Assembly (NCBI GenBank): GCA_965240325.2
Contig: OZ251227.1
Span: 3,224,001 to 3,288,000, forward strand
Direction of reading: 5' to 3'
DNA from: Rebecca billardiae RCC1528
Lineage: Eukaryota; Protista; Haptophyta
DNA: 64,000 nt
The notes below the pieces were generated by a model that did not search any database, was not told the DNA's origin, and worked only from the letters and a program-made list of their open reading frames with translations. Positions 1 to 64,000 of the stretch are shown one piece after another. The translations under genes and the position numbers were made by a program. Position 1 is the first letter of the stretch. Every line of letters begins with the position of its first letter.

Positions 1-1897
1 CACTGGGGTCGTTCCGGGCGCGAGCTCGGCGGGGACGTGGCGAGCGGGTCGGCGCGCGCCGTGGGCTGGGTGTGCGATTTTACCAACGTATCGGTCGACC
101 TGACCCTCCCCGTCGCGCCGCTCTTGCCCTCGTGGCCTCTCTTCCCCCCAACACGGGTGCGCGCAGCCGCTTGAACAGCCTGGCTGCAGGTCGTTCACAG
201 ACGGCAGGCCGCGTGCAACCTGCGCGGGTGAAGAGGGGTGGCTTGTTGCGTGGTTACGCGGCTGACGCCCGTGTGTGGCCTTGCGAGCCTTTGTGTGCGA
301 GGTTACTTGCCCACATCTGCTCTCGCGTGTCATGCGCGCGTGCAACGAACACTATGCCGTATGCGACCCGCCTTGCAGCAGCCGAGGCCACTGCCACTGG
401 CTTTCCACGTCGCGCGCGAGATCGTCGACATTCTGACGGGCTCGCATCCATGCGAGTGCAAGTGCGCGCGCTGCGTTACGTTCCTCCCGTCCACTGGAGG
501 TGTGCACTGTGAAGCGGAGTCCAGCAGCCAAAACGACATGGGCATCTGACTCGTCATTCGTGTCAACCTGTGACGACGGGCATCGCGCCAGGCTGAGAGG
601 CCAGTGCCCAGGATAGCTCGGGTGATGGGGCACCGCACGTCTGATCATCGGATGGCAGATGAAGTCAGCAACGTACTAGATCAAGCGTCGGCTTGTCCAC
701 GTCGCCGGCGCGGTGTGCGCACTCTCCTGCTGCCGCTGCTGCACTACAGCGCTACTGTACTCTGACAATTCTAGGATTTAAAGACACATCAGGTATGAGG
801 ACGCCGCAGCTCTCCTGATTCGTCTGTCGAAGTACTGATTGGAGGCGGAGGATGTGAGCGCGTTAGCCGCGGATGAGGGAGTCGTCGCCGATGCTGATCA
901 CTGAGATGCCGCGCGCTGTGACTTGCAGTCGTCGGTCGTCACGCCGTTGCCGCCGTCGGACGGTCGGTCCCGGCTGACGAGTGACGGTCCGAGTTGATGC
1001 AGTAAGCTAGTGAGAGTAGTCTGCGTGGATGCTCACGCCAGCCGCCGGTGCGGTCGGGGATGGCGCTCACCCTAGCCGTGTGGGAGGTAGTCGGCCTGGC
1101 CGGCGGGCGGGGTTGCTCAATATTCGTTTCTTTTAATATTTTATTCATCGCCGTGGATTTAATTTTAAACCCGGCCACGCTAACGACATGACCTTGTGGC
1201 GCGTTGCGTCGGAGAACGGGACGGCAGCCTGCCCGCTCGGAGCGTGCTTGTACGCCACAAGCATGCGGGCGACGATGCTTGATGATTCCCACTCTCGCAC
1301 CGGAGCTGTGAGTCTGTGTAACACAGTGACGCGGGAGCCGAGGGTGACTCGACGGGCAACTTCAGGAATGCACCTGCCAGAAGCACTGCCTTCAATATCA
1401 AGCACGCAGATGGCAAAGACGAAGGCCACAAGCATGCGACAGAACATGTCAACGATATGGCGTCACCGTCTTAGTGCCTGCAGTGGCCCCACGCTGGCCC
1501 AGCTGGCAGCAGGTGGACAAGCGCAAGCGCAGCGGAGATCCGATGGTGTACGTTACACGCGCGCATGACACGCGAGAGCGGATGTGGGCAAGTAATCTCG
1601 CACACAAAGGCTCGCAAGGCCACATATGAGCGTCAGCCACGCAACCACGCAACAAGCCACCCCTCTTCACCCGCGCAGGTTGCACGCGGCCCGCCGTCTG
1701 TGAACGACCTGCAGCCAGGCTGTTCAAGCGGCTGCGCGCACCCGTGTTGGGGGGAAGAGAGGCCACGAGGGCAAGAGCGGCGCGACGGGGAGGGTCAGGT
1801 CGACCGATACGTTGGTAAAATCGAGCACCCAGCCCGCGGCGCGCACCGACCCGCTCGCCACGTCCCCGCCGAGCTCGCGCCCAGTGCAGCCCCAGTG
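1..1897. mobile_element. Long inverted repeat (arms ~1-355 and ~1543-1897); probable foldback/TIR element truncated by the left window edge
   Basis: 1-355 is the reverse complement of ~1543-1897 with scattered mismatches; ORFs 72..512(+) and 1449..1766(-) share the same translation (ASLPPNTGARSRLNSLAAGRSQTAG). Confidence 0.75.
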
Positions 1898-1970
1898 CGC
1901 GGGGGTCCCGCTAGAGCAGACTTTCGGCAGGCCCCCCGTAGCCAGCGGCGGAGGGGGGCCGGACAGGCTA

Positions 1971-2966
1971 TCCCCTTACCGCAGGTTGCTTCTATACGAA
2001 GCAAAGATGGGTTCGCCCCCGCGGGTGCGTGCTCGGCGGGCAGGTGGACGCCGCGAGAGGGCGCGCGATGGCTGAGAGGCATCTTTGTGAGCATGTTCGT
2101 GGGCCACCCGAGCCTCATCGCCGCCGCCCTCCCCCTTCTCCGGTGCCACGGCGTCCAAACGGAGTGCCAAACGAGTGTTCGAGCACGCCCAGAAGCAAAG
2201 TTTTGAGGGGTGCTCAGTTCGCCTCTGAGGTGCTCGTATCGCTGCGGTATGGTGCCGCACGCGGTACCGCATCAGGCGGGGTGAAGGACGTCACCCGCCG
2301 GTCGGCTCTCGGGCTGCCAGTCAGTGCCTGTGGTGCTCGGACGCTGCTCTCCGAGCTCGAGATCCATCATGCGGCTTCCTGTGTGACGTCGGCAATGAGG
2401 AGGGTGTACTTGCGCAGCGGGGCGCGCGCGTCGCGCATGTGATCGACACCGAAACAGACGAAGAAACATGACCGCCCATCCCGCCGAGCTCCTGGCTGAC
2501 TTGCACTCGGCAATCACGCCGCGCGCGCGGCCTGCGGCTGCTGCGTGCGGCAAGCCGCCAAGCGTGTCACGCGCGACTGGCAGGTGAGTGAGTTCAGCGC
2601 GACGAGTCATGTGAACGCGCGCAGACCAGCGCGTGCAGTACGTACACCGCCTACAGCCATCTCGACCGATCGCCTACCTGCCTGAAGCAGCTGCAAGGCG
2701 TGCAGCCGGGTGTCGCGGGCACACGGCCAGCCTGGCGGGCACGACACGCCCGTACGGCAGCTCGGCGCGCTGCCGCGGGATGCCATCGTGGAGGCATTGT
2801 AGCTGAAGGGACCAGTCTGGCGGCTGTCTGAGGGTAGCTAGACCATGCCTGCACAGTGTCATGCGGCGTTCAGCGCCCAAAGGCGCCCTGACTGGCCGCA
2901 GGGCGCCCTCAGCGGACGCCGTCAACTTTGCTTCCATACGAAGCAAAGTGAACTGCGGTAAGGGGA
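1971..2966. mobile_element. Non-autonomous TIR element (MITE-like) with TA target-site duplication, Tc1/mariner-like
   Basis: TA|TCCCCTTACCGCAG (1971-1984) ... CTGCGGTAAGGGGA|TA (2953-2966); subterminal palindrome TTGCTTC-N5-GAAGCAA at both ends; no transposase ORF. Confidence 0.8.
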
Positions 2967-2969
2967 TAC

Positions 2970-3039
2970 TGTGGCGGTGTCTTTGTGCGCAGTGCCGTGG
3001 ATGGCGTCAATCACGCCTTATACCAAGTGTGCACGTTAA
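2970..3039 (+). repeat. ~65-nt dispersed motif ending ...GTGTGCACG|TTAA (copy A); probable transposon terminus
   Basis: Near-identical to 5637-5702 (+) and 56365-56431 (-); contains hairpin GGCGT-N5-ACGCC. Confidence 0.75.
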
Positions 3040-3264
3040 AACATAGTAAACTGTATCCTCGATTTCTCGATATACGCCCGTCGTCGCTCCGGCCGCAGCT
3101 CACCGTCCCCCCCCCCCCCCGGAAGGGTGCCCCCCCCCCCCTTTATTAAACTGTAACGGCCTCCGCGCCTCCGGGTGATCAGAGTCATCAGACTAGTGGC
3201 GGCCGATGCCTCTGAGTGAGTCTGACAGCCCTACCCTGGCCAGCACCGTGTCCGTGTCCGTAAA

Positions 3265-4356
3265 CGGATATCCCACTGCAACAGATAGGATCTGATCCTA
3301 TGGCATAGGATGAGTTCACCAGAGCGCCAGCGGCTCAGTTCTGCGCATACGATCATCGGTGTTGCTATATCGTACACACAACTCCACCGGCTGTCGACAC
3401 ACACCATCTCCGCCTGCCGCCACTGCCACGGCGGTCGCGCGCGCGCGCGCGCGACCGCGCGCGCGCGCGCGATCCTATGCCATAGGATCCGCGCCAGGGA
3501 CGGCTACATAGGATCGGCATGACAGCGTCAGTTGCTCGCCCCTGGCAGCCGAGCGGCGACCCTGGGCACGGACGGCGCAGGCGAGTGCTCGCACCGGATG
3601 CCCGCGCTGCCGCCCGCACCGCCGCCCACGCCGCCAGGCGCGTTGCTGCCCGTGGCACACCGATTCTGGGGCGGGGCGAAGAGAGGGCAACCGCCATCGT
3701 GCGTGCGGCCACGGACCTCCCACGATGGTGGCGGCCGTCCTTGTGGACCACTAGCCCACGAATCCAAGAGCGTGCGGGTCGAGCGTCGCGTAAATCGACT
3801 GCGGCACAAGCATGGCGTGTCTACAGGTGCGATACCATCCACGCACGCGACATGGCAAGATGTTCCGGCTACCTCCGAGGCTTGCTCTACATGCGTGCCG
3901 ATGCTCGATCGCAACCACCTGACGACGCGAGCGACCCGCAGCGGCTTGTGCGCGCAGCCCCGGCGCGACGTACAATGCCATGCTTGGCGAGGACCAAAAC
4001 GCATTGTGATTGAACCTCGTACGGCTCCGGTCGAACACAGTGAACCACGATGTGTGAGCATCAAGCTGGGTGTCATCACAAGTGCCACATGTTGGTCGGC
4101 GTTGCCACCGTGGAGTCGCAAGGCGGCAACGACCGCGACGGCTTCACGCGCTCCATCCGTGGAGCCCAAAACATGCGGTGGTGGTCGAAAATCACAACAA
4201 GCTCGCTCTGGCGGATGGTGGCGACACTGCTACCGACCCCTAGGTGCAGTCGTACCATTCGGCAACATGAGAAAATGTCGTCTGCTGAGTCGTCCCTGGG
4301 GCCATCCTATGCCATAGGATTGAATCCTATGGGATAGGATCGCAGTGGGATATCCG
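3265..4356. mobile_element. Non-autonomous TIR element with 15-bp perfect TIRs and TAAA duplication
   Basis: TAAA|CGGATATCCCACTGC ... GCAGTGGGATATCCG|TAAA; the empty site (GTCCGTAAAGTCC) is present in duplicate unit B near 6045-6057; palindrome ATCCTAT-N3-ATAGGAT at 3295, 3472, 4304 and 4324. Confidence 0.92.
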
Positions 4357-4467
4357 TAAAGTTCTTCGGTGAGCGACTCATAGGGAAGTTGACAGCCCTA
4401 CCTGACCGGGTTAACGGTGCCGGGTGCCCTTGCCGTCCTGACGACGACGCAGCTGTGATGCTGCTGC

Positions 4468-5484
4468 TCAGGCCCGGCTCCCCCCGGTCACACGCCTGGC
4501 CATCACCACGGGTCGTACACACGACGGCGTCGAGACGACGCTGGCTGTGACCAGCTGCGGCAGCTGCGATGATCGCGGCCGCCGCGGTGCCACAACGTCC
4601 GGAGCAGTGGCTGTGCTGCTGGCGCGCTTCCGCTGTCGCTTGGCGGCGCTCATCACTTGGTTGGGGCTCTTCATGTCTTGCTGCAGCCCGCGTTTGTGCG
4701 CACCACTCCGAAGGCTCTTCATGCCGGCCAGCTTGTGCACCGAGCAACGGCTTGCGCGCGCGTCGCCCGCCATGCCGAATGAAGGCCACTTGGTGCAGCC
4801 CGTGTGATCGCACTTGGGGTTCTTCAGGTCGACCATGCCGGCCAGCTTGTGCGCAGCGCACCGGCTGGCACGCGCGTCGCCCGGCATGCCGTAGGAAGGC
4901 TGCGTGGTGCAGCCCGTGTGATCGCACTTGCGGCTCTTCAGGTCGACCATGCCGGCCAGCTTGTGCGCAGCGCACCGGCTCGCGCGCGCGTCACCCGGCA
5001 TGCCAAATGAAGGCTCCTTGGTGCAGCCCGTGTGATCGCACTTGGGGTTCTTCAGGTCGACCATGCCAGCCAGCTTGTGCGCAGCGCACCGGCTGGCGCG
5101 CGCGTCGCCCGGCATGCCGAACGAAGGCCCCTTGGTGCAGCCCGCGTGATCACACTTGCGGTGCTGCAGGTCGACCATGCCGGCCAGCTTGTGCGCAGCG
5201 CACCGGCTGGCGCGCGCGTCGCCCGGCATGCCGTAGGAAGGCCGCGTGGTGCAGCCCGTGTGATCGCACTTGGGGTTCTTCAGGTCGACCATGCCGGCCA
5301 GCTTGTGCGCAGCGCACCGGCTCGCGCGCGCGTCGCCCGGTATGCCGAAGTGAGGCCGCGTGGTGCAGCCCGTGTGATCGCACTTGCGGCTCTTCAGGCC
5401 GACCATGCCGGCCAGCTTGGCTGGGAAGGCGACCACGACCCTGGCCGCGCCCGCCGTCGCGCGCGCCTCGAGTTGACGGAGCAC
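4468..5484 (-). CDS. EsV-1-7-type cysteine-rich repeat protein, 6 x 38-aa repeats (5' end uncertain)
   Basis: Repeat KCDHTGCTxxPxFGMPGDARASRCAAHKLAGMVDL (C-x4-C...C-x2-H) matches the EsV-1-7 motif pattern; basic KRQRKR tail. Confidence 0.8.
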   Translation of the reverse strand: MLRQLEARATAGAARVVVAFPAKLAGMVGLKSRKCDHTGCTTRPHFGIPGDARASRCAAHKLAGMVDLKNPKCDHTGCTTRPSYGMPGDARASRCAAHKLAGMVDLQHRKCDHAGCTKGPSFGMPGDARASRCAAHKLAGMVDLKNPKCDHTGCTKEPSFGMPGDARASRCAAHKLAGMVDLKSRKCDHTGCTTQPSYGMPGDARASRCAAHKLAGMVDLKNPKCDHTGCTKWPSFGMAGDARASRCSVHKLAGMKSLRSGAHKRGLQQDMKSPNQVMSAAKRQRKRASSTATAPDVVAPRRPRSSQLPQLVTASVVSTPSCVRPVVMARRVTGGSRA

Positions 5485-5690
5485 CCACGCCGACGCCTTT
5501 CACTGACTCGAACGTCACTTCCCTGTACTGTGGCTGTCTGGTACTCTCCTCCGGACTGCGCCGCCATCGTTACTCGGCGGGCGCACTCGCGTGAAGCGAG
5601 TGCGATGGCGGAGAGTACCAGCCAGGTACTGTGGGCTGTGGCGGTGTCTTTGTGCAGTGTTGGATGGCGTCAATCACGCCTTTAACCAAG

Positions 5691-5843
5691 TGTGCACGTT
5701 AAAACATAGTAAACTGTAGTTTACTATGTGCACGTTAAAACATATAGTAAACTGTCTAGTTTACCGCTATGTGCACGTTAAAACATATAGTAAACTGTCT
5801 AGTTTACTATGTGCACGTTAAAACATAGCAGCAGTAAACTGTA
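5691..5843. repeat. Four tandem ~36-43-bp units, three containing a fold-back palindrome
   Basis: TGTGCACGTTAAAACA(TA)TAGTAAACTGT(CT)AGTTTACTA repeated; ACATAGTAAAC/GTTTACTATGT is a perfect inverted pair; single unit in copy A (3028-3055). Confidence 0.9.
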
Positions 5844-6160
5844 TCCTCGATATATCGCCGTCGTCGCTCCGGCCGCAGCTCACCCTTCCCCCCCCCCAAG
5901 GGTGCCCCCCCCCCCCCCGCCCCCCCCCCCCCTTATTAAACTGTAACGGCCTCCGCCTCGGGTGATCAGAGTCATCAGACTGGCGGCCGATGCCTCTGAC
6001 TGACTGACAAGTGACAGCCCTACCCTGGCCAGCACCGTGTCCGTGTCCGTAAAGTCCTTCGGTGAGAGACTCATAGGGAAGTTGACAGCCCTACCTGACC
6101 GGGTTAACGGTGCCGGGTGCCCTTGCCGTCCTGACGACGACGCAGCTGTGATGCTGCTGC

Positions 6161-7790
6161 TCAGGCCCGGCTCCCCCCGGTCACACGCCTGGCCATCACC
6201 ACGGGTCGTACACACGACGGCGTCGAGACGACGCTGGCTGTGACCAGCTGCGGCAGCTGCGATGATCGCGGCCGCCGCGGTGCCACAACGACCGGAGCAG
6301 TGGCTGTGGTGCTGGCGCGCTTCCGCTGTCGCTTGGCGGCGCTCGTCACTTCGTTGGGGCTCTTCATGTCTTGCTGCAGCCCGCGCTTGTTCCGACCTGA
6401 ACTCCGAAGGCTCTTCATGCCGGCCAGCTTGTGCGCAGCGCACCGGCTGGCGCGCGCGTCGCCCGGCATGCCGTAGGAAGGCTGCATGGTGCAGCCCGTG
6501 TGATCGCACTTGCGGTGCTGCAGGTCGACCATGCCGGCCAGCTTGTGCGCAGCGCACCGGCTGGCGCGCGCGTCGCCCGGCATGCCGTAGGAAGGCTGCA
6601 TGGTGCAGCCCGTGTGATCGCACTTGCGGTGCTGCAGGTCGACCATGCCGGCCAGCTTGTGCGCAGCGCACCGGCTGGCGCGCGCGTCGCCCGGCATGCC
6701 GTAGGAAGGCTGCATGGTGCAGCCCGTGTGATCGCACTTGCGGTGCTGCAGGTCGACCATGCCGGCCAGCTTGTGCGCAGCGCACCGGCTGGCGCGCGCG
6801 TCGCCCGGCATGCCGTAGTAAGGCTGCGTGGTGCAGCCCGTGTGATCGCACTTGCGGCTCTTCAGGTCGACCATGCCGGCCAGCTTGTGCGCAGCGCACC
6901 GGCTGGCACGCGCGTCGCCCGGCATGCCGTAGGAAGGCTGCATGGTGCAGCCCGTGTGATCGCACTTGCGGTGCTGCAGGTCGACCATGCCGGCCAGCTT
7001 GTGCGCAGCGCACCGGCTGGCGCGCGCGTCGCCCGGCATGCCGTAGTAAGGCTGCGTGGTGCAGCCCGTGTGATCGCACTTGCGGCTCTTCAGGTCGACC
7101 ATGCCGGCCAGCTTGTGCGCAGCGCACCGGCTGGCACGCGCGTCGCCCGGCATGCCGTAGGAAGGCTGCATGGTGCAGCCCGTGTGATCGCACTTGCGGT
7201 GCTGCAGGTCGACCATGCCGGCCAGCTTGTGCGCAGCGCACCGGCTGGCGCGCGCGTCGCCCGGCATGCCGTAGTAAGGCTGCGTGGTGCAGCCCGTGTG
7301 ATCGCACTTGCGGCTCTTCAGGTCGACCATGCCGGCCAGCTTGTGCGCAGCGCACCGGCTGGCACGCGCGTCGCCCGGCATGCCGTAGGAAGGCTGCATG
7401 GTGCAGCCCGTGTGATCGCACTTGCGGTGCTGCAGGTCGACCATGCCGGCCAGCTTGTGCGCAGCGCACCGGCTGGCGCGCGCGTCGCCCGGCATGCCGT
7501 AGTAAGGCTGCGTGGTGCAGCCCGTGTGATCGCACTTGCGGCTCTTCAGGTCGACCATGCCGGCCAGCTTGTGCGCAGCGCACCGGCTGGCACGCGCGTC
7601 GCCCGGCATGCCGTAGGAAGGCTGCATGGTGCAGCCCGTGTGATCGCACTTGCGGTGCTGCAGGTCGACCATGCCGGCCAGCTTGTGCGCAGCGCACCGG
7701 CTGGCACGCGCGTCACCCGGCATGCCGAACGCAGGCCGCGTGGTGCAGCCCGTGTGATCACACTTGCGGCTTTTCATGCCGACCATGCCG
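6161..7790 (-). CDS. EsV-1-7-type cysteine-rich repeat protein, 12 x 38-aa repeats (start uncertain; ORF stays open to 8437)
   Basis: 114-bp nucleotide repeats at ~6415-7785, with alternating QHRK..TMQPSY and KSRK..TTQPYY units; C-terminus nearly identical to the paralog. Confidence 0.8.
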
Positions 7791-8129
7791 GCCCGGCCAG
7801 CTTGGCCGGCAAGGCGACCACAACCAAGGGCGGTCCACAACCCAACCCAGACGTCGCGCAGAGCCGCAGACGAAAAAACGTAGTTTGACCCAGCCGAAGC
7901 CCACGTCCGGCCTGGCCTGCATGGCGTCGACGGTGACCAATGCGACGGAAACGCAGCGCCAACGGCGTACGACGCGCAGCGGACGCACCTCCCGGGTCTA
8001 TCGCCAAGGCAGCAGCCGCGTCTTTGCGAATTGGCGACCCTCGCCGCAGCGCGACACAGACAAGCCCGTGATGCCATCCGCAGAGAGATGAAACGTCGAG
8101 CATGCAACATCGCCGCGCCATCCTCGTCC

Positions 8130-8700
8130 ATGGCGCAGGCGCTGCGGGACGAGGCGGAAGTCGTCACGCCGGTGACGGATGCGCTGCGATTCGTGTGCCC
8201 GCGTGAGTAGCTCGTGCCCACTCTCGATCGCGAGTGGCACACGCTGTCGCTGTGCGCGCGCGCGCGCGCACAACCAACAGCTCCTCGTGCCGCCGAACAC
8301 GCGGGCACCAGACCTGTCGAAGAGGCGAAGAGCGACGACCGCGTGAACGTCAACGCGCGCGTGCTCAGCGTGGCGGCCGCGTACGACGTCAACGCGACCT
8401 GCGCCGAGCCCATCATGCCCGGAGCGGACATCGGCAAGCATCCACGCGACGACCGCTCTCGGCTGGCGGCAGGAGGACATGCACATGATCTACTCTGGCG
8501 GCTTCGTCGGCGGCGAGGCGCTCGATTACGCCATCGCGGTCGAGATGCGGCACATACAGCGCCTACCCGCGCTCGCGCGGAGCAACGGGCTACCCGCCCC
8601 GCCCCGCGTGCTGCACATTCCCTCGTGGGTGTGGGGCCTCGTTGATGCGCACAAACGTGTACACGAGTGGGAGAACTTCAGGTGTCACTGGTCCTCGCCC
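8130..8700 (+). pseudogene. Degenerate coding fragment, possibly Ulp1/C48 peptidase-like (transposon-associated)
   Basis: Coding-like codon use with an in-frame stop and frameshift; DMHMIYSGGFVGGEALDYAI...VLHIPSWVW loosely recalls the start of a Ulp1 domain. Confidence 0.25.
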
Positions 8701-9016
8701 TCGTCGTCGGACTGTCCGTCACCCACGGCCACGAGCGAATGTGGAAAGACGCGAAGCCGCAGAGGAAACATTGCGACAGCACTGGCACGGCCCGCCGACC
8801 CCCCCGCCCGCCAGGGCACTACAGTTTGCTGTTTATTATATATATATATATAAATGATGATATGAAAGTAATCCCCACGCGGCACGCCGCGAAGTGACCA
8901 TCACGGGGGTGCCCGGGTGGGCATCAGGTTACAGCGTAAGGTGATGTTTTGCGTCAGTCGTCTATTATTACATCATCGCGACAGTCGCGTCTATTATCCG
9001 CCGTAGTCAGTACTGC

Positions 9017-10720
9017 TCACCGTCTCTCTCGAGGCTGCCGACGCAGGGCCCGGCCGCGCGCCGCGCCGCCCGGCGCCTCCGAGCGCGACGGCGGCGGCGG
9101 CGTGCAGCCTGCCGGCAGTGTGCGCGCAGCGCACGCTCGCGCGAATGCGGGCTGCGCCTCGGCGTCGCGGCCGACGTCGGCGTGCACCGCGCGCACGGCG
9201 GCGCGCAGCGCGCCGAGCAGCCGCGCCGCCGTCGCCTCCGCCGAGTAGGCCCGTGCAGCCTGGAGCCCGCGCGCGGCGAGCGCGGCGCGCGCGGCCGGCC
9301 GCGCCTGCAGCGCGCCGAGCGCTTCTCCAAATTCGTCCGCGGTGCGCACGGCGGGCAGCGCGCGGCCGTGCGCCTCGAGCGAGGCGTTGGGCGCGCGCCA
9401 CGGCAGCGTGTAGTTGTGCTCGCGCGACACCTCCACGTAGCTGCTGTACGGGTAGAAGAGCGCGGGCACGCCGTGCGACCACCACCACAGCAGGCGCGTC
9501 GGCGGCCGGTGCGTGAGCGTCTTCGCCCGGCGGTTGGGCGGCCACAGCAGGGCGAGCTGGATGCCGTCGAGCCAGCCTACGTCGTGGAACTTCGCCTGCG
9601 CGCTGAAGTTGAAGAGCGGCTCGTCCGCGAGCGCCCACGCCTCCGCGCCCGCCACAGCAGCACGCACGGCCGCCGTCGCCTCCGCCGCCGCGCGACTCTG
9701 ACTCTGGAGCCACACGCTCGGCGTCGGCGCGGCGCGCGCGCCGTCGCACTTGTGGTCGAGCACTCGCGCGGAGGCGCCTTCCGCGCGCGGCCGCTCGTGC
9801 ACGTATCGCAGCAGGGCGCCGTGCGCGCAGCACGCGTGCGCGAGCGCGCGCAGCTCGGCATCGGGCAGCGCGTTCTTCGACTGCCCCACGAGCAGCCCGA
9901 CCACGCGCACGCGCGCGCGCGCGCTCTGCGCGGGCGCGCGCACGCGCCACGCGCGCGCGTTCGTGTGCTGATGGGGAACGACTGCGACTGGCGCGGCGTG
10001 CCCGTCGCGCGCGACGCGCGCGCGCCAGAGCGTGGCGTAGGCCGGCTTGGGCGGCGGGCGCGCGAAGAGGCCCGCGCTCGCGCGCGTCTGCAGCAGCAGC
10101 GCCGCCCTCGGCGCGTACGAATTGTCCGGGAAACTTCCGAACGTTCTGAGAAGGCCCTCGAGGAGATCCACGTTGTCGACGGCGTCCAGAGCGTAGGTGA
10201 CGCATCGAGCCCAGAGGAGGCGGAGGAGCGGGCGGTCGAGCGGGATCTTGACGGAGAGCACGGCGTGCGGGAGCGTGGCCTCCGGCGCGGAGCGCAGCGC
10301 CGCCGCCCAGCGCTCCGCCGCCTCGGCGCGCCCGGCGGCGGTGCCGTTGCCGACGAGGTCGACGACAGTCACGTCGAAGGCGCAGCCGGTGCGGCGCGCG
10401 AGCGCCGCGCGGCGCTGCCGCATGGTCGCGGCGAGCATGCGCGCGCGGAGCGCCTCGGAGGGCAGGCCGGTGAGTAGCGCGAAGGCGATGCGCAACGGCG
10501 GCAGCGCCGCCGAGGCCCGTGGGCGCGGAGGCGCCGGCGAGGGCGACGCGCGCGCGGACGGGGGCGACGGCGGTGCGAGCGGCGGTCCTGGCAGCGGCAG
10601 CGCGGGTGCGCGCGCGGTGCGCACGTGCGCGACGCGGCTCGCGCGGCCGAGGAGCGCGCCCACGCCGAAGGCGGCGGCGGCCGCCGCGAGCGTGAGCCCG
10701 ACGCAGTGCAAGGGCCGCAT
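9017..10720 (-). CDS. Type II membrane protein with a GT-B-fold glycosyltransferase-like C-terminal domain
   Basis: N-terminal hydrophobic anchor and Pro-rich stem; RPPTRLLWWWSHGVPALF...DEFGEALGAL...ARGLQAARAYSAEATAARL resembles GT-B C-termini. Confidence 0.6.
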   Translation of the reverse strand: MRPLHCVGLTLAAAAAAFGVGALLGRASRVAHVRTARAPALPLPGPPLAPPSPPSARASPSPAPPRPRASAALPPLRIAFALLTGLPSEALRARMLAATMRQRRAALARRTGCAFDVTVVDLVGNGTAAGRAEAAERWAAALRSAPEATLPHAVLSVKIPLDRPLLRLLWARCVTYALDAVDNVDLLEGLLRTFGSFPDNSYAPRAALLLQTRASAGLFARPPPKPAYATLWRARVARDGHAAPVAVVPHQHTNARAWRVRAPAQSARARVRVVGLLVGQSKNALPDAELRALAHACCAHGALLRYVHERPRAEGASARVLDHKCDGARAAPTPSVWLQSQSRAAAEATAAVRAAVAGAEAWALADEPLFNFSAQAKFHDVGWLDGIQLALLWPPNRRAKTLTHRPPTRLLWWWSHGVPALFYPYSSYVEVSREHNYTLPWRAPNASLEAHGRALPAVRTADEFGEALGALQARPAARAALAARGLQAARAYSAEATAARLLGALRAAVRAVHADVGRDAEAQPAFARACAARTLPAGCTPPPPSRSEAPGGAARGRALRRQPRERR

Positions 10721-10955
10721 CGATGCTCAATGAGAGTGCTGCATGGCGCCGCGGACGGCGGCCATGCTGATTGCCGCCGTGCGCTTTTGTCAGTTGCAGC
10801 TTCTTCCGCGGATCCCAGCGTGCGCCAGCCCTGCCCAGGCGTGCGCCCCTCGAGCTTGGGGGCGTCCCTCCCACTTGCCGGTGAGGGGCGGCGGGCGCGC
10901 CGTCGGAGCGCACGCCTCCGCCGTACGTGGCACGCAGTGGCGCGCGGCGGGGACC

Positions 10956-11780
10956 ATGACGTCGCTCATGGCCGTGCGCGAGGCGCTCGGCGTCGCCCAG
11001 GACCCGGCGACCGCCGCGGTCGCGGGCGTCGACAACTCGTCCGACGCGGCAGATGTCATCTCGCTCCTCGCGGAGGCGCATCCTTCGGTCGCCAAGCTGG
11101 TGACGGTGGGCGAGCGGAGGACGGTGAACTGCAACGTGTGCAAAACCGACGCGTCCGAGCTGGTGACCACGACGCATATCATCGCCGACGTCGCCGCGCC
11201 CAAGCAGCTCACGCTCATGGGCGCGCTCGGCGCAGTCTGCGACAGCGAAATACACGGCGATGAGTCCAACCCGGTGCACGAGTGCGCGCCGTGCGGCCAG
11301 GCGCAGGCGTCGATGAGGCGGGTGCATCCCGACGCGCCGTGGCCCGAGCGGCTGCTCGTCGTCCTCCGCCGGTACTCGTACGACTTCGCCACGCTCTCCG
11401 TCAAGAAGGCGATGCACCGAGTCGCTTTCCCAACCTACCTCGACCTGCCCGGCCTGTGCAAGACGAGCCACGAGGAGCCGCCGCCCAAGTACGTGCTGCT
11501 CGGCGCGGTGGTGCACACGGGGCCCGAGGCCGCCTCGGGCGCGTACTCCTTCGAGCGCGCGCCCGAGCAGCTCAAGGAGCTCGGCCTCGACGACGCGCAG
11601 GTTCCGCGGGACATCCCATGTCCGGGCTCTGCGACGCCTTACGTCCTTGTTTACGCGCGCGCGCAGCCGAGCGGCGGCGCGCCGGGCGAGAAGACGCAGG
11701 GCGAGGGCGCGGAGGGCTCGGGGGCGGACGCGGGCCCGGGCACGCCCAGAAACCGATCCTGCGGCTGCGAGCTCATGTGA
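10956..11780 (+). CDS. USP/UCH (C19)-like truncated pseudo-deubiquitinase with C-terminal CaaX
   Basis: CNVC..CAPC zinc ribbon, PERLLVVLRRY, VAFPTYLDL, YVLLGAVVHTG, PYVLVY; His box reads SGAY; no Cys box; ends CGCELM. Confidence 0.75.
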   Translation: MTSLMAVREALGVAQDPATAAVAGVDNSSDAADVISLLAEAHPSVAKLVTVGERRTVNCNVCKTDASELVTTTHIIADVAAPKQLTLMGALGAVCDSEIHGDESNPVHECAPCGQAQASMRRVHPDAPWPERLLVVLRRYSYDFATLSVKKAMHRVAFPTYLDLPGLCKTSHEEPPPKYVLLGAVVHTGPEAASGAYSFERAPEQLKELGLDDAQVPRDIPCPGSATPYVLVYARAQPSGGAPGEKTQGEGAEGSGADAGPGTPRNRSCGCELM

Positions 11781-12465
11781 GCCTGCTCGGCCGCTCTCTG
11801 TCGGCCCGGGCCGGCACCGTCACCGGCACCGTCATCGTCATCGTGCCCGGCGCGCACAGCTCGGCGCGAGGCGGCTAGATCTCAGCATCGCGCTGGCGGC
11901 TCGGCTCTGGCGCGGCCGGCGTGGCGGGTCTCGTGGGCACGTGCGGACGGCATCGGCGCGCACGAGCCCGGCAGCGCCCGGCTCCGAGCCGCAGGGATGC
12001 TCTGCCGCCGCCGCGGCACGCGCCGTTTACGAGAGTAAGGAACAAGGTTCTCGGGCTTTGCCTTCGGAGTTTGGTGCAGCGTCCGGGCGTCGCCGAGCTG
12101 CGCTCGCGTATTAGACTATGTGTATACACTGGCGTGCATTCAATATTCTTTATATCAGAGCGCGGCTGGCGTGTCAACGCGGGGCCTGCCCCGGCCGCAC
12201 CCGAGCGGCGAGCGGTCGGCCTGCTGCGGCTGCCGCCTATGATTTGATGAAGTCTGCCTCATCCAGGCACGGCCGCAATAAGCCCGCAATCATCAACACC
12301 CGGGTAAAGAGCTACTACTAGTAGTAGTATTCAAGCAGTATTCATCAGACTTCAAGGCGCCGTGAAACCGACGTTTATTGGGCTCCCAACGTGGATTTTT
12401 AAAGTCTCCTTGCCCAAACCGTCCCAAATTTGGGCGGCAACGATCACCGAACGTTCGAAACGCCC

Positions 12466-13571
12466 ATGGCGGCCAGCCCGGGCTGGGGCGGGGCCGTCTC
12501 TCCGCAGGTGGCGCGGCGGCTGCGCTTCGGGAAGGGGTTCGGCGCGGATGATGAGCCGGTCCCCACGTACGACATGGTGCTCTGCCTCCGCCTCCACGAG
12601 CTCTCGCGCGACGGCGCCGAACCCGACGCCGACGAGGCCGAGCGTTTGCGCGAGCGGCGGCGCGTGTACAGCGCCTGCCGCCGCGCGGGGCTGCAGTTGC
12701 GCGCGCGCGTCTCGTCGGACGGGCGGAGCCTGTTCGTGCTGGTCGGCGCGCCGCCGCCGCTCTTCGAGCGCGTCGCCGAGGCCATCGGCCTGGACAAGCG
12801 TCTCCGACCGGAGTTTGGCGACTCGCTCGCGCCGGCGCGCGCCGCCGCGCCGTATGCCGACTACAGGCGCTCGCGGCGCACGGCGTTCGCCGCGTCGGCG
12901 GACGGGCAGTTCTTCACGTCGCTCGAGCGGCAGCGCATGCTCGCGCGCGTGCTCGAGGCCGACACCTCCGGCCGCACGCGCGTGCGCGGCGCCGGGCTCG
13001 ACCTAGACGGGCTTGTAGAGGCGCGCGTGCTGCGCAGTCACTTCGTGTTGGAAGGGCCGGCGGAGGCGCACGCGCTGCGGCAGGCGTGGGCGTGGCAGCG
13101 GCTGGGCGCGCCGCCGCCACTCGACGACATCCGCGCCTACTTTGGCGAGCAGCTCGGCTTCTACGCCGCGTGGGCGCACGTGTACGGCGTCGCGCTCGCG
13201 GCGCTCGCGTTGCCGGCGGGCGCGGCGCAGGCGGCAGACTGGCTGTTACGCGAGGGCGGCGGGGCGGAGGGCGCGCGGCGCGCGGCGCTCGTGACGGGCG
13301 CGTACAGCGTGCTCGTCGCGCTCTGGTCCGCGCTCTTCATCGAGGCGTGGAAGCGCCGCCGCGCCGAGCTCGCCTTTGCGTGGAACGTGAAGCACGCGTG
13401 GCGCGCGGACGAGGCGACACGCCCGGAATTCCTGAGGGCGCGGCTGCCCGGCGGTCGGGAGCTGCCCACCGCGCCGGGCGTGTACACGAGCCGCGGACTC
13501 GCGCCGCTCGGCGACGAGGAGGACGACGACCCGCGCCGCGCAGGCGCCCGCCGCCGCGCGCGCGACGGCGC

Positions 13572-13602
<31 letters not shown>

Positions 13603-15805
13603 CGTGGCGCGGCCGCGGTGCGTGTTGACCTCGCGACGGCGCCCGCGCCGCGCGCGCTGCCGTTCCTGCCGGTGGGGATCCGGCGGCGCCGGCTGGCGGC
13701 GTCGGCGGTGATCACGCTGAGCGGCGTGGTGGCGCTCGCGGTGGGCACGGTCGCGCTCGCCGCGTTCAAGCTCATCCTCGCCGCGATGCCGGCAACCTCG
13801 CGCACGGTCGGCGGCGTGGGCGGCGTGCCGGCTGTGCCGCTAGGCCTGCTGCTCGGCGCCATTCTGAATGCGCTGTTCGTGCAGGCGATGGGCGCGCTGT
13901 GGGGCTGGGCGGGCGCCGCGCTCACGCGGCGCGAGACCCACCGCACCGACTCGGGCTACGAGGACTCGCTCGCGGCCAAGACCTTCGCCTTCCTCTTCGT
14001 CAACAACTTCGCCTCGCTTTTCTACATCGCGTACGTGCAGGCGGCGAAACTCCATTTGTTCGGGCTCAGTCACCCTCAGCATGGCGGCCCTCTGGTCGAC
14101 GAGTGCCCGGGCGGCGACTGCATGCGCGCGCTGCGCGTGCAGCTCGCCGCGCTCGTCATCACCAAGCAGCTCGCGCGCCACCTCACCGACGCCGCGCGCC
14201 ACTGCCTCGCCGGCTGGCGCCGCAGCCGCGCGTACCGGCTCGCCTCCCGCGCGCGCGGCACCGCCCTGGACCACGCGCTCGGCGAGCAGGCGGCGCGCGC
14301 GCCGTTCGGCGGCACGTTCCACGAGCTCGCGGAGATGGGCGTGCAGCTGGGGCTGGTCACGCTATTCGCGGCAGCGCTGCCCGGCGGCGCGGTGCTCTGC
14401 TGGGCGGGCAACCTCTTCGAGCGCCGCTCCGACGCGGCGCGTCTGCTCTCGGGCGTGCAGCGGCCGCGCGCGCGGCCCGCGGCGGGCATCGGCTCGGTCG
14501 GGGCGATCATGGAGCTGATGGCGGCGGCGGCGGTGATCACGAACTGCCTCACGCTGTACCTCGCGTCGGAGCACACGCGCGAGCTGCTCAGGGGCGCGCT
14601 CGGCGACGACGAGGTGCGCGCACGCGCGTGGGGCGCTCGTGCGAACGCGCGCGGCATGACCTGTGCCCTGCCGCGCTTCTTCCTCCACACCGCCCGCGCC
14701 GCCGCTGCGTGTTTGTTACCCGCCGACCGCGTGGTGCGCCTTTCATCCCTCCCTCCCTCGACCCCACTCACTGTTTCATTGCTGGTGTTTTTATTCTGGT
14801 TTTTTATTTTATTAAAAAAACTTCAAACAGGCGGTGCTCCTGAGCGTCGTGCTGCTCGAGCATCTGATCTTGGGCGCGCGGCTGCTGCTCGCGCTCTGCG
14901 TCCCCGACGAGCCCCGCTGGGTGGAGCGCACGCGCGTGCGCGTGCGCGCGCAGCTCGAGTCGATCGACCCAGCCGCCGCGCGCGGCCGGCCGCGCGCGGC
15001 GCCGCGGCGCACGTGGGTGCGCCCGGCGGCGCGCAACGGCGCGGCGCACCGCTCGCCGCCCCTTGGGCGCGGCGGCGAGACGCCGCGCTGCGCGCGCGAC
15101 GTGCTTGCGCCCGCCTGCGGCCGGAGTGAGGGCGCGGGGGCGCCGGCGCGCGAGGGCGCCAACGGCGCGCGCCCACCAGCGCAGCAGCGCCAGGCAGGCG
15201 CGCGCCAGCGCCGCGCGGCGTGCGGCGCCGAGCACGCGGCCGTGCGCGGCGCGAACGGCGCGGCGCGCCCCACACCCGAGCGCTCGCTTGCCGCCGTCGC
15301 CCCGCGCAACGGCGCGGGCGGCGCCATCGGAGCGAGCGATGACGGCAGCGAGGGCAGCGACACGGACGGAGACGAGTTCGGCTTCCTCCGCTCTCGGCGG
15401 CCCGCCAGCGCGCGCGCGCGGCCGGCGAGGGAGGAGCCCGCGCGCGCCAGCGGGCCGCTGCCCGGAGCGAGCAGTGCCGACGACGACTCGGCCGCTCCGC
15501 AGTCGCGGCCGTCCCGCGGGCGCGGGGGCCGCCCACGCCCGGCGCAGCCACCGCAGCCGCCGCCGCGCCAGACGGCGCCGGCGGCGAGGCGAGCGCCTCC
15601 GCGCGCGGGCGGCGGCGGCCCGTCGCCTGCCTCGGCTGCTCGGTCTCCCCGGCAGGGCCCCGCAGCGGCGGGCCGCAGTGGGCGCCCCGCGCCCGTGGCG
15701 GGCGGCGCGTCGTCACCGTCGGCCGGGAGCGCCGCCGGTGCCAGGTGCTCCTCCCCGGGGCGGCACTCCGGCGGCGCTCCGCCGCAGCGCTGCTATCGGA
15801 TGTAG
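12466..15805 (+). CDS. Anoctamin/TMEM16 family protein (exons 12466-14613, 14831-15805)
   Basis: FFTSLERQRML, PLDDIRAYFGEQLGFY, WKRR, ETHRTDSGYEDSL-AKTFAFLFVNNFASLFYIAY, VVLLEH, VPDEPRWV; phase-0 GT-AG intron at 14614-14830. Confidence 0.92.
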
Positions 15806-16167
15806 CAGCAGGCTATACTGTCCCGCACTGAGTGTGAGTGTCCGCGTCACTCGCGACGGCCGCGAGCCGACTCGCCCGCGCCGCCGCGGCAGTCGCTGAG
15901 TCACTTAGTAGCAGTATAGTCTGATAGATATCGATGACCGCGTAGTTTCGCGGTCCTTTTCCGTAGAACGAACGTAGTTATTCGGGGCCCGCGGTGGCGG
16001 TGCACCTTCCGTCGCAGTCGTCTATTGACAGACCAGTTGCATGCCCGTACAACTAGACTCCAAGTCCAGCGGCGCGCCGCTGCGCCCCGGTGCCGGCGCC
16101 GGGCGCGGGCCCTGTCATCGCAGCCGCCGGCGCCGGCGCCCGGATTGTGTACAGCCTACAGGCGGAT

Positions 16168-16480
16168 GCGACGAGGCGTGATCGACGCATGAGCGCGACT
16201 CCACGTGCACGCCAGGCCACGTGGAGCTGACAGCCAGGGAACACGGTGCGGGGCCGCGGATTCGTTCGGGCCGCTGCTGCTGACCGCGCTGTCTGTCGTC
16301 ACCGCGCGCCGCCGGGCAGCGCCAGGAGTAGGTAGATGATTTGCTGACTGGTCCGAGTAGGGTTCGACCAGCGCCTGCGCGACGGCCGACAGGCGGGCGC
16401 GAGGCGTGATCGACGCATGAGCGCAACTCTATCCACGTGCACGCCAGGCCACGCGGAGCAGACAGCCAGAGGGAGCACTG
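16168..16480. repeat. Imperfect ~75-bp direct repeat (16168-16245, 16396-16480)
   Basis: GAGGCGTGATCGACGCATGAGCGC...CCACGTGCACGCCAGGCCACG occurs twice. Confidence 0.8.
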
Positions 16481-16699
16481 TGTGTGCCGAGGTGCGAGGG
16501 CACCGGTGATTGTTATTCACTCCGCACGCCGCGGTTGCACTCAGCACTGCACGGGGTCACGGGGTGACACACCTCGGTCAGGCTCGGCACGCGTCGCAGA
16601 GGCACGGCCAGCTCTGGGGACGTCGCGCACCACCGTCGTCCGCGCCGCAGCTCGTCCTCCTAGGTCCGCCCGTCCAGCGCTGCAGGCTCCAGCCACAGT

Positions 16700-17647
16700 C
16701 AGGGACGTCCACTGACCCTATGGGGGGGGTGCATTTAGTCGAACCCCTGGGAGCCAGGAAGCGATGAGGGTACCAATCGAAAGATCTCCGGGGCGGCGGA
16801 CGAAGTAACGTAGTCCTCATCGAAGTAATCGACGTCTTCTCACGCCTCGACGTGTTCGAAGGCGTCGTCACGTCGAACACGGAGGACTCCATCGTGCTGA
16901 ACTTTTTTTTTCAAGTTCCCGGACTCCAACGGTGAGCTGCGGCCATGTCGGGTGTCGCAGCCGCGCCCGGCGCGCGGAGACGTCAGCTGGCCAAGCAGAC
17001 AGAGGACCATCCGATGACGACGGGCTCGCTGACGCGCTCGCGTGGGTGGGACAATGCGCGCGCATCTCCCAACGAGCGCAGGTACACGGTGACCCTGGCT
17101 TGCCCTGGCCATACGGATTGCCGTTGCCCGAAGCACGTCATGGTTGCCGCCACTGGGAGTCGCCGCCGGGCGAGAAGCTGCGCGTCAACTCGAGCGAGCT
17201 GCGCGCTGTCGGCGTCGAGCTGCTCGCGCCCCGGGCCGCGCCGTCAGCTCGCGGAGGCGCGGGCGTGCGCACGAGCTCGCGCTTGGCTGACGGCTCAGCG
17301 AGTTCGCGAGCGCGCCGAGGTGCGGCGGCCGCGGCGGCGGTCAATGCGTCGCTCGATCCAGCACTACGCTACGTCTTGACTAGCGAGGGAGACGCCGAGA
17401 TCAGGGCTTTGTGCGAGGCGTCGCATGGTCGTCGCGAGGCGGCGCACAGCTGACGCTGTCAATCGACGCCGCTGCACGGCTCCGGCCCTCAGGCTCAGCG
17501 CAGCATTTGCGGCAGTCTGTAGTCTGCGCCCATGCAAATCTGGCGAGTTGGGCCCCTATTGAGGCGTATTTGGTCCTTCGATGGGCTGGGGGGAGCCCCC
17601 CCCAGACCCCCCCAAATGGTTAAATGCACCCCTGCTGGACGTCCCGG
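16700..17647. mobile_element. Candidate non-autonomous TIR element with 5-bp duplication (ACAGT)
   Basis: ACAGT|CAGGGACGTCCA ... TGGACGTCCCGG|ACAGT (11/12 inverted match) plus inner inverted pair GGGGTGCATTTA/TAAATGCACCCC; interior has frameshifted coding-like remnants. Confidence 0.65.
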
Positions 17648-18649
17648 ACAGTGACCAGAGCCTGCAGACAGACTTGCCGGCGCGGGCCGAGAGTCGTGCC
17701 GGCACGGAACAGATCGATGGATTCGGGTTGGCGCGCCTGCTCTGAAGAAGAGTTCTGGGAGACCCTGGCGGAGAGGCATGACAAGGGGGGCGTGTGGTGA
17801 AGTCGGAGACTCAGAGATCGATCAGTCCGGCATCAGTCAGGCGCCGCTGCCCCCGAGCTTGCGAGAGCCCGAACAAAGGGCGGCGGCTGCTGGCTGGCGC
17901 CGGCTCGGACGCGCGGCCCCGGCCGCGCACGGCGCAGGCATCGATCGACAGGGCGGCAGGGGCGCGCGGAGTGACTAGTGAGCGGGGCACGAACACGATG
18001 TCGACGGCCGTCGGGACCCGCCGCAGACGCGCGCTCCAGGCGCCACTGGCCGCGCGCACCTGCCCTCATCGCCCGCCCTTGCAGTTGGAGGCGAGAGTCG
18101 CGCGGCGCCCTCGCCACCTCCGCCCAAACCTGCTGCCTTGCGACGACGGCGAGTTTTGAGCTCGCCAGCTGGTGCGTCGATCAGTGACTATGAAATGGGC
18201 TGGCGACGAATAGCTGCGGGTATTTTTCAATCTCTCGCAGTATTGGAGTTGGTGAGAGTCGTTCTTGCGGCGGCGAGGCCCATATTTATTTACTATGGTC
18301 ACACATGAACGACTGAGTCCACCCGTAATTACTCACCCTGGCACACTTGGGCGTGGGTTTCGTTGATTCCTCTGTTCACTATTCAAGACGGCGGACGCGC
18401 CCTTTTTCGACGAGGATGCACCTGTAAGGGAGTCTCAACATTCGAAACTCGGTCTCCTTCAGCCCTGAAAATCGTCCCCCGTCCCTTTTTTCTTTGATCA
18501 AAGATCTTTTTGAAACGTGGTTCGGGCCCGCTGGTGCGGGCTCCACGCTGCGCGCTCCGCCCTGCACCGCGGGCCATGATATACGGTAGTATAGTATAGT
18601 AGTCGCATCATCATCGTCGTCGTCGGCGCTGCTGCGACGCATGAAGCAG

Positions 18650-20131
18650 TCAGCCGCCGCCCCAGGGCCAGACCAGGATCCACTCCCAGCCCTGCTCACC
18701 ATCATCGCCTGGTCGGGCTGCCGCTGCACCGCCTCCGCCGCCCGCCGCGCGTGTCGGTCTTCCCGCCACCGACGGCAGCAAGGGCATCCCATGCTTCTGC
18801 CATGAGAAGCCGCTGATGACGGATGCCAATTTCTTTGCGAACGGATCGCGCCCGCGCTTGCTCGCCCACGAGGGGCGGCGCTTCTGCACGCGGTGCGGCT
18901 GGGGCCTCCGCCTCGCCGCGCCGTCTGGGACGGAGGACGGCCCCGGCAGCGCGAGGGAGAAATTGCATCGCTCGAACGCGGGCGAGATGGCGGCGCGGCG
19001 CGCCTCGAGCCACCACAGCTCGGCGAGGAGCGGCGCGAGCTCCCCCGCGCTCTCCTCCTGCGCACGCAGCGCCGCGGTGATCGCGGCCGTCGCGCCCTTG
19101 TCCTTGGCCGCGCGCTGGTACCTCCCTGCGAACGGCTCCCGCCACGGCTTCAGATCGCCGTTCCAGTGGAGCAAGCCGCCCTGCGCCTTGGCAAAGGCCG
19201 TCACCTCGAGCGCCTTCTCGCCGCGCAGCGAGGAGACCGAGGGCGCGCCGAGGTACCCCACGTTCCACCGCCGGCCCAGCGGGTTGATCCGGTCGTCCAG
19301 CACGAGGTGCAGCTCCGGCTGGCTCGCCAGCTGCCACAGGCAGCTGCGGTTGTGCTCGAGCGTGAGCGCGTGCCATCTGTCGAGGTAGCCGCCGCCGCGC
19401 CAGCGCTCGAGGTCGAAGAGCGTCACGCCCGCGTTGATCGTGCGCACGCGCGGGTCGGTGAGCGTCATGCGCTCCGAGCCGCTCCCGCCCACCCACCACC
19501 GCGCGTACCGCGGGTGGTCGGCGCACAGGTGTTTTTTCAGCGGCTCGTCACATCTCACCGACCAGATCGGGCTGCCCGCGTCGGTGCGCTGCGCCTCCTC
19601 GAAGAGGAGCGAGATGTCCGCGCGCGCGATGACGTCGCAGTCGACCCAAAGGAAACGCGACGCGCCCGCCAAGTCGTCCGGCGTCAGGTAGAAGCGCACC
19701 CAGTTGTACGGGCTCCCGAGCTCGTTCGGCCGCAACGCGCTCGCGGTCACAATGTTCGGGTGCCACGCGGAAGGGTCGAAGACGCGGAGGTGCAGCGCCG
19801 CGCGCCGTTCCGGATTGGCCTCCCAGCTCTCCAGCGGCGCGTCCTCGGGCGTCCCCCGCATGCAGTTGAACAGCGCGCGCATCGGCGCCTCGTCCTCCTC
19901 GAGCGCGAGCACGTGCACATGCAGTTCAGTCCTGCTCGCGTTGTGATGGAAGACGAGCGAGTTGACGAGCGTGGCGAGCGCGCGGCTCTGGTGCAGGCTG
20001 CAACCGCACGCGACGTGGATGTGCGGCCGACGAGGGAGCGTGCGCTTCTGCGCGGGCAGCGTGTGCCCGGGCTCTTGCAGAGCGAGCAGCGTGACTAGCA
20101 CTGGCAGGGCGGCGGCGGCCTGTGCTGCCAT
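18650..20131 (-). CDS. Glycosyltransferase family 8 (GATL/GLT8D-like), copy 1
   Basis: RFYL, FLWVDCD (DxD), NAGVTLFDLERWR, WNV, LLHWNGDLKPW; N-terminal hydrophobic segment. Confidence 0.9.
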   Translation of the reverse strand: MAAQAAAALPVLVTLLALQEPGHTLPAQKRTLPRRPHIHVACGCSLHQSRALATLVNSLVFHHNASRTELHVHVLALEEDEAPMRALFNCMRGTPEDAPLESWEANPERRAALHLRVFDPSAWHPNIVTASALRPNELGSPYNWVRFYLTPDDLAGASRFLWVDCDVIARADISLLFEEAQRTDAGSPIWSVRCDEPLKKHLCADHPRYARWWVGGSGSERMTLTDPRVRTINAGVTLFDLERWRGGGYLDRWHALTLEHNRSCLWQLASQPELHLVLDDRINPLGRRWNVGYLGAPSVSSLRGEKALEVTAFAKAQGGLLHWNGDLKPWREPFAGRYQRAAKDKGATAAITAALRAQEESAGELAPLLAELWWLEARRAAISPAFERCNFSLALPGPSSVPDGAARRRPQPHRVQKRRPSWASKRGRDPFAKKLASVISGFSWQKHGMPLLPSVAGRPTRAAGGGGGAAAARPGDDGEQGWEWILVWPWGGG

Positions 20132-20800
20132 GCCGTTCAGCGGGGGCCGCGCGTCGCGTTGCGGTTTGCTTTGAACGAACCTGCGCTGCCGCCGAAACTC
20201 CGAAACTCCGAAAGGCGAAAGAAAGCGCATGGCCGCCATGGCGGACACCCTTGCCAATGCCATGGCGGCGGTGGGCGGTCGTCTATCGTCGAGTCTACCG
20301 CCTCGGCGGTCTCGCACACTCTTGCTAGTCGCTTCTTGTCCTTCGTGAATCTTGTGGCGGCTGCTGCCGCTCGCGCTCGCCGGCTCAAGGTCCGCGATGT
20401 TCCCGGTCGACTACTCCCTTCCCCGGCCGGGCCGGCAGGGCGCCAGGGGCCAGGGCGGCAGGGCCCGCTCACGCTGACGCTGTACCGCGGCTACCGTCAA
20501 CCGTGGCCGGGCCCCGAACGTGACTGCAGGCTCGGGTCTGACTGGCGCCGTCAACTAATCACTCACAACTGTCAGTGTCAACTAGTGTCAAGTCTCATTA
20601 TATTTAAATAATAATAATACAGTGTCCGTGTCTGACAGACAGACAGTGATCGCGGAAGGCGATCAGTGGATCACTCACTCATAGAATCCGATCAGCTCCG
20701 GGAATCATACTCATATATATTTTCATAGTCGGATGAGTACAGAGTATTAGAGTATAGCTATCGAACTCTGACTCTGCGTCAGCACTCTGACTCTGAGCAG

Positions 20801-22345
20801 TCAGTCGTTGCCGCCCCAGACCAGCTTCCACTCCCAGCCCCCAGCATCATCGCCTGCTCGGGCTGCTCCGCCTCCGCCGCCCGCCGCGCGTGTTCCCGCC
20901 ACCGACGGAAGCAAGGGCATCGTATGCTTCGCCCAGAAGAAGCTGCTGCCGGCGAAGGACTTTTTCGCCGCGGCCAACGGATGGTGCCCGCGCTTACTCG
21001 CCGACGAGGGGCGCTTCTGCGCGTGTGCGCCGCTGCGCTCCTTCGCCGACGGGCCCGAGCTCGAGCCCGAGCCGCCCGTCTTCGAGCCCTTCGACCCGCC
21101 GCCGCCCCTCGGCTGGGGCCTCCGCCTCGCCGCGCCGTCTGGGACGGAGGACGGCCCCGGCAGCGCGAGGGAGAAATTGCATCGCTCGAACGCGGGCGAG
21201 ATGGCGGCGCGGCGCGCCTCGAGCCACCACAGCTCGGCGAGGAGCGGCGCGAGCTCCCCCGCGCTCTCCTCCTGCGCGCGCAGCGCCGCGGCGATCGCGG
21301 CTGTCGCGCCCTTGTCCTTGGCCGCGCGCTGGTACCTGCCTGCGAACGGCTCCCGCCACGGCTTGAGGTTGCCGTTCCAGTGGAGCAGGCCGCCCTGCGC
21401 CTTGGCAAAGGCCGTCACCTCGAGCGCCTTCGAGCCGCGCAGCGAGGGGACCCTGGGCGCGCCGAGGAACCCCACGTTCCACCGCCGGCCCAGCGGGTTG
21501 ATCCGGTCGTCCAGCAACAGATGCAGCTCCGGCTGACCCGCCAGCTGCCACAGGCAGCTGCGGTTGTGCTCGAGCGTGAGCGCGTGCCATCTGTCGAGGT
21601 AGCCGCCGCCGCGCCAGCGCTCGAGGTCGAAGAGCGTCACGCCCGCGTTGATCGCGCGCACGCGCGGGTCGGTGAGTGCCATGCGCTCCGAACCGCTCCC
21701 GCCCGCCCACCAACGCGCGTACCGCGGGTGGTCGGCGCACAGGTGTTTGTACAGCGGCTCTTCAAATCTCACCGACCAGATCGGGCTGCCCGCGTCGGTG
21801 CGCTGCGCCTCCTCGAAGAGGAGCGAGATGTCCGCGCGCGCGATGATGTCGCAGTCGATCCACAGGAATCGCGTCGCGCCCGCCAAGTCGTCCGGCGTCA
21901 GGTAGAAGCGCACCCAGTTGTACGGACTCCCGAGCTCGTCCGGCCGCGACGCGCTCGCGGTCACAATGTTCGGGTGCCACGCGGAAGGGTCGAAGACGCG
22001 GAGGTGCAGCGCCGCGCGCCGTTCCGGATTGGCCTCCCAGCTCTCCAGCGGCGCGTTCTCGGGCGTCCCCCGCATGCAGTTGAACAGCGCGCGCATCGGC
22101 GCCTCGTCCTCCTCGAGCGCGAGCACGTGCACATGCAGTTCAGTCCTGCTCGCGTTGTGATGGAAGACGAGCGAGTTGACGAGCGTGGCGAGCGCGCGGC
22201 TCTGGTGCAGGCTGCACCCGCACGCGACGTGGATGTGCGGCCGACGAGGGAGCGTGCGCTTCTGCGCGGGCAGCGTGTGCCCGGGCTCTTGCAGAGCAAG
22301 CAGCGTGACTAGCACTGGCAGGGCGGCGGCGGCCTGTGCTGCCAT
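20801..22345 (-). CDS. Glycosyltransferase family 8 (GATL/GLT8D-like), copy 2
   Basis: Same motifs (WIDCD, HWNGNLKPW); near-identical to copy 1 except for the C-terminal tail. Confidence 0.9.
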   Translation of the reverse strand: MAAQAAAALPVLVTLLALQEPGHTLPAQKRTLPRRPHIHVACGCSLHQSRALATLVNSLVFHHNASRTELHVHVLALEEDEAPMRALFNCMRGTPENAPLESWEANPERRAALHLRVFDPSAWHPNIVTASASRPDELGSPYNWVRFYLTPDDLAGATRFLWIDCDIIARADISLLFEEAQRTDAGSPIWSVRFEEPLYKHLCADHPRYARWWAGGSGSERMALTDPRVRAINAGVTLFDLERWRGGGYLDRWHALTLEHNRSCLWQLAGQPELHLLLDDRINPLGRRWNVGFLGAPRVPSLRGSKALEVTAFAKAQGGLLHWNGNLKPWREPFAGRYQRAAKDKGATAAIAAALRAQEESAGELAPLLAELWWLEARRAAISPAFERCNFSLALPGPSSVPDGAARRRPQPRGGGGSKGSKTGGSGSSSGPSAKERSGAHAQKRPSSASKRGHHPLAAAKKSFAGSSFFWAKHTMPLLPSVAGTRAAGGGGGAARAGDDAGGWEWKLVWGGND

Positions 22346-22441
22346 GCTAATATTCGGCGAGAGCGAACGCGTTCGCACTTGCTGCGCTCCAAACCGCTTG
22401 CCGGAATGATTTATGGATTAGTGCGGAGCCACATTGTGGCG

Positions 22442-24103
22442 ATGGCGGCGTCGCCGCTCGGGCCTCGCTTATTGTGGCTGCTGCTGCCGCTCGCGCTCGG
22501 CGCGAGCGCCGCGGCTTTCCCGCTCCTCCCGCCATGCGCCGCCCGCGCCATCAACGCCGCGTACTCGCCGTTCACCTGCGGCGTTCTCGTCTTCCGTCAC
22601 ATCCCGAAAAACGGCGGCTCGACCCTTCGGGAATCGATCCGGCGCGCAGCCCAGACGTGCGAGTTCGACGCGCCGCACGTGTACGCGGGATGTATGAGGA
22701 TGCTGAAAGACGCCGAGCGGGCGCTCGCCCGTGCCCGAACCGACGCTACCGTCGCCGACCCCGCCGAGCGCGAGCGCGTGCGGCTGATGCGCGTCTTCAA
22801 CCTGACGGCCCATGGCGTACCCGCGCGCGCATGCGTCGGCGGATCTGGTTCGCGCGGGCTGTTCCCGCGGCTGGTGGTCGAGTCGCACGAGGAGTGGGCC
22901 AAGTGGAATACCTGGTCTCGCCGCGCGCTGCCCGCGCTGCGCCTCACCTGGCCGCCGCCGGCGTGCGCGGTGCGCGTCTTCACGATGGTACGCGACCCCA
23001 CCGCCGCTTTTCTCTCGCGATTTGTTTTCTACCCAAAATACCGCAAGAACTGGGACGTGGTGGACGCGCTGCGCAGCTGCGTCGAGGGGGGCGCGGACCG
23101 TCCGGCAGGGTATCAGCTCTGCCCGCTGCAGGCCGAGTACGCCTTCGGGACCTACCTGCGCGAGGCGCGTGCGCAGGCGGCGCAGGCAGCTGCCGCGGCC
23201 GCTGCGCCGCGCGCCGCTTTGAGCCCGGACCATACCCGGACTGACGGCGCGGGGGGCAGGCGGGAGTACGACGCCCGCGAGGAGGCCGCGCGTGTACGCC
23301 CTGCGGCGGTTGCCATCGGTGCCGCCGCCGCCCCCGCCACGGCCGCCCCGCCCGCACCGCCGCACGGCCGGCGCGCCTCGGCCACCCCAGTCTCCCGTGC
23401 GCTCGACGCGGCCTCTTCACAGTTAACTGCCTGGGAGGCGGCATCGCGCGATTGGCTGCGCACGGAGCAGGACAGCGGCCGTTTGCTCACGCTGGTGTTT
23501 GAGCGGTACGCCGAGTCGGTGCTGGTGCTGCAGCTCGAGACGGGGCTCCCCGTCGCCGCGCGGCCCATCCTCGCGCCGCCCGAGCGCGTGAGCAAGCACC
23601 CGCTCGCCAAAGGCAACACATCAGCCCAGCTGTCCGCCGCGTTGGCCGCCCAGCCGGTGCTGCGAGCAGCGTGGGGCAGGTACACTGCACTGGACACGTG
23701 GTGGCGAGCGGACGCGTCCGCGCGGCTCGACGCGCGGGTGGCCCGGCCGCTGCTCGCCCCGCTGGCCGACGGCCGCCCGCTGCCGCCGCCCGACTGCCCT
23801 GTGCCCGCAGACCTCACCGTCGGCTCGCTGGCGCGCGCGGCGGAGGCAGAGCCGGCGGCGGCGCGCTCGCTCGCATGGGCCGCGACCGACGGCGACAGGC
23901 GCGCCGCGCTCGAGAGGCGGCAGCCTGTCGAGGAGATCCGCCAGCCCGCGCTGCGGCTGCTCAACGAGCTCACGCTCGCGCGCTGCCCGCGCTTTGGGAC
24001 GAGGCGCAGCGAGCACCGAATGAGCAGCAGCGGCGCGGAACGGCTGCCGCGTTGTGAGGACGTGGGCGGTCGCACGGCAGCGCATCACAGCATGCAGTCG
24101 TAG
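22442..24103 (+). CDS. Golgi-type carbohydrate sulfotransferase-like protein
   Basis: Signal/anchor sequence; 5'-PSB motif FRHIPKNGGSTLR; 3'-PB motif FTMVRDP...S. Confidence 0.8.
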   Translation: MAASPLGPRLLWLLLPLALGASAAAFPLLPPCAARAINAAYSPFTCGVLVFRHIPKNGGSTLRESIRRAAQTCEFDAPHVYAGCMRMLKDAERALARARTDATVADPAERERVRLMRVFNLTAHGVPARACVGGSGSRGLFPRLVVESHEEWAKWNTWSRRALPALRLTWPPPACAVRVFTMVRDPTAAFLSRFVFYPKYRKNWDVVDALRSCVEGGADRPAGYQLCPLQAEYAFGTYLREARAQAAQAAAAAAAPRAALSPDHTRTDGAGGRREYDAREEAARVRPAAVAIGAAAAPATAAPPAPPHGRRASATPVSRALDAASSQLTAWEAASRDWLRTEQDSGRLLTLVFERYAESVLVLQLETGLPVAARPILAPPERVSKHPLAKGNTSAQLSAALAAQPVLRAAWGRYTALDTWWRADASARLDARVARPLLAPLADGRPLPPPDCPVPADLTVGSLARAAEAEPAAARSLAWAATDGDRRAALERRQPVEEIRQPALRLLNELTLARCPRFGTRRSEHRMSSSGAERLPRCEDVGGRTAAHHSMQS

Positions 24104-24474
24104 TCTGAGCTGACGATGATACGATGGCGGCTGGCACAGGCATCATCATCATCGGTCACTCCGACGAATAACTACTTGCATAGTAGTCTAGTCGTCTGTA
24201 ACGACGACTACTCGTATACGCCTGATGATGATGACGATAAGGTCATGCACAGCTAGTCGGGTCGTCCGGCTTCCAGTTGACGACTTAGGCTTATAGCACT
24301 AATAGCAGCAGGCGCCAGGCGGCGGGCCGGCGCCGGCGGGCGAGTGGTTATGTCCACAGTGGTACGCGTTATTCGCGGCACGCCAGCGGCAGCAGCCAAA
24401 CACTGGCTACAGCGGCAAGTGCGGCGCGCGCGGATGGCGGGGCAACGCCCGCCGGGCCCGCCCCTCAGCAGGCC

Positions 24475-25196
24475 TCAGCCTCGCTGCTGCGGGCAGAGCG
24501 TGTTGCGTGTGTATGCATACCTGCTCGCGCGCCATCAAAGATGAATAAAGAGTTTCCGGGAAAAAACCAGTCGCGTGCACATGCAGGAGGAGGAACGGGC
24601 GCTGCACGCGTGAGGAGTGACCTTTCTGTTGTCCTTCCCACCACTCACGCCCGCCCCGGCCAGTGCAGTGACGCGCCCCGCTTCGCAACGCGAGGGCCCG
24701 CCGCGCCGCACCAGTGCACCCCATTTGCTATGAGCTGGTCCTTGGGGTAGACTGTGTTGTTAATGAGCACGTCGTCGCAATTGGTGTATTCCGGCAGAAT
24801 GGTGCAGCTCCTCTTGCCATACATGGCGACATCGCGATAGGTGGTCTGCAAGACGAGGTGCGACGGCGCCGGGCAGGGCTCGTGGCTGAGGCGCTTGCAG
24901 GAGCGCGCGTGGGCGCACGCGCGGTCGGCGTGCACCTTGCCATCCGTCGACGGAAAAGTAAACCCGGCGCACGGGCCAGTGCAAATCTGCAGCATCATAT
25001 TGACCGTCATGCCATCATTACCGATCCCGAGGTTGTTCCCCGGCGGCATGCACCAGTATGGGTGCATGCTGAAGTTGCTGAAGCCGGGCACGGGCTCGCC
25101 GAGAGGTGATGAGCCGCCGAGCTGCTCGGTGTTGCCGTCGTCGTCATCGTCGTCGTCGTCCGCGTGGTGGCGGTGGCCGCGGTGGTGGTGCGGCAT
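24475..25196 (-). CDS. Small Cys-rich protein with His/Asp-rich N-terminus (exons 25196-24936, 24845-24712, 24520-24475)
   Basis: Splicing two GT-AG introns gives end-to-end collinearity with 29156..29599 (VPGFSNFSMHPYWCMPPG, CTGPCAGFTF, GVHWYAYTRNTLCPQQRG). Confidence 0.8.
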
Positions 25197-25366
25197 GGCC
25201 CAAAACAATCTGGTTGAGCACGACCAGCTCCCGCGTGAGGGGCACCGCTCCGCTCGCCGCGCGGAGGAGGGCGCTCGTGGCTCGACACGGGGCGGACGCG
25301 GCTCGCGCGGCCGGGCCCGATGTCCCAAACGAGGTCGACGCTCGCCGGCCTGGGCAGTCTGCACTC

Positions 25367-28300
25367 TCCCCCCCCCAAGAAGGGCTCAGCCCTCGATTTG
25401 CGCGCGGGACGCGCGCCGTCGAAGTCGCGCTTTCGCCGCTTCTGAAAAGCGCCGTGGTACCTTTCCGCGCGCTGCGCGCCAGTGGGCGCACAGTGGCGGC
25501 CGCGCGCCGCCGCGCGGGCCGCAGCCTCGCGGCCACTGGCGCCACCGCGAGGCCGCGCGCTCGGGCGGCGCGGGCTGCCAGCCGCGCGTAGGAGCCCGCC
25601 GCGCGCGCTCGGCCCGGCTCGCGGCCTGCTCGCCGCCCGTGCGCTCGGCACGCGGCCGGCGCGACCCGGGCGGCGCGGCGCGCGAGGTTCGCGCGCCCGC
25701 TCGGCGGGCGCGTGAGCGAGTCGAGCGCGTTCGGTCGGCCGCGCCTGGGCGAGCGTGTCCGCCACAGGCTGTAGCGAGCCGGGCTCCCTCGCCTCGACGC
25801 CCGAGGCGGTGCGCCGCGCGCGTTCTGTGCCGGTCTGCGGCGGCGCAGCGGCTGCGCTCGCGCACGGACGGCCGCTGGGCTTGGATGGGCGCTCTCGAGC
25901 GCGTTTGGCGGCGGATCCCGCGCGGAGGGCTGGGGCAGGCACGGCAGTCCGCTCTGTCCGCGCCCGGCCCGCCTCGTGACGGAGGCCTTGCCCATCGACC
26001 GCTCGCGCGCCTCGCCGCCGGCGCTCGACCGGAGTCGGGCGTGGGCCGCACGCGCCGCGCGCGCCGCGCGCCCGCCCGGTCGGCCCATGAAGGCGATGCG
26101 ATGTGCTCTTCACATTGCCTGGCTCCCGCGTGCGCTGGCTGGTCGCACGCCTTCCTGGACGTCGCCTTTGGCGCGCCTCGCTCCAGCATGCGCGCGTGTG
26201 TCGCTGTGCACGCCGTGGACACAGGTCAGAAGTGTTGCAATCGTGAGCGGAGCTTAGCCCGTGGGCTGCACGCAGCTCGCCCCGTGCCTGATTTAATCGC
26301 TGGGCGCGCGAGAGGCTGTGCCACACACATCCAGGTGTGCGCCAGTAGATAGCACGTGGCTGCGTCCAACACGTCTAGGCGGAAGGTCGGGTGAGTCTAA
26401 CAACTTGAGGCGGCGACCCGAGTACCTGACAACAACGACGGCCGAGCCCGTGGTGCACACGCCAGCTGAGACTCTCTGGCTGACAGGTCAGAGCCGCCAT
26501 CACCGATGCCGTGCCCGCTCCGGTGCGGCTAGGCACATCACCGAGCGAACATGCGCCATCACGGTGTGCCCGAGGCAGGTCCGAGGCAGCCCACCATGCT
26601 GGCCGACATCATCTCGGGCTCGGCACCGCAGGACAGCAGCCGCTGGCCGAGCAGAGGCACTCGCGTGGCCCATAGTGTGCTCGCAAGTTCGCTCGGCCCA
26701 TCAGGCGCTGCCTCCCGAGGGCGAGATCGCGGTGGGCCACCGACCGTGCGCGCCGGCCAACCTTGCCTCAATCGCCAAGCGCAAGCACCCCGCCATCTGC
26801 TGCCGCTGCAGAGGCGCGCTGAGGGCGCAAGCCAGCCTGTGTGACCGTCTGTCAGACAGAGGCATCATTGGTGACTGCTCGTGTAGCCGTGCCATCCAGA
26901 GTGCACTTAAGTGGGGCGAAATGCTGGTGGTCAGGCGGTAGAGGCTGTGCCCCGTGTCACACGCGGACGTCGCAGTGCGAAAGAGCACGCCGAGGCGGCG
27001 CTGCAGGTAGCGAGTGCGGTTGAGAATCATGCCCGATTGACACTGCTGCCTGTATTGTCAGCGTTGCTTGCAGGAAGGGCTGGCTGCAGGTGCCACCCAG
27101 CCCACCGGCCGGCCAACCGCTGTCGCCACCACTATCGCCGCTGGCATGCCCGCCACCATTACCGCCACCGTCTCCGCCGCTAAGCCCGCCGCGTAGAACG
27201 CGGCCGTCGCCGCCGCCACGCCCGCCACCGAGCTCGCAGCCGAGCCCGCAGCCATCACCGCCACCGTCGCCCCCTCCTCCCAATCCGCCGCCGAGCCCAC
27301 CGCAGATCCCACTACCACCATCGCTACCACCATCACCGCCTGCGTCGTCACCACCTAGTCCGCCGCCGTCATTACCGTCATCATCACCGCCCAGTCCGCC
27401 GCCGAGCCCAGAGCGTCGTCGCCGCCATCGTCTCTGCCACCATCGCCGCTGCCCAGCCAGTCTCAGGGTACACGCAGCCGTCATCGCGCGGTCGTCGTGC
27501 AGTATTCAAGTTCAACGACACTGCTACATCAGCGGGCCGGATGGCGATCCCAGGTGCGCATGGCAACGGATGTCAAGCAATGTCGTCCGCTCAGCAGGTG
27601 TACGTTCCCTACATCCATGCTGCTGCTCGGGCTCTGGCGAGTCTGGCAGACCTGTCGGCACTGCACACGCGCGGGCTCGCGCGTGCACACGCGCGGGCTC
27701 GCGCACACAGTAGCAGACTAAGTGCAGCACTGCTGAGTGAACAGCACGCGCACAGCCATGGGCACGGTATGCCTAGCACGGCCGTGAGACGGGCGGGCAC
27801 GGGTGCGCTGGGGCGGCCCAGGCTGCATCAACTGCCCCCGTCGCTCGCCAACACTCTAGCTGGGCCTGCTAGCTCAGCTTGTGTTCATGCGCTGCCGGCG
27901 CTCAGTCGGCTCGGCACAGTCACTGCAATGGGCAATAGCGCTTTGTGCCCTGCCGGCCCCGCCTGCTGGCGCTGCGCCAAGGTCAGCACAGTGGTGGGCC
28001 CATTGGGCGCGGACAGCAGCACGCGCCGCGCGTCTCATGTCTGTGACCGCTGCCAGTTCGGGCACTCAAAGGGCCGCAGCCAGTGGACGGTCCAGACCCC
28101 GCATGAGCGCTGAGCAAGGCGAGGAACGAGTGCGACCGGCTGAGCAGAGATGCCAGCTGAACAGTAGGCTGCTGCAACTGCATTGCCCTCGCGTGCCGCT
28201 GGATGCCGCGCTGCCTTCGTGGGCCGACCGGGCGGGCGCGCGGCGCGCGCGGCGCGTGCGGCCCACGCCCGACTCCGGTCGAGCGCCGGCGGCGAGGCGC

Positions 28301-28940
28301 GCGAGCGGTCGATGGGCAAGGCCTCCGTCACGAGGCGGGCCGGGCGCGGACAGAGCGGACTGCCGTGCCTGCCCCAGCCCTCCGCGCGGGATCCGCCGCC
28401 AAACGCGCTCGAGAGCGCCCATCCAAGCCCAGCGGCCGTCCGTGCGCGAGCGCAGCCGCTGCGCCGCCGCAGACCGGCACAGAACGCGCGCGGCGCACCG
28501 CCTCGGGCGTCGAGGCGAGGGAGCCCGGCTCGCTACAGCCTGTGGCGGACACGCTCGCCCAGGCGCGGCCGACCGAACGCGCTCGACTCGCTCACGCGCC
28601 CGCCGAGCGGGCGCGCGAACCTCGCGCGCCGCGCCGCCCGGGTCGCGCCGGCCGCGTGCCGAGCGCACGGGCGGCGAGCAGGCCGCGAGCCGGGCCGAGC
28701 GCGCGCGGCGGGCTCCTACGCGCGGCTGGCAGCCCGCGCCGCCCGAGCGCGCGGCCTCGCGGTGGCGCCAGTGGCCGCGAGGCTGCGGCCCGCGCGGCGG
28801 CGCGCGGCCGCCACTGCGCGCCCACTGGCGCGCAGCGCGCGGAAAGGTACCACGGCGCTTTTCAGAAGCGGCGAAAGCGCGACTTCGACGGCGCGCGTCC
28901 CGCGCGCAAATCGAGGGCTGAGCCCTTCTTGGGGGGGGGA
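25367..28940. mobile_element. Foldback-type element: 728-bp near-perfect TIRs, 4-bp TSD (ACTC), ~2.1-kb interior
   Basis: ACTC|TCCCCCCCCCAAGAAGGG (25367-26094) is mirrored by 28213-28940 ...CCCTTCTTGGGGGGGGGA|ACTC; mirror-image ORFs on both strands. Confidence 0.93.
27090..27420 (+). repeat. Degenerate Ser-Pro(n) extensin/HRGP-like repeat fragment inside the foldback element
   Basis: Translation PPSPPPSPPPPNPPPSPP with scattered substitutions. Confidence 0.6.
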
Positions 28941-29155
28941 ACTCTGCACCGCCAGACGCCAGTCCGCCAGCCGCTTTTTCCTGCGCTGCTTTTTCCGTCG
29001 ACAAGTCTCTCAGCTGTTCATCAGCATGGCGTCTGACTGAATGGCTGGACGGCTCGGTCCACGATGATCATGATGACAAGATGAGGCTGCTGAGCAGGCG
29101 CGGACATTGTATCATAGATCATCGCCCGAACGCGGGGCCGCGCCACCAGCTCTCA

Positions 29156-29599
29156 CTATCCGCCCCGCATTTCAGGCGGGCACGTCGGCTTGCGCGTGAA
29201 GGTGTACCAGTGCAAGCCATGCGCAGCTAAATCGTCGCGGCTGAGTTTCTGCCCGTGCGCAGAGGCGGGCGAGCACTCTGTCTGGTGCGTCTCGGGCAGG
29301 ATGGCGCAGTTGTGCTTGACGTAGATGGTCATGTCGCGGTAGACGTGTATGCCGTCCTGCGAGAGGAAAGAGAAGCCCGCGCAACTCTGCACGCCCGTGC
29401 ACATCTGCAGCATGTAATCCAGATTGAGCGCCATCGACGCGTACATGATGTCGCTGCCCGGCGGCTCGCAGAAATGCGGGTGCACGTTGAAGTTTGCGTA
29501 GCCCGGGACCTCGTAGCCGACGTAGGGGTCGCCGCCTTGCAGATTCTCGAGGCTGCCCGCACCCGGATCGCTGTGCGTGTGTCGCTCGTGGTGCAGCAT
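29156..29599 (-). CDS. Small Cys-rich protein, intronless paralog of 24475-25196
   Basis: 147-aa ORF; VPGYANFNVHPHFCEPPG, MCTGVQSCAGFSF, HGLHWYTFTRKPTCP. Confidence 0.8.
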   Translation of the reverse strand: MLHHERHTHSDPGAGSLENLQGGDPYVGYEVPGYANFNVHPHFCEPPGSDIMYASMALNLDYMLQMCTGVQSCAGFSFLSQDGIHVYRDMTIYVKHNCAILPETHQTECSPASAHGQKLSRDDLAAHGLHWYTFTRKPTCPPEMRGG

Positions 29600-29760
29600 G
29601 CCTCCCGCGCGCCCGCCACTTTTCGTCCGCAGTTTTCAGCATCGCGCGTTCGAGTTTCAAGTTTTCCCCTCGCACGATGGCTGCCGACCGTGGCCGCGCC
29701 TGACTTGTGTGAGGCTTGCAATCTATCCGGCGACATCCGCAGGGGGCGAGCGGGCTCGTC

Positions 29761-31119
29761 ATGGGCACAGACGAGGGCGCCGGTGGGCACGCGTCGAAGC
29801 TCGAGCGCGCGCTGCGCAAGAAGCTCCGGCGGATCGACGCCATCAAGGCCCGGCGCGCGGAGGGCCACGCGCTCGACGCACAGCAGCAGGAGGCGCTCGG
29901 ACGCGAGCGCGAGATTCGCGCCGAGCTCGAGCGGGTGCTCGGCGGGGCGGAGGGCGCGCCGCGCGAGCGGGAGGTGGCGGAAACGCCCGTCCCGCCGGAT
30001 CCGCCGGCCGCCGCGCCGCCTGGACTCCCGCCTCACGGCGCGCGCGCGCGCGCCGAGCCGCAACGCCCGTCCGCTGGCAAGAAGCGCAAGCGCGAGGCCG
30101 CGGCCGCTGCGGACGAGGCGTGCGGCCACTGCGCGGCGGTTGGCCACCGCGCGGCGGAGTGCCCGTTCGGCCTGGCCGCGCACGAGCGCTACCTGCTCTG
30201 CACGCGGGTCACCTCGCCAGCGCCATGCTTCCGCCGCCATTTTGTCGTCCCGCTCCGGCGCTGCTCTGCTGATTTCGACCCCGGCGCGCTGCGCGCCGGC
30301 CGCGCGGACGTGGGGATGCGGTGCGCCAGCGCCGCGCTGTTCGTCTCGCAGGGCCTGCGGCACTGCACGCGCGTCAGCCTCGCCTTCGAGGGGCGCGCGG
30401 GCGCGCCGGACGCGCCCGCCGAGCCCGGCGCGCGCGCGCGCACGCTCACCCTCAGTGGAGCGCTCGTCCGAGCGCTTCGGCCGGACGAGGCTTCGCTCGG
30501 CGCGCGCTGCCGCTCCGCGCTCGACGACGCGCGGGGCGGGCACGCGAGCGCGTGCGCGCTCGCGGCGGGCGTCCGCGGGCACGCCGCGTACTCCGCGTCC
30601 GAGCTCCGCGGCTTCGAGTGGGCGGAGGGCGGGCTGCTGAGCGCGCTCGAGCGAGCGCTCGTTGAGCCGCCGGCCGCCGGCGCCCGCGCTCGCGCCGACG
30701 ACGGCGCCTCCGCTCCGGCCGACGGCGCCTCCCGGTCCGGTGGTCCGGCCGACGGCGGCTCCGGTGCACGCGCGCCGCCGCCGGCGCTTCTCGTGCTCGA
30801 CGGCGCGGGCGAGCCGCTGCACGCCGCGTGCGCGCGGCTGCTCGCGACCGGCGGCGCGCGCGGCGGCGTGGTGGCTGTGGTCGGAGACGACCGCGGCTTG
30901 ACGGCGGACGAGGAGGAGGCGATCGGCCGCGCGGCCGCGCGGCGCGGCTGCGCCGTGTGCCGCGTCTCGCTGGGCGGACGGACGCTCTTTGCGTCGCACT
31001 CGATCGTGCTGCTGCAGAACGGCTTGGACAGCGCGCTGCACACGTGCGCGCCCAGGCCGACGCGTGACTACTCGAAGGCGACGCGCACGACCGGCGGGGG
31101 CAAGCGCGCGGTGCGGTGA
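29761..31119 (+). CDS. TrmY-like SPOUT RNA methyltransferase with N-terminal coiled coil and CCHC zinc knuckle
   Basis: AGRADVGMRCASAALFVSQGLR, LRPDEASLG, VVGDDRGLT, VSLGGRTLFASHSIVLLQNGLD follow the TrmY pattern; CGHCAAVGHRAAEC knuckle. Confidence 0.82.
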   Translation: MGTDEGAGGHASKLERALRKKLRRIDAIKARRAEGHALDAQQQEALGREREIRAELERVLGGAEGAPREREVAETPVPPDPPAAAPPGLPPHGARARAEPQRPSAGKKRKREAAAAADEACGHCAAVGHRAAECPFGLAAHERYLLCTRVTSPAPCFRRHFVVPLRRCSADFDPGALRAGRADVGMRCASAALFVSQGLRHCTRVSLAFEGRAGAPDAPAEPGARARTLTLSGALVRALRPDEASLGARCRSALDDARGGHASACALAAGVRGHAAYSASELRGFEWAEGGLLSALERALVEPPAAGARARADDGASAPADGASRSGGPADGGSGARAPPPALLVLDGAGEPLHAACARLLATGGARGGVVAVVGDDRGLTADEEEAIGRAAARRGCAVCRVSLGGRTLFASHSIVLLQNGLDSALHTCAPRPTRDYSKATRTTGGGKRAVR

Positions 31120-31467
31120 GCGGGCAGCGGGCATGAGTAGTAGTACAATGATTACCTGCGGCGGGTGGAGAGCCCTGCGGCCACCTGCGTGCACGGGCGG
31201 TGTCGTTGCCCTGTCCTCACGGGTGGGGCCACGGCCTCGACACTGCCACGGCGTCCCAAGATCATCGTGCATCAAGGCCCCGACGGCGACCGAGGTGTGG
31301 CCATCGTGATCGTTCATCTCAGACGTCAAGTCCGGTCAAGCAAAGGCTGCTGACTGCTGTTGAGTGTTGGTGGCTCCGCCGGACAACCGACGACGGTTGG
31401 CGGGGTTTTCGCCGAGTCGCGCCTGTCGCCATTTTCAAGTTGTGCCGTGGGCGAGCGGCGGGCGGCC

Positions 31468-33309
31468 ATGTCGTCGCTCACGAGCCTCGGGCCGACGGCG
31501 ACGCTGCTGGGGCGCCGCGGCAGCGCGACGGCGCCGACGGCGGCATGTAGCCTCTCGGCCACCGCGCCTTCGAGCACCTCCCGCCCCGCGCCGCCCGCCA
31601 AGAAGCTCGGCGGCGGGCTTGACGACGGCGGCGACCTGGGCGGCAGCCTGGGCGGCGGCGGCGCCGCCAAGTCGAAGAAGAGCGCCGGCGGGAAGAAGAA
31701 GGGCGGGAAGAAGGAGAAGGAGGTCTCGGCGAAGAAGCCCGCCCCGCCGCCGCCGCAGCCCGCTCCGGCCCGCCGCGCCGCGAGCGCGGGCTCCGGCTTT
31801 CGCGACCCGATGTCGGCGGTGCTCGACGACGATGAATTTTCTATTTCGGGCGACGACGACGTGTTCGAGGGCGCCGAGCTCGCGTCGTCGTCGGGCAGCG
31901 GGGTGATCGAGCTACCCTCCTCCAGGCCGCGCGCGCCCGTCGCGCAGCCGCAGACCACGACGCCGTCGCGCGCAAAGGGCGGCGGCGCGTCCGATCGCGG
32001 CGACGACGGCGGCGCGGAGGGCGCGGCCGGTTGGGGCGCGAGTGCGCAGAAGACGCAGCGCCAAGCGGCGGCGCCCCCGCCGGCGCCTCAGCAGCAGCAG
32101 CAGCAGCAGCCGCCGCCGCCGCGGCAGCCGCCGCCGCCTGCGCAGCGGCAGCACACCGCGCCCGCCGCGCCCGGCGGCTCGACAGGCGGCGGGTTTGGCG
32201 GCGGCGGCGGCGGCGGCGGCGGCCTCGGCGGCGGCGGCGGCCTCGGCGGCGGCGGCGTCCGAGCAGTCGAGTTCGACATCCCGGCGTGCCCGTTCCGGGG
32301 CGGCGCGGCGCCGTCGCTCTCGAGCACCGCGCCCGCATCCGGCGGCGCCGCCGCGCCGCCGCGCAGCCCGTCGCAGGGGCTGCGCCCCCCGCCGATCTCG
32401 ATCGGCGGCGGCGGCGGCGGCGGCGGCGCGGCGGCACTGCCGGTGGGCGGAGTGTGTGGCGGCGCTGTGTCCGGCCTAGCGGTGGGCGTGCGCTCGGGCG
32501 CGCCGAGCCCGCGCCCGTCGCCCGGCGCGGGCGGGTTCGGCTCGGCGTCGCTCGTCCACGCCGACGGCTCCGCCACCGCCAACGCGCTCCAGCTCGAGGT
32601 CTCCGCGCTCAAGGCGCGGATCGACTCGTTAATCCGCGAGGCCCAGGCGACGAAGGAAAGGCTGGTGGCTGAGCACTCCGCCGAGGCGGCGCGGAGCGCG
32701 TCGGCGCACGAGGCGGAGCTGCAGCGGCTCGAGGCGGCGCGGCAGCGCGAGCGCGTGGACGCCGGGCTGCGCGAGTCCGCCCTGCGCCACGAGCTCGACG
32801 CCGCGCGCGCCGAGGTCGAGACGCGCACGCGCCAGCTGGGCGCCGAGCTGAGCTCGGCCCAGCGCGAGCGGGAGGGAGCGGTTGGGCGCGCGCGCGAGGA
32901 GGCGGCGCGCGTGGCGGAGAACGCGGCGGCGGACGTGGCGCGCGAGCGCGAGGCGGCGAGCTCCGCGCTCGCGGACGCGCGCGCCGCGCGCGACGAGCTC
33001 TCGCGCGCCAAGGCCGCCCACGCCGACGAGCTCCGCCGACTGCGCGCGGCGCACGCCGAAGCAATTTCGGCGCAGCAGCAGCTGCACGCTCGCGAAGCCG
33101 AGTCCATCGCTGAGCAGCGCTCTGAATTGGAGCGCATGATGGAGGTGGGCGACGAGGTGCGGCGCGCGGTGGCGGCGATCCAGCTCGTGCACAAGTCCGT
33201 CGAGTCGCGAGCGGCCACGCCCGGGCTCTCCTCCAGGCCCGGCAGCAGCGGCGGCGGCGGGCTGAGCGGCGGCGGCAGCGATGGCGGGCTCGGAGGCGGC
33301 GGGCTCGGA

Positions 33310-33342
<33 letters not shown>

Positions 33343-35475
33343 GCCGAGAGCTATCACGAGGCGCGGCTACTCGAGGAGCGGCTGGCGCAGCAGCACCGGG
33401 GCCTGCAGCAGGAGCGGTGCGTGCCGCGGCGCTCGACCAACCGCCGCGCCGCGCGCACGCCTGGCCGCCGACTCCCCACGGCCGCACGCGCCGCGCGCCG
33501 CGCCGCTCAGCCGCGCCGCCGCGCGCGCCGCGCGCTCACGTGCGCGCGCTCGCGCGCTTGCATGCGCTGTGCTGCGCGCAGGCAGCAGCTCGCCGGGCTT
33601 GTGGCGTCGATGCAGACGTCGGCGAACCTGGCGCAGCACGCGGCGGACGAGGAGCGCGCCCGCCTCGCCGCCGAGCACGAGACACTGCGCCGCCTCATCA
33701 CCTCGCTTGAGGCTGACAAGCGCGCAGCGGCGTCGGGCGCCGCCGATGAGCGCCGCGCGCTCGAGGCGCTGCGCGCCGCGCGCGAGAAGGTGCGGCCGCG
33801 CGCGGGAGATTGCGATCTCGGCGGCCGCGCGGCACGCGCCACGCCTCCTCCGACCCCGCCACAATGCCTCACCCACCGCCCGCGGCCCCGCGCGGCGTCG
33901 TCGTATTTTGTGCTTTGATTTCCTTTCTTTTCTCATTTTCCTTCTTTGCTTATTTGTTCTCAGGAGCGCTCGGACCACCAGCTGGCCATGGACGGCGCGC
34001 GCGCCGAGCTGGACGCCGAGCGCTCGCGGCTCGCCGAGGCGACGGAGGCGCTCGCGCACGACCGCGCGGCGATCGCGGTGCGCGCGGCGGAGGCGGAGGC
34101 GAAGCTGGGCGCGCTGCGCAGGAGCCTGCAGCTGGAGCGTGACGCACTGGACGAAACAAAGGCCCAGCTCGCCGAGGAGAAGGAGAAGCTTCTGGAAAGT
34201 TCGCGCGAGCTCGAGCGCGAGCGCGCCGCGCTCGGCGCGCAGGCGGAGGCGCTGACGGAGCTCGGCCTGGCGGTGCAGCGCGAGTCCCGCGACGTGGCGC
34301 GCGCGCACGAGGCCGCGCGGCAGCAGCTCGCGCTCGCCCTTGAGAAGGAGGAGCGTGCGGAGGCGCTCGCGGCCGAGACGGGCGCGGCGCATGCCGAGCT
34401 GGACGACAAGGCGGCCGCGCTGCACGCGCGCCGCCGCGGGTTCGAAGAGGAGCGGCTGGCGGCGGCGCGCGAGCGGAAGGCGCTGCTGAGCGACCGGCTG
34501 GTGGTCTCGCGCACCGCGGAGCAGACGCGCGCGCTGCAGCTGCAGCTCGTCGACCAGATGACGGGCGCCGTCGACGCAGAGGATGAGGTGGCGGAGGGTC
34601 GGGGCGTCGGCGCGGCGCGCGCCGAGCGCGCGGAGGCGGGCGCGGCGGGCGCGGGCGCGCGGCGCGGCGGCGCGGGCGGCGCGCCGCCGGCCGCGGACAG
34701 GCTGGCACGCGCGTGGGAGGCACGCGCGGGCGCGCTCAACCCGCCGCCGCCGGGCGCGCTCGCTGCCGCCGCGGGCGCGGGCGGCGGCCTGGGTGTAGCT
34801 CGCGCCGCCGGCGGCGGCGCGCCCGCCGCGCCCGCCGCGCCGGCGGCCTCCCTCGAGAGCTTGCTCCTGGCGGAGGAGCGCGAGCGCGCGCTGTCCGAGC
34901 TGGGGCAGCAGTCCAACTTCATCCAGCAGCTGCGCGAGCGCCGGGCGAAGGGCGGTGGCGGCGCCAACGCGCAGCTGGCAGCGCACGTGGCGCCGCGCTC
35001 TCTCGCCTATACCGCGACCGCGCCGCACGCGCGCGCGCCGCCCGCGCACGCCGCGGCGGGCACGGGCGGCGGCGGCTGGTACGCGGGGCGCACGTCCGCG
35101 GCGTCGTCGCTCGCCGGGCCGCCGCCCTTCGCGCCCTTCGTCCAGGTCGCCACGCCATCGGCGCTCGGCGGATCGTCGTGTGCCGACGCGCGCGGCAGCT
35201 CTGTCGGCGGCGCGCACGCCGCCGGCGCGCTGCCGCTCGGCGCGGACGCGACGCTCGACTCGGTGCGCGCGAGCTCGCTGCGCGGCCCGTCGCTCCTGTC
35301 CTCGTGGAGCACGGGCGCCGGCGCGTCGGCCGCGCCCACGCCGGGCGCGGCGGCCGCGCCGCCGCCGCCGCCGGGCGCAGCGGCAGGCGGCGCAGACGAC
35401 TCGTCGCCCTCGGGCGCGAGCAGCGCGGTGCAGCCACGGTCGATCGATGGCGCGGTCGAGGAGGTCGAGGACTGA
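31468..35475 (+). CDS. Long coiled-coil protein with disordered N-terminus, possibly FBF1-like (introns 33417-33581, 33790-33963)
   Basis: Extended E/R/A/L heptad-rich regions in joined frames; GT-AG introns preserve frame; the FBF1 resemblance is architectural only. Confidence 0.65.
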
Positions 35476-35772
35476 GCCGACTCGCGCGCCCTGCCGGCCA
35501 GTGCACCCTTCAGACTGCCCAGCGGATGGCCGAGAACGCCGCCGCGGGCGGGCGAGCGGCCGCCATTTTACTACTTGACGATACTGTACAGTATCGCCCG
35601 AAGCCGGATCGATCGTGTATTGTATTGTACCAACGGTGACCTCCTCAACGAGCCTTCCGGACTTCGTTCGGCCAACCGTAAACCCAACCGTCTTCGGCCG
35701 CCCGGCGGCGGCGGCGGCGCACCGGCGGCGGCCGGCGGAAGGACAGAACACTGGACCAAGCGGCTGGCCTCG

Positions 35773-36661
35773 ATGCCCTCCTACTCCACGCACAGCAACT
35801 ACGCCTCCGGCACCAAGCATGGCGGCAGTATCGGGAATGACCTCATGCGCAAGGTGTACGGCATCCTCACCGTGCAGCTGCTGACCACGGCCGTCGTGTC
35901 GGTCGCCTGCATGTTCCACCCGGCGACGCATGCCGCAGTCATGAACCATTTCTCGCCTCTCGTGTCGTTCGTCGTCTCGATGGGCTTCCTCTTCGCGTGC
36001 GAGCAATGCAAGGACTCGTACCCACTCAACATGTACACGCTTGCAGCGTTCACACTCTCCGAGTCGTTCGTGGTCGGCGCCGCGTGCGCCAGCCTCGCTG
36101 CCTATGGCTTCTCCGAGGTGGTCCTCCAGGCGCTCATCCTCACGGCCGCGGTGACCACTGGGCTCAGCGTGTACGCCCTCCGCTCAAAGCGCGACTTCTC
36201 CTTCATGGGCGCGACACTTCACGCCGGCCTCAGCGTGCTCTGCTTCGGAGGGCTTGCGAGCTTTGTGCTCGGCAAGCTCTTTGGCGTCTGGCTTCTGCAC
36301 GACGCGCTCGACCTGCCGATGGCGATCGCCGGCGCAGGACTCTTCTCCGGATTCATGTGAGCACGCCCATGCTGCACAGGCGGTCCGCACGGCGCGTCTC
36401 GCGTGCGTGCTGCCGAGGCGTGGCCTCACCGATCCCTCCGCCCGCCCTTGCCACGTGCTGCGCGCGTGCAGTGTGTACGACACGCAGAAGATTGCTCGCA
36501 AGACCTCTCCTGACGAGTACATCAAGGCCACGATCACGCTCTACCTCGACATCGTCAACCTCTTCCTGGACCTCATGCGTATCCTTCTTGAGCTCCAGGC
36601 CAACCGTCAGAAGGAGGACGAGCAGAGGAAGCGCCGCGGGAAGAAGCATCAGTCGTACTAA
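35773..36661 (+). CDS. Bax inhibitor-1/TMBIM (lifeguard-like) membrane protein (intron 36357-36471)
   Basis: MRKVYGILTVQL, YPLNMYTLAAFTLSES, KRDFSFMG, FIVYDTQ, DEYIKATITLYLDIVNLF. Confidence 0.93.
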
Positions 36662-37646
36662 TTTTGTATTCGGCCGCGGCTGGATGTTGCGGCGTGTCCG
36701 AGCAGCGGTGATCCCATGGATAAGGATGAACACACGGCGGCGATTCGCGATAGACAGGGGTGATTGGTAGCACTGGTTATCTCGGCTGTGACGCAGGGCT
36801 CTGTCTCGTCAGCCGCCGATGATGTGGCATAGCAGCGCATACGCGACGGAACGCCAGGCCACCAGCTGAGCCGGTCCGCCGACCCGCTGGACGATATCGG
36901 ATATGCGCACGACAGGATGGCGCTCGCGCGCACAACAGTGGTGCCTGGCTGATCGAGGGCACAGACTCGAACGCCGACGCTGGGGCGATGGGTCGGCGAT
37001 TTGTGACCGTGTGAGCGGTCGAGGTCGAGATTGCAAACATGTACCCATCCTGCGAAGCAGCGACGTGACGTCGTGAGCGTCGGCGTGCCCGACGACTGCC
37101 ACGCCCACCGTGAACGCGTCGCAAGCTAGCTACACGCGTGCCGCAACCGTCAGGTATGACGAGCAGCCTATGGCGTCGTCAACTCCGCGCAGGAGCCGTG
37201 CGAGCACATTGGGATACACTTGCGGTACGCCCAGGATGGCTTCGATGGCGAAAGGGAAGCAGTGCGGCAGCCCTCCTGAGCCTGATCACTACGTCTACTG
37301 CGTTTTTGCACAATGGGGGTCCTTTCGTCCGTGTCGGACACGTGCTACGCGCCGGCGCGCGCACGCGCGGCTGGAGCGGTGACGCCGGCGGGCTCGGGCG
37401 CCAACGCCCCAGTCGCATGTTGGGGTGTACGGTTTACTAAGAATTTATAAGAGACGCACACAGCTCAGGCAGGCGAGATTGACCTAGGCTCTCTATCGAG
37501 CCACTTAGCTTGGTCGGTTGGTCCCAGGACCTTTCAGGCTGACGCTAGGCTGAAAAACGGCGAAAATTTGTATAATGGGGGTTTTGACGTTACGAGGCCG
37601 TAAAAGTACTGCATGGGCAGTTCGAGCTCGTTTTTTGCGGACGGGG

Positions 37647-38710
37647 ATGACGACGGCGCGGCTCGCGTTCTGCGCGGCGGCGGTGTGCTGCACGCTGGCC
37701 GCGCTGCTGGTCATCGTCGTGTACAACTTCGCCGTGCGGCCGTACACGAAGCCAGGCGCGCCCTCTCCCGCCGGGTTGCTCGTCCTCCCGCCCAACCTCA
37801 ACTATTTGATTCTACCTCCTGTCTCAGCCGAGCCCACGGCCGAGCCGAGCAGCTGCCCGCCGGCCGGCTGCCCGCCCGCGCGGTGCGGCACCGACGCGGC
37901 GCTCGCGAGCTGCGTCGCCTTCGACCCGCGGCTCAACCAGACCTACTACGACGCGGCTCAGCTCTACTTTGACGAGCTCGACCCGAATTACCCATTGGAG
38001 TTCCCCGAGTACGGCGCGGCGGTCGCGCGATGGGAATGGCCGCCGTGGCTGCTGCTCACGGCGTTCGGCGCGGACGACATCCGCGCGGTGGACACGGTGG
38101 ACCGGTCGAGCGCGCCGTACGCCGTACCCGCCGCCCATCGACACTGCTGGCTCAGCGAGCAGACGCCTTTCGCGCGGTGCCGTGTGCACCTGTCGGCTAT
38201 CGGTGTGAACGTCACCACTGTCGGCGGCGGTTCCACCGCCGCAGCCTGTGAGATATATGAGGTGCGCGGCGGCGCGCGCGACGCGGCGCGTGTGAACCCG
38301 CCTCGGAATGGCGTGGCTCACTCGCCGACGCCGATTTCGCGCGCGCCCGTGCCCGCGGCGCCCCTCAGGAGTTCACGTTCAACGCGCAAGGCGAGGTGAC
38401 TTTCATCGAGGCTTGGTCCGACAACCTGCCCAAGCCGCCGCGCATGTCTACCCGGATTCCGGGGCTCGGCAGCCCGGACTCGAAGCCGATCGACACGGCT
38501 GACGAGGCGGTCTGGCGCGCGGCGGCGGACGCCGACCCGGACGTGTACAGCTTCTGGGTGATGGCGCAGAACTGGCTCACCCAGGCCGTCAGCGCCGCGC
38601 TCACCCTCGGAAGAATCCACGGCGGGATCCAGACCGAATACCGCGACGGCTGTTATTTCCCTGACCCTCACGACGCGACCGAGCTGGCCAAGGGGCGGCT
38701 GAGCAAGTGA
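37647..38710 (+). CDS. Uncharacterised membrane-anchored or secreted protein (intron 38262-38368)
   Basis: N-terminal TM segment; globular domain ARWEWPPWLLLTAFG...CEIYE/EFTFNAQGEVTFIEAWSD after splicing. Confidence 0.75.
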
Positions 38711-40058
38711 GCAGGCGGAGGCAGCGGAGGAGACGTGCGTGATGGCAGCTCCGGTGGTTTTGTTCTGCCACGGGAGAGTGCCAAGCAGGGCGCAGCCTGG
38801 GCCGCGGTCCGGCCCGCCCCGGGCCCGGCCACGGGGCGCCGCTGGCATCACTATTTGCTCGTCATATCGTCATCATCGCAGCAGCACATATAGTTATTGC
38901 ATCTTGGTTGACGACGACGCGACGCTGATGCGCCAATAATGGCAATATATCAGGCCGGATTATACGTACTATATACTTTAAATATATATATATATATATA
39001 GCGTCAGTAGGATTCCGGATCTGCTGCTGGCCTGCTCATAGTCATAGTCATAATGCTGTCATTGGGCGCTGCCATTGTTAATCAGTGCCCAAGCAGTTGC
39101 CCTGGGCCTGGGCCGGCCCCGCAGCGGAGCCGTAGCCGCTCGCCGCCCGGCCGCCGACGGGCCGCGGGCCCGGCGGGCCGGCGGCCGTGCGGGGCCCGTG
39201 GGCGTGCGGGCGTGGCGACTGGGTAGTGGATCTGGCGGCCGTCGTGGGCGACTGGGGCTCCGGGCTGGGCGTGTCAGCAGCGCGCGGTCGGCGGCGGCCG
39301 GCGGCGGGCGGGCGGCGGCCCGTCAGCCGTCTCCGGGAATGATGATGACGCGTTATGACGCGATCACGATGCAGACGTCACGATGCTGTCATCATACGTC
39401 TACTTATATTCGATCCCGTCATTTAATTAGGTCATTTTAATTCCGAATTTGGCAGCGGCGCGCGCGCCGCGGCGCCGCCGCTGCTCTCTGACCGTCTCGC
39501 CTAGCTCCGTCTGGCCGCGCCCCCCGCGGTCCCGCCGCGCCGGGCCGCGCGGCCGCCGGGCCGCCGCCGCGGTCGGCGCGGGACGGGCCACTCTATAGTA
39601 CGTACTCATAACGTAGTAGTAGTAGTCTGTATCACTTTAGCTGATGATCCTGTGAGTAGCTCAGTGATCGTCGTCGTCACACTGTCATAAGTGTACATAC
39701 GATATGATATAGATTATTACAATCAATATTAGATAGTAGTATAAATAATGAGACTGATGATGATCTGATCCACGCCACACCTTCCACCGTCGTCGTGCCA
39801 CGATGACGATGCCAATGTCCCAGGAGGGGTCCGACGCCGCGACGGCATCCAGCTCATCGCGTAGCCGAACGGCGCATCCGGGATCGCAGCGCAGCAGCCG
39901 CGCCCTGCCGATGCCGTGCGCACGCCGCGTGCGGAGTGCGCTGCGAGTCCGCTGACAGACGGGGCACGGACCACACCTGCCATCCACCGGCAAGGCAAGT
40001 CCGCGCCGCGAGCCGAGCGCCTGGCAATCCGTGCGCGCCTGGCGCACGTGGCACCCTC

Positions 40059-41425
40059 TCAGCATTTCCAGATTCGGCACGTGTTGTCCTTCGAGCCGGT
40101 GATGATGGTGTCGCCCTCGTAGTTGAAGGCTGCGCTGAAGATCTCGTCCGTGTGCCCCTCGAGCACCTGCGCGCGCACGCGGACGCGGCGTGCGCGTGGC
40201 GGCGGGGCGCGCGGCTGAGCACGCGGCGGCCGGCCGCGGCGCGCGCGCGCTCCAGGCTCTGCAGGGATCGCCCTAGACGCACCTGCAAGCAGTCGCCCGT
40301 CTCCGCGTCCCACATGCGGCAGGTGCGGTCGGACGAGGCGGTGATGATCTTGGTGCCCTGCGGGTTGAAGGCCACCTTCGAGATCTCGCCCTCGTGCCCG
40401 ATCAGGATCGCCACGCACGCGCCCGTCATCGTGTTGTACACGCGAGCCGTGCCGTCAGCCGACGCCGTCACAAGCCGCCCGCCCGTGCACGAGAAGCCGA
40501 CGTCGAGGATCTCGTCGTTGTGCCCGCGCAGCGTGTTGACGCACGCGCCCGTGTTGACGTTCCACACCTTGCACGTCCGGTCGATCGAGCCCGTGATGCA
40601 CAGGTCGCCCGTGAAGTCGAACTGCGTCGACGAGATCTCGCCGCGGTGGCCGGCGAGCGTGTGCAGGCAGCGCCCGCTGTGCACATCCCACACCTTGGTG
40701 GTGTGGTCAAAGGAGCCGGTAATGATCTTGTCGCCGTTCGAGTTGAAGTTGAGCGAGACGATCTCGGCGGTGTGCCCGAGGAGCGTGCACAGCTCGACCC
40801 CGCGCTCCACGTCCCACAGCTTCGCCGTCGAGTCCATCGAGCCCGTCGCGACCACGGCGCCGTGCGGGTCGAACGAGAGGCACACGATCTCGGTCGCGTG
40901 CCCGCGCAGCGTGTGGTAGAGCTCGCCCGTCTCGGCGTTCCAGATCTTGGCCGTCTTGTCGAACGAGCCGGTGACGATCTTGTCGCCGAACGGGTTGTTG
41001 AACGCGATCGCGTACACCACGTTCTTGTGCCCCTCGAGCGTGAGCAGCTCCTCGCCCGTCATCGTGTTCCACACCTTGCACGTCCGGTCGTACGAGCCCG
41101 TGATGAAGCGGTCGCCCGACTTGTTGAAGGCGCAGTTGGTGAGCGGGAGGATGTGCGCGCGCAGGATCTTGAACAGGTAGAAGTTCTGCGCCTCGTTCGA
41201 TTCCAGCTTCTCGATCAGCTTGTACACCAGTTTTCGCACCTGCGGCTTGCGCTGCTCCGAGATCAGCGGCTCGTGCCGGACGATCTGGTTGACGAGGACC
41301 TCGACGTCCGTCTCGGGCGTGAGGGTGAGCAGATCGACGGGCTTGGTGCGCAGCTCCGCGCCCTGCTCGTACTCGAGGATGATGCCGGGCGGGTAGTAGC
41401 GCAGGAGGAAGCGCTTGAGCTTCAT
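40059..41425 (-). CDS. DAW1: Dynein assembly factor with WD repeats (ODA16/WDR69) (intron 40167-40282)
   Basis: [20 protein letters not shown]-terminus, [19 protein letters not shown]40 repeats, end [12 protein letters not shown]. Confidence 0.96.
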
Positions 41426-42450
41426 CGCGACAAGCGCCAGCCGCTGGGCCGCCGTGCGGGTCGCCTAACCGTTCCAGAGCTCAGCGGAAGGCCGCCGAGC
41501 GCTTTTCAAGCTGGCCGGCGAGGAGCAGCGCTGCACACTGGCGAGGCCGCCTCAGCGAGAGACGAACCTTTTCAAAAGCACCCCTTCTTTGACGTCTCGA
41601 CCGCCATGCTGAACGGGCAGGGTGCTTCACAGCTTCAGGCCTTCAGCCCATCGCGCGCAAAGCTGAGCGTCAGTCACGGTCAACGACCGGTGCGCGCGCG
41701 GTCGTGAGCGGGGCAGGGGCATGCCCGCGGCATGCTCGCGAGGGAGGGCAGGCGCTGTTGCGCGCCGGCGGCTCGTCGCATGCTCGGAGCCACCTTGCGC
41801 ACCAGCGCGTGCGCCACGCTCCGCTCCGCGCTCAATACGGGCGGTCTGTCAGCGTCAGGGTCATGGCCCGGAGCGCGTGCAGACTCAGCGCTGGGGCTGA
41901 CGGTCCGAGTGACGAGCCCTTGCACGGCGGAGTCGCCGCGGGCGCCTGGAGCCTGCCACTGACCTAGATCGAGAGACAGAAGCCTAGCCTCACGGGCCAG
42001 CTGCGCCCTTCGGGCCACCAGACACGCGGCGGGCGGCTGACTCGCAGCTCGCTGACTGCAGGCCGCGGTGCGGCACCGTGAACGGTGGTGTAGTGGAGCC
42101 TGCCGGAGCAATAATCCGGACAGGCGGTCTGGCTATGGAGCGGGCCCGGGGTAGCGACTCGCGGTGGGCCGTGCTGACGCAATCTGTCTGTGCAAGGCGG
42201 TATAGCGATTTGCGCGCTTGAAACTCATCCGCGAGCCGCGGGCGCGGGCCCGGTGCGGACTCAGCGGAGCCGACGGCATGCAACTCGGAACAATACTGTT
42301 AGTCTACTTGAGCGGAGTGACTGCATGAGCAGTGCATGAGGCGGTCAATGAGTGTCAATCAGATCGGTCTCATCACTGACCCTGGCCATTACTGCACTGC
42401 GGTCCGCCGGCCAGGCTGAGGCTACATGTTCAGGCTCACACTGGCAGTGG

Positions 42451-44454
42451 CTACTGCGGCGGCACGCACACGCACATGCGCACCGTGCTCCCAAACTTGG
42501 CGGCGCACTTGCTCGGCACGTCGGTCGTCAGGCAGACGCCGTGGGTGTCACGCGCCGGGTCTGACACGTAGCACGGGATCTCGTCGCCGAGCTGGTGGCC
42601 GCAGCCGTGCTCGCAGGGGAAGTGGCGGCGCAGCATCGCGCAGTTGTTGGCGAACTGCAGCTGCAGCTCGTCACACGCCAGGCCCGCGGCGGCGCACGCC
42701 GCGTCACACGACTGGCCGGGCGCGCTCGCCGCGACCTCGCGCGCGCCCGGGGCCAGCTCGATCCGCTCGGTCGGCGGCAGCAGCCAGCCGCCGCGGCGGC
42801 GGTCGACGAGGACAAGCGTCGCGCCGCGGTGGCGCACGCGCAGCGCGCCGCGGTGCGCGCCGCGCGCGTGCGCCGGCCACAGCGGCAGTTCCGCCGAGAG
42901 CTGTCGATACGTCTCCGAGGCGAAGGGCACCACCGCGACAGGCCGCGCGCCGCCGCCACCTGCGCCACCGCCCGCGCCGGTCGCGGGCGGCGCCCAGCTC
43001 GTGCCGAGCACCTCGGCGAGCGGGACGACGGGCACGGGGGGCGCGCCCGGCGCGGCGCGCTCGCCGTCGCCGTCGGCGCGGCCCTCGACGAGCGCTCGGA
43101 CGAACGCACTGTACGCGCGCGCGTGCAGCCCGCGCACCGAGCCGCGCACGCCACCGCCCGCGAGCTGCGCGCCCGCCGGCTGCGTGAGCGGCGCCGCGGC
43201 CGCGTCGCTGAACGCGTACGACTCGAGGAATCCCGCCTCCTTCGCATTCACATTCGTGCCGTGCCGGCCGATGTGTCGAGTGCGCGGCGTGAGCGGGTGC
43301 ACGCACTCGCGCCCCGCGACCAGCCCGGAGAAGCGCACCCAGTAGTCCCAGCCAGTGGACATGGCGCCGGGCGGCGCGGCCGCCCACGGCGCGCGGAGCG
43401 TCGACCGCCACTCGCGCGCGCTCACCATCCAGCCCAGTCCGGGGAAGAAGTCTGTGCGCGCGAGCTCGTCGCGCGGCGGCTCGGCGCGCGCTAGGCCGTT
43501 GTCGTTCCAAGCCGAGACGCACCACAGCGAGCCGTCGCGCTCGAGCAGCGGCGCCGCCGCGCGGAAGACGGTGAGGAAGTCCGGCGCGGCGACCAGGTCG
43601 TCCTCGAGCAGGATCGCGTGCGAGTGCGCCGAGTCCGGACCGCCCTCGGAGTCCGGGCGCTCGGAGTCCGGGCCGAGCGCGCGCTCGAGCACGGCGTAAA
43701 AGTGCGCAGCGATCGCCTCGAGCGGCTTGCGGCGCCCGCGCGCCGCGCCGGCGCCCGAGCGCCACACGCCCACCGCCGTCCCGGGCGCGACGCGCGCGCG
43801 AACCTCCTCCACCGCGGCGCTGAGCGCGTCGTACTTGGCGGGCGCGTCGAGCGAGACGTACAGCCGGACTGCGTCGAGGTCGGCGAGGCCCAGTACCGAC
43901 TCGAGCGTGGCGCGGAGGTAGTCAGCGCGGTCGTGCGCGAGGATGACCAGCGCCGCGTTGGGCAGCGCGGCGCGCTCGCGCTCGAGCACGTCGCGAGCGT
44001 CTTCGCGCTCCGCCTCCGCCTCCACCTCCGCCTCCGCCTCCGCCTCCGCCTCCGCCTCTGCGGGGCGCGCGTCGTCCGCTGTAGCGAGCGAGGCAGGGGC
44101 GGCGTCCGCTGCGGCGGGGACGTGGGTGGCGTCGGGCACGCCGGGGACGGGCTGCTCGGCCACGGCACCCTCGGCGCTCGCGCCGCTCGCCACGCCGCCG
44201 CGCGCCTCATCCGTCGCGCCAAGCAGGGCCGCCGGCGTGTGGCGAGCGTCAAGCTCCGCCGCTGCCGCATGGCGCGCGCCCTCCGCGCCGCTGTGCGGCC
44301 GAGCGGCGTGCAGCCTGCTCTCCAGAGCGTCGAGGGGGCGTTCGAGCAGGCCGACCAGCACAAAGAAGCCCGCCGCGGCCCCTGCGAGCACGAGCACGCC
44401 GAGGCGCAGCGGGCTTGGCCGTCGCCTCAAGTGCAGCGGCCTGCCCGCCGCCAT
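42451..44454 (-). CDS. GT13 N-acetylglucosaminyltransferase (GnT-I/POMGnT1-like) with Cys-rich C-terminal module
   Basis: TM anchor and stem; ILLEDDL, CVSAWNDNG, RTDFFPGLGWM, WDYWVR, RTRHIG; C-terminal GQSCDAAC...RMCVC. Confidence 0.9.
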   Translation of the reverse strand: MAAGRPLHLRRRPSPLRLGVLVLAGAAAGFFVLVGLLERPLDALESRLHAARPHSGAEGARHAAAAELDARHTPAALLGATDEARGGVASGASAEGAVAEQPVPGVPDATHVPAAADAAPASLATADDARPAEAEAEAEAEAEVEAEAEREDARDVLERERAALPNAALVILAHDRADYLRATLESVLGLADLDAVRLYVSLDAPAKYDALSAAVEEVRARVAPGTAVGVWRSGAGAARGRRKPLEAIAAHFYAVLERALGPDSERPDSEGGPDSAHSHAILLEDDLVAAPDFLTVFRAAAPLLERDGSLWCVSAWNDNGLARAEPPRDELARTDFFPGLGWMVSAREWRSTLRAPWAAAPPGAMSTGWDYWVRFSGLVAGRECVHPLTPRTRHIGRHGTNVNAKEAGFLESYAFSDAAAAPLTQPAGAQLAGGGVRGSVRGLHARAYSAFVRALVEGRADGDGERAAPGAPPVPVVPLAEVLGTSWAPPATGAGGGAGGGGARPVAVVPFASETYRQLSAELPLWPAHARGAHRGALRVRHRGATLVLVDRRRGGWLLPPTERIELAPGAREVAASAPGQSCDAACAAAGLACDELQLQFANNCAMLRRHFPCEHGCGHQLGDEIPCYVSDPARDTHGVCLTTDVPSKCAAKFGSTVRMCVCVPPQ

Positions 44455-44503
44455 CGTTGGCCGAGGTCCATCAGCTCGCGGGGCCCCGGGACGAGCGCAT
44501 ATT

Positions 44504-46235
44504 ATGGCCGCATGCACACCGGGCGTGAGCTTGGCGCCTTTGCCCGGCCGCCGTCGCCAGCCGCGCAATCGCGCCACGTTCGGCTGGGTGCTCCGCTCAC
44601 GCCGCGCGCGCGATGGCACGGCCCGCTCGGGCGCATGCCGCAGCTCGCTCGCGCAGCTCCCGCCCGACCTCGCCGCGCGCATCCTCGCGCAGCTCCCGGG
44701 CCCGGAGGACGTGGCGGCGGCGGGCGCGACGTGCCGCGCGCTGAACGAGCTTCTCGAGCGCGTGCTGCGCGCGCGGCTCGAGGCGCGCGGCCATGCGGCC
44801 GAGCTCCCGCGCGCGCTTCCCAAGCGCGTACGCAGCTGGACGCAAGAGCTGCTCGCGCGCGAGCGCGCGCTCGTCGGCGCGAGCGCGCACTCGCTAGTCG
44901 CAACTGGCACGCTGAGTGTATGGCACCATGCGCACTTCGCCTTTGTCGACGCGGAGGGCGGGCTGCACACGTGCGGTGCGCAGAACGATGACGGCGAGAG
45001 CTTCATGTCGCACCCCGCGCTCGGCCACGGCGGCACGTGGTCGGCACCCGGCCCACCTGTCGAGCATCCGCGCCATGTGCTTGCCCTGGCGGGCGTGCGC
45101 GTCACGGCGGTGGCTACAGTACCGGCGAGCATCATCTGCTCGCGCTGAGCGAGGCGCGTCGCGTGTAAGCGTGCGGGTACGACTATGACGGCGTGCTCGG
45201 CCTCGGCGAGGGCGCGGAGCACGCGTTCGTGCCCGTGCTCGTGAGCGCGCTCGCGCACGAGCGCGTCGTGTGCGTCGCGGCCTCCGACGCGTGGTCTGCG
45301 CTGGTCAGCCACCTCGGTCGGAGCTTTGCACTCACGGCAGCGGGCGCCGTGTACAGCTGGGGCGCCGACGTCGACGGGCAGCTCGGGCACGGTGCGCCGC
45401 CGCCTGCCCGCGGGCCCAGCGGCGAGGGCTCGGAGGATTCTGAGTGAGCACGTGCCCCGTGCGTCTTTGAGCCGCGGCTGGTTCGCGCCCTCTCGGCCGT
45501 GCGCATCGTTGGCATCTCAGCCGGCAGAAGTGTGACCATCGCGCTCAGCGACGCTGGCAGCGTGTTCGGCTGGGGCACAGGGTTAGGGTCAGAGTAGTTA
45601 GGGTTAGGCTGGGGAGACATCGTGGATGGCACAACGGCGCCGCGTGGCAGGAGGCGCCCCCCGGCGCAAGGGGCCGACGGCTGCCCCGGCGGATACGCGG
45701 CGGCACGCTCGACGGCGTGCGCGCGGTGCAGGTGAGTGTGGGCAGCTGCTCTCCCTCGGACCCTCGTGCTGGACACCGACGGGCGCGTGCCACACGTTCG
45801 GCGACTGCAGCGCCTACCATTCGAACGCGCCCGCGCTCCTGCCCGGGCTGGGCGCGGACGTGCGCATCACGGCGGTGAGTGCCGAGCAGTGCCTGGTGGT
45901 AGACTCGGAGGGCGCGGTGTACTCGTACGCCGAGGGCTGCCTAGGCGAGCTCGGCCACGGCGACACGCGCAGGCGCTTCCGCGCCACGCGCATCACGGCG
46001 CTCCGCGGCAAGCGCGCCACGCGCGTGCACGGCCAGAACGGGCACAGCCTGGTCGTCCGACGGCGGACGGGGGCGCGTACTCGTTCGGCGACGGCCCCGT
46101 CCGGGCGACAAGGCGACCTTTGCCATCCTGCGCAGCACCGAGATGTTCGGCGGGGGCCCCCGGCACAGGGTGCACAAGCCGAGGCGCATTTCAGGGGCTG
46201 CCGGCGCCGCGTGCGGCCGTGTCAGACTCACTGAC
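44504..46235 (+). pseudogene. F-box + RCC1-repeat gene, apparently disrupted
   Basis: F-box LAQLPPDLAARILAQL...TCRAL; RCC1 motifs GAVYSWGADVDGQLGHG and GELGHGD spread over several frames with stops (e.g. 45445-45447). Confidence 0.7.
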
Positions 46236-46599
46236 TCAGCCAGCCCCACGCCCACGGCCACCAATGCCGACAGTGCCGCTGCCTGACTGGCAGCACTGTG
46301 AATAAGATGTGATGCCACTGACGGGCTTGATATTACTTCGTCGGTGGCCAGGCCGGGTCTGCTCGTCTCGGCCGGGCGCGAAGGCAGGTCGTGGTTGCCG
46401 CCGCCGCGTACAGCCTAAGCCTACTACGACGCGTGCTGACAGTCTATTGTACCAAGGGCGGTTGATTGTACTGTCGTAGCTGCTACAATCTGAGTCTGAG
46501 GACGCAGCAACAGTATGAGTATTCATCGCGTTTCAGGCTGCTGAGGGTACAGCGGCGGCGGCGGTCCCGGTTGCGGCGCGTGTCGGTCGGCGAGCTGCG

Positions 46600-48513
46600 A
46601 TGCCCTTCGTCATCAGGCCGTCGCCGATGCGCCGCCCGCTCGCGGCCGGCGCGGCGGGCGCGCGCCGGCTGGCGTCGTCGCTCTCGGGCGCGCCGGTCTC
46701 GCGGCGGTACCCCGTGCTGCGCATCAACGAGTACGGCCACGACCTCGTGCGCGACCCGCTCTTCAACAAGGGCACGGCGTTCAAGATGTCAGAGCGCGAC
46801 CGGCTCGGCATCCGCGGGCTGCTGCCGCCCAAGGTGCTCACGATGGAGGCGCAGCTGGACAAGGAGCTGGCGAACATCCGGAAGCTGAACGACCCGCTCA
46901 TGAAGAACCTCGCGATGCAGGACCTGCAGGACCGCAACGAGACGCTCTTCCACCGGCTGCTCGTGGACAACATCAACGAGCTCGCGCCGATCGTGTACAC
47001 GCCGACGGTCGGCAAGGTGTGCCAGCACTTCGGGGACAACTTCCGGCGGGGGCGTGGGATGTACTTCTCGTCCAAGGACAAGGGCGAGATGTCCGCGATG
47101 ATCAACAACTGGCACGCCAAGGACATCCAGATCGTCGTCGTCACCGACGGCTCGCGCATCCTTGGGCTCGGTGACCTCGGCGCGAACGGCATGGGCATCC
47201 CGATCGGCAAGCTGGCGCTGTACTGCGCGTGCGGCGGGATCGCGCCGCACCGCGTGCTGCCGGTCACCCTCGACTTCGGCACGGACAACCTCGACCTGCT
47301 CAACCACCCGCACTACCTCGGCGTGCAGCACCGCCGGCTGCAGGGTGCGGACTACGCAGAGCTGCTGCAGGAGTTCATGGACGCGATCCAGCAGCGGTAC
47401 CCGAAGGCGCTGATCCAGTTCGAGGACTTCTCGAGCGACAAGGCGGCGGATATCCTCGAGATGTACCGCCACGACTACCTCTGCTTCAACGACGACGTGC
47501 AGGGCACCGGCGCCGCCGTGCTCGCCGGCATTCTGGGAGCGCTCCGCTTGCAGGGGCTCCAGCCAGCGGACCTCGCGAAGCAGCGGGTGCTGATGTGCGG
47601 CGCGGGCTCGGCGGGGCTGGGGATCATCAAGCAGCTGCTCGACGCGTACGAGGTGCAGGGCGTCCCGCGCGAGGAGGCCGCCAAGAGCCTCTTCCTCGTC
47701 GACTACACCGGCGTCGTCGGCAAGGGCGGCAGCGGCGACCCGGTGCGCGACGCAGTCGCCGACGGCAAAGACTCCCTGGATGGTCTCCAGCTCTCCGCGG
47801 CGATCGACGCGGTGAAGCCGCACCTGATCATCGGGTGCACGGGGAAGGGCGGGCTGTTCACGGAGGAGATCGTGCGCAAGATGGGCGCCGCGCACGAGCG
47901 CCCCGCCATCTTCGCCCTCTCCAATCCGACCGCCAACGCCGAGTGCACCGCGGAGGAAGCTTACACTTGGACCGACGGCCGCGCCATCTTCGCGGCCGGC
48001 TCGCCGATGGACGACGTGACGCTCAAGGGCAAGCGGCTCGTGCCGTCACAGTGCAACAACATGTACATCTTCCCGGGCGTCGGGCTCGGCGCCTCGATCT
48101 CGGGCTCCAAGCGCGTGAGCGACGCCATGTTCGTCAAGGCCGCCGAGGCTGTCGCTGACTGCCTGACCGAGGCGGTGCGCGCGAACAAGCGCGCGCGCGA
48201 AAAAAGCGCGCGCGAAAGAAGCGCGCGGACTGCTCGCGTGCGCCGGCGCCCATGCGTGCGCACCGGGCCTCCCCTTCGCGCGCGCCGGCGCCGCCCGCGC
48301 GTGCAGGACCTCGCCGAAGGGCGCGTCTTCCCGCAGCTCCCCGGCATCCGTGATGTGTCGATGGCGGTCGCCACGGCCGTGTACCAGACGGCGCTCGACG
48401 AGCAGATCGCCACCATCTACCCGAAGGAGCGCGAGACCGTCGTGGAGTACGTGGCGCGCCGGTTCTACGACCCGACGTACGTGCCGCTCGTCCGCGCGGC
48501 GGACGGCAGCTAG
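46600..48513 (+). CDS. NAD(P)-dependent malic enzyme, probably organelle-targeted (in-frame intron 48175-48306)
   Basis: NKGTAF, IVYTPTVG, VTDGSRILGLGDLG, IQFEDF, FNDDVQGTG, GAGSAG, LSNPT, QCNNMYIFPG; Arg/Ala/Ser-rich presequence. Confidence 0.96.
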   Translation: MPFVIRPSPMRRPLAAGAAGARRLASSLSGAPVSRRYPVLRINEYGHDLVRDPLFNKGTAFKMSERDRLGIRGLLPPKVLTMEAQLDKELANIRKLNDPLMKNLAMQDLQDRNETLFHRLLVDNINELAPIVYTPTVGKVCQHFGDNFRRGRGMYFSSKDKGEMSAMINNWHAKDIQIVVVTDGSRILGLGDLGANGMGIPIGKLALYCACGGIAPHRVLPVTLDFGTDNLDLLNHPHYLGVQHRRLQGADYAELLQEFMDAIQQRYPKALIQFEDFSSDKAADILEMYRHDYLCFNDDVQGTGAAVLAGILGALRLQGLQPADLAKQRVLMCGAGSAGLGIIKQLLDAYEVQGVPREEAAKSLFLVDYTGVVGKGGSGDPVRDAVADGKDSLDGLQLSAAIDAVKPHLIIGCTGKGGLFTEEIVRKMGAAHERPAIFALSNPTANAECTAEEAYTWTDGRAIFAAGSPMDDVTLKGKRLVPSQCNNMYIFPGVGLGASISGSKRVSDAMFVKAAEAVADCLTEAVRANKRAREKSARERSARTARVRRRPCVRTGPPLRARRRRPRVQDLAEGRVFPQLPGIRDVSMAVATAVYQTALDEQIATIYPKERETVVEYVARRFYDPTYVPLVRAADGS

Positions 48514-49189
48514 CGCGGCACGAGCACGTCGCGCGGGCTCCCATGCCGGCGCGCCGGCCGCCGCGCTGCGCCCGCGCGCCGCTGCCGAGGCAGCACAGTC
48601 GATCCGGCTCCGGACGGACCTTTCCCGGAACTTTCCCGTCCCGCGCGGACCATCCGCCCAATCACACGAGCCTCGAGCCTCGAGCCGCATGCGCTGACCC
48701 CCTCGACGACCCATGATGCAGCACCCTCTACGAGTCAGCGGCGCGGGGCTCCGACTACTGTCACTGACGACGACACTACGACTGCATCATACTGTCTACC
48801 AGACAACCAGTTCACGAGTTGGCGCCGCCGCGACCAGTTAGCGGGCAGTGCAGCCCGAAGGCGAGAGCTGCTACCATAAGGCCGCGCCTGAGCCCCGAGA
48901 CTGATGATGTCCGGTCGATCCGGACCGTGATGATCATCACCGACGACCGACGAAATATAATAATAATACTGCTCGTCTAACAATAAATATTCGCGGAGTC
49001 GCCGTACGCTCGTAGTACGTACCGTAGTGACGACGACTCGTCTGTCACTGTCACTCGACCGTCGCCGTCAGCCGTCAGCACTGGCGACACTATTATAACG
49101 ACGACGACGCGTAGTTATTATTATTATAGTCACGACCAGTATTATAACTCATCACTATAGGACTAACTGCTATTACGACAGCAGGTGAA

Positions 49190-49317
49190 AGGATGAAGGA
49201 GGGTTGATGCACCACCACTGCTGCACCACTCCGAATACAGATGAAAGGAGGGGTGCACGCCACCACTCCGTGCTGCACCACTCCGAACGTACTGCAGATG
49301 AAAGGAGGGGTGCACGA
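49190..49317. repeat. Three imperfect tandem units GATGAA(A)GGAGGGGTGCACG..CACCACTCCG
   Basis: The motif recurs near 49192, 49240 and 49297. Confidence 0.75.
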
Positions 49318-49965
49318 CTTACTTTTACTGATATGTACCGGTCCGTATTCATTACTTACATCAACAAAACTTGCGATGCGGTACCACCCGGTCGGTATCC
49401 TCACTTCGCACGGAAAACCGTTGGCACCAATTGGGATCTGACTAAACTGTATTCCGTGGGATACTTATTGGAAGGCCCACAATCTTGTAGGAATCACCGG
49501 ACTACGCGTGTCCTACCGGAAAACTCGCTCCGCTCGCATTGGTTGTTCTTACCGAACACCAAATGCGAGCGGGGCTCGCGATTATTGGTGGTCGGGCGGC
49601 AAATCCGGCCTTGAAGAATATAAGCTATCTATACCAAAGACGGCCGAACTTTACGCCGAGACGCCGCCCGTCTTTGCGCACGGTGACAAGCACGGCGCGC
49701 GCGAGGGGCGCTTCCTCGTGATCCCGAAGAGCTCTATGCGCGGCGTCGCGTTGGCGCCCCCTGATGGGCGCCGGCGGGCGGCGCCGCGCGCCGCGCGCCC
49801 TTCAGGCTTCCGATCTCGGCTTCAGCTAACTGATATACTACCGCCGCCGCATCCGGCCGCTGCTACAGTTCTCAATCGCTTTCCACGCGCAGGGCTATTC
49901 GTATATCAGGCCGGCATAGGTTCTTGGATGCTTGTACGCGCCGCTGCGCTCGGGCGTCGCGAGAA

Positions 49966-50964
49966 TCACGCACGGTCGAGCCCGAGCCAAAAGCGCGCCT
50001 CCGACGACACCGCAGCGGCCGCGCTCGGCACTGCGGCGCCGACGCAGAAGATCGACTTCTCCAGCGCCGCATAGAGGTCGTCGTCGTCGTCAGCATCGTC
50101 GCTCTCCATCGGCGGGGGGGCACCGTGCGACTGGGCCGTGCGCGCCGTCGCGAGCTCACCGAAGAAGAGGGGCGGGCCGTCGCAGAGCAGCAGGGCCGCG
50201 TCCACTGACGCGTCCGCGGCCTCCGCGCAGGGGCCAGTGTGCGCGAGAGGACCGGCGTCGGGCACCTCGACGATGGAGGAGGTGGTGGCCGAAGGAGCGC
50301 TCGTGGTGGAGGCCGACGAGGCGGCCGCCCGCTTCGGCGGCATCGCGTGCGACGTGCGGCGGCAGTGGCGCACGAGCGTCTCGCGCGAGCCGAGCTTGGC
50401 GCCGCACGTCTCGCACGGGTACACGACGCCGCACGACTTGAGGTGCGTGGTGAGGTCCTCGCGCATGGCGTACGCCTTGTCGTCGCAGCGCGTGCAGCGG
50501 TGGCGCTTGATGCCCGTGTAGTGTTTGCGCATGTAGTGCTTCTTCGTCTGGTACTTGCTCGGGCACTTTTTCGCGCAGACGGGGCAGTCCACCGGCTCGT
50601 CCCAGCGCGCGTCAGATATGCCCTCGAACTGCTCAAACTCGACCGGCGCGAGCTGGCCGACGGCGTGGTGGGGCACGGGCTCGAGGAGGGGCACGTCGAT
50701 CGGCGCCGGCGCCCGGAAGCGCGCGGACGGCGGCGAGGGCACGGGCGTCGGGGGCTGGGTGGAGAAGGTACCCATCCGCGGGGCCGCCGCGGCGGGCGCA
50801 AAGAAGAGCGCCGCCTGTGGCGGTGCCGAGGAAGGCGCGCCCACGATGAGGCCGCCGCGCGGGACGTGGCCGAGGGCGAGGGTGGCGTGGTAGTATGCTG
50901 CGGCCTGGAGCGCTGCGTGCGCACGCCGGGCCTCCTGCTCGAGGATGTGGAGCGTGAGGCTCAT
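49966..50964 (-). CDS. C2H2/C2HC zinc-finger protein, ATMIN/STOP1-like finger array
   Basis: CPVC..HYMRKH, CTRC..DLTTHLKSCG, CETCG..LVRHCRRTSH; acidic C-terminus. Confidence 0.85.
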   Translation of the reverse strand: MSLTLHILEQEARRAHAALQAAAYYHATLALGHVPRGGLIVGAPSSAPPQAALFFAPAAAAPRMGTFSTQPPTPVPSPPSARFRAPAPIDVPLLEPVPHHAVGQLAPVEFEQFEGISDARWDEPVDCPVCAKKCPSKYQTKKHYMRKHYTGIKRHRCTRCDDKAYAMREDLTTHLKSCGVVYPCETCGAKLGSRETLVRHCRRTSHAMPPKRAAASSASTTSAPSATTSSIVEVPDAGPLAHTGPCAEAADASVDAALLLCDGPPLFFGELATARTAQSHGAPPPMESDDADDDDDLYAALEKSIFCVGAAVPSAAAAVSSEARFWLGLDRA

Positions 50965-51561
50965 CGTGACGGGTCGGAGTCGTCGTCGCTCTGAGTCTGC
51001 GGAAGAAGCCGAGCCGGGAGCGGGTACGATGAACGCGTTGTGTGCAGCTATTTGCTTGTGTGTGCGGGCGTGAATCGTCGGAATCATCGCACCTTTCAAC
51101 TTGTTTATGCATACCCCGTTTGTAAATATTCCACTTCCGCCGCGGTACAGTTTACCTGTGTCGTTGAATCATAGAATGGATTTACCCTTATCAATGTGGC
51201 CAACGTGGGTCGGCGGCGGTGAAAATGTGAGAAAAGTGAAAAACCCTGCACACTTTTCCACTACAGCAAGCAAAGAAGATACCCAATAACCTGGAAGATA
51301 CCATTACATACAGCGATTATTGGTGCTATCAAAGACCCACAATTCGTACAAGGCCCAAAATCATCAAACTTCTTGAGATACAATCTCCGCAGATCCTGAC
51401 CGAGGAGCGGTGATCTCAGTATGGGGGTAGTCGTGATCGATATCGTCGTAGTGTCGTCCAGTGGCGGCTGGCGGGCTGGCTCTCAGCTTTAAGATCAGAC
51501 TACCGAGCGCTTGACGCCCAGCCATGCAGCTCCGATGGACGGCACGTCAGTCGGCGGTCAG

Positions 51562-54500
51562 TCAGTCGTCAGCGTCGATGCGCTCGTCGTGCGAGACGTG
51601 CGAGTACATGTGCGCACCGAGCAGCTCGACGGGCGCGAGCTCGCTGTGCTCGGGCAGCGCCGCCGGCTGCTTGCCCGCACTGCCGCGGTGCTGATGCGGC
51701 GGCGGCGCGCTCAGGCTCAGCTCCGGGGCGGAGCCGTTCAGCCGCGCGCGCGGCGCGCCGTCCGGCGCGTCCGGCACGGCCGCCGAGGGCAGGCTGCCGG
51801 CGCGCACGGGCGCGGGGCTGCCGTCGTCGCGAGGCGGCGTCGCGCTCGCGGTGGTGGTGGCCGAGCGCGACGAGCAGACGCACGAGGCGGAGCCGCGGGG
51901 CGAGCGCGCGCCAACCGCCGCCTCCGCCGCGGCGGGGCGCTCCACACTCCGCCGCCTCGGCGGCGGGCTCGGCGCCGGCCCGGGCGAGCCGCGCCGCCCG
52001 CCCAGGGGCGGTGAGCCGGAGTTGTGCCGCGTGGGCGTGCCGGAGCCGTGGCGCGAGACCGCGCTGAGCGCCGTGCTGCCCGTGCCCACGCGGCTGAGCA
52101 CCGAGACCGCGGAGGAGCGGCGCGAGGCGGGCTCGGAGCCCGACTCGGTGACGGCCGCGGACGCGCGTCGCGACGAGGCGCCGGAGGGCCGCGGGGAGCG
52201 GCGCATCGAGGTGATGCGGCCGAGCGCGGGCGCGACGAGCGCGCCGAGCTGCTCCTCGTCGAGCCCCGCCGCCGCGAGCTGCCGGCTCGCGCGCTCGGCA
52301 CGCTCCGCCCGCTCCGCCGCGCGCGCCGCCGCCGCCACCTGCATCTCACGCACGTCCGTGAGAACCGACCGCAGCCGCGCGCTGAAGCCCTCGAGTGAGC
52401 CAAACCCGGCCTCGATCACGCCGAGCAGCCGCTCCTCGTCGCACGCGATGCTTGCGTGCGCCTGCCGCACGTCGAAGGCGGCGATGTCCACCTTCGCCGG
52501 CGGGCGCGGGCTGCCGCCCTGCGCGCCGCCGCGCTCGGCGCCGCCGCTGCGCTGCAGTCCGCTCACCAGCCCAGCTGTGAGCCCTGAGCGCGCGCGGCGT
52601 GGCGAGACGGGCGGCGTGCCTTGATGCGCCGCGGGGTGGGCGGAGGCGGCGGCGCCGGCGGGCGCGCCGGGCCCGACGCTGCCGTGGCTGCTGCCCAGGC
52701 TGAGGCTGCTCGCGCTCGGCTGTAGAACGCGGATCCCAATCCCGGCGCACGGCCGCACGACCAAACGACCGATCGCGCCGGCGGCACGGCTCTCGGTGCG
52801 CGCGGCCGGCCGCGCGAGCCTGCCGCCCGGGCTGAGGTCGGCGCGGCTGCTACCGCCGGCGGCGGCGGCGTCTCGCTTGCGCGCGGACGAGCCGCCGCCG
52901 CCGCGCCCGCCGCTGCCGCTGCTGCCAAAGCTCGCCCCGCCAGCACCGGACTCTGCGCCGCCGTGCGCGCCGCCGGCGCCGTGCGCGCCGCCGCCGGCCG
53001 CCGCCTTCCCCGCGGCCGAGCCGCCGCCGCCGCTGCTCAGGTGTCCGCCGTGCGGCAGCGGCGCCGGCGTCGGCTGGTGCCGACTCGGCGGCTCGTCGTC
53101 GGGCACCGACACCTCCGCCGGAACAATCGCCGCCGGGATGTGCGCCGCCATAGCCGCAGGCCCGGTCGCCGAAGCCGCCGGCGCGCTCGCCGCCGCCGCC
53201 GAGCGCAACGTCTCCGCGGCGTGCGCGTGCGCCGCCGCCGCGGCAGCCTCCGTCGGCGCCGCCGCGTACTCGGGCGGCGTGGCGCTCCCGCCCGCACCGC
53301 CCGCGCTCCCGCCACCGCCGCTCGCGCTCGCGCGCGCGCTCGACGTCGCCGAGCCGCCGCCGGACGCGCCGCCGCCGCCGCCCGGCGGCGGCAGCAACGC
53401 CGCCGCGGCCGCGTCGTGGCCCTCCTGACCCAGCAGGTGGAGGTCAATATGGCGGACGTCGCCGCCCATCTCGATGAAGGCGAAGAGCTCGATCACGCAC
53501 CTGCGCGCAGGCGGCGCACGCGCGCGCGCGTCGGTGCGCGTCGACGCGCGCGAGCACGCTGGCTGGCGCAAGCGGCGCGCCGGGCGCGGCCGCGGCCGCG
53601 GCGGCGGACGCGCCGGGCGCGGCGGCGGCCGAGGCGGCGGCTTCGCACCAGAGGCGAGTGAGATAGGTCGGGCCAGCGAGCGCGACGAGCCGGTGGCACG
53701 CGCCCAGGAAGTAGGGGAGGCACGTCAGGTTGATGTCGAGGTCAGCCTGGTCAATACAATACTTGTCTGCGCGAATTGTTTTTGATTCATCATCGCGAAG
53801 AATTCGAGTCGGGCGGCGCGCCGGGCGCCGCGGGCGGGCGCGGAGGGCGGTGCGGGCATGGCACGCGCGCGCGGGGGAAGGCGGCGAGCGTCAGCGCACG
53901 CTCGCGCGCCGTCGGTCGGCATCGTCGCCACCACGCCCTCGTGGGGCGCGGCTGGCGGTCGGGCGCCATGCGTGTGGGTGTGCCGCCCGGTGCGTTGTGC
54001 GCTGCCCCCACCGCGCCGCGTGCCCCCGCCGCGCCGCGCCGCGGCGCGCGGGCGGCGCGCGGGCGGCGCCGGCCGCGTCGTCGCGTCGCGTCGCGGAGCG
54101 GGCGGGCGGTGCGGTGCGGTGGTGTGCGGCGTGGTGGTGGTGTGGTGCGGTGCCGTGTGGTGTGCGGGCGGGCACGCCGCTGTGGTGGTGTGCCGCGTGG
54201 GCCGCGCACCGATCCAAAGCAACGCCGACCGACCGTGCACTCGGCGAAACGCGGCCGCCCAGCGCGTCAAGGCTTCGTACTTTTGGTCGGGGTCGTCGTG
54301 CCAGGAGTGGCTGCGCCGCGCGCGCGCGCACCCGCACACACCGCGCGCGCGAAGGGTGCGCACGATGAGAAGAAGCGTGCGTGAGTCCAGGGGCACGAAC
54401 CAACCAAGCAGGCAGGCGCGCGGCGCGCGCGCGCGGCCATAACCCTAACCCTAACCCTAGCGCGCGGCCAAAAGGGGCGGCGCGGGTCGAGTGTGCCGCC

Positions 54501-55777
54501 GTGCGGGCGCGCACCTGACAAACGCCTGCTCGGCGCGCCGGCGCGCGTGTCGCAGAGCGCGGCACGTGGGCAATGGTGGCGGGCGGGCGGCGCGGCGCGG
54601 TCAGCGGAGAGCGTGCGCGCGAAAGCGAAAACGCGCGCGCGCGCTCGCAGCCACTCAGAGCTTTCCCCCGCTGGCGGCGCGAGGAGCGCGGGGGCGCGGC
54701 GCGCACGTCCACGTCGCCGATGGCCGCGGGCTGCGTGAGCGCGAAGAGCGAGCGGTCCGGCTTGTTGTCGCGCAGGTGCGCCAGCGCGACGAACTCGGCG
54801 GAGACGCAGCGAAAGCGCGGGACCGCCAGTGCCTCGATTTGCGCGACGCCGCGGCCGCCGATCAACTCAGCAACGCCAGCGGCGGCGGAGAGTCGCTCGC
54901 CGCGCCTGGCGAGCCAGGCCATCACGGCGCGGCGGTGCGCGGGCTGCAGCGTGCGCACACCCAGCGCGAGGAGCACGCCGAAGAGCGCCGCGCGCACCGC
55001 GTCCGCCGCCGTCGGCACGCCGCCGCACAGGGCCGCAATCGGCGGCACCACATTCAGCGCCCCAAACCCGACCATAACCCAACCGACGGAGCGCCAGAGG
55101 GCGGCGAGCGGCGCGGCGTGGACGCGCGCGGCGCGCGCGAGGAAGAGCGCCGCGGAGAAGTTGCACGCCACCTTGAGGCCCTCGCACGCCGCCTCCACCG
55201 CCATCAGCCAGCACGGCACCGCCAGACTGTGGTGGTGGGCAAGGACGGTGAGCGTCGCGTGCGCGCGCGCGCCCGCGCGCGCACACGCGAGCGAGGCGGC
55301 GGTGTACGGCAGCAGGAAGGAGATGAAGCCGAAGAGGCCGAAGCCCAGGTTCACCGGGATCAGCGCGATCATCACGCCGCGCGCCAGCTGCACGTTCGAC
55401 GGCAGCAGCGAGTGCAGGACAGCCAGCACGCCGACCGGCGCAAGCAGCGAGCAGCCGAGCAGCGCGGCGAGCCGGTCGAGTCCGGAGAGTCCGGTGAGCG
55501 GCGAGAGGGTGACGGCGAGGGCGATGGCCGAGGCGAAGAGCGAGACCACGCCGAACGCGCGCATCGGCCACTGCACCGCCAGCGAGAAGGTGCGCCCGCT
55601 CGCCCTCGCCATGTCGAGCCGCGAGCGCAGCGCCGCCGCGTCGGACGGCGTGCGCGGCCGGCGGGTGGGCGAGCTGAAGGAGGAGCGGCTGCCTTCTCTC
55701 GTGCTGCCCTTCGTCTCGGGCGCCACCCGCGCGCGGCTGGGCCGCGCGGAGTGCGCGCCGTGCGGCCCCGCCTCCAT
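51562..55777 (-). CDS. Multi-pass membrane protein with cytoplasmic TIR-like domain (exons 55777-54707, 54525-54515, 54310-54210, 53766-53649, 53500-51562)
   Basis: About 6-7 hydrophobic helices, then spliced DVDAFVSHSWHDD...LWIDKYCIDQ...LPYFLGACHRLVALAGPTYLTRLWCVIELF; all four introns are GT-AG and phase-consistent. Confidence 0.85.
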
Positions 55778-56364
55778 CGCGGTACCCGGCTGGCCCTTTT
55801 GCCACCCCCCGCGCGCGCCTGCCAAACACAATTGCGCCACGGCAGGCCGTTACTTAGACCAGCGGATGATTAAAGTATGATGAATAGGCGGCGGGTAGTT
55901 TGTGGGGGTACCGTACCATGATATGTATGTATTGGCGGTAATACGTTTGCGCAGCGGTTTGGGGGCCGGCAAAGGCTCGGAGGAGTTTGCACACAGCACG
56001 ACTCTGCACTTCGGCCAGGCGTCGAAGCAGCGAATATTCGAGCTGGAGAGCAGATCCCTGATCCCTGATCCCTGTTTGTGCATCAAACATGCACGCGGAG
56101 GCAGGCGAGATTGACGCCCGCTTTGTTACGACGCTCGTGGCGGCGGCTGGCGCTGCGGCGTCGTCCAGGGTGCGCTTCGTCCGCTGCTGCGGCAGCTCCT
56201 CGTCGTCCAAGTCGTCGCCCGGGGACGAGTCTCGGTCCTCGTGGAGCGGGGCAGCAGGGACGGGCGTGGGTGCAGCGGTCGGCGCCAGGCACGCCGCCTT
56301 GCGCGCCTGGCGTTCCTTGACGGCGCGGCTCGTCGAGGAGCGACGGCTCGAGCTATGCTTTTAA

Positions 56365-56431
56365 TTAACGTGCACACTTGGTTAAGGCGTGACTGACGCC
56401 ATCCAACGCACTGCACAAAGACACCGCCACA
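56365..56431 (-). repeat. Third copy of the ~65-nt TTAA-bounded motif
   Basis: TTAA|CGTGCACACTTGGTTAAGGCGTGACTGACGCCATCCAACGCACTGCACAAAGACACCGCCACA is the reverse complement of 5637-5702 with few differences. Confidence 0.85.
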
Positions 56432-56843
56432 AAACAGACCGGCGCAGGCAGGTGACGGGGGCGCGTTGCCTGCGCACCTAATGAGACATCGAGGCAGCCA
56501 TAACGGAACCGGGCCGGCCCCGCGCTCGCTCGGAGGCACGCGCTCGAGAGCGCGCTCTGACACCACATGGGCGGAGTGGTTGGAGAGTGCTGTACCTATA
56601 GATGTTGTATCCCAGCCACCTCGGCGAGAGTCGGACATATTTGCCGATCGCTGTTTCGGACGACGGCGCCGACGCTACGGCGCCCGCGGGAACCGGGGCC
56701 ACGGTCTCAGTCTGCCCCCGCACCGGCTCGTCATTGGCGCCGAGTGGGCCTGGGGCGCATACGTAGTACGGGCACACAGCTCTTGCCTGCTTGCTAATCA
56801 TTGTCCGTGCAGCCCATCTGATTGCACACGTACGGGCTGCCCA

Positions 56844-58445
56844 TCAGTGAACCTCGCCATCATTGAAGACAGCGTCAATCGCGTCCTCGCGGATGGCATC
56901 GCGTCTCGCCTCTGCCTGTGACTTGAGCGCGTCGGCAAAGCGTAGCGCCCAAATCGTGCGATCGATGGAGCGCTTCCACCGATCGCCCGCATCATCGCTC
57001 GAGCTGCGACGCCTTCGCCGCAGCGCGAGAGACGCCCCGACAAAGGCCGTGAAGGACAGCACCTGCAGCCCGCACACATACCAGTACGCTGCGGTCGCCC
57101 CCGCGCTCGCATACACCAGGGTCGCCACGCCGCCGAGAAACTTCGCCAGCCCAGACTCGAACAGCTTGAGGAGTGCGACGAGGTGCTCCTTCTGCACCTG
57201 CTTCTCCTCGTCGAGCAGCTTCCCCGTCAGCGTCTTCGTGACGACCGTGAGGAGGAGCACACTCTGCGGCACGAGCATGGCCGGCAGCAGCACAGTCGGG
57301 GCGGAGAGCGGCAAGGCGGCTGCGACCACCGCCGGCGCGAGCACGAGCGCAAAGCCGACCATCGCCGAGCGGAAGAGGTCGAGCCGCTCGACGAGTGCGG
57401 GCACGGCGCGCGCGAAGAGCAGACCAACCACCAGCCCTGCGAGCATCACCGCGCCAACAAGCGTCGGGCTGAGCCTCAGCAGGTCGAACGCCGTCAGCGC
57501 GGCGAGGCTGACATATGCGAGGCTCATCGAGCCAAACGCAAGCGAGAGGGCGACGAGCGAGGCGACGGCTGGGTGGATGAGCGCGCGCAGCGCGGCCCAG
57601 CGCGCCTCTTTGACCGGCGCAGTCAATGGCGCCGCGTTGGAGTGCGCTGCTCCCCGCTGCGCCTCCGCGTCGTGCGCAGTCTGCGCTTGCTGCGTCTCGG
57701 CCGTGGGCGGCGACGCAGCGGCGCCCTTGGTCGTGCCCTGCGGCTCGATGACCACCTCCTCAGCGTCGGCTGAGCGCGCACTCGCTCCGGGCTTGTCCGG
57801 CTCGGGCGCCGCCCGAGTGCCATCTTTGCGCGCGCGACCGGCGCGCACGAGCGCCGTGCCGACCGCCAGGAGCGCTGCAAGTCCACTGATCGCGGCGAGG
57901 AGGCCGGTGACCCCCATCCAGCCGAGCCAGCCGTAGACCATGAAGAGGCCGAGACCAGAGAGCTTCCCCAGCAGCTTGGACCAGGCGATCAACGCGAATG
58001 CGCGTCCGAACTTGGCCTTGAGCGCCTTCTTCGCCTGCTTGGCTGACAGGCCTTGATCGGCCTTCTCCAGCGCCACCTCGAAGATGACGAGATCGATCAA
58101 GACGCCCGTCGGGAGCGCGCCCTGCGCGCCGCGGAGCAGGATCAGCGTGAGCGGGTTGGGCACGAAGACGAGGCCCACCATCGTGGCGAAGAGTAGACTC
58201 TGGTTCACGGCGAGCGAGACACGTGCGCCGATGCGCTTGGCCAGGCCCGCCCACACGAATGTCGTGAACATCGGGAGCGTGTTCTTCGCGATGATGGCGC
58301 CCGCTACCGAGGTGAGCGGCCAGCCGCGCTCGATGACGAGCAACGGGAGCATGAGCATGATCGCATTGCTCTTGGCCTGAATGCCGAACTTGCTCACCGC
58401 CGCGACGACGACGCTCGCAGGCGGGTATTGCCTGCCGGGCTTCAT
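56844..58445 (-). CDS. Major facilitator superfamily transporter, intronless
   Basis: About 12 hydrophobic segments in two bundles with a long central loop; WAGLAKRIGAR (motif A-like) and LILLRGAQG (motif B-like). Confidence 0.8.
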   Translation of the reverse strand: MKPGRQYPPASVVVAAVSKFGIQAKSNAIMLMLPLLVIERGWPLTSVAGAIIAKNTLPMFTTFVWAGLAKRIGARVSLAVNQSLLFATMVGLVFVPNPLTLILLRGAQGALPTGVLIDLVIFEVALEKADQGLSAKQAKKALKAKFGRAFALIAWSKLLGKLSGLGLFMVYGWLGWMGVTGLLAAISGLAALLAVGTALVRAGRARKDGTRAAPEPDKPGASARSADAEEVVIEPQGTTKGAAASPPTAETQQAQTAHDAEAQRGAAHSNAAPLTAPVKEARWAALRALIHPAVASLVALSLAFGSMSLAYVSLAALTAFDLLRLSPTLVGAVMLAGLVVGLLFARAVPALVERLDLFRSAMVGFALVLAPAVVAAALPLSAPTVLLPAMLVPQSVLLLTVVTKTLTGKLLDEEKQVQKEHLVALLKLFESGLAKFLGGVATLVYASAGATAAYWYVCGLQVLSFTAFVGASLALRRRRRSSSDDAGDRWKRSIDRTIWALRFADALKSQAEARRDAIREDAIDAVFNDGEVH

Positions 58446-59197
58446 CACAGTCTGGCTTGGATGGTCGGACACCCTTGGCGCTGCGCGAGAGACGCGCATA
58501 TTATTTGAGATCCCTCGAGCTCGCGCGGGAACAGGCGAGGGCGGCCATGGCCGCGCGCCAAGCGCAGCGTCGACGATGCCAGCGATGTGTCAGAGGGTGC
58601 CGCGCTGCCGGCAAAGGCACTTCTGCGCCAGCGCAAATGCGCCGTCATTGTCGCTGACGAAGACGAGCCCAAATATTCTTCGGACGAGCAGAGTCCGCCC
58701 ACGACGCGTAGCCTGGGCGTGTGGTTTGGCGTTCGCATGTGCCTGAGCGGCCTGACGACGCTGAGTTCAGGGCGGCCGTCGAGTCGAGCGTGCGTGCACA
58801 TGTGGTATCAGTCATCGGCACTGGCGTAAGGCAAGCTGCCGTCGTCTACAGCACGGGCTTAGCGGGGTTAGTACGACAGTAGCGCGTGCTCTTTATAGCT
58901 CTACCGTAGGACTAGGCGCATCCGTGTCCGTGAGACCGTGAGTGACGTGTGACAGAGTATTCTGACCGTTGCGAGAGTAGCTCTTAGGCGATGGACAAGA
59001 TCGCACAGGGGTGCTCTGGGTCGATGCAGGGGGGCATCGGGGCCTCCGGTCGACCCGTCCGCCGATCCGATCGCGGACTGCTGCTAATATGATGGCCCCG
59101 GAGCAATGGCTCGTGAGCTCTTCAGTGTCATCCGCTGGGCACCGCACATCACGGCTGCACGGCACACGGCTCGTCAGCGGCGCGCGGGAGAAGCTGT

Positions 59198-60871
59198 TCA
59201 CTCGGTCTCGGGCACGGTCCATTCCCACTCTGCGCCGCTCGCGGCGCTCGCGGCGCTCGCGCACTTCGCGACGGGCGGCGGTGCCTGGCCGTGCGGCGTG
59301 CTGGGCTTGGAGCCGCCCGACCTCGAGTGCGGCCCCGAGGCCGACGCGGCCCCGCCCACCACGCCGAACATGCCATCGCCGATCCCGCCCTCGGCGCCCG
59401 GCTTGCCGAGCGGCGTGCCGCCTGCGACCGAGGGCGTGGCCGCCGGCTTGACGGCGCGCGCAAACTCCTGCGCGAGGAGCAGCCGCTCGGTGGCGGGGAG
59501 CTCGGCGAAGAGCTTGCGCACCACGTCGATCCCGCGCTTGTTCGCCTCCGCCCGCGCCTTTGCCGCGTCGAGCCGCGCCTCGTTCAGCGCGTCCTCGCGC
59601 TCGCTCAGCTCGCGGCGCAGGGTTTGTAGCCGCGTGGTGAGCTCCCGGACTTGTGACTCCAGGACTCGGATGGTGGACTCCATCTGCTCGTTGAGCTCCT
59701 CGGCGCCGAGCGAGCGGATGCGCACGAGCTCCTTCTGCCACGCGCCCACCACGCGCATCAGCTGCGCGTCGCGCGCCTGCGCCACGCCCGCCGCCTCGGC
59801 CGCCTGCTTGTGGACGCGCGCGACCTGCTCCTCGAGTTGTGCCGAGCGCCGGCTGACGCGGTCGCAGCGCGCAAACCACGGCTCCATGTCGACGAGGTAG
59901 ACGGAGACGGCCTCGGTCGGGTCGGTGGGCAGCGCGTGCGCGTCGGCGTACACGCAGCCCAGGATCTCGCGCCACAGCGGCAGCAGCAGCTCCTCGTAAC
60001 GGCCGAACAGCCGGATAATCCGCTCGAAGACGTGGCAGACACTCGCGCAGTGCACCGGGTGCGGGCGCTGCAGATCGGTCGTCATCAGCTCGGCCTCGTG
60101 CAGCCGGAGCTGGGCGTAGACGGAGACGGCGGAGTACGACTTCTCCTCGTCGTCCCACCCGCTGCGCCCACGCGCGCGCGCGCGCGCGCGCACGGTCGGG
60201 TCGGGGCGGACGCCCGCGCGCGTCAGCCCGAGGCATGCCTATGCCTGGGTTTGGGCGCGGCCGCGCGCTTCGCAGCGGCGCGCGCGCGCGCGCTCTCACC
60301 GCATCCACTCGTGCAAGATGTCCCGAAGCATCTCTGTCTGCACGGAGGGCTCCTTGACAAAGTCCTTGACGGCGGACGAGCCGATCAGCGCGGCGAGCGC
60401 GCGGTTCGACGACGAGCCCCGCCGCGCGTGCGGGCCCTGGCCGCCGCCGGCCGCGCGGCGCGCAGGCTGGCGCGGCTTGCGCGAAGGGTCGCCGCCACTC
60501 GCTGACGAGCTCGGCCGCTGCGAGCCGTCGAGGAGGGCGCTCGACGTGCGCAGCTGCGGCGTGCTGGTGGACGGCCGGCCCGGCGAGTGCTGGCTCCACG
60601 CGCTCGGCTGGCCCAGCAGGCTGCCGCTGCCGGAGAAGGCACTCGTCGACGGCCGCTGCAGCGCATCCGCCGCCGCGACCGCTGCCGCCGGCCGGCGCGT
60701 GATCGCGTACGAGGTGGACGCGCGCACGTCGGGCGAGCGGATGCGTGGGAGGCCGCCGGGCGAGCCCGCGGGCAGCGGCGCGGTCTGCAGCCGCTGCTGC
60801 TCGCCCGCCGCGGCGCCGAGCGAGCCGTATGGCGGCGACCGCGCGGTCGACATCCTGGATCCGGCGCTCAT
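59198..60871 (-). CDS. Coiled-coil protein, possibly TSNAXIP1-N-like (intron 60162-60299)
   Basis: Spliced frame is continuous; VFERIIRLFGRYEELLLPLWREI followed by a heptad region. Confidence 0.65.
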
Positions 60872-61131
60872 GGCCGCCCTCCGCCGCGAAAATACAAAGC
60901 GCGTAACGTTCCCTCTGGAAACAGCGAGCTGCTTTTTTTATATCGCTTTTGATCATAAAATTTATTTCGCGATGCTGAATTTGCTCGATGACAACAAATA
61001 CTGTACGAACACGCATGCGCAGCGTGCGGCCCCTAGCCAGGAAGTTGCACACACTGTTACGCGACACAGGATCAACAAGGAGCACGGCGCGGCCCAAGGG
61101 TAGGGCGCGCGCGCACCCGCGAGGCAGCCCC

Positions 61132-62415
61132 CTAGCCCACGCCGCCCTCAGTAGCAGACTCGGCCCCTACCGCCCACGGGCGGCGGATGCCGCCGCCCGC
61201 CGCCTCGAACGGCCGAGCGTCCAGCGGCCCTCCGTCCGGCGTGAGAGCGAGCGGCTCGATCGGCACCGCCGCGACGGCGCCCGAGGCGCAGCCCGCCGCC
61301 GCCGCGTCGTCGGCGTCGTCGCCCGCCTCGAGCAGGCACGCGCGCAGCTCGCCGTGCGCCACGCCCGAGCCGTCCTCCGCCGGCAGCGCCAACAGGCACG
61401 GGAAGCGCACGGCGCGGCTTGGCCGTATCCGAAGCGCTCCGCCGGGCGTGCTCGGCAGCTGGAGCGGCAGCGAGGCCGACGCGCCGCTCGCGCGCGAGAG
61501 CCGCCACTCGCCGCCGAGCAGCAGCACGTCCGCCTCGCGCGCGTTGTTCACCTGCACGTCGAGCAGGTACACGTGCTCGTCGTCGTCGCCGCCGTCGTCC
61601 GCGCCGGCGGCGGGCGGCGCGGGCGGCACCGCAGCCGACGCCGCGCCGCCTACGTCCGCGGCGCCGCGCCGGTGCCGCGCGGCCGAGGCGCTGCGCGTCG
61701 AGGCGAGCTCGGCGGTGACGCCGACGATGACGCGGCTACCCACGGCCACGGAGGTGGGCGGCAGCTGCGCCCACGACGCCGGCTGCCCGCACGGCACGTC
61801 CGCAGGCCGCCCGGTGCGCGTGAGCGCCAGCCGCCCAACGCGCGCGTTGAACGTTGGCGGCGGTCGGTCGGCCGCGCGCCCGCCGTCGAGCGTGGCGAAC
61901 TGGAAGCTGCCGTGCATGCTCCCCGCGGCTGTCTTCAGCGTCGTGCCCGACGAGTACTTGTACTCGCGCCCCGGCGGCAGCACCGGCGTGTCGCCGCGCA
62001 CGCCCGGGCCCTTGACCTCGTGCGTCGCGCCGCCGCCGTCCACAAACTGCCAGTGGCGCGTGAGCAGCTGCACGGTGGCGCTGCCCGTGTTGCGCAGCGT
62101 GAGGCGGTAGGTCCACACGTGCTCGCGCCCCGCCGCCCCCTCGCCCGCCTCGTCCCGCGCCTCGTGGAACGCCTCGGCGAAGATCTCGACGCCGTGCGTC
62201 ACGGTCAGAGAATACGGCGGGATCTTCTCGCCGCACCGCATGTCGCGCCGCGCGGCGGGCGGCGCGGTGCGGCGGATCTCGTCGGGCCTGAGCGAGTCGA
62301 GCGGGTGGCTCGCGCCGTCCGGCGGTCCCGGGCGCGCGGACGGCCCGCGCGGCAGCAGCCACCACGCCGCCACCGCCACCAGCGCGATCGTGCATGCGGC
62401 CCGCGCGGCCGCCAT
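61132..62415 (-). CDS. ApaG-domain protein with signal/anchor and a degenerate second ApaG-like domain
   Basis: WTYRLTLRN...VQLLTRHW...EVKGPGVRGDTPVLPPG..YKYSSGTTL...GSMHGSFQF; second copy VYLLDVQVNN...LLGGEW. Confidence 0.85.
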   Translation of the reverse strand: MAAARAACTIALVAVAAWWLLPRGPSARPGPPDGASHPLDSLRPDEIRRTAPPAARRDMRCGEKIPPYSLTVTHGVEIFAEAFHEARDEAGEGAAGREHVWTYRLTLRNTGSATVQLLTRHWQFVDGGGATHEVKGPGVRGDTPVLPPGREYKYSSGTTLKTAAGSMHGSFQFATLDGGRAADRPPPTFNARVGRLALTRTGRPADVPCGQPASWAQLPPTSVAVGSRVIVGVTAELASTRSASAARHRRGAADVGGAASAAVPPAPPAAGADDGGDDDEHVYLLDVQVNNAREADVLLLGGEWRLSRASGASASLPLQLPSTPGGALRIRPSRAVRFPCLLALPAEDGSGVAHGELRACLLEAGDDADDAAAAGCASGAVAAVPIEPLALTPDGGPLDARPFEAAGGGIRRPWAVGAESATEGGVG

Positions 62416-62749
62416 GCTCGATGCTGCTGGGCCGGGGACTCACTGTGTCTTGACGTGTGCGCACGGGCGGTTGCTAGTACTTATTAGTAGTCCGTAGTCG
62501 GGTGGTTCAGGCGTTACAAACATAGCAGTAGCGTAGCTACCGCGGCGGTCGTAACTACTGTAATCGGTATGAGCCGTTGTAGTAGTCCTGCTGATACATC
62601 ATCATCATGTATCGTAGATAGATCCGACAGTGTCAACTAGAGTCAGAGAGATCTAACAGCGCGTGCTGATGGCGGCGGCAGCTCGCGCGCGGCCACACGA
62701 ATGGCGTGGCGCGGCATTCTGATTATTCCATCCACGCTGGAGTGACGGT

Positions 62750-64000
62750 TCAGAGGCCCGCGCCCGGCGGCGCAGCGGGCGGCCCCTTCGGACCGCCAGC
62801 ACCATGCTTCTTGTGCGCCGGCGGCGGCGCGGCCGCGTCCGCGGCTGCTCGGCTCAGCGCGTCTTCGAGTGAGAAGAAAAGCGAGTCGCGCGCCTCAAGC
62901 CGCTGGCGCTCGGCGGCGGACGCGGCGGCGGCGGAGCGCGCGCGCAGCGCCGCGCGGCTCCGCTTGAGCTCGTCGCGCAGCTCGTCGCGCAGGGCTTGGA
63001 ACATCTCCGCGCACTCGCGCGCCTTGCCGATCTCGGCCGGCCACGGGCCCGCGCCCGCGCGCAGCACGTCTTGCCAGTCCCGCAGGTCCTCCGCGTCGCG
63101 GAGCAGCGACTCGAGCCCGGACTCTCGCCCGGACTCTCGCCCGGACTCGAGCCCGGCCGAGCACGCGGAGGCGAGGCGCTGCCGCTCGTGCGCCAGGCCT
63201 TTGAGTAGCAGCTGGCCCATCGTCACGCTCGAGTCGGCGACGCCGCGCGGCGCGGTCAGCTCGAACTGGCGGTCCTGCTCGGCGCGGCGGCAGCGCGCGC
63301 GCGTGCGGCGGCGCGGGGCGCGCGCGCCGTCGGCGCCGGTCGGCGTGCTGCGCGCTGGCTGGTGCGCGCGAGGTGTGCTCGCGCGGCGCGGCGCGAGCGC
63401 GGGGCACGCCGCGTGGCGCGCAGCAGGGCGCGCGCGCTCGCGCGGCCAGCCTGCAGACCCGGACCGACGGCCCGGACTCGGCGCGGCGGTGGGCTCGGTC
63501 CGGTCCGGCTGCGGAGTCGGCTCGGCCGGCGCGGGCCTCGCCTAACCCTAACCCTAACCCTAACCCTAAGATGCGCGCGCGCGCCGCGCGCGCGCACCAG
63601 CGCGTCGTGCGCCACCGCGCTGGGGAAGGCGGTGGCGCAGAGCAGCTCGCCGTAGAGCTGCAGCTTGGGCGCGAGGCTGTGCACTAGGTGGAAAGTACCC
63701 ACATTCAAGATCGCCATCTCGCCGGGGAGCAGCTCGACGAGCCGGGCGGACGGAAGCTTCCAGAAGGTTCGCCAGTCGAAGGCGGCGGGCGCCCGCGCCT
63801 CCGCCTCCGCGCCGTCGTCGAGCCCAAACTTCGCGCCGTCGGGCTGCGACCAGACCGCGCTCAGCTCATACCCGCCATACATGCGCTTCCACGTGACCGT
63901 GCCGTAGTTGTCGCGGTGGTACTCCGTCGACGCGCCCGCGTGAGTCAGAAGCAATTTCGGCGCGAAGATCGAGGCCAGCTTGTGCTGCTTCAGCCGGAGC
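62750..64000 (-). CDS. JmjC/cupin-like 2-oxoglutarate oxygenase, 5' part outside window (intron 63275-63597)
   Basis: TEYHRD (HxD) ... LLPGEMAILNVGTFHLVHSL (distal His); the intron restores frame with 62750..63274. Confidence 0.7.

Follow-up and report, generated by a model that had tools for sequence, protein, structure and literature searches.

The 64,000-nucleotide stretch of Rebecca billardiae DNA analyzed here (the window) raises the question of whether its minus strand, between positions 55777 and 51562, encodes a multi-pass membrane protein with a TIR-type signaling domain that a plain reading of the open reading frames does not reveal. A sequence-only reading had proposed splicing of a micro-exon and two more short exons in this gene, and we found the coordinates and frame arithmetic to be correct for a five-exon model: the minus-strand exons 55777-54707, 54525-54515, 54310-54210, 53766-53649, and 53500-51562, joined in frame, give a protein of about 1079 amino acids (1071 + 11 + 101 + 118 + 1939 = 3240 nt, that is, 1079 codons and a stop). 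All four introns begin with GTGCG at the 5′ end and finish with CAG at the 3′ end, the gene is free of stops and frameshifts, and the paralogs align exon by exon; in the alignment of exon translations, the window exons follow one another along intron-free paralogs. Read across the exons, the product runs ...IGDVD / (AFV+S) / HSWHDDPDQKYEALTRW...LLWI / KYCIDQ...LTRL / CVIELFAFIEMGG. Exon 1 (54707-55777, 357 aa) ends in ...AIGDVD and is followed by intron 1 (54526-54706, 181 nt, GTGCGC...GAGCAG), a phase 0 intron that separates the D and the A of VD/AF. The micro-exon GCGTTTGTCAG (exon 2, 54515-54525, 11 nt) encodes A-F-V and two bases of a Ser codon, within which intron 2 (54311-54514, 204 nt) lies in phase 2. 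This intron also carries a short TTAGGG-type repeat. Exon 3 (54210-54310, 101 nt) reads (S)HSWHDD...LLWI and, by paralog alignment, supplies the last part of strand A in the TIR-like core, together with helix A and strand B; intron 3 (53767-54209, 443 nt) then splits the Asp codon of W-I-D in phase 1, and exon 4 (53649-53766, 118 nt), reading (D)KYCIDQ...CLPYF...LAGPTYLTRL(W), supplies helix B and strand C. After intron 4 (53501-53648, 148 nt, phase 2, within the Trp codon of LW/C), the beginning of exon 5 (53431-53500), reading (W)CVIELFAFIEMGGDVRHIDLHLL, provides helix C with an invariant Glu and then strand D.

The TIR-like domain was said to assemble only through the 11-nt exon, and this proved to be right. 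In the VDAFVSHSW motif of the family, the micro-exon contributes the invariant Phe (F80) and most of the codon of the invariant Ser (S82). Fourteen candidate internal exons between exons 1 and 3 keep the frame, yet both invariant residues are recovered with 54525-54515 or its NAGNAG variant (54528-54515) alone, and with no single-intron join. The phase 0 site between D and A is identical in the paralog L020, and the W-I/D-K and L-W/C sites are found again in many paralogs. A gene finder that skips an 11-nt exon bearing invariant residues misses the domain, which makes this locus a clean annotation example; the number of TIR/HET-like genes counted in GC-rich algae is thus likely to be an underestimate.

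Upstream of this domain, exon 1 encodes an Arg-rich N-terminus of about 70 amino acids and a hydrophobic membrane block delimited by hydropathy (aa 71-274, nt 55567-54956, minus strand). Hydropathy segments were found at residues 71-98, 100-127, 131-158, 231-254, and 254-274, so that short loops join five segments of high hydrophobicity and a further one or two that are less marked, while the AF2 model of the exon 1 region (pLDDT 80.7) contains six long helices. Of the six to seven transmembrane helices claimed previously, the multi-pass block therefore stands, and the exact number is less certain, at about five to seven. A Pfam search of exon 1 returned no ectodomain family, in agreement with the proposed lack of an LRR or Ig ectodomain. 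The block is followed by a juxtamembrane helical linker, also within exon 1, that aligns with paralogs and homologs; in this alignment of exon 1, W228, R282, A299, F322, and G354 are nearly invariant. Structure searches with the membrane block yielded neither a credible relative nor a ligand-binding feature, and no paralog of the block was detectable by sequence. Apart from this block, no sensor domain is recognizable in the gene.

The gene belongs to a large family. Matches to exon 4 place at least 89 loci in the 72 Mb genome (the window copy and 88 others), some of them arranged as tandem or inverted pairs. We also found 153 homologs in marine protists, among which are relatives bearing C-type lectin, EF-hand, or PAS domains. 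Fourteen residues (F, S, H, W, D, W, D, L, P, G, R, W, C, and E) are invariant in 69 homologs, and the window exons carry all of them, together with the conserved linker and C-terminal helices of this unnamed SHSW/CIDQ/WCxxE membrane family of protists. The window gene is thus shown to be a member of a protist HET/TIR-like family, which is widespread in marine phytoplankton. The host is indeed an alga, as had been supposed, its genome containing at least 59 LHC matches. None of the 13 H-NOX loci in the genome coincides with the 89 close paralog loci, IMG/VR contained no viral relatives, and BFVD returned only weak matches to the TIR fold.

For the domain itself, Pfam searches with the individual exons and with intact paralogs gave no TIR or HET match. 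Of the 69 homologs, 17 matched TIR_2 at E ≤ 1; the lowest E value was 1.8e-4, with profile positions 2-107 of 122 covered, and the highest score was 22.4 bits, where the cut-off is 28. In a scan of the genome this profile recovered 18 loci, all of them distinct from the paralogs. HET was matched at the same level by 14 of the 69 (best E 7e-3), again without reaching the curated score; one match that we inspected, at 11.7 bits (cut-off 22.5), covered only profile positions 42-62 of 146, and the scan of the genome with HET gave no matches, as was the case for the controls. The family matches obtained from the homologs at the sequence level were limited to TIR_2, TIR, ThsB_TIR, and HET, and the labels that UniRef and ESM Atlas attach to them are "TIR domain-containing" or "Heterokaryon incompatibility domain-containing." Against the PDB, a profile of the full-length alignment was swamped by hydrophobic matches, while a domain-only profile found TLR15 alone, at a non-significant E of 0.64; with hhalign, the motifs line up with those of the canonical TIR_2 domains of the same genome, also without significance (E 0.25). 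The nonapeptide W-I-D-K-Y-C-I-D-Q, which spans exons 3 and 4 and reads WLDKACIDQ in the family consensus, corresponds to the WIDxxCIDQ block of HET domains. The domain is as HET-like, through this WIDKxCIDQ block, as it is TIR-like.

The fold tests were run on the model of an intact paralog, L021 (AF2, pLDDT 87.7, pTM 0.85). Nearly all the top Foldseek matches of this model were TIR domains, with probabilities of up to 0.97. When the PDB matches were re-ranked with VIA, every top place was taken by a TIR chain (AbTir, Z 9.6; MyD88, 9.5; SPARTA, 9.1; SARM1, 8.5), and an independent wide search with VIA placed TIR chains in all of the first nine positions (Z 7.4-8.5); Z values of 8-9.6 are only modestly above what unrelated models attain. 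The paralog therefore shows the flavodoxin-like alpha/beta fold of TIR domains. The claim of a TIR-like domain holds for the fold, on the basis of three structure searches with the paralog, and not for family assignment, as the Pfam cut-offs for TIR_2, TIR, and HET are missed and the domain is equally HET-like. Its catalytic glutamate had been said to be retained, and the alignments agree: W155 and E159 are invariant in the 69 sequences, the window reads LW/CVIE, and in two alignments, both statistically weak, this Glu falls opposite that of WCQYEL in the TLR15 TIR and opposite the invariant Glu of the canonical TIR_2 domains of the genome. The spacing of four residues from W to E is the same in SARM1 (W638/E642) and RUN1 (W96/E100).

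Several known systems resemble this gene. Dyrka et al. (2014; PMC4986451) listed TIR-related HET homologs from haptophytes, and multi-TM genes with TIR domains that respond early to virus were described in Gephyrocapsa huxleyi in 2025 (PMC12489294). In general layout the latter are like the window gene: they belong to a haptophyte-type alga, the membrane region precedes an intracellular domain of TIR type whose Glu is conserved, NBS and LRR regions are lacking, and a receptor-like immune role has been proposed. HHsuite searches against the Pfam TIR families served to define them, and they come with expression data from virus infection. Fungal HET domains (PF06985) and their haptophyte and stramenopile homologs (PMC4986451) share the WIDxxCIDQ block and an arrangement in three blocks that correspond to strands and helices of TIR. 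HET and the window family are both large, fast-diverging gene families, and one of the clusters nearest to the latter is called "Heterokaryon incompatibility domain-containing" by ESM Atlas. In contrast, the HET profile matches the window family weakly, most HET proteins are soluble or linked to NLRs while the window domain is placed after a multi-pass membrane block, and only in fungi has HET been demonstrated to cause cell death. The enzymatic TIRs (RUN1, RPP1, RPS4, SARM1, AbTir, ThsB, and SPARTA) are the best structural matches (Z 7-9.6) and share the F-x-S-x-x-x-x-D start on strand A and the W-x-x-x-E at helix C with its invariant Glu. Sequence identity to them is only 7-19%, however, and the window family, a putatively enzymatic one, misses the Pfam cut-offs and carries an additional helical sub-domain, some 65 amino acids long, at the N-terminus, as well as C-terminal helices of its own. 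Toll-like and IL-1 receptors are also membrane proteins with a cytosolic TIR-type domain, and the Box-1-like DAFVSHS aligns with FDAFISYS; unlike the window protein, with its roughly six helices, they have a single membrane helix, an LRR or Ig ectodomain, and a Pfam TIR match, so the layout of the window gene is, as first suggested, a non-Toll one. Because the homologs already bear TIR or HET names and the two papers (PMC4986451; PMC12489294) came earlier, the novelty of the gene is overestimated in the sequence-only reading, and by itself the window gene adds little to automatic annotation and those papers.

What would such a protein do? The explanation we favor, to which we would give about an even chance, is that the intact gene encodes a membrane bundle of some six helices, a linker, and a cytosolic HET/TIR-like domain that acts on NAD+ with a defense-type output. 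The membrane block would anchor the domain, or sense a membrane-level cue, and bring domains together; after clustering, the WCxxE pocket would act on NAD+, by hydrolysis or by production of a nucleotide signal, as in the enzymatic TIRs, and the output would be a defense, self/non-self, or cell-death response. We counted in its favor the repertoire-like features of the family (89 loci, some of them paired, and relatives with C-type lectin, EF-hand, or PAS domains) and the early virus response in G. huxleyi (PMC12489294). The same fold and family could instead serve as a non-catalytic scaffold for homotypic assembly with other HET/TIR-like proteins, in keeping with the presence of MyD88, MAL, and IL-1R-family TIRs among the best structural matches of L021. 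Homotypic assembly scaffolds are indeed the classical description of TLR and MyD88 TIRs. A large paralog family offers many potential partners, and an adaptor model has been proposed for HET (Dyrka et al., 2014; PMC4986451), but the invariance of W, C, and E of WCxxE in 69 divergent homologs suits a catalytic pocket better than an interface, and we regard a scaffold as possible, if on the unlikely side. An enzyme of the TIR/nucleoside 2-deoxyribosyltransferase/SLOG fold group that uses nucleotides, nucleic acids, or some other substrate in place of NAD+ seems quite unlikely. Nucleoside 2-deoxyribosyltransferases do come next after TIRs in the wide search (Z 6.2-7.1), BFVD contains similar viral matches, and nucleic-acid cutting has been reported for some TIRs (reviewed in PMC10197012); nevertheless, every deoxyribosyltransferase ranks below the TIR chains in that search, none appears among the PDB matches as ranked by Foldseek or as re-ranked with VIA, and sequence matches are confined to the TIR and HET families named above. 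Cleavage of NAD+ by the WCxxE pocket, if demonstrated, would bring TIR immunity, fungal HET, and the algal membrane proteins under one enzymatic theme, and the family would then provide concrete candidates for studies of algal virus resistance. A bolder extension of the NAD+ reading, and in our view a rather unlikely one, is that the ectodomain-free bundle would itself sense a cue, lipid, ion, or membrane damage for instance, and have direct control over a HET/TIR-type NAD+-consuming enzyme, in which case the 89 or more copies would form an undescribed class of multi-pass receptors for algal innate immunity or self/non-self recognition and link fungal HET with TIR biochemistry.

A last explanation concerns the window copy itself, which might be decaying or mis-modeled, with the micro-exon left unspliced or the domain broken by the insert in exon 5, leaving no functional TIR-like domain. 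The insert (52495-53430), previously put at about 300 amino acids, is real and measures 312; it is rich in Ala, Gly, Ser, and Pro and lies in a variable loop after strand D. It looks coding-like, its GC3 being 0.88-0.94 versus 0.71-0.92 in the introns, which are without periodicity. It far exceeds the equivalent loop of the paralogs, which the paralog model shows as a short stretch with low confidence, and could impair the domain in this copy. A word search with the exon 5 tail returned no matches, so that neither an annotated model or ortholog nor a transcript-derived protein was recovered, and the paralog L002 seemingly lacks a recognizable SHSW exon. Against decay stand the 14 intact invariant residues and the open frame, the coding-like GC3 throughout the insert, and the single consensus at all splice sites, three of which are at positions used by paralogs; besides, it is very improbable that an 11-mer flanked by AG and GT would spell AFV plus AG by chance. 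We therefore consider a defective copy highly improbable. The conserved tail beyond the insert was found to be part of the same domain: the C-terminal helices KVDIAAFDV...DEERLLGVIEAGFG...FSARLRSVL (52351-52494) align with paralogs, and in the paralog model the TIR structural alignments extend to the end of these helices. The remainder of exon 5 (51562-52350, with the stop codon at 51564-51562) consists of a short coiled-coil-like stretch, where an H-NS N-terminal profile of the coiled-coil type gave a borderline match of 24.6 bits, and of a probably disordered tail rich in Ser, Arg, Pro, and Ala.

The gene occupies a region of ~70-79% G+C on the minus strand, where its exons span 55777-54707 (exon 1, 1071 nt), 54525-54515 (exon 2, the micro-exon, 11 nt), 54310-54210 (exon 3, 101 nt), 53766-53649 (exon 4, 118 nt) and 53500-51562 (exon 5, 1939 nt, stop included). 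Together they sum to 3240 nt, that is, 1079 codons plus the stop, and all four introns (181, 204, 443 and 148 nt) start with GTGCG and finish with CAG. The model proposed in the sequence-only reading holds exactly. Translated in order, the pieces read ...AIGDVD / AFV+S / HSWHDDPDQKYEALTRW...LLWI / (D)KYCIDQ...LAGPTYLTRL / (W)CVIELFAFIEMGG.... We listed all frame-keeping, AG/GT-flanked internal exons between exons 1 and 3 (n = 14). The family motif was restored by 54525-54515 (AFVS) and its NAGNAG variant 54528-54515 (QAFVS) alone; no single-intron join did so. In a paralog from the same genome (L020) an intron sits at the identical site, with ...GTGGAC followed by GTGCG, and the frame resumes after cag with GCGTTCATCTCGCACTCGTGG, read AFISHSW, and for many paralogs the intron sites within W-I-D and L-W-C fall at tblastn breakpoints or at introns that are read through. 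Judged on the sequence, the 11-nt micro-exon said to hide the domain is no chance pattern. At 54525-54528 its acceptor is a tandem NAGNAG (GAG-CAG-GCG); if the upstream AG were used, a single Gln would be gained (QAFVS) and the frame kept.

The window gene was translated and searched exon by exon, while whole-domain tests were run on a stand-in, the uninterrupted 252-aa paralog L021:3363-4118:+ of the same genome. With the 38 aa of exon 4 as a query, the family census detected 89 loci in the 72-Mb genome, the window's own copy included; ~66 of these have E < 1e-3, and several are tandem or inverted pairs. Pairs and triplets of this kind with identical match scores (C12:125112-133377, C11:494023-498072, C14:198977-203983 and C12:950996-969518) suggest recent local duplication. 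The genome also has 13 H-NOX loci, and these share no position with the 89 close paralogs. One intron-free paralog has the complete domain (VDAFVSHSW...WLDKACIDQ...RLWCIVE...EEDRQRLLGVFETAFGG). In a close paralog, L002 (G000:C7:3803702-3806815, ~1800-2160, minus), EVDAFM... is followed by ...QDDADAKW with no recognisable SHSW exon between them, reflecting either a further tiny exon or decay of the copy; its intron contains a (CCAGCCAG)n repeat. A word search with the intact paralog domain returned 153 homologs, mostly from marine metagenomes and transcriptomes, with Chrysotila (haptophyte), Symbiodinium (dinoflagellate) and Triparma (ochrophyte) among the named sources; two bear the UniRef name 'TIR domain-containing protein', and some have C-type lectin, EF-hand or PAS domains. 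An alignment of 69 sequences has 14 invariant positions (F80, S82, H83, W85, D87, W114, D116, L132, P133, G147, R153, W155, C156 and E159), and the window exons carry all of them: F80 is encoded by the micro-exon, and the codons of S82, D116 and W155 are each split over an exon junction. The pieces align with the paralogs one after another, from the end of exon 1 (the conserved linker AAGVAELIGG...FRC...DN.PD...IGDVD) to the exon 5 tail (FDVRQA...DEERLLGVIEAGFG...FSARLRSVL), which had been noted as conserved-looking and turns out to match the last helices of the same domain.

The protein opens with an Arg-rich stretch of ~70 aa. Exon 1 then encodes five strongly hydrophobic segments (aa 71-98, 100-127, 131-158, 231-254 and 254-274), with a weaker intervening stretch; an AlphaFold2 model of this exon (pLDDT 80.7) has six long helices followed by three short linker helices. 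Pfam found no ectodomain family in exon 1, in agreement with the reported lack of an LRR/Ig ectodomain. In structure searches the membrane block had no credible relative, and no paralog of it could be detected in the genome by sequence, although the family as a whole conserves W228 and the linker residues. The low-complexity insert, put earlier at ~300 aa, comprises 312 Ala/Gly/Ser/Pro-rich residues and lies in the loop that follows strand D; the paralog model has a short loop there, predicted with low confidence. The insert is probably translated, since its third-position G+C (0.88-0.94 in the exon-5 frame) is near that of exon 1 (0.94) and the introns lack stable periodicity. After the domain come a short coiled-coil-like stretch, which could aid oligomerisation, and a Ser/Arg/Pro-rich tail. 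The coiled-coil-like stretch (52200-52350, exon 5) is Ala/Glu/Arg-rich and gave a borderline Pfam H-NS N-terminal match (24.6 against 24.5 bits), probably compositional.

A Pfam search of the window exons and intact paralogs gave no TIR or HET match. Among the 69 homologs TIR_2 was touched by 17 (best E 1.8e-4; 22.4 bits, below the cut-off of 28; positions 2-107 of the 122 in the profile), HET by 14 (best E 7e-3, with coverage limited to the WIDxxCIDQ block in the single match inspected) and PF01582 by two; formal membership of Pfam TIR or HET was rejected, as both families' own thresholds were missed. Canonical TIR_2 matches number 18 in the genome, at other loci and with none among these paralogs; two long open frames (C5:1949398-1950210, loci L043/L046, and C13:1545244-1546164) each contain TIR_2 twice and are distinct from this family. 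A domain-only profile aligned vdAfvshswhD with FDAFISYSEHD and RLWCvvEl with SCWCQYEL of the TLR15 TIR (E 0.64, not significant), and an hhalign comparison with the canonical TIR_2 domains of this genome matched WLD to vWlD and E159 to the Glu that is invariant in those domains (E 0.25, not significant). The TIR-type Glu described earlier is invariant in the 69 aligned sequences, and these statistically weak motif-level alignments agree in pairing it with a TIR Glu. In the ESM Atlas the domain has two mainly haptophyte clusters as neighbours, one automatically named 'TIR domain-containing protein (Fragment)' (0.97), the other 'Heterokaryon incompatibility domain-containing protein (Fragment)' (0.95).

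For the L021 domain, the AlphaFold2 model (pLDDT 87.7, pTM 0.85) has a beta-alpha core at residues 77-177 and closing helices up to residue 247, and TIR chains lead all its hit lists. Foldseek matches in the PDB were nearly all TIR (RUN1, RPP1, SNC1, ThsB, AbTir, SPARTA, TIR-1 and TLR10; E from 0.013, probability at most 0.97). VIA-align gave these candidates Z values of 9.6 for AbTir (90 aligned residues, 2.5 Å), 9.5 for MyD88, 9.1 for SPARTA and 8.5 for SARM1, and an independent wide search placed TIRs at ranks 1-9 (SpbK 8.5, MyD88 8.5, SARM1 8.2), followed by nucleoside 2-deoxyribosyltransferases (Z ~7). The Z values of the TIR matches are only slightly above the level reachable by unrelated models. 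The weight of the structural evidence lies in the consistent hit list, not in a single score, and the structural assignment of the paralog domain to TIR is of moderate strength. The proposed TIR-like reading is supported by predicted fold and motif, but not by the Pfam TIR_2/TIR cut-offs, and we use the name HET/TIR-like domain because a TIR fold and TIR-type Glu occur outside both Pfam thresholds.

HET homologs outside fungi occur in stramenopiles and haptophytes, and HET has been linked to TIR by HHpred (Dyrka et al., 2014, PMC4986451); a 2023 review repeats both points and calls HET enzymology unknown (PMC10197012). Automatic annotation and two papers (PMC4986451 and PMC12489294, the latter on multi-TM TIR genes of Gephyrocapsa huxleyi) had already made proteins of this kind known; our additions are the well-supported 11-nt exon with invariant residues, the unusually long loop insert of this copy and the genome family count. 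The membrane block might anchor the domain or sense a membrane-level cue, and an even helix number would leave both protein ends cytosolic. By gathering domains together it could allow them to act on NAD+ through the Glu pocket, by analogy with enzymatic TIRs, with a defence or death response as the output. Beside the invariant Glu, a purely adaptor-type domain seems unlikely, and one acting on another substrate more doubtful still. The gene is intact, belongs to a large diversified family with an invariant W-C-x-x-E and has a paralog with a TIR-like fold; that this gene is a non-functional copy is very improbable.

The genome is that of an alga, as indicated by at least 59 chlorophyll-binding protein matches; these genes are arrayed on C12 and C7 (e.g., C12:667121-669893 and C7:3299001-3307727) as nearly identical copies, many of them in head-to-head orientation. 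In the window, the downstream neighbour ORF (49966-51099, minus) has C2H2 zinc-finger-like motifs (CPVC...HYMRKH and HRCTRC...HLKSC). Short interstitial telomere-type repeats occur in intron 2 (54443-54462, where the gene strand has some three TTAGGG units) and near the window's end (63546-63569, a (CCCTAA)4 run).
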